From Octopus sinensis (lineage: Eukaryota): a stretch of DNA of 64,000 nt. The stretch covers positions 18,352,001 through 18,416,000 of the forward strand of contig NC_043002.1 in NCBI RefSeq assembly GCF_006345805.1, in the 5' to 3' direction. Below, piece by piece: positions 1-64,000 of the stretch. The notes below the pieces were generated by a model. It searched no databases, was not told the origin of the DNA, and saw only the letters and a program-made list of their open reading frames with translations. Position 1 is the stretch's first letter. Each line of letters begins with the position of its first letter. The translations under genes and the position numbers were made by a program.

Positions 1-32
<32 letters not shown>

Positions 33-45
33 ATATATATATGTA

Positions 46-86
<41 letters not shown>

Positions 87-133
87 ATATATATATGTGC
101 GTGTATATATATATGTACATATATACATATATG

Positions 134-213
<80 letters not shown>

Positions 214-288
214 AAAACTGTCTGATGAACGGCAACGAGAAACTCAGAGTAACAGATTTTGTTGAATTTTCTGCTGCTTAAAATAAAG

Positions 289-368
<80 letters not shown>
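1..368. repeat. (TA)n/(TG)n microsatellite tracts flanking a short unique insert (212-290)
   Basis: Direct reading; source of the spurious YI/CV-rich ORFs. Confidence 0.95.
214..260 (+). ncRNA. Minimal type-I hammerhead ribozyme motif (PLE/retrozyme type), stem II base degenerate
   Basis: CTGT-CTGATGA-ACG GCAA CGA-GAAA-CTC A GAG-TA^ACAG: stem I CTGT/ACAG, near-palindromic stem III, GUA triplet. Confidence 0.75.
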
Positions 369-370
<2 letters not shown>

Positions 371-705
371 GTTAATGAATGCAAACTAGCCTCCGGGAAA
401 CGTTTAACATTTCAAAAGAATGTGTTGTATTGCATTAGATGTGGTCTCAGCGTTAGAGATTTTTAATGAGATGGCAACCATTTATCTAATTAGAGTGCGT
501 GCATCAACGGTAGGCCAAGAGCAATGCGTTCAGACAGTTTTGTGTCTTGTCAAAATCAAATCATTGCAATACATTACCAATTATGGAATGAATTATTCGA
601 CTCATGGCCGCCATCATGAATTTGTGTGAAATCGAAGAAAAATCGATTGCTGACTTGTGAATGTATAATCAAAGTTATGCAATTAGGAATGAGTAATTAA
701 GAAAT

Positions 706-1070
<365 letters not shown>

Positions 1071-1671
1071 CGCTTTCTAGATCAGAAGGCACATACCCAT
1101 GGTGCCACTTACCCAAAAACACTGACGATGAAGCCACATGTTTACAAAGTGAGCTGCTAACCCCCCATTACATTTAACAGAGTTTTGATTTCTACCAGAT
1201 CAAACAATTTCGGCGCGTTATGTCGTTTGTTAAAATACATTTTGGCTTTTGTACCGATTTCTTGCGATTTAAATTCAAATCGCACCTCTGCTTTCAACCA
1301 TTTGGGGTCTAACAAAAAGGACCAATTCAAAGCGGTGGATTGGCAGAAATATTACAACGCTGGAGATGATGCCTTGTGGTGTTTATTCCGGCTCCTTTAA
1401 TTCAATGGTGACCTGCAAAACACATTCCTAGAATCCAGTAAAACGAAATTTAGAAGTCACTCTTAATCTTAACCTTTGCCTTGCAAAACTTCACACGCAT
1501 ACGCACGCATACACATACCTACTTTCACACATACATACATCTTTTATCTTTTACTTGTTTCAGTCATTGGACTGCTACAGAACCTTCTCGAAGGTTTTAG
1601 TCGAACAAATCAATCCCAGAAGTTATATTATTTTTAACATTTGATAGATGTTTGTCCTCATCTTGTTTGTT

Positions 1672-1718
1672 GTTAAAACGTTTCGGCTGACATACCCTCC
1701 AGCCTTCATAAGTGTCTT
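1672..1718 (-). ncRNA. Degenerate hammerhead motif (left-arm copy)
   Basis: rc: GACAC-TTATGA-A-GGCTG..CAGCC-GAAACGTT. Confidence 0.55.
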
Positions 1719-1771
1719 GAGTAAATTTCGAACCTGGTTTCACATTCCTATGGTATTTTTCGATGTTATTG

Positions 1772-1827
<56 letters not shown>

Positions 1828-1990
1828 GAGTGAGAGAGCAGTGCATATTATTATTATTATTATTCAGGTCACTGCCTGGAATCGAACTCGGAACCTTGGG
1901 GTTAGTAGCTCGCGCTCTTAACCACTACTCCATATGCCCGTGGGCATATGGCGTAGTGGTAATGAGAATCCAGATTCGAAATTTCCCCCA

Positions 1991-2040
1991 AGATACCTGA
2001 AGAAGGATGGAGGGTATATCAGCCGAAACGTTGTGTGTTA
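1991..2040 (+). ncRNA. Type-I hammerhead motif (right-arm copy)
   Basis: GATAC-CTGAAGA-A-GGATG..CAGCC-GAAACGTT^GTGT; palindromic stem III; the other arm restores stem II to GGCTG/CAGCC. Confidence 0.7.
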
Positions 2041-2419
2041 ACAACAAACAAGATGAGGACAAATATCCGTCAAATGTAAATAATGTAAATAATGTACATA
2101 ATTCCTCATCTCTTAAATATAGAACTATGTTTTTTTTTAAGTTTCATTCTTATTTTGTCGAAATCTTTTGCCGAATCGCTAAGTTTCGAAGACGTAAACA
2201 CAACATCACCAGCTATCAAGCTGTGATGGAGGACAAATCCACACACAAAACTTCACATACATATACGTACGTATACATATACACGATGGGCCTCCTTCAC
2301 ATTCCTTTTAACAAATCCACAGTGTGGGATTGAACCCGAAACCTTGTAGTTGGCAGGTAAACTTCTTACCACATAGCCTCTGTGGTCTAAATTATGCGGA
2401 GAGGAAAATAACACTGACG

Positions 2420-3220
2420 TCTCATTTTAACAAATATATTTACCAACATTACATAAAAATATCTTGAAATACGAAAGAGTAAACTTATTCAATAAAATCA
2501 CCATTGGCTTCAACCACGGCTTCCAGACTACCTTGGAATCTCCTGTGACTCTTCTGGACAGTCTCCTTGTTTAAGTTGGTGAATGTTGCCATAATCCTTG
2601 CCTTCAGTACATCTTTGGTGTTACAGGGAGTTTTGTTGGTCTCAACTGCGCCCCACACATAATAATCAACAGGGTTGCAGTCTGGGGAGTTAGGTGGCCA
2701 GATGTGTTAGGAGTGATGTGGTTTCAGAAATTGTCTGACAGCCATGATTTGATTCTCTTGATTGTGTAGCGTGGTGCAGAGTCCTGTTGCTAGATATAGG
2801 GTCTCCAACAGCCACCGTCTTGACCCAGGGCAGCACTACCTCCTCCGGGCACTTGATTTAGGCCTCCGTGTTGAGTCTGAGGCGTGTGGGAAAATGAATG
2901 GAAGCATAACGTCGCCATCACTAGTGATCAGTACCATTATATTGACTGGATGTCTGATTTTTATATTTCTCGTTACATGTCCTCAGATTGATACCCAATT
3001 ACTCTGAAATATTCGTACTGGCGCTTCCGGCGCGAATGCCAAGCAGTACAGCATATCATTTCCAAATTTCTGGCAGAGTAAATTGCGTCATGATACTGTT
3101 TTTTCTTATAGACAGTGCCCAACTGACCCTACCATACTGTGTCGTCGACAAAATTCAAAAACAATATGCATGCACGAAATTAAAGATATAAAATGGTGAC
3201 AACTTACCCATCGCACTCTG
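2420..3220 (-). mobile_element. Tc1/mariner superfamily (maT/DD37D-like) transposon remnant, internally deleted
   Basis: Minus-strand WPPNSPDCNPVDYYVWGAVE and KHPVNIMV..TSDGDVM motifs; terminus CAGAGTGCGATGGGTAAGTTG at a TA; second copy at 37093. Confidence 0.8.
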
Positions 3221-4589
3221 TATATATGTATGTATGTATGATGTATGTATGTATGTATGTATGTATGTATGTATGTATGTATGTAGGTATGTATGTATGT
3301 ACATATTACAGCTGTCCCCTACAGGACATTGTAAGTATATACGTTCATGCGTACATGCATATATGAATACATAATGCACATGTACCTAAATACAAACAAA
3401 CATACATACTTAAGTCTCCATTTATCCAGGCAGCACAATTCTTACTCTTGACGCCATTCCCCACGAAACCTTTACAAAATAATACAAGCAAAGATTCCCT
3501 TCCGAGATTCATTTACTAAATGGATTTAAAAATTTTTGTCCTCTTTAAACAACACCAACAACCACATTACTCTGTTAGCACTTAAGGCCATACATAAGGA
3601 AGTCAATTTTTTTCTCATTTTGTTAACCCGAGGCTAATACTTCAACATTGCACGGTATAGCTACTTTATGTAGTAATGGCTGCATTAGGAATTGTAAGAC
3701 CAACCGACTGCTCTTCACCACTTAGCTGATAGAAACTATTATTTTTCTCTTTCCACTGAATTAAGATGGTCTTTGAAAGTATGTAACACTCACTATGGTA
3801 CTGGTTAATGTAATTTCACACCTTATATTTAGACAAACATATTTAAACATAGTACTTTGTATAGTAAAATATTTATATATGTTGTCGTGTTTACAAATGG
3901 TGGTTCGAGTCCCACTGGGGACCAGCCAAATGCTATTATTTGTAGATTTATCTATTTCAGGTTCCATCGTTAAACTCGATATATCTATATATTTTTATTG
4001 TTATTCAGCTGTACTTCAGCTCTAATTAACAAAAGCCTTCTCTAACAACAAATTCACAAAAGCCTTCTCTAACGACTATCTTTTCTTTCCCTTTAACTTG
4101 GTACATCATCCAGTGTGCTTTCCTTTATATAACTGTAAATTAAAGTTTTCCCGCAATATCAATTAATACATTATTCACCATTTCCTGTGTATGGGAGAGA
4201 ATGAATTTTGTTTAGTCATATGACAAACGGACACACGTCATTGAAAATACATTTAGAAGGTCGAAACGCCTCTGTTACTCTTGTGACTGACTTGCGAGGT
4301 GATGCTGGCATCGTTCCATTGTATATGTCTTTTTTTTAACATACATCTATAAAGATACGTTTCCTCAGACAAAATTCATCACGCCATTCAATGATATATA
4401 CACGTCAAGTATTGTACACGGTTGTCAGTTCCAGTTTTCATCTTTTTATTTATTTCATTTAAAACGTACAAAGTCTGTTTAATAATTTCCCAAAAATGCC
4501 TTACTCATTTTCAAGTCTGTTGGTTGATTGGCTGGTTGGTTGGTTGGTTGGTTGGTTGGTTGGTTGGTTGAGATCTGCAGTCAGGATTT

Positions 4590-5081
4590 CAATCATATAT
4601 AGAGAGGGGAAGGGACATTGAAATAGCAATACAGTGAGGGTTAGTATAAGCGGTGAAAGGTGAGTCGTATAACTTCATAAACAATACACATTTTTTTATG
4701 AAATTTAGGAGAGTTAGTTTTCGATGGTATAAATTGCGATTATGTTGACTAAATTTAGAAAAATAACATATATTTATAGCAATTATGCAAATGAGAAATT
4801 TATTTCATTTAAATTTATTTCAAGGTAATAAATGTTTTATACTTTTCAAAATTAGTGTCCATGTTAACATTTTGTAAAAACGCCAAGAAATTTGAAAAAA
4901 TATAATCATTATACATATAGGCGTAGGAGTGGCTGTGTGGTAAGTAGCTTGCTTACCAACCACGTGGTTCCGGATTCAGTCCCACTGCGTGGCACCTTGG
5001 GCAAGTGTCTTCTACTATAGCCTCGGGCCGACCAAAGCCTTGTGAGTGGATTTGGTGGACGGAAACTGAAAGAAGCCCGTC

Positions 5082-5138
<57 letters not shown>

Positions 5139-5440
5139 TATGTATGTGTGTGTATGTGTTTGTGTGTCTGCGTTTGTCCCCCAACATCGCTTGGCAACCG
5201 ATGCTGTGTTGTGTTTACGTCCCCGTAACTTAGCGGTTCGGCAAAAGAGACCGATAGAATAAGTACTAGGCTTACAGAGAATAAGTCCTGGGGGCGATTT
5301 GCTCGACTAAAGGCGGTGCTCCAGCATGGCAGCAGTCAAATGACTGAAACAAGTAAATGAGTAAACAGAGAGAGTATACCATATTTTCTGATATGTATGT
5401 GCCTAAAGCTATATGTCATATGACGGGTAACACTCCGTTG
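4590..5440 (+). mobile_element. Degenerate Helitron-like non-autonomous element (same family as 22549-23028), split by a SINE
   Basis: 4785-4912 and 5376-5435 align with 22820-23025, including the terminal ...ATGAC(G/A)GGTAACACT. Confidence 0.5.
4920..5374 (+). mobile_element. tRNA-derived SINE family B with internal (TA)n microsatellite
   Basis: A box TGGCTGTGTGG, B-box-like GATTCAGTCCC, CCTTGGGCAAGTG, tail TGACTGAAACAAGTAAA; 7 copies in the window. Confidence 0.9.
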
Positions 5441-7199
5441 GGTGTATATTTAATGTTTCTTTGGCAGTCAGCATGTAATGAAGTTATTGTTATTATTATT
5501 GTTTTTATTGTTATTATTGTTGTTGTTGTTTAACACCAGGTCATCTTTTATGAATTAAAAGCTATGAGGAAAAACATTCTACCCGTGACTGACACTGTCC
5601 TATCTTTTCTTTATATATAGAATATCAAGAACCGCATAATCTGTGTCTTTTATGTTTTTAGGATGGTAAAGTGTGATTTGAAACAGATGAAATTAGAATT
5701 TCTTGCAGATCGAGTAACCACGTAGAGACCCCCTCATTGGTTCGATATTTATGCGTGAATATTGAATAATTTATCAATAGGCAGTGGATCGTGCAGTATT
5801 TTTGAAAAGTGGATACGTAAAAAAAAAACTTTTAAAATGTGAAAATTTATGTTCATTTTTTAGGACATAGTGTTAAAGCAATTCTATCTTGGCTTATCAT
5901 TCATCATTTAAGACTATCTCGTTCACTATTTTCTGTTTTCTTTTCTTTAGGTCTTTGCGTTTTTAACAAATAATTTTTATGAACACGAATACACTACAAG
6001 TCAAATGCTATGACATATCAATAATACTAAAAACAGGATTTAAAAAAAAAAATTACAAGGTGTTCACAATTCTTTAATAATCTTATGAAACGTTTCTCGT
6101 ATACAAATTTTTACAAGAATAAAACAGCGAAGTCCAGTTTTCGCGTTCCGAATTATCACAAAAGCCATTCTAAATTGCATTTGTTGTACATTTGTATAAA
6201 GAACTATATTTTAAAGAAGAAGCCATCTTTATTCTCATAGAAAATGGCTGACATATAGAGAAAAAAAAAATAAAGTAAAATTTTCTGTTAACGCTTACGT
6301 AAGTAACCATTCGTATGCAACTTCTAATAAATCAAGTGTAATGCTGCTGAAACAAGACCTTGGGATATGGAAATTTAGCGCCTTCGTTAAACAATATATT
6401 CCTCGTCAGATGCCTTGCAAAATGTCGTATTTTTCATATCTCTTGACACGAGGTTTTGCTATTGTATTATTCATCGGTCAGGATTTCTTATCTGAAAAAT
6501 AACCGCTAATAGATATGTCATAGCATCTCCTATTTTGTTGTTGTCAATATCGTTTCTAAAAATTTGTCATGAGCTTGTTCTCTTGCCTGCAGCGACTGTC
6601 TTGTTGTCGTTGTTGTTGTATTGAACTTGTCTTGTTATTATTATTGAAACAGCCTTTCCTGTTTACAGAGCCATGTAAAATAATGAGTCATTTTGTTACT
6701 GGCTGAAAGAATTTATAATGATTGAGATATTTTTCCAGTCTTTTAGGACACCAACAGAGAGATGGGAAGTAAAGAGGAAATTATCTTCTACCTGGATACT
6801 TATTTTGAATGTTCGTAACAGAACGAACGCCACTAAAACATTAGATGGTTGAGTGGTGGTGTTAAACAGGCAACGGGATTAATTCGACAATCCAACAGAA
6901 GAAAAGATGCCTCCGAGGAGCTTCCCACTTGTTCCGTTTACTAAATATTCTTCACAATAGGTTGATCCTGTATTATAGCAGAAAAAAACTATTTGTTCAA
7001 GTCATCTGCAGTGGAATTGAACTCGAAGTCACGTAGTTGCATAGTGAAGTACTTAAGCTCACATCCATGCTTAAATTGATCCCTGGATACACCTGTGACC
7101 TACGTGGCTTCAACATATTTAAGCCGTCATGTACTCTCTCAGGAAGCTTCAATAAGGTTTCACGCTAAAAGAAGTTCCGATATTTCAATATTACTATAA

Positions 7200-7560
7200 T
7201 CCAGTATTGTCTACTTCGAATGTTGCTGGACGAGTACCAACTACAAGTCGACCATTCAAAGATTCACTCAATTCGCCTCTTCTATTTACTCATATCGTAT
7301 TTGATACTACTTCGGCTCGTACCAGCAGCTATGACTAAAGCTTCCATCCTTAATGTCAGTCCCCCGGAAAGCTATCCCTGCCCGTGTTTTCTTGCAGTCG
7401 TCCATTTTCAAGTGTTCTAAACGAACATCAATCGAATCGAACTCACTTGCTTGGAAAGCTGATGGAGGCCATGGACAAGCATCCTTACTCCAGATCAAAT
7501 ATTTTAAAAGAACACAAAAATTTTCCTGCTCAGTAAGTAGAGCGTTTACATTTCTTTGAA
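7200..7560 (+). pseudogene. Possible highly decayed RTE-like LINE fragment
   Basis: Only weak motif resemblance (TKASILNV, YPC); not decisive. Confidence 0.25.
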
Positions 7561-8479
7561 GCGCTAGATCGACTACCATTACGACGTTAATTCTGTTCAA
7601 ACAGAGATGACTAGACATACTTAACTGTAAGTACAAAATCTACTTAAGTCATTGATTATTTTTTACTATGGAGCATTAGCCTTCAAATACCTCAAATAAT
7701 TAGTTATCTTTTATGTGATAAGCCAATTAAAAATGATTTCAGCTAATGAAAATGCTACCAGAATTTAGAATATAATAAACGTATTGTTGTGCTTGCTTCG
7801 TTGTCTACTTTGAAAATTCTAACAACAGACGTTTTATAATGGTTTATATATTTATTATAGAACTTTGTTGGTAATAAATATTGTTTATGATTCATGAATG
7901 TGCAATATGGATTTATATTGCAGTATATCGCTTCCGTCTTGTTTCTCTCATTCGTAATAGTGGTTGCTTCTTTTAAATAATTATTTAGTGGCACATCAAA
8001 AGGCTAAATTTAAAAACCTTTAGCAAACTTGTTCATAGAGGAAATTTCTATTGTATATTCTTTTAACTGTTCTTGTTGCTTTGCCAATATTTTGTAGTAG
8101 CAAAACTTGGAGAACAGAATAAACAAATTGCATTCTGAAAGTTAGAATCTGAACATCTACAGCAGTTCTGTATGTGTTCATGTATATTTGTGTGTGTGTC
8201 TGTGCATGTATGTATAGAAAGAGAGGTGTGAGGGAGGAAGGAGGATATTCAATCGGTGAGATCCAGAGATTCTCAATATAGAAAACACATAGTAGTGCTC
8301 AAAATGATTTGAACTTACATTCCAAAATCTTTACCGAGGATTACGTCCGTAGGGTAAACAAGTGGCTATAAGAGAAATCCAATTGAGCTGATATGGAGAC
8401 AATGACGCACATAAGCAGGCTTCAGTTTGATATACAAAATATACATATATAAACTCATGTAAATATATATAGGGATATA

Positions 8480-8920
8480 GAGAGAGAAACAAAAACTGAA
8501 AAATATTGGGATGAACACTCATGTATAAGCATATAGATATTTATATATTTACAAAATAAATTTAAATGGAATACAAAAAATACTGAAAACTAAGAGGACA
8601 AGGTATGGTACTTTAAGTCCGCCAGCTGTTTCAGGAGGCTCAGAATTGCGTAATAGTTGTAATATCCATAAATGGAATATGTAAAAGTCAAGGATATGCA
8701 ATCAGTGGAGGTTGCACATAAAGATAACAGTAATGCTAGCCTCCTTCGTTAGAGTTGAAAGATCAGCAAAATAAGGGACTTAGAATACGATCTCCTCTTC
8801 ATTTAGTTTTCAGTACTTTGTGTACTACAAGTTAATTTATTCTGTAAATATATAAGTATCTATATGCCTATACATAAATGTTCATCTTCGGAAATCATTC
8901 AGTTTTTGCATCTCTCTCTC
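8480..8920. repeat. Imperfect inverted repeat (8480-8620 / 8775-8920) enclosing a hammerhead, next to (TC)n/(TA)n
   Basis: e.g. TACTGAAAACTAA / TTAGTTTTCAGTA and ATGTATAAGCATATAGATA / TATCTATATGCCTATACAT. Confidence 0.85.
8616..8757 (-). ncRNA. Degenerate hammerhead with ~115-nt stem II domain
   Basis: rc: CTAACGA-AGGAGGCT...AGCCTCCT-GAAA-CAGCTG-GC; perfect 8-bp stem II base; two core substitutions. Confidence 0.55.
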
Positions 8921-8943
8921 TCTCCCTCACTCACTCCCTCTCA

Positions 8944-9021
<78 letters not shown>

Positions 9022-9036
9022 AGTATGTATATGTTT

Positions 9037-9079
9037 GTATATTTTGTATATTAAACCTTGGACTCTTTATTTACATCAC

Positions 9080-9120
<41 letters not shown>

Positions 9121-9151
9121 TATACATATATATTATATATATATATGTGTG

Positions 9152-9183
<32 letters not shown>

Positions 9184-9234
9184 TATGTTGTATATTTTGT
9201 ATATTAAACCTTAGACTCTTTATTTACATCACTA

Positions 9235-9302
<68 letters not shown>

Positions 9303-9358
9303 ATGTTTGTATATTTTGTATATTAAACCTTAGACTCTTTATTTACATCACTATATAT
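9037..9358 (+). repeat. Three tandem ~50-bp units separated by (TA)n/(TATG)n
   Basis: GTATATTTTGTATATTAAACCTT(A/G)GACTCTTTATTTACATCACTATATA at ~9037, 9190, 9308. Confidence 0.9.
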
Positions 9359-9419
9359 AATATATATATATATATATACATACATGGAATAGTTATTATG
9401 AGGTATTGTGTAGAATATA

Positions 9420-9777
9420 TTGTATAAAGAGTCGTGGGTAAGACCAGGGCAATGCGAAGTAAAATGAAGGCAAATCACAAGAAAACAAATATATGAATCA
9501 ATATGCATTCAATATTTCGGGGTTATGACTCAATAACAGAAGGGTGCTACAGGAAGCTAGCTGGTTGCTATAGCAACAACTTTCCGGGCATGTCCGCTCC
9601 ACACACACACTCACACACACGCACATCTGCAATATTCGTTAATTTCTTGAGAATGGGGTCATAACCCTGAAATATTGAATGCAAGGTAAGTTTACATTAA
9701 TTCATATATTTGTTTTCTTGTGATTTGTCTTGCTTTTACTTCGCATTGTTCTTGCCTTACCCATGATCCTTTATGCA

Positions 9778-9778
<1 letters not shown>
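9420..9778. repeat. Inverted repeat (9420-9532 / 9655-9778) between (TA)n and (TACA)n
   Basis: CAAATCACAAGAAAACAAATATATGAAT / ATTCATATATTTGTTTTCTTGTGATTTG. Confidence 0.9.
9643..9680 (+). ncRNA. Type-I hammerhead, U3-A8 variant
   Basis: TTC-TTGAGAA-T-GGGG TCATAA CCC(T/C)-GAAATATT^GAA; palindromic stem III AATATT. Confidence 0.6.
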
Positions 9779-9810
<32 letters not shown>

Positions 9811-9824
9811 CATACATACATACA

Positions 9825-9856
<32 letters not shown>

Positions 9857-10820
9857 GATATAGATATAGATATATACGTGCCGTTACCTTTTCGACAGTT
9901 ATTACAAGGGAAATAATCATTTCTTCATAATATTTGGCAGGATTAGAAATTTCAATTTGACATTAAGGAATTAAGGATTATAAATGCAAATATATACATA
10001 CACAAGCATACATATATGTACGAGTGTACGTGAGTGTGTAAATGTGTGTGTGCGTGTGTTTGTGTGTGTGTGTGTTTATATGTGTCTATACAGTTTGTTT
10101 GACTTTGACTCCTCATACCTCCGCTTTTCTCGCCTCTCATCTCTCTCAGCTGGACTTCTACAAACATTTCCCTCTCTTAATCCTTGATATACTTCTGATT
10201 CTTCAAACGCTCAAGTAACCTTTCTAACTAAGAAGTTTTCGATTATATCACTTCCAGTATCAGAGTCATCTATTTCAATTCACCTCCAGCTTCCGACATT
10301 ATCACCTACTTTAATACATTACCTTTAAAGCCTACCACTCTTCTTGGCTCTCACAATTATTGCGTAGTGAAGCCGCCTCAGAGCATCAGCTAGTGTCAAC
10401 CCTTACACGCACCCATGACAGACATACAGAGACTCTAAACAACATTGACCTCATTCTCTTCCAAAAGCAAACTCTACAAGATCTTTAACTACTCTACATA
10501 TATCGATTCTTTCAAACATTATCATATCTCGAATTTCTACCAAGCATATACATACTACGCTACGCTCCAGCCTCCTGGATACCCAGCTGACTGGTCGGAA
10601 TTTCGCGAGTTTTATGATAATTACCACAGGTAGCACATAGTTCAGTTCTTATCCATCAATAACTACTAGACGGGTAACCGAAACCATAGTTTTATAGATG
10701 AACCCAACCCACCCAATATTCAAATATACAAGCAAAACTCACAGCCCTTAAGCCCTGGATTATTTATAGCTGAATAGCAGTAGATCGATCAAAATGTAGA
10801 GACAAAAACCTATAGAGAAA

Positions 10821-11052
10821 AGGCGGGGAACTGGCAGAAACGTTAGCGTGCCGGGCGAAATGCTTAGCGGTATTTCGTCGGGCTTTACTTTCTGAGTTCA
10901 AATTCCGCCGAGGTCGACTTTGCCTTTCATCCTTTCGAGGTCGATAAATTAAGTACCAGTTTGGCACTGGGGTCGATCTAATCGACTTAATCCCTTTGTC
11001 TGTCCTTGTTTGTCCTCTCTGTGTTTAGCCCCTTGAGGGCAATAAAGAAATA
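10821..11052 (+). mobile_element. tRNA-SINE family A with ~18-bp TSD
   Basis: GAGTTCAAATTCC B box; GCCTTTCATCCTTTCG..GTCGATAAATTAAGTACC central domain (resembles Meta-type); TSD AAAAACCTATAGAGAAAA. Confidence 0.9.
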
Positions 11053-11556
11053 AAAAACCTATAGAGAAAATCATTCATCCACTTCAAGCTGTACGATTTT
11101 TTAACAATAATACAACTTCTACAACATCTGAACTGTGATGAATGCTTCCATTCATCGCATTCATGGAACAGTACTAAGTGTCCGACTCCGGACCTGTGAT
11201 ACAACAATGGCCGCACTGCTGAAGTGATTTTCGATACTCGGTTGTGTAGGATGGGGCCCACGGTGCGCATGGAGGTCACGAGCCGACTGTAGGTGCAGAT
11301 CTAAACACTAGCAAATCATTTTGTCAGCCACACAGTGCACGTTAGCTAAATAACCTCCCTAACTGACCCTTTCCAGTCAAACAGTATTATCACGATACAC
11401 ATATGCGTATACACTAAATAAAAAAAGTACTTCCAACCGCTTTAAACCATCGTGTCCAGCAGTCCTAATATTGCCCCTTCCATTATCCTCAAGCAATGCA
11501 CCATTATACTCACCAACATTTGCAATTTCTCTCCTTCTCATCTCTCTCCATTTCTT

Positions 11557-11596
<40 letters not shown>

Positions 11597-12440
11597 GAGT
11601 ATATATCCCCCACTTTATAAACAGGCAACAACGTTCCATTCCAAGAAAGACAGCCCATCCGATCCTACCAAATACGTCTTATGTCACTTCCAGTATTGCG
11701 AAGGTGACGGAGATAATCATTAATAAACCTACTTCTCCAAACCTTTAATTTCCTCCTTCTAAATCTATTGAAGACCTGTCCAAGTGTATCCTACCTTCAA
11801 TAAATTTGATAAAAGCCGTGTTTTTATCCTCAGAATCAGAAAATATTTTCGACACTGTCTTGCGCATGAGTCAACGAACCAAATTTATCGGGCTATGAAC
11901 AACATTCAACCTTTCTCTTCGAGTCAAATCTTCCCATGAAATCGCAATATTTCGGTGTATATAGATGGAGAGCTCTCCGACCTACACTCTGACAACTCAG
12001 ATTCAGTTTTGTCTCTCACTTCCTTCCATGCATCAACTACCTGCTCGTTAATATGTCTAACAACGCTCATTTTTATGCAAATGTTACCATTGCTCATTTC
12101 TTTCTCCCTGACCTAACGCATCCAGCCTCGTCTATGTACAACCGAGATATCTCACGAAAAATTTACATTGATTCCATGAAGATGGACCTAGAAAAGTACT
12201 TCCACTGAAATCATGTCATTTCTTTGCTTCTTCAACGGCAAAAAATAAACAAATACACTCACCCTGCATATGTCAAACAAGCATTATTGCACCTCAGCGC
12301 GAAATTAGAATCTTTATCATTGCTTCAAATGCTAAGCTTCAATATATTAAGTATTTATTTTGAGGATCAAATATCCTCAACCTAGCGAAGACTATGTATT
12401 TACAATACTTTTCAGAAGCAATAAGTTCTTCATCTCCCGT

Positions 12441-12835
12441 TAATAATCCCTTCTCTTAAAGGCACAAGGCCTGAAATTTAGTGGGAGGGGACTAGTCGAT
12501 TACATCGACCCCAGTGTTTCACTGGTACTTAATTTGTCGACATCGAAAGGCTACAAGGCGAAGTCGACCACGGCGGAATTTGAACTCAGAACATAACGGC
12601 AGGTGAAATACCTATTTCTTTACTACCCACAAGGGGCTAAACACACAGGGTTGCAAACAAGAACAGACACACGGATTAAGTCGATTACATCGACCCCAGT
12701 GCGTAACTGGTACTTAATTTGTCGACTTCGAAAGAATGAAGGCGAAGTCGACCACGGCTGAATTTGAACTCAAAACGTAACGGCGGGTGAAATACCGCTA
12801 AGCACTTAATTGATTTTGCCAGCTCGTCTCCCCCA
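12441..12835 (-). mobile_element. Family-A SINE dimer
   Basis: Two consecutive family-A bodies. Confidence 0.85.
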
Positions 12836-13600
12836 CCCCCATTAATGATAACTATCTGAAAACTCATGTGAGACCTACAATAAAGTATTATTCCCTTATC
12901 TGAGACGGTACCGCTGCTACATCCAAGGCCGCCTCCGATGAAAATTATTCGTTTACTTACACATCAACCCACTTGCCAGCGCTCCACCAACAACTCATGG
13001 ACACACTCTCTCTCTCTCTCTCTCTCTTCCTTTTCTACTGCTACCATAGTAGCCTCTACTCCGCTGATCTAGCTCATAACACGCCATCTTCACCCAGACA
13101 TTGTCGATTCATTCGTCTCACCTCTTATCATCCATATTATGTCTACCAACCTAAATTCTGCACTAACTCTAACACAAACCGAGGCATACGCGAGCGCGCA
13201 CTGTTTCCTACATTGACTATTTCCATTCAGAACGTCGACGTTCTGGAATTCTCTTGCCGCAACCTTCAGCCATTGAAACGGACAGTTACCGGCATTGGTC
13301 AGTCTGTGGTCTTGGAGTGTCTGCAATGGTCATGTGCACAAACCACTCTTCCAAACCATACAATTGAAAATATTATTTACCCATTTACTTGTTTCAGTCA
13401 TTTGACTGTGGCCATGCTGGAGCACCGCCTTTAGTCGAGCAAATCGACCCCAGGACTTATTCTTTGATTGCCTAGTACTTATTCTATCGGTCTCGTTTGC
13501 CGAACCGCTAAGTTACGGGGACGTAAACACAACAGCATCGATTGTCAAGCGATGTTGGGGGACAAACACAGACACACAAACATATACACACACACACACA

Positions 13601-13687
<87 letters not shown>

Positions 13688-13707
13688 CATACATATATAT
13701 ATATATA

Positions 13708-14200
13708 TATTGTTATATTTCGGAATGGTCATTTTGCCAGTTTAGCCAATAAAAACACACGCGCTATATATTTGGTGTTATTTTGCTTCAGTGTTATTTT
13801 TTTTTTTTTTACATTAATCTTAATCTTATTTCGGCCAGAGTTCTTTCGTCACACTCCTGTGACCGCATCAGTGGTCCTTTGTTTTCTTCTTCCTTATTTG
13901 TGTCTCTCCTTACTAACCGTCAGCCATTTTGTATTGCGACTGGTCTGCACGAAGGAACTGTTTCCATTCATATAAATTATCCAGAAATATAAAGAAAAAC
14001 TTTTTGAGCAGAGGCGTAGGAGTGGCTGTATGGTAAGATTAATGTAAAAAAAATAAATATCACTGAAGCAAAATAACACCAAATATATAGTGCGTGTGTT
14101 TATATTGGCTAAACTGGCAAAATGACCATTCCGAAATATAACAATATCTGTTTCAACACACGACTTCACATAAAAAATCTTGCACAACAAATATTTAAAC

Positions 14201-14203
<3 letters not shown>
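13708..14203. mobile_element. Inverted PLE-tail-like insertion (arms 13708-13823 / 14033-14148) carrying a hammerhead and captured flanking DNA
   Basis: Arms are reverse complements; both 3' ends abut (TA)n; related to 51130-51360. Confidence 0.75.
13833..13877 (-). ncRNA. Type-I hammerhead motif (A9C in this copy)
   Basis: rc: GGACCA-CTGATGC-G-GTCACA GGAG TGTGAC-GAAA-GAAC-TC^TGGCC. Confidence 0.7.
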
Positions 14204-14262
<59 letters not shown>

Positions 14263-14263
14263 T

Positions 14264-14298
<35 letters not shown>

Positions 14299-15134
14299 GC
14301 GACGGGCTTCTTTCAGTTTCCATCTACCAAATCCACTCACAAAGCTTTGGTCGGCCCGAGGCTAGGCTATAGTAGAAGACACTTGCCCAAGGTGCCACAC
14401 AGTGGGACTGAACCCGGAACCATGTAGTTGGTAAGCAAGCTACTTACCACACAGCCACTCCTACGCCTCTGCTCAAAAAGTTTTTCTTTATATTTCTGGA
14501 TAATTTATATGAATGGAAACAGTTCCTTCGTGCAGACCAGTCGCAATACATTTTTATAAAATTAAATGAAATTTAAATGTAACTAAAATTAATAATCTAC
14601 ATAACTAAGTCACAGGAGTCGGACATGAAAGAAAATATTTCTAAAATAATGTCAATGAACTTAGTGAGTCCCATGCTATTTAAAAATGATTCTAATTTAT
14701 ATGCTATTTAGATGCAGGCTATTTATACAACAACTACACTTGCATGGCTGGTATTTTAGTCTCGGTAATTATATCTTAATTTTTCTTTTCAATTGAATCA
14801 ACCTTTTGTTATTTTTTATCTAAATAACTATTATAGAGAAAATGGATGGGCCATGCTGTAGTAGTTTGTTGAATGAGTCAAGTTTTGAAGCATTTTGAAA
14901 TAAATTTAATGTAGACGTCGCTGGGAAGATATGTTCTTCATAAAAATAATTATCGTACTAATTGAAGTAGTTTATGAATGGAGAAAATTATCTACGAGAC
15001 TTAAACGCTTGGGTCGATGGTGATGGAGAAGCTTATTAAATTTCAATCGAGTAAATGAACATTCAAATCGTTTTCTCCGCTTCTGTCTGCTCTTTCTCTT
15101 AGAAAAAAAATACTAAAATCAGAAACTCAGTCCC

Positions 15135-15982
15135 AATAATATTTTTAATTGTATGGTTTGGAAGAGGGGTTCGTGCACTCGACCATTGCAGACATTCCAA
15201 GACAACAGACTGACCAATGCCGGTAACTGTCCGTTTCAATGGCTGAAGGTTGCAGCAAGAGAATTCCAGAAAGTCGACGTTCTGAATGGAAATAGTCAGT
15301 GTAGGAAACAGTCAGCGCGCGCGTGTGCCTGGGTTAGTGTTATGAGCTAGATGAGCTGATTAGAGGCTACTATGGTAGCTGTAGAAAAGGAAGAGAGAAA
15401 GAGTGTGTCTATGAGCTGTTGGTGGTGCGTTGGTGAGTGGGTTAATGCGTAAGTAATCGAACAATTTTCATCGGAGGCGGTCTAGGATGTCCGTGACTGT
15501 AGTAGCGGTACCGTCTCAGATAAGGGTATAGTACTTTATTGTAGGTCTCACTTGAGTTTTCAGATAGTTATCGTTAATGAGGTTGTGGGGGAGACGAGCT
15601 GGCAAAATCAATGAAATGCTTAGCGGTATTTCACCCGCCGTTACGTTCTGCGTTCAAATTCCGCCGTGGTCGACTTTGCCTTTCATCCTTTCGGGGTCGA
15701 TTAACTAAGTACCAGTTACGCACTGGAGTCGATATAATCCACTTAGTCTGTTTGTCTGTCCTTGTTTGTCCTCTCTGTGTTTAGCCCCTTGTGGGTAGTA
15801 AAGAAATAGGTATTTCACCCGCCGTTACATTCTGCGTTCAAATTCCGCCGTGGTCGACTTCGCCTTTCATCCTTTCGACGTCAACAAATTAAGTACCAGT
15901 GAAACACTGGGGTCGATGTAATCCACTAGTCCCCTCCTACCAAATTTCAGGCCTTGTGCCTTTAGCAGACAGGATTATTAAC
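15135..15982 (-). repeat. Inverted duplication of 12439-13377 (LINE 3' end + SINE dimer)
   Basis: Long reverse-complement matches, e.g. GACTGACCAATGCCGGTAACTGTCCGTTTCAATGGCTGAAGGTTGC; ~100-bp deletion in this copy. Confidence 0.9.
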
Positions 15983-17087
15983 TATTTACTTAAGTATGAT
16001 GAACACAAATGCGTCATATGTGAGGATCTAAAAATTGTCAACTTTTTACTTGGCCAACAGGGAGTGTATACAAAATATCAGTGTTTCCTGTGTTTATTGG
16101 ATAGCCAAGCGAGAGACAAACGTTGGGAACAGAATCTGTGGCCAGTGAGGAAAAGTTTGACTGTTGGGGAGAATCCTATCATACACCAAGCACTTGCTGA
16201 GCGTGAGAAAATCATCTTCTAACCCCTTCATATTAAACTAGGACCAATGAAGCAATTTGTCAAAGCTCTTAATGTGGAGGGCAACTGTTTCAAATTTCCT
16301 TGTACATTTCCTTGCTTAAGCTATTATAAAATAGTGGCTAAGTTTTTTTGATGGGCCACAAATCAGAGAGTTAATGAAATGTTATAATTTCTCAAGCTTG
16401 ATAGCTGACATAGAAAAAAGAGTACGGGATTCATTTGTGGCTGTTGTGAAAGGATTTTAGGGGAGTGAAAGGGCTGCAAACTACAAGGATTTGGTGGAGA
16501 CATTACTTGATAGCTTCCATCATTTAGGCTGCAACATGAGCATAAAGCTTCAGCTCCTCAACAGCCATCTTCGATGAATTTCCTGCTAATCTCGGAGACG
16601 TGAACGACGAGCATGGTGAGCATTTTCATGAAGTTATCAAGGTTATGGAGGAGAGATATAAAGGCCGATGGAACAAACACTTGATGGCAGACTACTCTTA
16701 GAATATTCAAAGGGACTGTGTAGACATGAAATATTCCATATATCTTCGCAAGCGGAAATTTGTTCCATAAATATGAAGCTATAAGTACGATGGTTTGTGT
16801 TTTATCTATCATATTAGAGCGTTAACAGCATGTATTTAATAAAAGGTGATGCTATCTTATATTTCATATTCTATTGACATAATAAATTATGGTTTGAAGC
16901 TATAAGACTTAGTAAACTATCCTGACTAAGTAAATTATTTACACAGTATCTTATAAAATAGGGGTATGCTTAAGAAGGAAAACCTGATGTGTTAGGAAAC
17001 AATGGATGCTTTATTTGAAATCAACATCTCAAAATTGACTAAAAACAACCACAAGACCGAAGTCAGCAAAAAGTGTGTTGACCAGTG
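15983..17087 (+). mobile_element. 3' half of a Chapaev3-like (RAG1/Transib-related DDE) DNA transposon, pseudogenised
   Basis: CEDLKIVNFLLGQQGVYTKYQCFLC, PLHIKLG, GPQIRELM, LGCNMSIKL, FPANLGDVNDEHGEHFH; ends ...GTTGACCAGTG followed by TAA. Confidence 0.75.
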
Positions 17088-17379
17088 TAATATACAGTAT
17101 ACATATATGTGTGTATATGTGTGTCTGTGTGCGTGTGTGTTTGTGTGTGCTCCCAAGGAAAGTTTACAAACTTACCTCTCCTGCAATATGATCCATCCAA
17201 CGAGGGAGCCGCTGCATAGTAATTCGATCTACTAGAAATAGCAACCAAATCACCATCAAATCACACCGACTTTAAAACAGGACACATTGGATTTCATCGT
17301 AGATATTCTTTCGCTACATATTTGAATATTATTTGCTCAGAATATTTAGGTATTACATGCATTCTGTTATAATCATTTA

Positions 17380-17960
17380 AGGTGGCGAGGTGTCTGACAC
17401 GTTAACGCATCGGACATAATGCTTAGCAACACTTTTTCCATTCTGAATTCAGATCCCGCCGAGGTCAGCCTTGCGTTTCATTGTTTAGGGTTCGGTAAAA
17501 TAAGTACCAGCTGTGTTCTGGGGTCGATGTTATCGACTAATACCTCCTCTAAAATCTCTGACCTTGCGACAAACAGTGAAATTATTAAGTACGGGAAGCT
17601 GGCAGAATCGTTTGCATGCAGGATGAAATGCTTAGCGGTATTTCGTCTGCCGCTGCGTTCTGAGTTCAAATTCCGCCGAGGTCGACTTTGCCGTTCATCC
17701 TTTCGGGGTCGATTAAATAAGTACCAGTTACGCACTGGGGTCGATATAATCAACTTAATCTGTTTGTCCTTGTTTGTCCTCTCTGTGTTTAGATCCTTGT
17801 GGGTAGTAAAGAAATAGGTATTTCATTCCGGCTTTACGTTCTGAGTTCAAATTCGGCTAAGGTCAGCTTTGTCTTTCATTCTTTTGTGGCCGATAAGATA
17901 AGTATCAGTCAATCACTGGTCGATGTAATCGACAAGACCCTTCTCCTAAATCAATGCCTT
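17380..17960 (+). mobile_element. Cluster of three family-A SINE bodies
   Basis: B box and central domain repeated three times. Confidence 0.8.
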
Positions 17961-18469
17961 GTGCAGAAAGAATTACTATATTCAGTCTTTGCAGAAATAG
18001 TTTTGTCCAAACGTCCAATGCGGACAATTAGTAAATCAATTTATTACTAATTTAACCCTTTCGTATATCATAAATTCTTAAGTTATTACTATTATTTATT
18101 GATTAACGTTAAATATTAATGAGTGTTAGATACATATCTATCTCAGAAAATAAGTCACGCTATATCAATTAGTCTAGTTTCGCAATGTCATTAATCGTTG
18201 AAACAATCAAACAGTGACTTATGAATAAATTATATTAACAATAAAAATTTTATTATAGATAAAAGTTTTATTGTCTCTATCTATACTACTCAAATATTAA
18301 TATACGAAAACTGTACACTAGCATGGGTAGTCCTATTAAAGTGTTATTATTACAGCAAGTCAAAGTTATGAATAAAAATGTCATCTTTATTATTATTCTT
18401 TATTATTCTATAGATTCCGTTGGTCAGAGATTACCATGAATCGCGTATGTGCACGCAAGGCTGGACATT

Positions 18470-18685
18470 TGAGTAACTTCTCCCATAACTACTGTCATTT
18501 ACTTTCTCACTCCTCCTACTCCTCCTCTTCTTCCTATGTCTCCTTAGTTTTCCTTTTTCACTGCGTGTAGCGCTTTTTACTCATTGTCTGTCACCAAGCC
18601 TAGTATGTACACTCATTTTGTACCCTTTATGTGGACTGTCACCGAATCTTTATTTTACTCCCCTCTCCCCGTCTTTATATACAAT
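18470..18685 (-). mobile_element. Fragment of the Helitron-like family at 22549
   Basis: rc contains CATACTAGGCTTGGTG(A/G)CAGA(C/T)AATGAGTAAA, as at 22686. Confidence 0.55.
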
Positions 18686-18934
18686 GTAAAACGGACTGCA
18701 GAAATCAACCAACATTTATATCAGCTATTATCATAAAGAGATAGAGTAATCCAACAATAGAAGATAAAACATTAAAAGAATTACTTTTTAGAGGTATGTA
18801 GAATACGTATAAATGGTCGGCATCGTTTAGTTTAATAATGATATAACAAACTATTGTAATCATAATAGTTATATTAGTCATCGTAGAGGTACTCGGTTGG
18901 TATTTAATGCACATAAATTATAGATATTCTCTTA

Positions 18935-19077
18935 GGCGTAGGAGTGACTGTGTGGTAAGTAGCTTGCTTACCAACCACATGGGTCTCGGTTCAGTCCTAG
19001 TGCGTGGCACCTTGGGCAGGTGTCTTCTGATATAGCCTCGGGCCGACCAAAGCCTTGTGAGTGGACGGAAACTATAC

Positions 19078-19143
<66 letters not shown>

Positions 19144-19358
19144 ATATATGTATGTATGTGTTTGTCCCCCAACATCGCTTGACAACTGATGCAGGTGTGT
19201 TTACGTCCCCGTAACTTAGCGGTTCGGCAAAAGAGATACGATAGAATAAATACTAGGCTTACAAAGAATAAATCCTGGGGGTCGATTTGCTCGACTAAAG
19301 GCGGTGCTCCAGCATGGCTACAGTCAAATGATTGAAACAAGTAAAAAAGTAAAAGAGT
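18935..19358 (+). mobile_element. Family-B SINE
   Basis: Matches the 4920 copy. Confidence 0.9.
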
Positions 19359-19558
19359 AATTAAACAACATAATTATTTCCGGATTTTAATTAAGCACTG
19401 AATTTTTTAGCAAATAAGGCCTCCATCACTTCAGCAGTACATAAGCTGCATTGCGTTTCTGAGGAATGTAAGATTTTTCCACGGCCAAAATGATTCAATG
19501 CGTCATATGTATATACAGGCGTTGAACTTTTCTAGTATATTTCTTAAAACTAAATTAT

Positions 19559-19898
19559 GATAATGTAAAGTATAGAAGCCATCTTAATATGGCTAACCAC
19601 AAAGGGAAGGGGATGTTACTGTAGCTCTATAGCCCCAGGAGATCGTCGTCTCCAGCTGGCTTTAGACACCATTTCAGTGCCCTTGAAGTATTTGCAAAGG
19701 GAGGCCATCCTTTTCTCGCAAGCCTGAGAAAGGGAAAGCGAGAACGGGATGGCCTCACTTTGCAAATACTTCAAGGGCACTGAAATAGTGTCTAAAACCA
19801 GCTGGAGACGACGATCTCCTGGGGCTATAGAGCTACAGTAACACACCCTCCCCTTTGTGGTTAGCCATATTAAGATGGCTTCTATACTTTACATTATC
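19559..19898. repeat. Near-perfect palindrome, 161-bp arms, 18-nt spacer
   Basis: 19559-19719 = rc of 19738-19898 with a handful of mismatches. Confidence 0.95.
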
Positions 19899-20009
19899 GA
19901 GCGATTACTGTTTACATCTCATTCTGAGATTTAATAATGCTTAAATTATAATAGTATTTTCTTAATGTATGGCTTACAAGTAGTTGAATAACAACATTTT
20001 TGTAAACTA

Positions 20010-20246
20010 TTTCTTATTTCTTTATTGCCCACAAGGAGCTAAACATAGAGGGGACAAACAAGGACAGACAAAAGGACTAAATCGATTACATCGATCCCAG
20101 TGCGTGACTGGTACTTAATTTATTGACCCCGAAAGGATGAAAGGCGAAGTCGACCTAGGCGGAATTTGAACTCAGAACGTAACGGCAGACGAAATAAGGC
20201 TAAGCATTTCGCCCGGCGTGCTAACGTTTCTACCAGCTCGCCGCCT
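20010..20246 (-). mobile_element. Family-A SINE with TSD
   Basis: TTGTAAACTATTTCT on both sides. Confidence 0.9.
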
Positions 20247-20479
20247 TTTCTTGTAAACTATTTCTATAGCAAAGCAGTTAGAGTTAAGAGAACAATTGTT
20301 TTGGTCAGTACAATTTTAGTTTGTGTTATCACTAGAGCGATTTTCGTTAATTTAGCTCAAACGAATCAAGCTGTCCTTTGTACTATCCTTTGTAGTATCC
20401 TTTATGCTCAATTGACCATAACAAAATGGGATTATTTTACGCCATTTTTATAAAAAATATTTATGGTATTTATTCTGAG

Positions 20480-22100
20480 AGTGAAAATTTATGCTAAACA
20501 TATATAAAATATTTGAGGCATACTGGTAATTGCCTCTGTATTATGAGTAGGATCACTCCAGGAGATCTGGACATTTCAGCTATTCTTAACTTTATTTAAG
20601 AATGGAATTAAGGAATTTTATCTTTAAATCCGCTTCTAAGAAAGGAATAATCATTAACAATTTGCTCATTATTACATGTATTAATTGCTCTGAGGAATAT
20701 GTTCTTAAGCAAGTTCCTGGCTATAATTTGTGGATGGTTGAGATCATTTGTTAATAATATATTTTAATAGTGAATTAGGTTTTCAATAAGGAAGTTAGAT
20801 TGCATTAAGTTTATATTGGCATCTAGAACGTTGACCGTATTAAGGTATTAAAATAGTTTTAAATCCTTAATCTTTAAACTTATAGCGATCCTTCACAATG
20901 CTAACTGTACTACGTGGTTTACAGCTAGCAAGCGTTGTTAATCCATAATCTCAATATACTCTTTCTTTAAACATATGGATGTTTTCCTTTTAGTTGCTGT
21001 GGTACATTCATGTAATCTATTATATAAAATCCGTTCTGTCTGTCTGTGTGTGTGTCTTCTAGGATCTCGGGCATCCTCCATCCGATTGCACTCAAATTTG
21101 ATATGTAGATACCGACGGTATCGGAGCATGTATAAGTCTTAAAAAAATTACAAAAATCGATTCTAGGTGAGAATGCGATCGATAAAGCCGTGGGAACGTG
21201 CATTTGTACGCGCAAGTACATCAGTCGAAATCCGTCTTTTGCTGATGTCTCAAATTTAGGTTAATTCAGTTTTTCTCAAAGACGAAGCCTATGGGACGGT
21301 CGGACAAGTTGTTTTGAGAAAATTTGGTTTAAATGTTTGATAACTCAGCACCGCCCATTGGACGGTGGGGGCGTTTTGCTCGTATACATATTCATATAGG
21401 TTAAACATTCATGTAGTATATACACTCGCGTAGTTTATACAGTTATTATATAAATTCCATTTAAATTCAGTAATATCCCTCGAATCATTTTGCACTTATT
21501 GAAGTTACATTGGATTACTGGTTGATTTCTTTATCCATAATGAGTGATTGAAGTCATTAACTGTTTTCTCTTGACTGTAATGTAACACTAATTCTAAAAT
21601 CTATATTCTTTATAGTTGTAGCATAAGTAATGGCTTTATCTGCTAGAAATCCCGTAACAGACGCATAGACGTTATGTAGTGAAATTGTAGAAACCTAGTA
21701 CGGAAAGTACGGAACTTATCTATGTTACAAAACAGACCTACCACTTCTGATTGATTAATCTATAAATTCAACTGTGATTTTTGGATTTTTTTTCTTTTTT
21801 TTTTTACTTGGAAATTATTCCCTGACTAAGTTTACCAATACCAGATTTAGATGGATTTATCAGAAAGATTGGTTCCTATTGAAATCTAATTCATGGATGT
21901 TGAAGATTCGGAGATTCAGTTTTACATCTATAGAGTTCTGAAGTGAATTATTAAATTTTCTTTTCAGAATTCAAGTTGGTATTCCTGTATAAATAACTTA
22001 TACCGTTTCGACTCATATTGTTGTAGATAAATGGACTTACATGATCCAGATTTCTAGTTTTATTAGAAAAAAATTCATATATATATTCGCTGAATTGCGA
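20480..22100 (-). pseudogene. Decayed Penelope-like element reverse transcriptase, split by a Helitron-like insert
   Basis: Minus-strand motifs in order: LINPSKSGIGKLS, SLWIKKST..DSRDITEF (motif-B-like), NTVNVLDANINL, LNHPQIIARNL..RSGFKDKI. Confidence 0.7.
21016..21420 (+). mobile_element. Helitron-like non-autonomous element, 5' part
   Basis: A|TCTATTATATAAAA start followed by (GTCT)n; interrupts the PLE RT; no clear 3' CTAG. Confidence 0.5.
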
Positions 22101-22548
22101 AAGTTCTTCATTTTTCTTTTAAAATCTTACTGAAAAAAGATTCATATATATCTTGAACACGTTTAATAAGAACAAAAATGTCGTCCTCAAAGTTGAGAAC
22201 TAAAGAGTTCGGTTACTGGATTCGATTAGATTTACATCCGAATTTATCATTTATCGGTAGCCATCTCATTCAAAATATACAGCCGCTGTTTCATTCAAAA
22301 TATACAGCCTACCTTTTCATTTATTTTAAACAAATCTGCCTTCTGCAATGATGGTTGAATGTGGAATTTTCTGGAAAGAACAAAAATTTTTTAACTTGAA
22401 ATTTTCTGTGGTTGATTTTGTGTTTCGAAAAGCGCGACATTATAGAAACTATAATATATACGTTTATCTAGAATATAGTCTTAACAGAATAAATAAGAAG
22501 GCCACTATTCAATGCATAGGCCAATACATACTAACACACAGTTTTATT

Positions 22549-23028
22549 TCTATATAATATATATAATAATAGCAAATGTTTGGCTGGTTGATTTCTCCAC
22601 TTATACTCTTCACCGTATAGAGACAGGGAGAGAGGGGGTAAAAAAGTAACAAAGAGAATTAACGCAAGACGTACAAGATTGTCCGCATACTAGGCTTGGT
22701 GGCAGATAATGAGTAAAGGAACACTACACACACAAAAACACACAAACAGTATGAGAAAGAATCACAGAATCAGAGAAGGAGGTGAGGGAGTAAATTACAG
22801 AATAGTTACGCGAGAAAATATGCAAATGACAAATTTCTTTTATTTAATTATATTTTAACGTAAAAAATGTTCGTTTCGAAAATTAATTTCATAATTTTGT
22901 ATAAGTACCCAAAGATTTGATGAAAGTTAAATTATGATTATAGTGCGTATTCCATATTTCCTGATATTACTCATGATGGCAAAGGTATACTTCCATAGCT
23001 ACCTGTCTTATGACAGGTAACACTTTAG
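22549..23028 (+). mobile_element. Helitron-like non-autonomous element
   Basis: 5' TCTATATAATATATATATAAA; subterminal hairpin TACCTGTC-TTAT-GACAGGTA, then TTAG|T; related copies at 4590 and 18470. Confidence 0.6.
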
Positions 23029-23957
23029 TGTGTTTATAAGCACTAAGTTTCCCTCATTCGTTTCCAACTCACTTCAGAGGCCAAATACATTAAATACAGG
23101 ATGTGACCTGTTATTTATACAAAATTCAGTGACAAAAACAACCTCATTTAAAAGAAAAAGAAAAAAATTAAACATCTGAGGCTAGCTATTATCAGACGGC
23201 CATTGTAAAAATTTAAGCTTTTTAATCGTATCATCATAATTTAAAAAGAGCCGTGTTTGTTGTCTCTCTTTTCATTTGTCACTCCGTAATTCAGACTTTA
23301 TCATCAGATCCTGAACATTTTCAAGTCTTATGACTTTAGTGACGTCACAATACATAATCTGAATGACGCCACACTTGATGTTCAAAGCTATTCAATGTCA
23401 AACGGTCATGAATATTTCACTCTCAAATACAATCGATTGAGAGGTAAAAGATAAAGAAGTGGTAATGGAATAAGAAAGAGAATGGTTGTAAAATAGCTGC
23501 AGATTCTCTAAAACTTTCACACAATTAAACAGTTAATTCTGTTGTGAATTAAACTTTGAATTAAACATTGTTCTTTCTTTCACTTGAAATTATATATTTC
23601 TCAGGCGGGTAAATTCTTTTACAAAATCTTTAGATAGTAAGACGGTCGTTTTCTGCTGTTGGTTTGAAAGATACATTTTCTACATAAAGAGTTGTTAATA
23701 TACAGAACTAACTAAAGTTAAAATCACGGAAACACTCCTTATCGTGGCTAAAAATTATTCACTGAACTTTATCATTTACTACTTTGTTTATATACGAAGA
23801 AATTCCGAGTAAAGTATTTCATTGAAATGTTATATTTATATTGTGGACAAAATTATTTTATAAAAGAAAGTTCCCTTTGGCGTTGTCTTCAGCCACAAAT
23901 ATTACTATGACATTACTAACATATACAAAATAATACCAACACGCATTCACAAATATA

Positions 23958-24180
23958 TATTTCTTTCCTGCCCACAAGGGGCTAAACATGGAGGAGACAA
24001 ACAAGGACAGACAAAGGGATTAAGTCTATTACTCCAGTGTGTAACTGGTACTTATTTAATCGACCCCGAAAGGATGAAAGGCAAAGTCGACCTCGGTGGA
24101 ATTTGAACTCAGAACATAACAACAGACGAAATACGGCTACGCACTTCGCCCGCCGTGCTAACGTTTCTGCCAGCTCGCGA
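23958..24180 (-). mobile_element. Family-A SINE
   Basis: Matches the family consensus. Confidence 0.9.
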
Positions 24181-25834
24181 GCCATTATGTGGTTACTTGA
24201 TCTGCTAAAAATATTAGACCAGTCTCCTTCAAATCAGCCACAACGACACATCAAAACGATAAACCTTGTTTATAAAGAACTCTTCTAAGCAAATGTAAAT
24301 ATTTACTGAGTTAGCTAAACATGAAATAAAACACTTTTAAATGTTTTTAAGCAAACAATATTTTAAAAGATAATTTATGAAGTCTTCGCTTAAAAAGTCT
24401 ACCTAAATTTCAATAAGTTAACGAATTAAAAAGCGCCCAATATAACATTTATTTTTCTAAGAATGAAAATAACGGTAAAGTTAATAATATAAAATTCTTT
24501 TAAAGTCTCTTTGTATTTAAACTGAATATATCTCATATTAAAGATTGCGTTTTAAATGGGCAAACAATTTAATTTTAAAATTTTACCAACTTGCCGTCAG
24601 CAAAGAAACATATATTGAACAAGTAAAAACAAAAATTATATTTATTAAATGTCTTATTAATTAAATTTGGAACCTGGAGAATATGAAGAAATGAAAATAT
24701 TTTTAAATATTCTTTAAAAATACGTAGTCAATATAATTGCATAACATACAATATTTAATTGAGATGTACAAGTTCTTAACATCTAGGTAGTACTCTCATT
24801 ATATCATAATTGTAATAAGAGTTCAATCTTAGAATAAAATGGCTCATCAGTAAAAATCTGTTCAAAAATTCAGACGGCATGAATTACACTCACCCTAAAC
24901 ATTACTCAATCAATTTATTATTATTAAACCTTTTGCATATCATGAATTCTTAAGTTATATCTATTACTTATAGATGAATATTGACAAATTAACCTCTACA
25001 TTTATAAAGGAGTAAGATACCTATCTTTTTAAGAAAACAGCTATATCAATTAGTCTAACAGAAGTTGCCATTTGAATAAGTTATATTGCGAATAAAAATC
25101 CGATAATAAATCAAAATTTCCTGATGTTTAAACAACATAAATATGGACATACGAATACTCTCTATATGTATATAATTGTAGTTAAAGAGGTGATATAACA
25201 GTAAATAATGCAAAATAATTTTTATAAGGCGTTATACTAAGATTGACAGTTAAAATTATAGCCTAATTAGAATGACAGATTTCTGAATTTGTATTCCCGT
25301 GTGTAATTTGTTTTGCATTTATATTTTTAAATATTTATAGAGTTATTCTTTTTTTTCCATCAGAGTCTACAAATGCTGCAGATTCCAGATTTAGTTAATT
25401 AGACGTTTAATAAATTATTTTTCGTGGTATCAAATAGTTTTGTTTTTTGGCTTTTGATTATGAAATTTATACCACTATTACCAGTCAAATCAAGCTAAAC
25501 GCTTGATATACTTTCTTCATGTGAGAGTAGAAATTATTTGAAAATCTGAATACAGACCTGTCGCATATTTTGCAAATAATGTTCTTTCACAAAAGTGACT
25601 ACTCTTGTCGTGCCCAGCAATTATGTATCAATTTGGTCTCTAAAAATGACTTTGCTGTAGTTTCTTCGAGTTTCAATCAGACAACATAGTTTGACCACAG
25701 TTTGAATAAAAGCTCGGCAACTCAGCGTTCACAACTGAAGCAGCATTAAACATGGTATATATTAAATATGGTATATATATATGAAAAAATAAGTCAAAAT
25801 AGAAAATGCTAAAATAATTTTATAAAGAACATTT

Positions 25835-25872
25835 CAGTACCGGTTTCAGTCATTTTGAGACCTTTTCAACTG
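25835..25872 (-). ncRNA. Type-I hammerhead, U3-A8 variant (left arm)
   Basis: rc identical to 25986-26023. Confidence 0.75.
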
Positions 25873-25985
25873 TAACGATTAAATAATTAAATTTAGAAAA
25901 ATTTAGGAATATTTGAACACTATACAAATATTCCTTTAAAAAGACATTTCTTTTAATTTTTCTAAATTTAATTATTTAATCGATA

Positions 25986-26023
25986 CAGTTGAAAAGGTCT
26001 CAAAATGACTGAAACCGGTACTG
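25986..26023 (+). ncRNA. Type-I hammerhead, U3-A8 variant (right arm)
   Basis: CAG-TTGAAAA-GGTC TCAAAAT GACT-GAAACCGGTA^CTG; palindromic stem III ACCGGT; GUA triplet. Confidence 0.75.
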
Positions 26024-26170
26024 AAATGTTCTTTATAAAATTATTTTAGCATTTTCTATTTTGACTTATTTTTTCATATATATCAACTCGTGTGTTCCTT
26101 TTCATCCTTATACATATATATATAGAGAGAGAGAAGGTGGAAAAGTAACACACGAGTTGGTGTGGTGTTT

Positions 26171-27188
26171 ATATCTTCACAGATATGGTATGTTACAAAG
26201 AAATAAATATTTTGGGAGAGAGAAAGAAGTCGTTCCGCCAGTTTCGAGAGAACAACAGATACAATTTGGCGTCCTTGAGACTTATCAATAACGCGTACGC
26301 GCTTGTAGCGTGCCTAAACTTAAATGAACAACAGTATTCTTGTTAACGGTGTATTTCTGTTAAGTATGATATATATATACATATATATGTATAGGCACAT
26401 GAGTGGCTGTGTGGTAAGTAGCTTGCTAACCAACCACATGGTTCCGGGTTCAGTCCCACTGCGTGGCATCTTGGACAAGTGTCTTCTGCTATAGCCCCGG
26501 GCCGACCAATGCCTTGTGAGTGGATTTAGTAGACGGAAACTGAAAGAAGCCTGTCGTATATATGTATATATATGTATATGTCACTTAGCGGTTCGGCAAA
26601 AGAGACCGATAGAATAAGCACTGGGCTTACAAAGAATAAGTCCCGGGTCGATTTGCTCGACTAAAGGCGGTGCTCCAGCATGGCCGCAGTCAAAATGACT
26701 GAAACAAGTAAAAGAGTAAAAAAGACCAAAGAGTATATATGTGTGTGTGTGTGTAGAAAGAGAGAGAGAGCACGGGAGTATATCTAAATTTTCTTGTTCC
26801 TTTTTTTAATCGAACACGATAAGCATTTTTATATTTGTGCCATTAAGTGACTTTTATAAAATATTACTGCTTTCGATTGGTATATCCAACGTATCAAAAT
26901 TTGAACGTCAAGAATTAGGAAATTTAAATTAAAGTTTAGAAATCAAAACAGCTTGTTCTTATCTTTTTTGAGTAGTTACGAACATGTTTCGTCCGAGAGA
27001 AAATATGTATCTTCACAGATATGGTATGTTAAAAAGAAAAAATATATTGGGAGAGAGAAAGAAGTCGTTCAGCCAGATACGTTTTGGCCATCTTGAGACT
27101 TGTCAATAACGCGTACGCGCTTGTAGCGTGCCTAAACTTAAATGAACAACAGTATTCTTGTTAACGGTGTATTTCTGTTAAGTATGAC
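26171..27188 (+). repeat. Direct duplication of ~190 bp (26171-26369 and 27008-27188)
   Basis: Shared TCAATAACGCGTACGCGCTTGTAGCGTGCCTAAACTTAAATGAACAACAG... Confidence 0.9.
26394..26730 (+). mobile_element. Family-B SINE, internally deleted
   Basis: Matches the 4920 copy. Confidence 0.9.
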
Positions 27189-27395
27189 ACAGATGGTTAT
27201 TTTGATCACGGTTCATTTTGTCTGCTTTATGAAACAGTATTCACACAACTATGACATTCTGAAACATCTTCAGATAGCCGCTAGTTATAATAGCTATGCG
27301 TGTCCAATCTAGCGTGATTCAAGATATTGAATCAGTTTTAATACTCGTTTTGCTAGAACCAATTCTATACATTAATACATGCACCACTATTGAGT

Positions 27396-27695
27396 GGAGG
27401 CACATGGTCTAGTGGTTAGAGCAGCGGACTCGCGGTCGAGGGATCGCGGGTTCGAATCGCAGACCGGGCAATGTGTGTGTTTATGAGCGAAATACATAAG
27501 TTCCACGCGGCTTCGGCAGAAGGTAATGGCGAAACTCTGCAGACTCTTTCGCCACAACTTTCTCTCACTCTTTCCTCCTGCATCTTGCAGCTCACCTGCG
27601 ACGGACCGGCGTCCCGTCCAGGTAGGGAACCTATACGCCAAGGGAACCAGGAAACCGGCCCTTATGAGCCGGGCGTGGATCGAGAAGGAACAAAT
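27396..27695 (+). mobile_element. tRNA-SINE family D
   Basis: TGGTCTAGTGG A box, GGTTCGAATC B box; second copy at 45820. Confidence 0.85.
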
Positions 27696-28169
27696 AACAA
27701 AACCACTATTGACAAGAAATCCTCTTCCCAAATGCATATTTCGTTATCTACAAGGAAATTCAGTATCAGTTCTTTAACATAATAGTGATCGTATTTAAGT
27801 TCCGTTGAGCAAGACCATTATGTCAATGCCCCCGTCGATGGACACACGTGAGGATTTCTACGATTTTGGTTTGAGGACATCGATGACTATATCGCTCTTA
27901 CAGCCTGTGTCACGTCATCAAGATGAGACGACAGCATTTATAAGTAGTTAACAAGCTTATAGTCAGCAAAGCAACATTAATTGCTGTCTTTAGAACATAA
28001 TTTATTTATGTATATATGTGTCTATTTCGATATGTCTACTTATAGTTTCATATTTGCTTGAGTGTGTATGTGGGTGCGCGTGTGTATGGATGTATTCTCT
28101 AATATATGTAAGAGTTTATATTTGTATTGACTAATGTTCTGGTATTATATATTTAAAACACTTTGATAT

Positions 28170-29375
<1,206 letters not shown>

Positions 29376-29639
29376 ACACGTTGCTTAGATTTGCCAATAA
29401 AACTCTAAACATGATTTACGTATTTCATAATTCAATAGTGACGTCAATGGTTTGACTGAGATACTAATTAGTAACTTATAAAATGCTGCGTAAATGTACC
29501 TAAGCGCACTCACTTACACACGTACATACATACACAGATACTTACATACGTCTAAAGACGAATACACTGACACCTATTCGGACACATGTGAATAGACGTT
29601 TCTGTTTGTATGAGCGTGTGAATATTTGTGTGTATGCAT

Positions 29640-29940
29640 GGTGTAATTGAAATAGTATTGACAAGAAGGACTTCCAGGAAAACTTTTGAGACAGAAGAAA
29701 CTACGGAAGAGAAAATGAAAGAGATCATAGCTTCGGTGCAGAACCCACGGGATGGTTAAAGAACAAAGGGATGTCGGATGAAAATGATAGCAGCTTGTTA
29801 GATATCGTGGCCAATGTATTCGTGATACTTAAGATGAGAGTGTGTGGCCCAAGTTGTGGTGTCGGATTAAGAATCCAATGTATCGATGGAGCATAAGAGA
29901 AAATAGAGCAAGAGAAGCTCTTGTAGAGCAAGTTCTGAAA
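29640..29940 (-). pseudogene. Decayed LINE RT fragment
   Basis: QLGPHTLILSITNTL..SNKLLSFSSDIPLF resembles RT motifs B-C. Confidence 0.4.
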
Positions 29941-29992
29941 ACTGAAGTCAGTTTAGTTACAAATTCTTCGGTGGTGTTCTATGTACTTGCAT

Positions 29993-30411
29993 TTCTTATT
30001 TCTTTATTGCCCACAAGAGGCTAAACATAGAGGAGACAAACAAGGACAGACAAACGGATTAAGTCGATTATATCGACCCCAGTGCGTAACTGGTACTTTA
30101 TTTATCGACCCCGAAAGGATGAAAGGCAAAGTCGACCTCGGCGGAATTTGAACTCAGAACGTAACGGCAGACAAAGTACCTATTTCTTTACTACCCACAA
30201 GGGGCTAAACACAGAGGGGACAAACAAGTACAGACAAAGGTATTAAGTCGATTACATCGACCCCAGTGCGTAACTGGTACTTATTTAATCGATCCCGAAA
30301 GGATGAAAGGCAAAGTCGACCTCGACGGAATTTGAACTCAAAACGTAACGGTAGACGAAGTACCGCTAAGCATTTCGCCCGGCGTGCTAACATTTCTGCC
30401 AGCTCGCCGCC
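29993..30411 (-). mobile_element. Family-A SINE dimer within a single TSD
   Basis: TATGTACTTGCAT on both sides of the dimer. Confidence 0.9.
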
Positions 30412-31229
30412 TTATGTACTTGCATCTCTGGCTTATCTTCGACAATGTGGTAAGAGTAATTCTGCTAATTGTTATCGTTGGAACATGGTCTTATAGAATA
30501 TTCTGTAGAATATGTCTAGTAGCGTGTACCTCTTTTGAATGTATTACTTCTTCATCATCATCAACAACAACAACATTCTTGGACATTACTGTCTCGTGGC
30601 CTAGGAATCAGAGTATGTTACTAAGTTTCCATGGTGTACGAGTGACCGACTCCACAGCATTCCCTCTGAACGAAAAGTCAATCCGTTTCAGGGTTACTCA
30701 TTTAAGCTGTGTGGACTGGAACAACATGAAATGAAATGTTTGGCTAAAGAACACAAACGCATCACCCAGTCCAGTAGTCATAACTACGATCTTGTGATCG
30801 TGAATGCAATGCCCCAACCACTAGGCCATGCGTCTCCATTTTTTTCTGTACACTAAAAAAACTATGCAATAGCATCAATGCAATAAAAATAAACATTAAT
30901 TTACACCCGGTATTTTCCGCAACGGGTAGGGCGATGAAGGACAACTTCCAATACAAAGAAAACACGAGACTCGGACAGATAAATGATGTTAGAAACCGGA
31001 ATGTTGTAATAGGAGTACTTTAGAAGGAAGCGCTCGTGTTCTTATGCTATATTACCTCGACAAATCAACTTTTTTTCCTTTTACCAAGAATAATATTTTT
31101 TCCAATTTCTTTACCATATCTAAACGTTTAAAAAAAAACTTGGTCACCTATATTTTTAATTGTATTTATTGTTCACCATTTTTCTTTTTTTTTTTACTCG
31201 GTAACAACTTGTCAAAGAAGGATCTAATT

Positions 31230-31920
31230 TTTCTAGCGAAGTAACATTCCAGATGGGGTATTAGGATTAAGTATTACAAGGTACAGTCTGAGAAATTGTT
31301 GACGTACTAGTTCATCCATTACTTCATTGTTCGCCTTTTTTAGGCCCTCTTAAAAGTATCGACAAAATGTTCCACTCGTTCATTTGACCTAGGATGATAC
31401 GGAGGAGTGATTAAATGTTCGATAACGAACATTTTACAAAACTTTTTTGACTCGTCTGAAGTAAGCTGAGTTCCATTATCAGACACAATGTTATCATGAA
31501 TACTAAATCTAGCGAACAATTCGTGTAAAAAACTAACTGTGACAGGGGATGTCGAATTTTTACACTTATGCACTTCAGGCCACTTAGAAAACCTGTCCGC
31601 CACAACAAGGTAGAAACTGTTAAGAGGCCCTGCATAATCAACGTGCAGTCTGGACCATAAAACATCTGTTTTTTGGCCACGGTTGCCATTTTGTGGTAGG
31701 TGATTTTACTGCTAGCGCACAACCTCTACATGCTTTCACAAGTTCTTCAAAGTCACAGTCCATTCTTGACCAATATCCATAACTTCTCAATAACGATTTC
31801 ATTCCCGAAATCCCTAGGTGACAAATGAGAAATTCCTTTTGCAATCGCTTCTGTAGTGTGGCTGGCACTACGACTCTTTGTGCGCAGATTAACACATTAT
31901 CACAAATTGGAAGCATGTTC
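31230..31920 (-). pseudogene. Gypsy-type LTR retrotransposon integrase fragment
   Basis: HLGISGMK..CRGC zinc-binding region; VSDNGTQL, PPYHPRSNERVEHFVDTFK catalytic core; frameshifted. Confidence 0.9.
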
Positions 31921-32239
31921 GAATTTATGTTGCGTTTAGCAAAACAAATATTTTCAGTTGAAATCTTAATTGCAAAGAACTTTCAAAACCACATTTTGAT
32001 GAAAAAAATGAAAATTTGGAATTTTTAAGAATTTTCTTGACAGTGTAGACTTTAATGATTGATTTTTTTTTTGTAAAAGTTACATTCTCATAACTAATTA
32101 ATAAGAAACTTACTTTAATTATAGTAGATGTAGTAGATGTTCTGTTTCGTGTAATATTTTTATAGTTTTACTAATTCAAAGCCAGTCTTCAAGTAACTGA
32201 GCATCATCTTGGAAACTCTTGGAAATGTTGCTTTCAAAG

Positions 32240-32500
32240 TTTGGCATAAGGCCAGCAATTTCGGGGAGGAGATAAGTCGATTAAATCAATGCTATTGCTC
32301 AACTGCTACCTACTTTATCGACCCCAAAACGATGAAAGACAAAGTTGTCTTCGGCGGAATTTGAACTCAAAACGTTGAGACAGATGAAATGCCACAAATC
32401 CTTTTGCACGGCATGCTAACATCTCTGCCAACAATTAAAGCAATATCACAAGGCAATATCACAATTTACTAACTGCTTCAAACGATTCTGCCAGCTCACC
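32240..32500 (-). mobile_element. Diverged family-A SINE
   Basis: GGCGGAATTTGAACTCA and central domain. Confidence 0.75.
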
Positions 32501-32841
32501 CCGCTCCCTGCTTTCATTACACAATATTACAAAGATGTACTATTTTACGAATATAATAATCAATGCATTTTATTTTTCAATCACTAATATTTCGATCTTT
32601 TCCCAAAAGTAACCGATCTAAATTTAAACATAAAAGTATGCATTTTATAATGCTTCTCATTATATTATAACGCCAACAAATCATCATTTGGTCGAACAAA
32701 TCATCATTAGGAATCAAAACATGTGCGTATGTTTATATTTATATTTATAGCTGTGTGTGTGTATGTATGAATGTTTATATATATATATATATATAATATA
32801 TATATATATATACATATATATGTATACAAACATACATATAA

Positions 32842-32902
<61 letters not shown>

Positions 32903-33328
32903 AGTATAGACCTATTCTTATTAAATATTATCAACAACATATGTATTGTAGGTTATGAATATAATATCAAAACGAAATAAAAAGAAAAAAAGATGCAATT
33001 TTTTTAAAAACTACCCAAAAATAATTTTGTAATTATAACATATTCTCATTAATAAAATATAAAGTTATTGAAAATAATACATTGAGTATTTATGTGTGAA
33101 ACAAGTTGAAATTTTCTATAATGATAAATATCTTTGATTATTTTAAAGTAAACAAATTGAGATTGTAATATCAATCATGGGTCCTTTATAACTATATTCT
33201 TTATTTATATATTTATGAAACACTTATATATATTCATGTGCGTGTGCGTATATGCGTGTGCATGTGCATGTACGTGTGCGCTGTGTGTATGTGAGAGAGA
33301 GAGAGAGAGAGAGAGTGTGTGTGTGTGT

Positions 33329-33366
<38 letters not shown>

Positions 33367-33728
33367 GTTGCATAGCCTAGTAGTCAGATTGTTTTTCTCA
33401 TGGTCATATGATTATAAGGAAAGCAGTTCAATTTCTAGACTGGGCAATACGCTGTGTCTTTGAGCTAAAACCTCTCCGCCCATCTTTCAAAACCTGGATG
33501 TTCTGCTAGATCAAGAGTTAGAGGGCTGAGAAGGTATCTATGTCAGCTAACGGCCTCCTAAGCACCTAAAACGCAAATTTAACGAAAGCATGGTACATGT
33601 TACTAGTTCATATCCGCTTGCGAGTGATGGTTGAGTTTATAGATACGCACGCACGCGCACGCACACACACACACATATATATATTTATATATTTATTTAT
33701 TTATTTATTTATATTTATATATAATGAA

Positions 33729-34059
33729 GGCGCATGGCTCAGTGGTTAGAGCGTCGAGCTTACGATCGTGAGGTTGTGAGCTTGGATCCCGGACCGGGCT
33801 GCGTGTTGTGTTCTTGAGCAAGACACTTTATTTCACGTTGCTCCAGTTCACTCAGCTGTAGAAATGAGTTGCAACGTTACAGGTGCCAAGTTGTACCGGC
33901 CTTTGCCTTTCCCTTTATAATACTGGTGGCGTGGAGAGGGGAGGCCGGTATGCATGGGCGACTGCTGGTGTTCCATAAATAACCTAGCCCGGACTTGTAC
34001 CTGGGAGGGTAACTTTCTAGGTGCCATCCCATGGTCTGTGTCGTGACCGAAGGGGGTCT
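33729..34059 (+). mobile_element. tRNA-SINE family C
   Basis: TGGCTCAGTGG A box; CTTGAGCAAGACACTT; TCACTCAGCTGTA; second copy at 60880 (-). Confidence 0.85.
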
Positions 34060-34060
34060 T

Positions 34061-34131
<71 letters not shown>

Positions 34132-34312
34132 TGTATGTATGTATATGTATTTTTAAAGAGCTAAAAAAAACACTATGTGGTCAGCCATATACTAGAAGTA
34201 GATCACCTACGATCAAACTACAAAGAAAAGAATGTTCTCTAGAGAAAAATTCAGCAGACACCAGAACAATATGCGGGCAAGACAGATGAAAATTATATAA
34301 AAAACAAGAATT

Positions 34313-34392
34313 AATCGCTGACCAGCGGTTTCGCCTATTAACGAATAAATTACTTATGCAACCCTTCGTCCGTAGGACTCGTCAGTGCGATC
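34313..34392 (-). ncRNA. Type-I hammerhead with extended stem II (copy 1)
   Basis: rc: GATCGCA-CTGACGA-GTCCTA..ACGAAGGGTTGC ATAA GTAATTTATTCGT..TAGGC-GAAA-CC GCT GG-TC^AGCGATT; intact core. Confidence 0.85.
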
Positions 34393-34402
34393 GTTCCACA
34401 AG

Positions 34403-34457
<55 letters not shown>

Positions 34458-34638
34458 TGTATGTATGTATATGTATTTTTAAAGAGCTAAAAAAAACACT
34501 ATGTGGTCAGCCATATACTAGAAGTAGATCACCTACGATCAAACTACAAAGAAAAGAATGTTCTCTAGAGAAAAATTCAGCAGACACCAGAACAATATGC
34601 GGGCAAGACAGATGAAAATTATATAAAAAACAAGAATT

Positions 34639-34718
34639 AATCGCTGACCAGCGGTTTCGCCTATTAACGAATAAATTACTTATGCAACCCTTCGTCCGTA
34701 GGACTCGTCAGTGCGATC
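34639..34718 (-). ncRNA. Type-I hammerhead with extended stem II (copy 2)
   Basis: Same sequence as copy 1. Confidence 0.85.
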
Positions 34719-34728
34719 GTTCCACAAG

Positions 34729-34774
<46 letters not shown>

Positions 34775-35237
34775 CGCCGCCTTACACAGCATATATTCAT
34801 TTCGTAAGGTGGATGTCAGAATCGTGAGCACACAAAGGAAAATGCTTTGCGGGATTTCATGCGTCTATATGTTCTCAGTTTAAATTCCGCCGAGGTCGAC
34901 TTTGGCTTTCGTCCTTTCAAGAACTATATAATAAGTACCAGTATACCACCGGGGTTATAGGACGAAAGGCAAAGTTGATCTTGTAGGATTTGAACTGTGA
35001 GGGAATAAAGCCAATCTGTTCGACGTTCTAATAAGTCTACCAGTTGGCTGCCTTACACGGATATATACACAATTGCACATACACACACACACAAACAAAA
35101 CAAACACACACACACACATATATATATACATACACATACACACAAATAAATACGCATAAATAGAAGCTTATACGGTGTTCTCTTAATCTCACACCATTTG
35201 TAACAGTGAAATTAACTACACTAATACTCATCCGACC

Positions 35238-36037
35238 TCACACACACACACACACAGAGAGGCACACAGAGGCACACAGACACACACACACGCTTGCACA
35301 CAGATACACACATACACACATACACACATACATACACACACATGCACACTCATACACACACAGAGACAAACACACACACACGCACACACAAACACACACA
35401 TGCACGCATGCACGCTCGCACACACATACACACATACATACACACACATCCACACACACACACACACACTCAGACAAACACACACACACGCACACACAAA
35501 CACACACATGCTTGCATACACATACACACACACACAGATAAACACACGCATACAAAATTATATACATACAGAAACACACACAAATACACACATGTACGCA
35601 TACACGCTCGCACATACATACACACACATGCACACTCATACACACACAGAGACAAACACACACACTCACGCACAGACAAACACATACACGCACGCATGCA
35701 CGCTCGCACAGATACACACACACACACACAAACACACACATACAGAAACACACACAAACACATACATGCACGCATGCACGCTCGCACACACATACACACA
35801 TACATACACACACCCACAAACAAACACACGCATACAGAAACATATACATACAAAAACACACACAGACAAACACACAAACACACACACACATACAGAAACA
35901 CACACAGACACACACATACAGAAACACTCAAACACACACACACATACAGAAACACACACAAACACACACATACAGAAACACACAATCACACACACACATA
36001 CATACACAGACACAGAAGCACATCGTCACACACATAC
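35238..36037. repeat. CA-rich compound minisatellite with higher-order units
   Basis: Recurrent CATACAGAAACACACAC and GCACGCATGCACGCTCGCAC. Confidence 0.9.
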
Positions 36038-37092
36038 CTGAACGTGTTATTCCCCTTACGTGCACAAACGTATTTCCATCAATAACGTTGCCGCTAAATC
36101 ATTTCGTGCACCCGGAGTTTGGGATGACATGATTTAGAAATAAATCACTTTAGCGTGGTTTAGCATCGACTTTGGCAAAGCTGATTAACCATTCCCTTAT
36201 CTCCACTTCCTCCCTGGACATCCATTACCTTTCTCTTCTTTCTATTTTTTTTTAGCAGGAATGGCGTGGATGTAGGTTCTGTTAATCGATGGCGTCTTAG
36301 TCGAGGACTCAATGTGCTATGTCATCAGTAACCATGTATAAACACACTTTATAGACACCTGTAGTGTGATACTGCGATAATAGAGTTGTGGGTCGGTGTC
36401 AGCTTTGCGTGTATACGTGTGTATGTGTGTGTGCGCGCGTATGTGTACGTGAGTATGTGTAAGTATTTATGTGTGTACATCTATATGTGTATCTATGTGT
36501 GTATATATCGAAGAAGATGGATATGTGTGGAGCGAAAGGAGTGAAAGGTGTAGCGACATTTGTACGTGCGTATCTACGAATATTCTGTTATTTCTGTATA
36601 TACGTACACATAGAGAGAGAGAAAGACAGAGAGAGACAGAGAGACACAGAGAGAGACAGAGAGACACAGAGAGACAGAGAGAGAGAGAGAGATCTGTGCA
36701 CACTTATGAATGTGTATGCACAGTCTAATGAAAACAAAATTATCGTGACAAATTTGTAAACTTCGTGCTTACAGGTGCAACTCAGAGTAACAAGTGGCTG
36801 ACTCATCTTAAATAAAATATCATTAATCACTACCAAATTATTGAGTACAGGTTTCCGACACTTGATACTAAGCAGATGTGTGTGTGTGTTGTGTGTTGTG
36901 TGTTGTGTGTGTGTGTGTGTGTGTGTCTGTGTCTGTGTGTGCGTGTCTGTGTCTGTGTTTGTATGTGTGTGTGTGTGTGTGTGTTTTTGTGTATGTCTGT
37001 GTACGTGTATGTGCGTATATACAAACATAAGCATACACCACACATGGATTATAAATCCGTCTTGATCATTTTGTTCTGATTCAGATATATAT

Positions 37093-37925
37093 ACAGGATG
37101 ATATGGGTAAGTTGTTGCCATATTATATTCTAAATTTATCGAATGTGTATTGTTTGTGTTTGATTTTGCCGACTACACAGTATAGTAGGGTCAGTTGGGT
37201 AGTCTGTGAGAAAAACATCACCACGACGCAGTTCACTCTGCCAGAAATTTGGAAACTACATGCTGTACTGCTTGGCATTCGCGCCAGAAACGCCAATACG
37301 AATATTTCAGAGTGTTTGGGTGTCAATATTAGGGCAGTGCAAACTGAGCACCTGTCCTGAATGTGATAAAAATCAAACATCCAGTTAACATCATCATAGT
37401 ATTTAGAGTGATAACTAGTGATGGCGACGTTCATCTTCCACTTCAATTGCTTAGAGGAGGTAACGCAGCCCTGGGCCAAGAGGGTGGCTGCTGGAAGGCC
37501 CTACATCTGGCATTCAGTTCATCTTTGGTGTTACTAAGAGTTTTGTTGGTCTCTCGCTCAACTGCTCCCCACAGATAATAAACAAGAGGACTGCAGTCTG
37601 TGGAGTTAGATGGCCAGATGTTAGGGATGACATGGTCGCAGAAATTGTCTGATAGCAAAAGGCTGGGTTCTCCTGTTTGTGTGGCATGGTACAGAGTCCT
37701 ACTGCCAGACACATGGCCTTCCAGCAACCAACGTCTTGACCAAGGGCAACACTACCTCCTCCAGGTACTTGATGTATGTCTACGTACTGAGTTTGCGGCC
37801 GTGTGGGAAGAAGAACTGAGGCATAACGTCGCCATCACTAGTAATCACTCCAATCACCATGATATTTACTGGATGTTTGGGAATAATTTGCAGTTTTTTG
37901 TTCCGGTTTTGCATGTTCTGAAGAC
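37093..37925. mobile_element. maT/Tc1-like remnant, rearranged (+ strand to ~37510, then - strand)
   Basis: Homologous to 2420-3220; WPSNSTDCSPLVYYLWGAVE on the minus strand. Confidence 0.8.
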
Positions 37926-38077
37926 AAAACTCACTCTAATCCATTGATAGATTGAGTAGAGTATTCCGAGTGTGGGTGAATAAGAAATTCGTAACAAGAC
38001 ATCAAAGTTAAAAGAAATACGTCTTATGTAGAGGCAATCAAAAGGTGCAAAATGCTCAGCAGATACAGATGTTGAAG

Positions 38078-38220
38078 GCAATGATAATGACGGTGACGAT
38101 GATAGTGATGATGCTGATGGTGATGATGATGATTAAGATGACGTTGATGACGATGATGATCATCATCATCATGATGACGATGATGAAGATGATGATGATG
38201 ATGATGAAGAAGATGCTGCT

Positions 38221-38251
<31 letters not shown>

Positions 38252-38390
38252 ATGATGATAATGACGATGATGATGATGATGATGATGATGAATGATGATG
38301 ATGATGAAGATGCTGCTGCTGCTGCTGATGATGATGATAATGCTCATGATGATGACGATGATTAAGATGACGTTGATGATGATGATGATA

Positions 38391-38428
<38 letters not shown>

Positions 38429-38700
38429 GATAATGAGTGGGACGACAGCAACGATGATGATGGTGATGATGATTAGGAGGAGGAGGGGGGTTCGACGACC
38501 ATGACCATGCTCTAGAGGAGGATAATGATGATGTTGACGACGACGACGATGGCGGCGGCAACGACGGCAACGACGGCAACGACGATGATTTCTGACGATG
38601 ACGACGATGATGATGGTGAAGTTGATAGTGAAGATGATGACGACGACGATGGTGATAACGACGAGGACGCTGAGGACAACGACGGCAACGACGATGAAAG
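38078..38700. repeat. (GAT)n/(GAC)n/(GCT)n trinucleotide tract
   Basis: Direct reading. Confidence 0.95.
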
Positions 38701-39014
38701 AAAATAAACGGCAAAATTTGCTGCTGGAAACACTTTCAGACTCACAATACTTTTGTTGGCTTAATAATTCAGGAAATGGGTCCCTTTATAGCCGAAATTC
38801 AAATCCCGCCAAACGTTTACTTCCCATTGGCATCATTTAGTGCCTAATAACGTAAGATAATTGCCAATAATATACTGGCACCAATCCCAAAAATTATAAG
38901 ACTTCCGCTAAAGATGAGCTGCATTGTGCGTAATAGTCGGAAAGTAATATATTTTTATTAACATCATAAATTTGTCTTTTGAGAGATGGCGTTGCTATTC
39001 AACAGATGTTGGCG

Positions 39015-39048
39015 TATGTGTGTGTGTGTGTGTGTGTGTTTATATATA

Positions 39049-39089
<41 letters not shown>

Positions 39090-39161
39090 TATATATAATA
39101 CATATATATATATATGTTTAAATATATATATATACATATTCTTATATATATACACATATAC

Positions 39162-39220
<59 letters not shown>

Positions 39221-39425
39221 AACACGCATACATATACACATAGATACAGATAAATATAAAGATTGATATACATATATGCGCTTGTATAAATAGACAGATG
39301 CGCATACAAACAAACATGCATACATACATACATATATATATATACATACATACATACATACATACATACATACATACATACATACATACATACATACATA
39401 CATACATACGTACATGCATACATAC
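39015..39425. repeat. (TG)/(TA)/(TACA) microsatellites
   Basis: Direct reading. Confidence 0.95.
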
Positions 39426-40573
39426 TTATGCATATATGTGTGTGAGAGCTTGCTTTTACAAAGAGGAAAGGAGAAATAAGTCAATAAGTGATGTGGTCTA
39501 CACACTCTTTGTTATTAACAGTAAATAATAGGGGAATTACGTAAAGTCTTGGTGTCTGTTTCAAAGCACTTGTAAACCTATATACTTCCTTCATACCTAA
39601 CAAAATACATACATACAAACGTATATACATACATCCATCCATACATGCATAAATACATATAGACAGACAGACAGACACAGAAGGAAGGACATAGTTCGTA
39701 TTTCCTCTCCTCTCCTTTTCTGACTTTCAGTATTGGTGTATGCAAATAATATTACATGTATATACACACAGCCATAAACACACAGGCATGTAAGTACATA
39801 CACTCTTAGATGCACACAAGCTCACGTCCACAGACTCACACACAAATACACACATACACACATACACACACACACATACACACACAAAGTAAGTGGGAGT
39901 AAGAGATAGTCATCTATACAGTAAAAGAGAGGGAAAATTCCGTAAAACAAAATTGCATTCATTACTGTGGAAAGAAGGAAGAAAGTAGTTATTTTTACTG
40001 ACGAATAATATGTATTTCACATTTATCTGAACGCTACGAAACTTTTTTTACTCACTAAATATACGCCTTCAATTAGAGGTGTTTGTGTGGGCGAAGAGAG
40101 AAATAATTTCTGCAAATGTGCATATGACTTCATGTGCAAGTGTCTCTATGCTATCAATGATATTCTGTGTCTAAGCTGCGTCTAAGTTGCGCGTATATGC
40201 AGCATGTCAGTTGGGGTGGTAGGTGAGTGTGTTCATTTCGTTTTCATTATCGTTAGAAATGGTGGCAATTTTTGTAAATGCGTTGGTATAATAATGAACA
40301 AAATCCTCATTTAAAATTCCTAGATGTCATATTCGCTTGCAATATTTTAAGGCATAAGAACATGTGGCCGGGATGACACGGTTAGGAATATTTTTATTGC
40401 TTGAATTCCTAGTTTAGAGAACAATTCAGGAATTCGCATACAGACATGCAGAATTTAATTTTTAGAATTAAATATATTTATGTTTATATATAAGCGTGAG
40501 TGTTGAGTGTCTATATATATGAATATGCATGTATGTATGTATGTATGTATGTATGTATGTATGTATGTATGTA

Positions 40574-40634
<61 letters not shown>

Positions 40635-40719
40635 AATAAGGATAAGGTCGATATTTAAGTACCGATCTTATCAGGTGGCCAGCATGGAAATAAAAACCTT
40701 TCAAAGGTAATAATTATTT

Positions 40720-41628
40720 AAAATTACAATTTAAGGTATCTAAGAGATAACTCCACGCTGGAAACAGCAGCCAAAACTTGGCTCTAAAACCACATTAAAT
40801 GTTCATATAGCACTAGGAGAGAAGACAAAGAGACAAAATAAACTATCCGGTAATTTTTTTGCTAGTTTATTTTCTCTTTCTCATCTCTCCTGGTGCTGTA
40901 TGAACATTTAATGTGGTTTTAGAGTCAAGTTTTGACTGCTATTTCCAGCGTGGTGGTATCTCTTGGATACCCTAAATTATAATTTCATATATATATATAT
41001 ATATATATAACTTTAGGGTATAAAAAATATATACCAGCTATCTTAGAAAGAAGAGTCAACTCTCCAAGGCCCAAAGCTGCTTCTCACTGTAAACAAAACA
41101 AACACGGTTAATGTTGCAAAAGTAAGAAAAGGATTGCCCTTACCTTTGCAAAAGCACAAAGAAAAGTACAGTCATCTCTGTATCAATTGATTTCACCTTT
41201 AGGAACATCATCCGAGCATACCGCATATAACTTTTTTTCTTTTTTTCTTTTTTTAAATATAAACACTACACCGTACGCGTCTGTTCGTTTGAATGCCCCC
41301 GCGACATTCAAAATCGAACAATAGTGAGTAAGTAAAATTTTGAAAAAATATCATTATTATTAAAAATAATAACAATAAAGTGGCTAGCAAGCATTACCAA
41401 TATAGGTAAATACGCATAAAAATTTAGGGTATTTAAGGTATATACCAGCTACGCTAGAAAGAAGAGTGTTTTGACTATAGTGAAAAATATGTGGCTTTGT
41501 AGATTTGACTGTTCTTTCTAGCATAGCTGGTATATATTTTTTATACCTTAAATTTTTATGTATGTTTACCTACATCGCTTAAGTTTACCGGCCACTGTAT
41601 TATTATTATTATTTTCAGTAGTTTTTTT
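40720..41628. repeat. Nested inverted duplications around (TA)n
   Basis: 40720-40845 / 40863-40986; 41012-41061 and 41342-41466 versus 41493-41628. Confidence 0.8.
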
Positions 41629-42337
41629 TATTTTAGCGTGCTTTCACTTCACTACCGAGCGCAGCTCTGTGTGCCTTGGGTATGTGCTGTGATTTTTTGT
41701 GATGCTCTGATGGTTATTGTATGGAAAGTGTTCTGCGTAGGATGTGTGCAGTGCCTAGTAGTGCAATTTTCTGTATGTTATATGTGTTTGTAAGTCCTGG
41801 TGTTTTTGTTATGTATTTGTCTGAATATTTTTTTATCATGCCTAATGCACCTACTATGATAGGAATTGTTTCTGTTTCAGATTCCACATTCTAGTTACCT
41901 CTATTTCCAGGTCTTTGTATTTTGAGAGTTTCTCCATTTCTTTTAGAAACACGTTGTCATCTGCCGGTACTGATACATCAATTAGAAAGCATTTTTTTCT
42001 TCATGGTCTCTGACAACTATATCTGGTCTGTTGGCCTTAATTTCTCTATCTGTGTGTATCGGCATATCCCAGAGTATGGTTGCTTTCTCGTTTTCTGTGA
42101 CCTTTTCTGGTGTGTGCCTATACCATCTTTTTTCTGTTGTTATTCCATAATGTTGGCATAGCTTCCAATGTATGTAAGTTCCAACTCTGTCATGTCTGTG
42201 AATATATTCCTTCTTAGCCAGGACTGGGCAGCTAGAGATAATATGATTTATTGTTTCTTGTCCATCTCCACATATTCTGCAGTTATTTGTAATATTTCTT
42301 TTCATTACATGTTTTTGGTAATTTCTGGTGGGGAGGC
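41600..42337 (-). mobile_element. 5'-truncated Dong/R4-like RLE non-LTR retrotransposon in a (TAA)n tract
   Basis: CRICGDGQETINHIISSC knuckle, RHD, NRPDIVVRD, KYKDL, ..GTAHILRRTLS*; TAA repeats at both ends. Confidence 0.85.
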
Positions 42338-42375
42338 TTATTATTATTATTATTATCATTATTATTATTATTATA

Positions 42376-42426
<51 letters not shown>

Positions 42427-42539
42427 AATAATAATAATAATATCTTATTTTCTATTTGTATGTATGTATGCAAACTGATCTTCAAACTGATTTTCTTGAA
42501 CGTTTCCTAAGCAAGGGTGAGTGTTGGGTTCATTACTTT

Positions 42540-43310
42540 GAGCCAGCGACAAAAAGACAATCTGTGTAGTGGAAACATCCCTCCTCGCCTGCTCCATCGA
42601 AGGCCAAATTTGTTTCGTCCGTAGGGAAGGTGATGGCCTCGATTTTTTGGGGTGCAAAAGAATTTTGTTTATTGATTATCTTTAAAAGGGCCACACCATC
42701 AATATAGAGTACAACGTCAACTTCTGAGGCAGTTACGAAAGGCAATCAAGACTAACCGCCCAGGAAAACTGATGAAAACTCCGGTTTTATCAGGACAATG
42801 CTCCAGCACACAAGTCCTTTGTTTCAATGGCTGCTATGTGTAACTGGCATCGAACTGTTTGGCCACCCTCCTTATTCTCTTGATTTTACCCCATAAGGCG
42901 GCGAGCTGGCAGAAACGTTAGCACGTCGGGCAAAATGCGTAGCCGTATTTCATCTGCCGTTACGTTCTGAGTTCAAATTCCGCCGAGGTAGCCTTTGCCT
43001 TTCATCCTTTCGAGGTCGATAAATTAAGTACCAGTTACGCACTGAGGTCGATGTAATCGACTTAACTCGTTTGTTTGTCCTTGTTTGTCCCCTCTGTGTT
43101 TAGCCCCTTGTGGGTAGTAAAAATATTTTTTCTTGATTTGACCCCATCTGACTATCATCTATTTCCCAACATGAAAAGACACTTGGCTGTGAACCAATAT
43201 TGCAGTGATGATGATTTCATATATGTTGATGATGATGAGTTCTTTAACCAACAGGATGAAAGCTTCTTCACCAAATGGATCCAAGCACATCTATCGACTA
43301 CGTAACTTTT
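42540..43310 (+). pseudogene. Mariner (DD34D) transposase fragment split by a SINE
   Basis: MASIFWG, QDNAPAH, DLTPSDYHLFPNMK. Confidence 0.85.
42896..43122 (+). mobile_element. Family-A SINE with 17-bp TSD
   Basis: TCTTGATTT(T/G)ACCCCAT on both sides. Confidence 0.9.
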
Positions 43311-43466
43311 ATCACCTTCACTATCCCCCTATAACTGCTAGTCAATTCCAGTGTTTATCGAATTTAACTTAGGTGATATAAAGAGAAATCGACTGGAGAA
43401 ATCAACCAGCCAAGCAAACGAGCAGCCAGCCAACATTTATACCGGGTATTATTATACAGAGATGAA

Positions 43467-43660
43467 AGGCGACGAGCTGGCAGAATCGTTAGCGCGCTGG
43501 ACGAAATGCATAGCGGCATTTCAAATTTCGCCGAGGTCTGCTTTGTCTTTCCTCCTTTCGGGGTCGACAAATTAAGTACCGGTGAAACACTGAGGTTGAT
43601 GTAATCGATTAAATCTTTTTGCCCCAAACGTCAGGCTTTTTGCCTTTAGTAGAAATAATT
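43467..43660 (+). mobile_element. Family-A SINE, diverged
   Basis: Consensus match; TATTATACAGAGATG recurs on both sides. Confidence 0.8.
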
Positions 43661-44379
43661 ATTATACAGAGATGTGTACGAGGATGTAGTGAGAGATAGG
43701 GAAACAGAAACTGAATAACACTGAGCTGTGAATGAGACAGAACGAAAACAATGAAAAAAAAGGTTAAAAGAAAGAAATTAGCTTAAAAGTGAGTAAATAC
43801 ATATAAGCTTTTGTGGTTAATCGCTGCAATATGAGTAGTTTTTAGAATGAGCGGTTGTTGACTTTATAGATACAAAAATATGCAAATATATATACTTAAT
43901 AAAATGATGTAAATATTTTCAGAAAAATTGTTGTAATAGCTTGAAATTGCTTTGCAAATTCAAATTTGTAGATATAAACTGATGTATTACATTATGTAAA
44001 AACATAGATGACCATTGACACATGAAAGATACTTAGTGCCATCAATGGTCACATCTCGCCAACCTCTATACGTTTTAGTTATTGATTTTCTTTGAAGATG
44101 TATTTTAATAATTAAATAAATACATGAATTGCAAATGCAATAAATAAATAAATTATAAAATTATATAGGACATCTAGATGATTTACATGGCATTAGAATT
44201 GTATGAAATTTTGATAAAACTAAGACAACTAAAATAATAAGTAAATAAATGAAAATTGATGACAAATTTAGTGTGGGTGAATTAAACATCAGATATTCTT
44301 TATTTTACGAAGAAACTACTGAGGCTACTTTAAAATATTCCCATCTCTTCTTCTGATAGGGACTTAAGCTAGTATAGTA

Positions 44380-45720
44380 GTGCAATATTGGAAGCCCTTC
44401 TGTAATTTTAAAAGGTATCTCAGGGTCACAAACTTTTCGTCTAAGTTGAATAGCAAGTACTGTATTAGACTTCACCTACAGAACGTTTACAAACCAATCT
44501 AATACAGGAATTAACACATTGATCCTGCTGGGAAAACGTGTGATGTTGCATGTCATTCTTTGACATGCACTATGAATTCAACCACGATGGTGTCGTTTTT
44601 CGAGGTCCTGGATAGAAGGAATATATCCGGTTCGAACGATGTTACTGCATCATCTTCCGAAAAGACGTGTCTGCTTTCCAGGTTCATTTGTATCTCCCAG
44701 TTTGTGATTTGATGTAAAATTAAAAGCTGTCCTCCACAACAGCTTTTGTTTCAAAATATCACCTCCCTTGAGGATTTGATATCTTTAAGTAGTGGTAGTT
44801 GCTGCTATTCAGCCTTTCCTCTTTCCAGGTTCGTCCACTTGGCAATCTGAATGAAAGATATTATCATGCCTAACTGTATCAGCCTTCTTTCAGTTCATTT
44901 TCGGCGTTTAGTCAAAATGTGATTCAGAGTGCAAAGCGCTGAAAGTTAGGACAACGTCCTGCCACTTCCGCAAAAATTTACTACACAATCTTCCCAAAGC
45001 CTATGTGAGCCATAGCAAAATCGTAATGCAGGAATGATCACTGTATACTGAGTATGATGCTACACTGGAAGTATCACACTTTAAATATCACACTTTAAAC
45101 CTTCCTCGTAGCCTGAGTGAGTCATCTACCGTGAGCAGTCGACAAATACCAGTTGTTGTTTATTTGGTTCTTAGTGTCCTTGGCATTGCCAATGCCTTTC
45201 AGAGAGTTGTCATAATATTTACCGAGACATTGTATTACTTTGCCCAAGTTCTTGGAACCTCATACCTTTTTCTTTACTACCCACAAGGGGCTAAACACAG
45301 AGGGGACAAACAAAGGCAGACAAACGGATTAAGTCGATTATATCGACCTCAGTACGTAGCTGGTACTTAATTTATCGACCCCGAAAGGATGAAAGGCAAA
45401 GTCGACCTCGGAGGAATTTGAACTCAGAACGTAGCGGCAGACGAAATACAGCTACGCATTTCGCCCGGTGTGCTAACGTTTCTGCCAGCTCGCCACCTTG
45501 GAATCTCATACCCTTGAATGCTGAAGATGTTGTTTCTTGGTTTTTCTTTAAGGATACGTGACCATTGAGGCATATTTCCCAACGAACTCAAAGGTTTCAA
45601 AGTTCCTTGTTTTGATGATGTTGTGACTGTTATGCCGTCCATAAAGACCCTGAAAACTGGACGTCTTATTTTTCAATCAGTTTCTGGTCCTTTAGACTGC
45701 TTCCTTTCCCTATCTTGTGT
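44380..45720 (-). pseudogene. Decayed RLE non-LTR retrotransposon (HERO/NeSL-like C-terminus)
   Basis: Minus strand, frameshifted: CTLNHIL, RHDNI, FEPDIFLLSRTSKNDTIVVEF. Confidence 0.55.
45268..45497 (-). mobile_element. Family-A SINE with 16-bp TSD
   Basis: CTTGGAA(C/T)CTCATACC on both sides. Confidence 0.9.
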
Positions 45721-45819
45721 AGATTCATGGCAGCCACAAACAGAACAATGAATCTCAATTTAAATCCAGTGAATCCACATCACATGCGATATCACTAGCT
45801 TGACTATTGCTATAATATT

Positions 45820-46125
45820 GTGAGTACTACAATGGACTAGTGGTAGAAGCAGCGGACTCGTGGTCGAGGGATCGCGGGTTCGAATCGCAGACCGGGCGAT
45901 GTGTGTGTTTATGAGCGAAATACATAAGCTCCACGCGGCCTCGGCAGAAGATAATGGCGAATCTCTGCAGACTCTTTCGCCACAACTTTCACTCACTATT
46001 TCCTCCTGCATCTTGCATCTCACCTGCGACGGACCAGAGTCCCGTCCAGGTAGGGAACCTATACGCCAAGGAAACCGGGAAACCGGCCCTTATGAGCCAG
46101 GCATGACTCGGGAAGGAACAAACAA
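45820..46125 (+). mobile_element. Family-D SINE
   Basis: Matches the 27396 copy. Confidence 0.85.
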
Positions 46126-46369
46126 TTTCCTCTGGATTTGCCGATGAGACACACTTCGAAAGACTTCGATATGATTGATCTATACTGCTGAGAGTGTCTG
46201 CTTTTTGTCTGCATCCTTGGTGATCTGGCTTATTCCTGATGGATGTTTGAGGTGAGGAAAGGGAATGAGGAGTGTATAGCCAAGTGGTAAGTGTAAACTC
46301 AAAACAATTAAATGAGGAATTAAACTAGTGCATATACGCAGCTAAAATAAATAGGGTAGAATAATAATG

Positions 46370-46815
46370 ATTCCAAATTTTGGCACAGAACCAGCAATGT
46401 GGAGGGCGTGGCAAGTCGATTACATAGACCCCACTACTCAACTGGTACTTATTTTATCGACCCCAGAAAGAATGAAAGGTAAAGTTGACCTCAGTAACAT
46501 TTGAACTCAGAATGTAAAGAACCGGAAGAAGTGCTGCTAAACAATTTGTTCGGCGTACTTATGATCCTGACAGCTCGCTGCTTTGATGGACTGGAATAAT
46601 AATTCTTCTATAGACAAAAGGCTTGCAATTTCAGAGGAAGGTTTAGTTGATTACATGGACTCCGATGCTTAAATGGTAGTTATCTTATCGATCCAGAAAG
46701 GATGAAAGGGCAAAGTCGACTTTGGTGGCATTTGAACTCGGAACATAAAGAGCCAGAAGAAATATCACTCAGCATTTTGTTCGTCGCGCTTACAATTCTG
46801 CCAGCCCGCTCACTT
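46370..46815 (-). mobile_element. Two older family-A-related SINEs
   Basis: TTTGAACTC and GAAAG..TGAAAGG..AAAGT.GAC each occur twice. Confidence 0.7.
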
Positions 46816-47689
46816 CATGGACAGGAATAATAATGAGAATAAAAAAAATATCGTTTGAGTTAAAAAGTTTGGTGATTATAAACGGTTCTGTGTACTCTAG
46901 AGTATCCTATGAGAAAATATTAATCTATTTAAAATATTGAAAATCTTTAAAAACTTAATACTAAACATTAAATTAATATTGGATATTAAATTAATATTAA
47001 ATATTATTATTGAATATTAATATTAAATATTATTATCCAATTTCAAATATTACATATTAATAATAAATATTAACATTAAATGAATATTAAAAGGTAACAA
47101 AGAGGAAAAGTGTGATAACATAAAAACTAATTAAATGTATCATTTACACTCCATCTTTTAAACTTTAACAACGTGCAGATGAAGAAAATGGACATATCCA
47201 CAAAAACATGTAAAAGTATACATGAAATATATGAATAATATTGTGACCACGAAATTTTATTATAAAACTGCAAGGAGATTTTATTTCTACGAAAAATAAG
47301 AGAACACACGAAAATGCACAACTTCTCCTGACAAACAGTTTTATCCAACATTTTAAGATTACTTCTTTTATTCATAAAAATGTTCGAGTAAAATTGAAAA
47401 TGAGTCTCAATATATTTCGTAAAAGGAGTTAAAGTCTTCTGGACATCACTGTACCGAGCTGTAGGGTTAACAGGATTGGGTATGACGTATGTGACCGGGA
47501 TCAAAACATTCTTCTGCCACTGGAAGCCAGTCCGTCGCAGGGTTGCTCATTTTCAGCTGAGTCGGCAGAGTAAAGTGAAGTTTTATACTCAAGAATACAA
47601 AGCACTGCCTGGCCCAAGAATCGAAACCACTAGGCCACTCGTCTTCACAAAAGAAACTAAAAGCAACGTGAAAAATATTCTAATCAAAG

Positions 47690-48310
47690 GTTTGTTCAGA
47701 GGGATAAAACTAAAACGCATTATCAATTGAGAAAATCTCTATCTACAGACGTATTACTAATTCTATCGCTGTCTCGTATAAGAAAACTAGTGGGAATATA
47801 CTTGGAGATTTTAATATCCAAGTCTAATAAATTATGGGAAATTTAATCCCAAAGGATATACTTGAACAACTACCAGACAAATCATCATATTTTCCTGGAA
47901 ATTCCACAAAGTTACTTTCCAACAAAACCTACCCCTAATTTAATTAACCCTACGAAAACAGATATTGGGGGAATCAGCAGATGTAAACTGGAATAAATAA
48001 TACCTAAAGTAAGGAGGTATTACCGTTAACTTTATAGAAAATTGCACAAAGTCATCTGATGGTTTTAATGTGTCCCACGCGATAATACCAAATTCTTGAA
48101 ATTTGATGTTAAAGGTTTGTATTCTATTATTATTCTTTCTTTTAATAAAAGTATTAACTTTGCTGAATCTATAACTAGTATTATAACTCCAAAATTGCTA
48201 TAAGAACCGAACACAATTGTGTTTGAAAATTCTTAGCTGTACTATAAGTTTAAAAAAGGCAAAACATATTTCTGTCGATGTAGGCAGAGGGACGAGTGAA
48301 CTCCACAGAA
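47690..48310 (+). pseudogene. Decayed Penelope-like element RT fragment
   Basis: DKTKTHYQL, FPTKPTPNLINPTKTDIGGISR, KFLKFDVKGLYSII (RT motif A); same type as 20480-22100. Confidence 0.7.
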
Positions 48311-48577
48311 AAATCTAAGCTAAAACCTAAATTCCTGTAATTAAAAGGTCACTTATACCGAACTGAAACAAGGGTTCACTGTCGTTGCATCCCTATAATC
48401 GGAGAACTCATTACGGTTGAATTGATTGAAGCAATTTAAAATGAAGTATCTAGTAAAGAGCACAACAGGGGTTTTCTGGGTTTCAAACCCAACACTTTAT
48501 GATCATTAGTTCAACATTCTAACTACTAGGCTACATACATTCATACATGCTAAACACATAAGCAACCACCTCAATTC

Positions 48578-48799
48578 TGGGAAGAGGGTATTTTCAAGTT
48601 AAAGGAAAGATGGAGACGCATTGTGCAACAAAATGGTTCATATTTGGTTGATTAAAAATGTAATGGCAAGTATTTATTGACCTTTTTCTTTCCTTTAAAA
48701 CTCGGCACGAACTTTCCGGACAACCCAATAGAAATAAACTCTATTCGTATAGAACTCAAATAGAGATTTCTTTCCTATAAAGATTGATATAAATGTGAA
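48578..48799 (+). repeat. Copy of mariner 3' end plus its flank (duplicate of 53823-54031)
   Basis: Similarity continues past the TIR GGACAACCCAATA. Confidence 0.85.
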
Positions 48800-49674
48800 G
48801 TGTCGTGTGTGTATAATTCTTTATATTTCTTGAGTTCTCGAACACATAAAGCAGCTTACTCAGCGTGTAAGTAACCGAGATGGCAGCATTTTCCCTTGAA
48901 CGGGACGGCAATTTTGAGGGGAGGGCGAAAGTCGGCTACATCAGCCCTAGTTCTTGAGTGGTACTTAATCTTATCGAACCTGAAGGGATGACAGGCAAAA
49001 TTTGCCTCGCCGGTATTTGAACTCGGAACATAAAGAGCTGGAACTAACAATGCTAAACATTTTGTCCAAAGGTACTTACGATTCTGCTAGCGTGATGTCT
49101 TTGTGTCAATGTACACACACGCGTGCACATACATATATACGTACACACACACACAGACACACATGTGCAAATATGTGTAAATACATATATACACGTACAC
49201 GTATACAATTATGTATATATGTATAAAAATAGCTGTCTATGTATGTATATAAAAATGTGTGTATGTGTTTGTGTCATATGTATCTGCATGGGGCTGTGTG
49301 CGCGTGTGTGTACGTGTATGTGTCTAACATGTCTGTATCAATTTCAACTCGCTGTCTCTCAAAAACAATAGTTCTTTGCAATTATAAGCTGTGCAATCCA
49401 ATTACAAACGATGCCATTGCGTCAGTAATTTGTTATACAAACTTCTTTCAATTATTTCATTGTATCAGCATTCGGAATCTTTCTAAATAAACGAAGAAAA
49501 AGAAATAATTGATAACGCTTTTGTATTATTCGTTGTCGCATTTCTCTATTACGTGCTTTTAGAAATAAACTTTAATACAATCAAACGTTGATTGAAAAAT
49601 ATTTTTTTGTCAGAGCGTGTGCGCGCGTGTTCATGTGCTCATATATGCATGTATGTTTTTATTATGTTTATACA

Positions 49675-49720
49675 TTCCACTACTTCAAGTTTCTTACTGT
49701 TATGGCACTCATCAGTTTTC
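49675..49720 (-). ncRNA. Degenerate hammerhead candidate
   Basis: rc: CTGATGA-GTGCCATAACAGTAA-GAAA-CTT G AAG-TA; core and stem III good, stems I and II poor. Confidence 0.4.
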
Positions 49721-50751
49721 ACATTAACAATTTTTTTTGTAACATTAACGGGATTATCTTCGGCGTTCAGTTTTACAAGTATGGCGTGTTGTAAACTTCC
49801 GATTAGTCACGTTTTTTTCTGCAGTAGTTTACTAAGATACACTCGGCATCTCAGCCTGGTTTTATATCAGTATTATTATTTAGCAGGTAAAATGTTTTCT
49901 TGTGTCGGGATTTAGATATTATCTAGCCTCTTTAGTTTTAAGTATCAATTTGTTTGCTTTTATATGGGTATTTCTCTGCAGTGCATATTCGACATTTCGT
50001 TGGTATATTGAGGAAAGACCTACTACCTTAGATGATTGACCAACCGTCTCAACATGTCAGTAAATCGGTGTTCCAGAACACATACATACATGAGTAATGC
50101 TGTGGATGTTTCTCTTCTCATCATTCCCTGTTGGTTTAAGGTAGAAGAAACGTTTTTAATGGTGCCTTCGAACATGCCGATGTAACAATGCGGCACCTTC
50201 TAAGTGGTCGATCGATTTACCAGAATAGCATCCAATACAATGTTAAATTACAAACCAAACATCAAGAAAAGTGGAGCCCATTGGATAATGCAGTTCAAGA
50301 TAAGCAGTTCTCGAGGGGGTCGTAGCTAGAATATGCTTTTCGTCATACATTTCTTCATACAGGACTGAATTCGGCTAAAATTCGAGAACAACTGTATTGT
50401 AACCAACATCACTGTCATCACTACCAAAGACACATGCATCTCACTAATAGCAGGATCCAGCGAAATTAATCTTTTAAATTTGCCCACAGCCTGTCTGAAA
50501 TAACAAATTAGTCTCTATTAACTTACAAACTACATTCTCAATTTGTTAAATACTTTATTCAGCTTTAAGCATTCTTTTAAAAGCGGAATGGTGTTGGCTT
50601 GAATGGTAAGATATATATTAATATAGTATCTCTCTTTGAGAGATATAGAAACAATATTTCTATTTTATTACATCAGTGACTGTGTGTCACTTTGAAAGCT
50701 ATATATTTTCGAACGGCGAATTCAGCAACTCCACCTACCCAGACGGCTACC

Positions 50752-50792
50752 CTGTGCTGACAAAGGGAAATAACCCAGAAATCGGTCCGCAG
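50752..50792 (+). ncRNA. Type-I hammerhead motif (G8A in this copy)
   Basis: CTGTG-CTGACAA-A-GGG AAATAA CCC-A-GAAATCGGTC^CGCAG; 5-bp stem I; ~205 nt upstream of (TA)n. Confidence 0.65.
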
Positions 50793-50994
50793 ATGTTTTG
50801 TGCTGGATAGAAGTTCTAGACTCCCTGTTCTAAAATATAAGGACACAGATATTTTGTCGTATAGCCAGCTGCAAACGATGTTTCGTGGAGTTAAACAACA
50901 GTAACAATTGTCCCTTCCAGGACAGCCACATTATGTTGGCAAATAGCATTGTTTTAGCCTTCAAATGACGCCACCCCGCTTGCTAAGCGAGTAG

Positions 50995-51120
<126 letters not shown>

Positions 51121-51288
51121 ATATATATACGTTAATGAGTTTGTGTTGCGACTTTTCTGATGCGAAGTCGTGTGCTGAAACAGGTATTGTTGTATTCAGG
51201 ATGGTCATTTTTTTTTTCAAATAAATACAAGCATTATATATTCGTTGTTCACTCGTTTATTACTGTTCTTATTCTAACTCATGTCCAT

Positions 51289-51333
51289 TGTCCGAAAGTC
51301 TTTCGTCACACACCTGTGACCTCCTCGATGACA
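51289..51333 (-). ncRNA. Degenerate hammerhead, same family as 13833
   Basis: rc: TGTCA-TCGAGGA-G-GTCACA GGTG TGTGAC-GAAA-GACTT-TC^GGACA. Confidence 0.55.
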
Positions 51334-52097
51334 CTTTCCGTCTTCGTGTCTGCTTTTTCTCTGCTTATTCAATTCAGTTCTTCTTTGATGTATATCCTTA
51401 TATGCGCATGCGTCTTTGTTTGTGTATGTATGCATGTGTGTGTATGTTTTTCATTGTTCTTTGTAGCATTATGACCCTCTCCTTGGTCCCGTCCCCTACC
51501 CCGTTGCCGCTGCTGCTGCTGCTGGCCTTAAAACCGACTTTTTGTACTGTTCTTGTAACTCACTGTGTTTTTGTGTTCACTCATGCGGTTGCCATCGTGG
51601 TACTTGTTGTTGTTGTTGTTGCTGTTCTTGTTGTTGTTGCATTGCTGTTAGTCGTGGTGTAGATATTGTTGCGGCCGTCTGTGATGTTACCGTATATGTT
51701 TTTGGGTGTGCATATGGATTCGCTTCATATGTTGTTTGTAACCGTGTCCTTTATACAGTGTTTTATATCTATTTTGTTGATATTTATCATAGGAATGTGC
51801 ATATAAGTCTATTGTTTGTGTATTACATTCAGTTGAAGGATTACTCAATACATTTGCTAGAGTACAGTTAAGAAACGTTGTATTGACAACGACAGCTGAG
51901 CAATCATTGGACATTCCGAAACTTCGAAGTCACTATATGTAATATGTATGTGTGTGTTTGAGCGTGTGTATGTGTGTGTGAGTGTGTGTGTGTGTGTTTT
52001 GTATGTATTTATGTATGTATATAGTATATATTATCATATATATGTATGTGTGTATATGTATGCATGCATGTACGTATGTATGTATGTATGTATGTAT

Positions 52098-52507
52098 ACT
52101 CTTTTACTCTTTTACTTGTTTCAGTCATTTGACTGCGGCCATGCTGGAGCACCGCCTTTAGTCGAGCAAATCGACCCCGGGACTTATTCTTTGGAAGCCC
52201 AGTACTTATTCTATCGGTCTCTTTTGCCGAACCGCTAAGTGACGTGAACGTAAACACACCATCATCGGTTGCCAAGCAATGCTAGGGGGACAAACACAGA
52301 CACACAAACATATACACACACACTTATATATATATACATATATACGACAGGCTTCTTTCAGTTTCCGTCTGCCAAATCCACTCACAAGGCATTGGTCGGC
52401 CCGGGGCTATAGCAGAAGACACCTGCCCAAGATGCCACGCAGTGGGACTGAACCCGGAACCATGTGGTTGGTTAGCAAGCTACTTACTACACAGCCACTC
52501 CTGCGCC
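52098..52507 (-). mobile_element. Family-B SINE
   Basis: Matches the 4920 copy. Confidence 0.9.
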
Positions 52508-53420
52508 TATGTATGTATACATTGTCACGAAACGAGATGGTGTTAGATTAACAGCGGAAAATACTAATTCGAAGAAAGGGCGAGGGAATGAATTCTATGT
52601 CCTTTGTGCTGAAAACTCAGTTGTGAGCGTAATTTGTGAGTTAAAAGTTGAAAACGGCCATATAAGAATATTAAAGAAATGAAAACATAGTTAATGATTC
52701 TAAGCCTACTTAAGTGGTCGTAAAGAATAACGAATATGTTCATAAACCAGTTAATATGAACGTAAAGAAAAAGGTTTGTGCTTGCAAATATATCAATACA
52801 TTAAATATTAATATACTAAGGATATTAATATACGAAGTATATTAATATCTTGCGAAGTTGTTTAAAAGAAACTACAGATGTGACAAAAAAGAGAAGACCC
52901 CTGCATTCAATTTTTGATAAACGTTTGAAGAGCAAACACTTTATACACCGACCAAAACAATAACGTAACTGAAAAATTAAACATAAAGCATTAGTTTCAT
53001 AAAGCCACCGTTACCACCAGCTTCGCTCTCCAAGTACCACACTAGAAGCTGTGTAAAATAGAGGTTTTCCACTATAATCTGTATGTTTAAAGACTGGCGC
53101 TATTCTGTAGCTTATCTATAAAAGGTGAAGCGCAAAAGTATGATGAAATTACATATATAATTACACTTTATATGAAAGCCATCAATGTATAATTAAATAA
53201 TTAGACAAGAGAGAATGCAGTTGTAAACAAACCTCGTAGAACCTAAGTGAACCGTTTCTCTTCGGAGTGGATTTAAAATTAAGGGGGTAATTATTTTTAA
53301 GTGAAAGGATAATTGGATTATTCAGTGACTGAGTCGAATTGTAAACAAGGCTGGAATGGCCGGGAGGCGAAAAGAGGCAGCATCTCCCTTTCTGTCGATT
53401 TTAGAAAGACAAGTGTAAGT

Positions 53421-53973
53421 ATTGGGTTGCCGATTTATAGTAGCTTACCTTTCGACTTATTTTAGAACATGGTTGAGTCCATAAAATAGGATTTGACTAC
53501 ACCTCCATTTAGAGTGCAGTTTAAGCTACCTTTTTGTGGAAGAATGTTTATGTTCCTATAACCTGTGTTAATTCTGTAACCCTTTAAAATGGAAAATAAG
53601 AAAGTTCATTTTCGGCGCTTGATGCTTTGGTAACCAGACAAAAATTGCTGCAGCTCGGCTGGGATGTGTTACTAAACTCTCTATTTTCACAAGATTTTGC
53701 TGCTTCAGATTTCCACTTATTCAGGTCTCTGCAGAATAGTCTTAATGGTAAAAAGTTCAATTCTTTCGATGACGTAAAAAGATACCTTGATGAATTCTTT
53801 GCCATGAAGCCACGTCAATTATGGGAAGAGGGTATTTTCAAGTTAAAGGAAAGATGGAGACACATTGTGCAACAAAATGATTCATATTTGGTTGATAAAA
53901 AATGTAATGGCAAGTATTTATTGATCTCTTTCTTTCCTTTAAAAATCGGCACGAACTTTCCGGACAACCCAAT
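53421..53973 (+). mobile_element. Internally deleted mariner with both TIRs
   Basis: TATTGGGTTG.. / ..CAACCCAATA; QLGWDVL..DFAASDFHLFRSLQNSL..GIFKLKERW. Confidence 0.85.
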
Positions 53974-54767
53974 AGAAATAAACTCCATTCGTATAGAACT
54001 TCCTTTCCTATAAAGATTGATATAAATGTGAATAATTAAACTATGTTATTAGAAGAAAATTTTGTACAGGTTTAGTTATAAAGTAGATAGATACATACAT
54101 ACATACATACATACAAACATAAATACACACATACATACACACATACATACATACATACATACATTCATACATACATACATACATCCACACATACATACAT
54201 ACATACATACATACATACATACATACATACATACATACATACATACATACATACATACATACATAGAAAATTGATGTATGAAGATCAGAAAAAAATTCCA
54301 CAGTAAATAAGAGCTCAACAACAGGTCGTTAAACTCTACGTTATTACTTGGCAGTAAATCCAAGAGCGGCCATTTGCATCTGTGTACTTAATCGGCTTAA
54401 ATGATCTTTATCAGTAACATATATACATACATGCGCGCTCGCGCACACACACACACACACACACATATTTAAATAAATGTATATGTATATAAACATAGAG
54501 AAAGCAAAAAGTAAATACAAATCGCAAAAGTACAAGAGATGTTCACAATTAAAATTAATGAGTCGAAGCTCAAAGAAAAGACTGAGTAAAAATTGTACAG
54601 TAACAGTTATAATTTTTATACTAAAGGAAAGTCCAGAAGCGAAGAAGAAAGGGGATAGGCAAACAGAGCCAATAGGAAACGCACGTGAGTTACATTTACA
54701 TGTTTGCCCTTTAACTCCATATATATAGAGAGAGTAGTCACCATATTTCATTCCATATTGGCTGTCT

Positions 54768-54867
54768 CTGATGAGTGTAGAGTTACATAATCTGATTGCT
54801 ACCTAACACTTTTTTATACTCCTAGCGCAAACCTGATTGGCAAGATTAGATATATAATACTGTACAC
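54768..54867 (+). ncRNA. Half hammerhead: CTGATGA followed by a long hairpin, GAAA side missing
   Basis: GTGTA/TACAC, ATCTGAT/ATTAGAT and TGCTA/TGGCA nested pairs; abuts (TG)n. Confidence 0.35.
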
Positions 54868-54875
54868 CTCTGATA

Positions 54876-54916
<41 letters not shown>

Positions 54917-55664
54917 TGTTTGTGTGTGTGTCTGTGGTGTGTGTGTGGTGTGTGTGTGTATGTGTGTGTGTGTGTGCGTGTGTGTGTGTGTATACGTGTG
55001 TATTTTATGTATTTCTGATAAATGTGCTATGTTTGATATAGAAATCAAGATTCACCAACTGAAATTCAAGTTTCAGTGTAGCTTATGGTAAATTAATATA
55101 AGAGACTCGACAAATGGTCTGGTTAAATATTAAGCTTTGAGATATAGTAAGTTAAGTTATAGTAAGAAATCTTTATACATTACGGTTTTAAAGGGATGCC
55201 TATAAATGGATTGGAGATGTGAGAGAAATGAGATAAAAGAAGTAGGCAAAATAAGAACATTAAGAATAACAAAAATACATACTTTCCTCTACAGCTCTTC
55301 CAGGACGAGACTTGTCTTCTAGGCAGTAGTTTCCGGTTCGAAATTTCTGGAATCACCGTTGACACTGGCTTACGCTTATTGTCCGATCCTCATGTACTGC
55401 ATTTCTCCCACTTTCCGTTGCGTTGTTGCCTTTATTGAACTCATAAAGAAAAATATGCCGAATATGCACCTTTGTCACTTCCATTATAGCTTTCAAAAAT
55501 AAATGTTAAAGTCGAACTGCACTCTTCAAAACTTGCACTAAGAATAAGTAAAAGGGAAATTTTCTGCCTGCTTTTATAACAAGTTGATTCAGGCAAATTA
55601 TCCTTTCCCCCTCCGATTTTAGTTCATACAATTAAAAAGACCGCATCACTTATGGGATGACCCA

Positions 55665-56225
<561 letters not shown>

Positions 56226-56672
56226 ACACATACAAAATGTCTTCATCTATAACCATTACCATCACTCAATCTATGATTAATTTAAGTGAAAACGAGCTTA
56301 TGTTTCTCTGGGTTTGACTCTAAAAGAGTCGTTGTATTCCTTCTGGCAATTCCATGCTTGTTTACAATTGAAGTCACTCATCTTATCCATTTTCTAATAT
56401 CCTTTATCCTTCATCTACCTTTGTCTCAACTTAAAGATATAATGATATCTTTAATTATAAATCTACTCAGAAACTAGTTCTCTGTATATTCCTTTTGGCT
56501 CTACGAAGTTTGTTTACCATTCGACTCTCTCTTTTTTCCTTTTTTCTGTTATTTAATTACTCTTTGTCTACTTTTGTCTTAACTATAATTAGATTTTTAG
56601 TTTTATTTAACTCTTTAGGTTCACCTGCCATTATCAACCCGTATCCTCTACAATCCTTTTTTAAAACATTAA

Positions 56673-57058
56673 TCTCTCTATATATAAAGCTGAAGTTGTC
56701 TGTGTATGGCAGGTTTGGTATAGTAGCCTTTAACTAACAATATATCCTCCGAGACCCTGCGGCGCAAGTTGACCAAAATTGACAGTATGATAGAAGAAGA
56801 CTTGCTCTTCCTTCCGTAGAAGATAAAATTCAAATCGGACCATGTTAACACCAAAAATTATTTACATCAAAGAGGTGCTTTTTTTCTATGAAAATCCCTT
56901 TTTTTTTTCTGCTGTGTCGCCATTTTTCGGTGTATTTCAACCAGAGAATGTTCACTTAAAGAGAATAACAAGCTACATAATGCAAAATGTTTACTTTTTA
57001 AAATTTCCAATTCTGAAGGCTCTAAACAAACCCGAGCAACGCCGGGCGGTACTGCTAG
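56673..57058 (+). mobile_element. Complete non-autonomous Helitron-like element
   Basis: A|TC...CTAG|T, with subterminal GC-rich imperfect hairpin CCCGAGCAACGCCGGG. Confidence 0.8.
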
Positions 57059-57898
57059 TATTTTTATAAACACAAGACCTTTATCTTACATTCATATCTT
57101 TTGGTTTGTAACCATATGGAAAGATTCTCGTTTATAGCTACATATATAACAAATTACCCGACTCTATGTTTCTTTTGTAAACTACTCCGAAGGCACCTTA
57201 CTAGTGTGATTAGCTTCCCGCTTGGTACCACTGTACCAGGTGGTATGTTGTGTCCTTCAGCAAAATACTTCATTTCACGGTGCTCACGTCTGTACAGCTG
57301 AAATTGCAACCAGTCGAGTGCTGTTGCAGCTCTCTCTTCTGTTACATTCTTCATGTCCAGTTAGTGGGACCAAAGGAGGCGTGTATGTTTGTACACACCA
57401 AAATAAGCACATAAACAATTAGCGCAAACATAGTACATTCCACCAGCTCATACTCCCTTGCATGTAACAGCTATGGTTCATTTCGCCAGGGTTTAGCATT
57501 TGTTTTTGTATTTTGCTGCTACAAATCTGTTTCTGTTTTGGTTCCTATTAATTAGAAAAGTTAGGTAAATGCAAAAACCGTAAAATAGATCTCGGGTTGA
57601 TCATTTTCTTTTTCCAAATAAACACACGCACTGTATCTGAAGTGAACAACAGCGTGTGTTTTTTTTTTTTTTGCATAAAAATGCAGCTCAAAGGTTGCCG
57701 TTTTAACTTCATAGTCGAGATCCAGGGCGGAAGGTTCACGATTCGGTTACGGAAAACAACTTCCAGGCTCTTTCTCACTCTCTTACGCTCTCTCTTTCTC
57801 TGTAACTCTCTTTATCTCTTTCTATCTCATAATCTTTCTCCCTCCCTCCCTCTCTCTATCTCTCTCTCTTTCTTTCTTTACATACATACGTACATATA

Positions 57899-59207
57899 TC
57901 AGGTCATCCCATAAGTTCTGTCCGAATTTTGAATAAAGAAAACAAGTGATCAAATGTTATATTTAATTGAAATTTAATCACCAATGTACTTTCCCTGATT
58001 ATCTGTGACTTCCTTCCATTTATTTACAAGCTTTTTAGACCCATCAATGTAAAACTCTTTTGGTTTCAATGCGAAGAACTCTGAAATGTCAGTTTCGACC
58101 TCCTCCTGGCTTGCGAAAGTTATGTTCCCCAAATGATTCTGTAAACCATTTACAAATGGTAGTCTGAAACTAATGGTAGTCTGAAGGAGCAAGGTCAGGA
58201 GAATAAGGGGAATGAGGAATTTTTTCCAAACCAAGCTCTTCGATCTTCTGTGACGTGATCTTTTCAGTGTGGGGTCGCGCAATGTCCTGATGAAACATCA
58301 CTCCTTTCCGATTCACTAACGCGGGTCTTTTTTTCTTCAAAGCTTGGTTCAAACGCTCTAATTGCTGAGAGTAGACTTGACCATTGATTGTCGCATTAGG
58401 TGGTAACAATTCAAAGTGAATTGCTCCCTTGCAATCCCACCAGAGAGAAGAACATTTTTACAATGAAGTTCCCTTCTCGGTTGTGGTTGTGGTTGAGCTT
58501 TTTCCCTTTTACGAAGCAACTGTTTATGACGTTTAACATTTCGATAGAAGATCTATTTTTCGTCACCAGTCACAAGTCTATCCAAAAAGGGTGAAATGAA
58601 TTCGCGAGAATGGAGAGAAGAGCAGATGTCAACACGGGATTTGCGTCAGCTTTCAGACAATTCATGAGGCACCCATTTTCCAAGTTTAGGAACCTTTGCA
58701 AGTTGTTCAAAATGATGATGAAGATTGTATGGTTTGAACTAAGCTTTATTGCCAATTCTTCAACTGATAATGCAAGATTTTCTTCAAGTAATGCCACAAA
58801 GTGTTTATCATCAAACTCAACTGGACGTTCTGTTCGATCTTCATCTTCAAGGCTGAAATCTCCACTTCTGAATTTTGCAAATCATCTTCTGGAAGTTCTT
58901 TCGTTCAAGCATTCTTTCCCAGAAACTGAGTGTATGTTTCGAGTTGCTTCGGTTGCATTGTTCCCTTTTTTGTACTCATAAAGCCTTATGTGCCTTAAAT
59001 GCTCTTTGGATACTTCCATGTTAGAAAGGGTTTTTATCAAAGAAATTATAATTGTATTATTCTGTAAAATAATATTTAATCAGTTTAAATGCACACAAAT
59101 GCATAAAAATAATTTTTAATTCCATTAGACATTCTAAAATACTATTATTAAATTTCATTCAATTTTTTAAAATGGAAAAATCGGACAGAACTTATGGGAT
59201 GGCCAGA
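57899..59207 (-). mobile_element. Full-length (~1.3 kb) mariner with TA TSD; transposase 59019-57974 disrupted
   Basis: TIRs TCAGGTCATCCCATAAGTTCTGTCCGA / TCGGACAGAACTTATGGGATGGCCAGA; HQDIARPH and PYSPDLAPSDYH; frameshifts and stops. Confidence 0.95.
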
Positions 59208-60063
59208 TAGATAGGTAGAGAGAGAGAGAGATTTCTACACATATGAGCACATAGATACAGAACAATATGGAGAAGATAGTGTCTGAATAGCAAAAGGTAT
59301 TGAACCGGAAAATTCTTAAACAAATTTTCGCGTAACTCACCATTAGACAGTCGTGAGTATGCTTAGCAATACTACAGTACATAAGAATTTATAAGTATTT
59401 ATAAACGACATAGCAATTGGTATTTAGTACGTCTTCAGTTAAAGAGTTAAAGCTGATTAAATAAGGCATTAATACGATTCGAATTATTGGGAATCTGTTA
59501 GATAAGAACGGTTGGCTGTAACGAGAAAAACATAAATATAAAAAGTGAGTTGAAAATGAATTGAAAAGAGAATAATACTAAGTGTCTATATTCGTGGAAA
59601 CTGGTTTAAAAAAAACTATGAATGAAAAAAGCCCTTTAAGAAATTAAGGATGAAAAAATGCAATGTGAGCGATAAAATTTTAATTAAACCAAAGCTAATA
59701 CAAGGATTTATGAGTATCACAGACAAGTACAAAATCGATACGAATATAATACTTTTATTCTTTCATTCGTTATGCAGCTGCGGTCATGCTGGAGCACTAC
59801 TGTGATTGTGCACCTTATGATATTCCTTCGGCTGATTTTCTCAGAGTGGTTGGCTTTCATATTTTCATTTCTTTATATGCTTTTGTCTTGGTTGTTGGCT
59901 CATTTGGTGTATGAAGGAGTTTTGACACCGCTATCCTCGTCTATACTTCATGCCGGGATGTGGGAATTATGGAAAGGAGAATGTGTAGTTCCTGTACTGA
60001 AGACATCCACACCCACATTATGCGGCAGGGCACACACACACACACACACACACCACACACACA

Positions 60064-60122
<59 letters not shown>

Positions 60123-60137
60123 TTATATATATATATG

Positions 60138-60346
60138 CTTTTATTCTTTTACTTGTTTCAGTCATTATATTGTGGCCATGCTGGAGCACTGGTTTTCATT
60201 CGAAGAAATCGACCCCAGGATTTATTCTTTGTAAGCCCGATACGTACTCTAGCGATCTCTTTTGCTGAACCACTAAGTTACGAGGACGTAAACACACCAA
60301 CATCGTTTGTCAAACGATGGACTGAGGGATAAATATTACCACAAAG

Positions 60347-60377
<31 letters not shown>

Positions 60378-60540
60378 TATACGATGAGCTTCTTCCAGTT
60401 TCCGTCTACCAAATCCACTCACAAGGCTTTGGTCGGTCTGAGGCTATAGAAGAAGACACTAGCCCAAGGTGCCACGCAGTGGGACTGAACCCGAAATCAC
60501 GTGGTTGGGAAGCAAGCTTCTTACCACAGTCACGCCTGCG
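60138..60540 (-). mobile_element. Family-B SINE, diverged
   Basis: Matches the 4920 copy. Confidence 0.85.
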
Positions 60541-60879
60541 TATACATAAATAAATGTATGTGTGTGTGCGTATGTTTATATATGTATGTATGCATGTGTA
60601 TATAGGGGCAAACATTTTTTAAATGAATAAATACATAAGCTTTCTACTGAGGAGGACTTGCTCTCATACAAGAAAAACAAGGAAGAGAAACGCTAAAAAG
60701 AATAGAGAGGTGTGGAAAGAGGAGGGTAAAGACAAGTCAAAAGACAAGGCAAACAACAGGGGAAAAGCCAGTTCGCAGTTAAGATACTGATTGTTAAACC
60801 TGAACAAAATGCTTCTAATATAGGCGATTATATGAACAGGAAAAGCGATTAGAAAAGGCGATTAGAAAGTGCACAATAG

Positions 60880-61203
60880 TGACCCCCTTCGGTCAGACAC
60901 TGACCATGGGTTTGCACATAGAGAGTTACCCTCTGAGGCACAGGTCTGGGCAAGGTTGTTTTTTATGGAAGACCAGCAGTCGTCCATGCATACCGGCTTC
61001 CCCTCTCCACGTCACCGATGTTGTCCAAGGGCTGATACAGCTTGGCACCTGTGACGTCGCAACTCATTTCTACAGCTGAGTGAACCGGAGCAACGTGAGA
61101 TAAAGTGTCTTGCTCAAGAACACAACACACAACCCGGTCCGGGATTCGAGCTCACAACCTCACGATCGTAAGCTCGACGCTCTAACCACTGAGCCATGCG
61201 CCT
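60880..61203 (-). mobile_element. Family-C SINE
   Basis: rc of the 33729 copy. Confidence 0.85.
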
Positions 61204-61518
61204 TCACATAACCTATAAGTATAGTGGATGAAATAATTAGAAATCGTGCAATAGATAGAGAAATTACATGTATATAGGAGTAAAGAAAGAAATTACATTA
61301 AATAAAGGGGTAAAATAGTTAAATGTTGAACTACGAACACAGAGACACGAAGGAAAAAATTCATGCATAGCGATATATGAAAAAAAATTAATCACTACGA
61401 GATGGAATGTATAAATATATATATTTGTGTGTGTATGTATGTAAGTGTGTATGTGTGTGTGTATACATACAATATCGAACATACATACTGAAGGTATCTC
61501 CCGCTGCGAGATGAAACC

Positions 61519-61748
61519 TATTTCTTTATTACCCACAAGGGCTAAACATAGAGGGGACAAACAAGGACATACATAGGTATTAAGTCGATTACATCGACCC
61601 CAGTGCGTAACTGGTACTTAAATTTATCGACCCCGAAAAGATGAAAGGCAAAGTCGACCTCGGCGGAATTTGAACTCAGAACGTAACGGCAGACGCAATA
61701 CCGCAAAGCATTTCGCCCGGCGTGCTAACGTTTCTGCCAGCTCGCCGC
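61519..61748 (-). mobile_element. Family-A SINE with TSD
   Basis: CCGCTGCGAGATGAAACC on both sides. Confidence 0.9.
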
Positions 61749-62337
61749 TGCGAGATGAAACCGTGTATTCCTTTATACCATTAACTTTTACACAACCTTT
61801 AACCTCGCTCCGATGTGAAACCGCGACTTCCCTCTTCGCTTTTACCCTACCATAATATACTTTTTAAACCAATGTTCATACAGTCCTTACTTATTTCTTT
61901 TCCTTTTTTCTCAAACTAAAAGAAAACCAAATGTTTATAAGTGTTCAAAAAGAGAAAAAAACTTTAGGAAACCTGTTCTTTTAAGTTTCAAAATTTACCT
62001 TGTTTTCCCCTTTCCCTTTTTTCTCAACAATCACTTCTTTCAGTTACAGTTTTTACAAAATTATAATGACTTACCACTACTATCTCTCACGCAGTCTTTC
62101 AATTTTGCATTCCTTCCAAGTTGGGGCGCTCTATCTCACAATAATTTTTCTTTTCGTTTGTTTTTTTCATGTTGTCTCTTTTCCTTTCTATTTTCCTGTA
62201 TAATGGATTCTTGTATTTCCGTCTCTAAGTCTTTGAATTCGTGTATTTGTGTGTCTGTGTGTTCTTGTATTTGTATGCCTGTGTGTTCGTTTGACGGCAA
62301 CCACGTGTTTCGTCAGTGTGTCTATGCCTTTAGGTTT

Positions 62338-63400
62338 TCATAATTCTGGGTTGTCTTGTATCTTGTCTGCATGACTCTGTCCTTTTAATTCCTCTGCTGG
62401 TACTTCCACTGGTAAATTTTCTCCGTTTCTCGTCGTGGGTTGAGGTTCTTCTTCCATTCCTTTACACTTCTTTACTTCAACCGTCGTCGGTGACTTTCTT
62501 CTTTCTCTTTTCCTGGGTTCTCCCTCCACCAAATTCCAATTATATTCTGTTCTCTGCGCCTGCTTTTTTTCCACCACTATATCTTCCTGTACACTCTCTT
62601 CCATCATTTCTACTGTTACTCTAGGGCATTTCCTTCTCAGGTGCCCTCTTTCACCGCATCCGTAACATTTTGGGGGTATCCCCTCTAACATTACTTCCAG
62701 TTTTTTCAGCATATGGCAATTCCACAGTTTCCGCCATTTTGTCGTAATATTCTGGGCTTACAGCGCAAATTACTTCAATTCCATATCCCCAACAATTCAA
62801 ATGTTGAGTTCTGCTTACTATGCAAATGTTCAGGTTTTCACTTCCCTTCACCAGCTCTGAATTAAATATTGCGACTATTACCCATTCTGGGTCTATCGAC
62901 GGTGGGATCCTTCCCACCCTGACCCTTACGATTCTTTTGCCCAAACAGTTCGGCACCAACGTCCATTTCTCTCCCAGTATCAGTCTGTTATTATTTATTT
63001 TCGCCTCCTCTTCTGATGCAAAGGTGACTATTATAGTCGCGTATTTCCTTCCTCTTGTAAAGAAAGTTATTCCATCACCCATTTGTTCCTTCAATATTTC
63101 CTCTATCTCTTCCTACGGTGCGTGTTCTATTCTCCTATTTACATTCGAAAATGTTCTGAATATAACCGTCTTGTTTTCCATTTTTCTCTTTTTCCTCCCT
63201 GGCAGGATCATCTTTATATTTGACCCTTCCTTTTTTACCATATCATAATATTTGGCTATCTTCTTCTCATTCCACTCCATCCTCCCCAGCTTCAGCACAC
63301 GTGGGTCTATGGCATCTCAACCTCCAGTAGCTTCTGCGTAACTATTCATGTTTTCAATTGTTTCTCTACCACTCAACGCTGGTGGTTTCGCACAAACATT
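62338..63400 (-). pseudogene. Gag-like ORF1 of a Tx1/L1-type non-LTR element, frameshifted
   Basis: RRM-like segment, RVRVGRIPP, CCHC knuckle CYGCGERGHLRRKC, charged tail; three consecutive ORF pieces. Confidence 0.75.
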
Positions 63401-63517
63401 TCGCTTAATATTCTTAAAAAAACAACAAAATTGTTCGGTTTGAGGTGGCGCTGCTAAATTCTTCTTTGAAATATATAGTTTACAAAATGACACACAGTCA
63501 CTGATCTAATAAAATAG

Positions 63518-63698
63518 AAAATTTCTATTTGTAAATCTCTCAACGAAAGACATTCAGTAACAGTACTCTAGAGTAAAGATTATTTTCCAATTTTCCATAA
63601 GGTGGCAGTTGACTGCCATCTTCTGTTGGCAAATAATCTTTACTCTAGAGTACTGTTATTGAATGTCTCTCGTTGAGAGATTTACAAATAGAATTTTT
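63518..63698. repeat. Inverted repeat (~73-bp arms) with a central hairpin, adjacent to (TA)n
   Basis: TTCTATTTGTAAATCTCTCAACGA / TCGTTGAGAGATTTACAAATAGAA; centre GGTGGCAGT-TG-ACTGCCATC. Confidence 0.9.
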
Positions 63699-63708
63699 CA
63701 GTATAATA

Positions 63709-63752
<44 letters not shown>

Positions 63753-64000
63753 ATTATTGAGGGGAATAAAATCCAAACTTTCAAGGAAAAAAAATCCATT
63801 TAGAAATCAAATTTCACACAATATAATATACATATAAAAAAATTAGAAAAAAAACACCTTTTATCAATTCAAAGTGAACAATTAAATTACACTATCTAGA
63901 AAATTACATATAATAGAAATATTAAAATTAAAATAACAATAAAATGTCAATGATTAAGTAAATTGCAAAAAAATAATAATAATAACATATGATTTGTATT

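What the first reader, a model, noticed from the sequence alone, without database searches (positions are those of the whole stretch)
25772..26083. Palindrome giving an intact U3-A8 hammerhead on both strands
Both arms hold the identical motif CAG-TTGAAAA-GGTC..GACT-GAAACCGGTA-CTG, so transcription in either direction yields one ribozyme plus its full antisense. That antisense could silence it or make about 130 bp of dsRNA. It is unrelated in sequence to the 9643 family yet shows the same C3-G8 to U3-A8 swap, which argues for selection on catalysis. A 10-bp hairpin in the spacer suggests snap-back priming.
Basis: partly seen in the sequence, partly recalled or inferred. Interest (0 to 1): 0.7.

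Follow-up and report, generated by a model that had tools for sequence, protein, structure and literature searches.

The report
Penelope-type fold-back stub with hammerhead
The palindrome is real: it is two head-to-head tail ends of a very abundant repeat, likely a Penelope-like jumping gene, each with a hammerhead-ribozyme motif of an already published variant that the hairpin is predicted to shut off, so it is likely ordinary insertion debris.

Summary
Confirmed: arms 25775-25903 and 25955-26083 match at 128 of 129 bases, each holding a minimal type I hammerhead motif with a U3-A8 core (3 of 20,000 arm shuffles give one). The spacer "hairpin" is the inner 11 bp of the same palindrome. Public contigs show the arm is a very high-copy repeat. 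Its usual 3' ends match the outer arm ends, an optional tail follows only the right arm, and the pivot sits on a short native inverted repeat. That is the published Penelope-like element (PLE) insertion shape. U3-A8 cores and opposite-strand motif pairs were reported in PLEs in 2014. In the family, the four variable sites in the ribozyme span fall on two predicted base pairs (unphased, post hoc P about 5e-4), supporting selection on the fold in source elements. This copy is weaker: G-U where most of the family has G10.1-C11.1, a helix III needing a same-sense partner, and a predicted long hairpin that abolishes the fold. U3 can also pair with A17, a likely trap. No link to a PLE reading frame could be tested; cleavage is untested. 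Verdict: new member of a known kind, low interest.

The parts
25772..25781 (.). (TA)n run at the left outer end; probable target site
   Evidence: Sequence; the same 10-mer recurs at 26115-26124; a target duplication cannot be told from microsatellite
25775..25915 (-). Left arm: inverted, 5'-truncated copy of the repeat's 3' end, 3' end outward; lacks 18 nt present in the right arm; no tail
25835..25872 (-). Minimal type I hammerhead motif, U3-A8 core; keeps the family T that gives a predicted 3 bp + 1x1 loop + 4 bp helix I
25905..25935 (.). Fold-back pivot: 11-bp stem, 9-nt loop (25916-25924). The inner 6-7 bp and loop are native family sequence; family contigs depart from the window left of 25909-25910
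   Evidence: tables 2, 7, 8
25925..26083 (+). Right arm: sense 3' end of a very high-copy repeat, with the 18-nt stretch about 25935-25952 and three near-private changes (25943, 25946, 25983)
25986..26023 (+). Minimal type I hammerhead motif: helix I 25986-88/26021-23; core TTGAAAA 25989-95; helix II 25996-99/26007-10 (first pair G-U); GAAA 26011-14; palindromic ACCGGT 26014-19; predicted cut 3' of A26020
26084..26113 (+). One-sided tail: family contigs run past 26083 to at least 26098; the end at about 26113 is inferred from the next (TA)n run
   Evidence: table 2 and records 6, 16, 22, 23; the tool cut reads at 26099-26140
26114..26133 (.). (TA)n(GA)n run at the right outer end
26134..26369 (-). 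Older neighbour facing the same microsatellite; ends in a 23-of-26 copy of the tail; partly duplicated at 27008-27187; decayed TTGAYAA-GTCTCAAG motif, possibly a related family
   Evidence: 27008-27187 against the arm: 4 of 1,000 shuffles as high; 26160-26369: 169 of 1,000

Best explanation
This is a head-to-head pair of 3' ends of one very abundant repeat, likely a single insertion of a Penelope-like retroelement (or a non-coding derivative moved by one) whose copying likely folded back at a short native hairpin, leaving two hammerhead motifs that are predicted to be inactive here. Shown: the arms, the high-copy family, its 3' ends at (TA)n, the one-sided tail, the native inverted repeat at the pivot, and both arms sharing the same minority letters. 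Inferred steps: the element's endonuclease nicks AT-rich DNA; reverse transcription starts at the element's 3' end or tail; it stops about 65-75 nt upstream of the ribozyme core; the cDNA end snaps back on the 6-7-bp native repeat (or two cDNAs primed from opposite nicks anneal there) and the same sequence is copied outward again, skipping 18 nt. In source elements the hammerhead likely works as a same-sense dimer through the palindromic helix III, probably slowly and with help from the element's protein. At this locus any read-through RNA makes the antisense arm first and would form a hairpin of about 140 bp that buries the motif.
For: High copy: summed contig depth over the arm is 0.25-1.8 million in X1 against about 42-106 on the right flank, with the same contrast in X4; X13 shows up to 95,000 on the arm (not a copy count). 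Loose ends behind 26071, 26072 and 26083 run into (TA)n in all 4 runs laid; some contigs continue to 26088-26098, so the extension is optional and follows only the right arm. Family contigs match from 25909-25910 rightward and carry other letters upstream, so the outer left stem letters are made by inversion. Both arms carry the letters that are minority in the family at 26010, 26060 and 26068. The 4 family-variable sites within 25981-26028 are 25981, 25996, 26010 and 26028, which are the two sides of two predicted pairs (P=4.7e-4 for 4 random sites of 48 and 14 pairs, post hoc; 25983 dropped as private to the right arm). C at 11.1 restores G10.1-C11.1 in 56-80% of depth. No change of 3% or more is listed at G26011 or at the CpG 26016-17, which plain CpG decay would hit. 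Literature: UUGAAAA core in a PLE-linked Schistosoma motif, and a shrimp PLE motif with no extra base, 4-bp helix II, A10.1-U11.1, 6-nt palindrome and A17 (PMC4209133 supplement); opposite-strand pairs; inverted 5'-truncated copy and one-sided 30-40-bp tail; palindromes at head-to-head junctions; both strands nicked and extended, AT-rich targets. Folding: full palindrome -194 and -195.5 kcal/mol, probability of helices I and II 0.0 on both strands. A second outward-facing inverted pair with a U3-A8 motif lies at 9416-9782.
Against: No PLE reading frame is linked: no genome is held, and 4 collection scans found no relative. Family letters are not phased, so the compensatory reading of 25996/26010 and 25981/26028 is suggested, not shown; the G>A sides are rare in the DNA runs (0.2-1.3% and 3.5-3.7%). 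Absence of variable sites from the 23 core, helix I and helix III positions is not significant on its own (0 of 11, P=0.14). No listed contig bridges the pivot. The tail end and any target duplication are unresolved. The motif lacks the extra base between positions 9 and 10.1 of the animal PLE consensus. In arm-length RNA the helix II probability is 0.006 or less.
Confidence: 0.8

Rival explanations
1. A selected two-way ribozyme/antisense switch at this locus.
For: Arms are 99% alike and the core is complete in both; a long double-stranded RNA would form if transcribed.
Against: Arm identity fits a young single insertion; this copy has the weaker G-U pair and a private loss of a helix I pair; the inverted partner cannot supply the same-sense dimer; the fold has probability 0.0 in the full hairpin; the shape is the usual PLE by-product.
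Confidence: 0.05
2. A miniature inverted-repeat DNA transposon (MITE or fold-back) with an incidental hammerhead-like string.
For: Long arms, short centre, TA runs at both ends; another fold-back with 161-bp arms lies at 19559-19898; one control core also had a real hit.
Against: The family sequence continues upstream of the pivot instead of mirroring; one-sided optional tail; three different 3' ends; variable sites sit on predicted RNA pairs; 3 of 20,000 shuffles give the motif.
Confidence: 0.05
3. 3' end of a LINE or SINE unrelated to PLEs, inverted by twin priming, with a hammerhead or a tail stem-loop that only resembles one.
For: (TA)n at the 3' ends; the local SINE tail shares the helix II-GAAAC-GTA half of the motif (1 of 1,000 shuffles as high).
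Against: Twin priming (recalled, not checked here) inverts different, non-overlapping parts of an element, not the same 3' end twice; the optional tail and minimal type I motif are PLE marks; the SINE tail lacks the core strand.
Confidence: 0.07
4. Assembly or library fold-back artefact.
For: No listed contig bridges the pivot; PLE inverted structures are known to trouble assemblies.
Against: The flanks are not mirrored; the arms differ by one base and an 18-nt gap; they stop at the family's own 3' end; bins 25880-25894 are covered in 3 of 4 runs.
Confidence: 0.03

Closest known systems
Minimal and near-minimal type I hammerheads in pseudo-LTRs of animal Penelope-like elements, including the U3-A8 variant of Schistosoma Cercyon (Cervera and De la Pena 2014, PMC4209133)
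   Same: Type I topology, short helix I, palindromic helix III needing a dimer, U3-A8 core (the same UUGAAAA string is listed), G10.1-C11.1 in the family majority, AT-rich flanks, pairs on opposite strands 100-700 bp apart.
   Different: No extra base between 9 and 10.1; 4-bp helix II; U3 together with A17, which allows a U3-A17 pair (the U3-A8 rows seen in the supplement part read end in other bases at 17); link to a PLE frame not shown here.
Insertion unit of endonuclease-bearing PLEs (Arkhipova et al. 2013, PMC3846280; Craig et al. 2021, 10.1101/2021.04.23.441226; PMC11167929)
   Same: Head-to-head inverted 5'-truncated copy, palindrome at the junction, optional one-sided tail of about 30 nt, AT-rich or microsatellite target, hammerhead about 60-90 nt from the 3' ends.
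   Different: Only two short ends with no reading frame; target duplication not resolvable; tail end not fixed.
Animal non-LTR retrozymes (10.64898/2026.07.22.740005)
   Same: Non-coding, type I hammerhead, proposed to derive from PLE pseudo-LTRs.
   Different: Retrozymes are head-to-tail tandem repeats; this is an inverted pair that cannot form the cis dimer.
Rfam hammerhead clan CL00010 (HH9 RF02275, Hammerhead_1 RF00163)
   Same: Weak HH9 alignment in the right register.
   Different: 13.5 bits against a gathering score of 52; not a member by score.

Membership tests
Type I minimal hammerhead (PLE type) | Core YUGANRA...GAAA...UH with a 3-8 Watson-Crick pair | tested here: met
   UUGAAAA, GAAA, U16.1-A17 in both arms; no family change of 3% or more listed there
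Type I minimal hammerhead (PLE type) | Helices I and II can form, with G10.1-C11.1 | tested here: inconclusive
   Family majority G-C, this copy G-U; helix II probability 0.23-0.54 in 58-nt pieces, 0.006 or less in whole arms, 0.0 in the palindrome
Type I minimal hammerhead (PLE type) | Palindromic helix III allowing a dimer | tested here: met
   ACCGGU self-duplex -8.3 kcal/mol; the left-arm cofold minimum holds both helices II, the shared helix III and helix I, with U3 paired to A17
Type I minimal hammerhead (PLE type) | Unpaired base between 9 and 10.1 (consensus trait) | tested here: not met
   Absent; also absent in the published shrimp PLE motif, so not a strict requirement
Type I minimal hammerhead (PLE type) | Site-specific self-cleavage | not testable with these tools
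   Needs an assay
Rfam HH9 / Hammerhead_1 | Score at or above the gathering threshold | tested here: not met
   HH9 13.5 of 52 bits; no hit at E<=1 window-wide
Endonuclease-bearing Penelope-like element | Reverse transcriptase plus GIY-YIG frame upstream of the pseudo-LTR | not testable with these tools
   No genome held; only 30 upstream letters seen; no relatives in 4 scans
Endonuclease-bearing Penelope-like element | Head-to-head inverted 5'-truncated copy with a palindrome at the junction | tested here: met
   compare
Endonuclease-bearing Penelope-like element | Optional 30-40-bp tail on one end | tested here: inconclusive
   One-sided and optional, seen to at least 15 nt; the rest was cut by the tool's repeat handling
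Endonuclease-bearing Penelope-like element | Target-site duplication | tested here: inconclusive
   Only a shared (TA)5
Animal non-LTR retrozyme | Head-to-tail tandem units each with a hammerhead | tested here: not met
   Inverted pair only; no other arm copy in the window; other loci not seen
MITE / fold-back DNA transposon | Both ends are fixed terminal inverted repeats of a symmetric unit | tested here: not met
   Family continues upstream of the pivot and has several 3' ends plus a one-sided tail

The most novel reading that the evidence does not exclude
This abundant family carries a hammerhead with a built-in off state: U3 pairs with the cut-site base A17, like the C3-G17 trap known from mutants, and is freed only by dimer formation or the element's protein. 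The native hairpin 65-75 nt upstream makes fold-back stubs arise again and again at one pivot, seeding many near-perfect double-stranded RNAs that silence the family. The local SINE tail may descend from the 3' half of such a ribozyme.
Probability: 0.1. Interest if true: 0.45.

Novelty: new member of a known kind. Interest (0 to 1): 0.17.

Why it matters
As it stands it adds one more, probably uncatalogued, hammerhead-bearing Penelope-type family and a clean example of a fold-back pivot on a native hairpin. The role of PLE hammerheads is still open (in the lizard element cleavage needed the protein and was not needed for insertion in vitro, PMC11167929). A very high-copy family with U3 and A17 together would be a handy natural test of whether a core-trapping pair regulates cleavage. 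This single locus is unlikely to be functional.

Tried and rejected
Own-genome search: no genome is held. Motif scans found 0 matches in viral contigs, metagenome contigs and genome contigs; these collections are not meant to hold animal repeats, so the blanks say little. Earlier findings by sequence and by place: none; one word search also empty. Expression: no RNA holder listed on record. Run X15 is only guessed to be RNA and is kept as contigs; it holds the family and shows a dip over the motif, but contigs give no strand, end or level, so this was not used. Depth was not turned into a copy number; the rough tail shares (7-58%) rest on assuming cover stops at 26098 and are not relied on. 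Relation to the 9647 arm and to the 14034-14147 arm: rejected (583 and 959 of 1,000 shuffles as high). Core invariance alone: not significant (P=0.14). No useful reading frame in the arm; one frame is open from 25910 to a stop at 25937-25939, too short to test. The spacer hairpin as a separate priming element: rejected, it is the palindrome's own centre. Plain CpG decay as the source of family variation: disfavoured, since the partner-strand changes are not listed. No covariance model was built, as the window holds too few independent copies. The paper on PLE hammerhead variants that cleave as dimers (PMC5785218) is not held; only its title was seen, and it may already list U3-with-A17 variants. 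Supplement file 1 of PMC4209133 was not searched, and parts 1 and 3 of file 2 were only term-searched.

Full report
Setting. The window is AT-rich, microsatellite- and SINE-rich eukaryotic DNA with no real gene near the finding. The repeat types look cephalopod-like to me from memory; no call named the host. No genome is held, so family evidence comes from 4 of the 24 runs listed, laid as contigs on 25880-26300 (2,704, 1,705, 1,008 and 243 contigs laid).

Observation. The arms 25775-25903 and 25955-26083 match at 128 of 129 bases. Each holds helix I CAG/CTG, core TTGAAAA, helix II GGTC/GACT, GAAA, a palindromic ACCGGT and A at position 17. A strict descriptor finds 3 U3-A8 hits in the window (both arms and +9647) against a mean of 0.017 in 60 shuffled windows; 3 of 20,000 arm shuffles give a hit; the control core C3-A8 has 1 real hit. 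Rfam gives only a weak HH9 alignment, 13.5 bits against 52, and nothing here at E<=1 over the whole window.

True shape. Aligned outward from the loop at 25916-25924, the palindrome is continuous: the "spacer hairpin" is its inner 11 bp, and the rest of the spacer is an 18-nt stretch present only in the right arm. Both motifs point outward, so this is a head-to-head pair of 3' ends.

The family. Summed depth over the arm is 0.25-1.8 million in X1 against about 42-106 on the right flank, with the same contrast in X4, so the arm is a very high-copy repeat (not a copy count). Contigs match from 25909-25910 rightward and carry other letters upstream. The inner 6-7 bp of the stem and the loop are therefore native, and the outer left letters were made by inversion. 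Loose ends behind 26071, 26072 and 26083 run into (TA)n in all 4 runs, while some contigs go on to 26088-26098: an optional extension that follows only the right arm. Its end at about 26113 is inferred from the next (TA)n run. Both arms share letters that are minority in the family at 26010, 26060 and 26068, pointing to one template.

Selection. Of 14 variable positions in the family span, 3 are near-fixed differences private to the right arm (25943, 25946, 25983) and were dropped; 11 vary in the family. Four of the 11 lie in 25981-26028, and they are the two sides of two predicted pairs, 25981:26028 and 25996:26010 (P=4.7e-4, post hoc, span chosen by me). C at 26010 (56, 80, 74, 64% in the four runs) gives the canonical G10.1-C11.1. 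Plain CpG decay would also hit G26011 and 26016-17, where nothing is listed at 3% or more. Against: the letters are not phased, the G>A sides are rare in the DNA runs, and 0 of 11 variable sites in 23 constrained positions is not significant alone (P=0.14). So the fold was likely selected in source elements; nothing shows selection on this copy.

Activity here. Helix III cannot close in one molecule (2-nt loop) and needs a same-sense partner, which an inverted copy cannot give in cis. In the full palindrome the hairpin is -194 to -195.5 kcal/mol and helices I and II have probability 0.0; read-through from either side makes the antisense arm first. In 58-nt pieces helix II reaches 0.23-0.54. 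The left-arm two-strand minimum (-21.9) is close to a double hammerhead but pairs U3 with A17; the right-arm minimum (-19.9) is not a hammerhead. A pair between 3 and 17 is the proposed cause of the at least 300-fold drop of G17 minimal hammerheads (PMC3884650, passages). Cleavage is untested.

Mechanism (inferred). Nicking of AT-rich DNA, reverse transcription from the element's 3' end or tail, early stop, snap-back on the native repeat or annealing of two oppositely primed cDNAs there, then outward copying with an 18-nt skip. The two routes are not told apart here.

What is known. PMC4209133 (parts 1-2 of 4 of the text; supplement file 2 part 2 of 3 read, the rest term-searched; file 1 not searched) reports U3-A8 in Schistosoma Cercyon PLEs with about 1,300 hits, dual motifs 100-700 bp apart on opposite strands, low activity and only as multimers. 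10.1101/2021.04.23.441226 (passages) gives the inverted 5'-truncated copy and one-sided 30-40-bp tail. PMC3846280 (passages) reads palindromes at head-to-head junctions as self-priming. PMC11167929 (passages and part 2 of section 3) shows both strands nicked and extended, two start sites bounding the tail, and a protein-assisted hammerhead not needed for insertion in vitro. PMC6765202 (passages) reviews the dimer need. 10.64898/2026.07.22.740005 (part 1 of 5) ties retrozymes to PLE pseudo-LTRs. PMC13282606 (part 1 of 3 and term search) lists 31 recently active Penelope-like families in Octopus vulgaris and never mentions hammerheads. PMC7943196 (passages) added nothing. Searches for hammerheads in octopus or cephalopods (listings only) showed no paper devoted to them; the library lacks most subscription papers, including PMC5785218.

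Verdict. It works like the terminal fold-back stub of an endonuclease-bearing PLE. Membership of an autonomous PLE family is not shown, because the reading frame could not be reached; a non-coding derivative fits as well. New member of a known kind, interest 0.17. The points worth keeping are the U3-with-A17 trap and the pivot on a native hairpin.

Noticed in passing
window 34314-34391 and 34640-34717, minus strand: Two identical C3-G8 type I hammerhead-like motifs (Rfam RF00163, 25.3 bits, gathering 34) in a 326-bp tandem repeat, retrozyme-like, with a long insert on the 3' side of helix II.
   Followed up: partly
window 9416-9529 and 9658-9782: Second outward-facing inverted pair; U3-A8 minimal motif at +9647 with the extra base typical of PLE motifs, followed by a splice-donor-like GTAAGT; the left copy lacks the core strand.
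   Followed up: partly
window 26686-26710, also 5332, 52136, 1575: The 3' tail of the common SINE resembles the helix II-GAAAC-GTA half of this motif (1 of 1,000 shuffles as high, post hoc) but has no core strand; unexplained.
   Followed up: partly
window 26134-26369 and 27008-27187, minus strand: Low-copy partial tandem with a 23-of-26 copy of the tail and a decayed TTGAYAA-GTCTCAAG motif; possibly an older related family that served as the insertion site.
   Followed up: partly
window 13707-13822 / 14034-14147 and 13930-14037 / 14443-14550: Two interleaved inverted pairs, 95-99% alike, with no hammerhead hit from the descriptor used.
   Followed up: no
window 19559-19898: Fold-back with 161-bp arms, 95% alike, 18-nt centre; MITE-like, no hammerhead hit.
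   Followed up: no
window 25880-25894: Depth of 1,024 in X1, far above the unique flank, and one X4 contig with 17 gap letters hint that the 18-nt skip or the same pivot recurs at other loci.
   Followed up: no
window 31340-31916, 41982-42506, 53600-54013, minus, minus and plus strands: Broken frames that look by eye like an LTR-retrotransposon integrase, a LINE C-terminus and a mariner transposase (labels from memory, not searched).
   Followed up: no

Follow-up and report, generated by a model that had tools for sequence, protein, structure and literature searches.

A tandem pair of hammerhead-bearing repeat units in Octopus sinensis, probably the locally duplicated end of a Penelope-like element

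A head-to-tail pair of hammerhead-bearing units on the minus strand is one locus of a large, high-copy repeat family that carries a hammerhead motif. As judged from its sequence, this family probably stems from a Penelope-like element (PLE) that targets (TA)n, being either its 3′ end or a short derivative. For the pair itself we consider it rather probable that an aged PLE 3′ end or short derivative, lying in (TA)n, was duplicated at the DNA level through the flanking (AT)n. A live ribozyme, a circular RNA and an RNA-borne seeding of microsatellites at this locus, as proposed in the original prediction, are unsupported.

The window, i.e., the whole analysed stretch of 64,000 nt, contains the two units with a period of 326 bp (Table 1). 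Pairwise comparison of 34405-34730 with 34079-34404 revealed no mismatch in 326 positions, unit-to-unit identity spans 34079-34768 and TRF reports 2.1 copies, its period agreeing with the two identical 326-bp units described originally. The order is (AT)21, body, compound tail, (AT)19, body, identical tail and (AT)26. The expectation of a uniform dimer thus holds for the bodies and compound tails, which are identical in both units, and not for the pure (AT)n runs, which comprise 21, 19, and 26 repeats. The unit has a G + C content of 31.6% and is non-coding; in the body of unit 1, long reading frames arise only by way of the microsatellite.

Table 1. Features of the tandem locus, its hammerhead segments and the flanking repeats (positions in the window).
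Feature	Position	Strand	Remark
(AT)21	34731..34772	-	upstream of unit 1; likely target site
Unit 1, non-repetitive body, 251 nt	34480..34730	-	member of the high-copy repeat family
Compound A5/(ATAC)n tail, unit 1	34443..34480	-	same in unit 2; differs in other family copies
(AT)19 at junction	34405..34442	-	putative duplication breakpoint
Unit 2, body	34154..34404	-	identical to unit 1
Compound tail (34154-34117) and (AT)26 (34116-34065)	34065..34154	-	end of unit 2
Hammerhead 1, type I	34639..34718	-	segments listed below
Helix I, 5′ strand	34718-34712	-	
CUGACGA	34711-34705	-	
Helix II arm, 46 nt	34704-34659	-	closed by G-C
Helix II tip hairpin	34673..34690	-	window: loop AUAA, 4 G-U pairs; family majority: loop GUAA (GNRA), 2-3 G-U pairs
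GAA	34658-34656	-	
Helix III, 3 bp and 3-nt loop	34655-34647	-	
C17 of GUC	34646	-	
Helix I, 3′ strand	34645-34639	-	A at 34645 breaks pair 2.1/1.1
Hammerhead 2	34313..34392	-	identical to hammerhead 1; C17 at 34320
Dispersed repeat, flanking	33720..34062	+	86% like 60881-61206; outside the element
Abundant dispersed repeat fragment, flanking	34814..34960	+	18 other matches in the window; outside the element

On the minus strand, CUGACGA starts at 34711 in hammerhead 1 and at 34385 in hammerhead 2, and the two C17 sites (34646 and 34320) are 326 nt apart. The complete core CUGACGA/GAAA/GUC, the 3-bp stem III and the long stem II of the original prediction could all be located in each unit, in agreement with the type I core (CUGANGA, GAAA and NUH, with G10.1-C11.1 and A15.1-U16.1). 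The predicted strand dependence was likewise confirmed, as GGGUUGC/GUAAUUU contains four G-U among its seven pairs and pairs on the minus strand, not on the plus strand. The A:A mismatch described beside the core in stem I was found at 2.1/1.1 in both units, where six of the seven helix I pairs are formed.

Within the long arm, a GUCC-UAC-GGAC hairpin followed by GAAG (34691-34704, minus strand) imitates a canonical helix II and competes with the arm; its predicted probability is 0.12 with the majority letters of the family and 2.6e-4 with the window letters. Little variation is listed for this stretch in the family. By eye, a nested hammerhead built on the short GUCC/GGAC stem has G at 15.1 and a mismatched helix I, and was discarded as a candidate for the active fold.

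Set against chance, the motif alone counts as weak evidence. The core pattern has three matches in the window against a shuffle mean of 1.62, and three or more were obtained in 23 of 100 shuffles; core and helix I combined also match three times, with at least one match in 42 and at least two in 5 of 200 shuffles. No Rfam match at gathering level was obtained in the window, Hammerhead_1 scoring 25.3 bits against a cut-off of 34 (E 0.0027). The miRNA and pestivirus rows of the Rfam search were dismissed as AT-repeat noise far under their cut-offs. The reality of the motif therefore rests on the family, whose majority letters give seven of seven helix I pairs and a palindromic helix III.

The family was sampled from public sequencing runs using contigs aligned to one unit, for four of the 24 listed runs, these four carrying three organism labels. 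In total, 1,891 contigs (657, 757, 367, and 110 per run) were aligned, mostly at 90-99% identity, with about 76% of the data covered for run X1. Part of the unit is present in contigs of 22 of the 24 runs, which derive from nine studies and four organism labels. Run X7, guessed to be RNA, also holds the family, with the window letters at 34645 and 34685 at depth 0, where contigs show presence and not absence. Pattern scans with the 3′ motif gave no match in metagenome and viral contigs; the core motif gave one match in metagenomes and none in viral contigs or prokaryote genomes. This sole match (L001) was rejected as a relative, as no likeness could be seen by eye outside a 22-nt core stretch. 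L001 reads CUGACGA-GUCC-UAC-GGAC-GAAG at 3340-3385 of its minus strand, followed by a short GUC site, and has G at the expected A15.1.

At seven positions (34517, 34582, 34645, 34650, 34683, 34685, and 34688), drawn from 9 of the 40 rows of the variant table, at least 80% of the depth differs from the window letter in all four runs. All seven rare letters are carried by both units; three are transitions in CpG context and five lie inside the ribozyme. The family pair at 2.1/1.1 is A-U in 87-100% of the depth in all four runs, so that with majority letters A2.1-U1.1 is restored, and helix II is capped by GUAA. Because the majority letters differ, two of the four G-U wobbles, like the A:A mismatch, are rare changes and not part of a design. 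At 34645, 6-13% of the DNA-run depth is not the majority letter, partly due to a deletion variant; the A of the window is rare in the family and not necessarily unique.

Helix III of the family reads ACCG-C-CGGU with a variable centre, a 4+1+4 palindrome, of which a GAAACCGGUA variant was seen at a loose end. In another loose end the 5′ strand of helix I contains an A, which would pair with a C-to-U variant at 34643 if the two are linked. Among the loose ends listed, the 3′ ends of other copies run on into (AT)n or (AC)n, hence the tail is not a fixed part of the element. Upstream of the unit, 9 nt of non-TA sequence were seen in three X1 contigs among the loose ends listed. X1 record 8 (16 differences) begins after TA at the same point as the window unit, which indicates that a short element with a fixed boundary, rather than a random truncation, may account for the 5′ end. 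Taken together, the contigs cover the 3′ part 17-35 times more deeply than the ribozyme. Truncation from the 5′ side would leave such a bias, but this is a hint only, contig depth not being copy number. An opposite-strand joint was present in one of the 1,891 contigs and a head-to-tail joint in none, where a long (AT)n junction would break contigs.

The original prediction had called the pair retrozyme-like. This stands insofar as a type I hammerhead lies in a repeat of retrozyme or Penelope type and the operational definition of a non-LTR retrozyme applies, with at least two consecutive units of 150-450 bp, complete type I motifs, a G + C content below 45-50% and no coding capacity; it does not extend to the canonical geometry or to a self-paired circle. 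Animal non-LTR retrozymes as described in PMC7229834 and bioRxiv 10.64898/2026.07.22.740005 share the non-coding unit of about 300 bp with a G + C content below 45%, the single type I hammerhead per unit and the head-to-tail dimer. In contrast to them, the pair has a non-canonical geometry, a predicted circle without unusual self-pairing, a long (AT)n junction and a broken 2.1/1.1 pair. Canonical retrozymes have a helix II of about 4 bp and a contact between loops 1 and 2, whereas the helix II arm here comprises 46 nt. It has been argued that retrozymes themselves derive from the pLTRs of PLEs, including by local amplification (bioRxiv 10.64898/2026.07.22.740005).

A PLE origin is suggested by the type I hammerhead about 165 nt from the 3′ end of the unit, the palindromic helix III, as in PLE 3′ ends or pLTRs, and the (AT)n on both sides, as expected for the (TA)n targets of the Hydra, Neptune, and Naiad clades. 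For the Hydra clade, PMC8557442 gives a 4+1+4 helix III in most hammerheads and insertion in (TA)n for nearly all families; the unit resembles this clade in its type I motif near the 3′ end, its 4+1+4 odd palindrome AC...GU and its insertion in (TA)n. Compared with the Hydra-clade motifs listed there, the 46-nt helix II of the family is clearly longer, with internal loops and a GNRA tip. The core search of that study used a spacer of 7-17 nt and set cases of 35-50 nt aside as ‘half core’. Minimal PLE hammerheads and the Drosophila virilis variant, as presented in PMC4209133, share the palindromic helix III implying dimeric action, G10.1-C11.1, a bulged long helix II, mostly single dispersed motifs and a high variability within the genome. 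Unlike minimal PLE hammerheads, the unit has G10.1 directly after CUGACGA without an extra nucleotide after A9, a helix I of 7 bp plus an outer stem, and a far longer helix II.

PLEs reportedly account for 6.83% of the Octopus vulgaris assembly and fall into 190 families there (PMC13282606). Identity with one of the published octopus elements Naiad_Ovul (‘HHR_half_core’), Naiad_Obim or Hydra-1_Obim was rejected, as their 3′ ends showed no match to the unit by eye; Hydra-1_Obim also differs in that no coding frame was seen by the unit. Short sequence terms from the unit gave no match in the accessible text of the PMC8557442 supplement. No RT or GIY-YIG frame attached to the unit was found in the family contigs, in which 9 nt of upstream non-TA sequence were seen. 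Literature searches outside Repbase, Dfam, the octopus repeat library and preprint supplements, which may hold the family, returned no description of it; the 46-nt helix II, of which no printed description was found, is its mildly interesting part.

For the origin of the pair, a Penelope-like protein would have nicked (TA)n and reverse-transcribed RNA from its 3′ end, leaving (AT)n-element-(AT)n. Of the seven sites given above at which the locus departs from the family majority, one costs helix I its pair adjacent to the cleavage site; another makes the palindromic helix III weaker, and with a third the GNRA loop is lost. As both units share these seven rare letters, three of them in CpG, they point to ageing in DNA before the duplication, which leaves a rolling-circle dimer unsupported. 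The upstream and downstream (AT)n would then have mispaired, by unequal crossover or slippage, copying body and compound tail once and recently. The simplest account is that one insertion aged and was then duplicated between its flanking (AT)n, either in the cell or by the assembler.

The latter possibility, an aged monomer whose second copy is an assembly duplication from overlapping (AT)n runs, is in our view unlikely and is the best of the alternatives. It would explain the absence of differences over 326 bp, and PLE insertions are known from PMC8557442 to disturb assemblies. Furthermore, the window letter at 34685 has a depth of 43.3 in X1, 6.7 in X8, and 0 in X2, whereas seven of the eight single long contigs listed at this position have depths of 32-49 in X1 and seven of the eight listed have 5.2-7.5 in X8, so that the window allele is near the depth of a single contig in both X1 and X8, as the preferred reading would also have it. 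X8 record 32 matches 34651-34740 with two differences, crosses the upstream TA and continues for 138 nt with no joint listed; this unbroken link of the unit start to upstream sequence suggests one copy of the unit in that sample. However, a heterozygous dimer would equally give single-copy depth in X1, and the sampled animals may not be the assembled individual. The three AT runs are unequal in length, and the 64 kb contain no N and many resolved long microsatellites, which suggests long reads and argues against an assembly duplication.

Still less likely is a joint insertion of both units by Penelope machinery, with the tandem or circular RNA of a rare, previously mutated subfamily as template (an insertion of the partial-tandem pLTR or of the retrozyme type). 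Head-to-tail insertions of PLEs and their non-autonomous derivatives are described in PMC8557442 and PMC11167929, and according to the latter hammerhead cleavage is dispensable for insertion in vitro. Two of the seven changes are A-to-G on the RNA strand within a duplex, as editing would leave. On the other hand, X1 and X8 show the 34685 window letter at roughly the depth of one contig, which gives no sign of a subfamily; three of the seven changes are CpG transitions, and the locus-specific compound tail lies inside the duplicated block. The lack of head-to-tail joints in the 1,891 contigs also speaks against it, weakly, since a long (AT)n junction breaks contigs. The two A-to-G changes are located in the helix II tip (34685 and 34688, and correspondingly 34359 and 34362), where A-to-I editing before reverse transcription would leave them; they are indistinguishable from ordinary mutation.

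That the pair is the best candidate for a live ribozyme in the window could not be upheld, since A:A at 2.1/1.1 departs from the A-U of the family, and, according to a review (PMC3138052, citing Werner and Uhlenbeck 1995), hammerheads mismatched directly 3′ of the cleavage site are slowed at least 500-fold. Both ribozymes are consequently predicted to cut poorly. The palindromic helix III is predicted to form a self-duplex of -10.2 kcal/mol with the majority letters and of -6.8 kcal/mol with the window letters, against +0.4 kcal/mol for the monomer hairpin. The hammerhead fold is disfavoured in both versions (P 1.2e-6 for the window and 7.7e-5 for the majority letters), so that the prediction of a loss draws chiefly on the published figure for a mismatch at 1.1; the fold figures rank the two versions without demonstrating activity. 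A core-trapping helix formed by the A at 1.1 was rejected, as that duplex has -9.4 kcal/mol in all three versions.

It is accordingly improbable that the pair is a live retrozyme dimer which is transcribed, cleaves itself at both sites, releases an RNA of 326 nt in linear or circular form and spreads (TA)n/(TATG)n. Every core nucleotide is intact, the size of 326 and the G + C content of 31.6% suit the non-LTR retrozymes of PMC7229834, and two copies permit a dimeric helix III, at the -6.8 kcal/mol given above. Apart from the mismatch, however, the predicted 326-nt circle (-63.0 kcal/mol, z -1.27) is not unusually self-paired, with 6 of 60 shuffles folding as low, and both cores are predicted to be paired in the full dimer transcript. 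In Xenopus, eight of nine predicted dimers failed to cleave (bioRxiv 10.64898/2026.07.22.740005). The tails also differ among family copies, and as other copies end in different repeats, the proposal that the microsatellite is RNA cargo is unsupported. The terminal ATAC beside (AT)n could nucleate a compound repeat by DNA slippage.

Intact family members may act differently. By analogy with published Penelope and newt ribozymes, on which the proposal is modelled, two ACCG-N-CGGU strands would pair into an 8-bp helix III, and the resulting double hammerhead would cut a tandem precursor. PLE hammerheads are described as cleaving weakly, as dimers or with the help of protein (PMC4209133; PMC11167929).

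The surroundings are those of a repeat-rich animal genome with retroelement fragments. The left-hand flanking repeat (33720..34062) is presumably a tRNA-derived SINE, and the right-hand fragment (34814..34960) is also taken by us to be a SINE; ARAGORN detected no tRNA genes in the window. The view of the (TA)n as a tail belonging to this left-hand repeat finds no support, as the other full copy of the repeat ends without one. Retroelement fragments at 31340-31982, 41982-42506, and 62338-63112, all on the minus strand, contain integrase core and zinc-binding domains, an RT-associated zinc finger and a zinc knuckle. Two-copy tandems of the abundant dispersed repeat are located at 29997-30364 and 46414-46834 (periods of 184 and 231, with 91 and 75% matches), which indicates that local duplication of short repeats is common in the window.

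A second repeat forms an inverted pair at 1623-1732 (minus strand) and 1975-2130 (plus strand), with 82% identity over 117 nt and (TTA)n in between. It carries a minimal type I hammerhead-like motif with an extra nucleotide after A9 and a palindromic helix III and resembles inverted Penelope ends. Its plus copy satisfies the core and helix I descriptor; Rfam gave no match.

An origin of the family outside PLEs, for example as a LINE-dependent short element that acquired its hammerhead separately, is highly improbable: it would account for the missing coding partner, the lack of a match to the three published octopus PLE ends and a helix II unlike that of minimal PLE hammerheads, but PLE ends are matched by the type I motif some 165 nt before the 3′ end, the palindromic helix III, the GAAACCGGUA variant and the surrounding (TA)n.

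Earlier publications already describe (TA)n targeting, short tandems of hammerheads and the presence of hammerheads in Penelope-type ends. For the family, as distinct from the tandem locus, a more far-reaching reading is conceivable and in our opinion doubtful: it could be a short ribozyme element, fixed at both ends, non-autonomous and so far undescribed, which a Penelope-like protein moves into (TA)n, with a 46-nt GNRA-capped helix II, a competing GUCC-UAC-GGAC-GAA hairpin as a possible off switch, abundant circular RNA from intact members and A-to-I edits of the long arm fixed in the genome by retrotransposition. Descriptors with a short spacer would overlook the long helix II of this family, and ‘active dimers’ defined by descriptors may be two copies of one damaged motif. 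With the reading that we prefer, an inserted PLE end duplicated locally, the locus would neatly illustrate one of the routes by which retrozyme arrays are proposed to arise.
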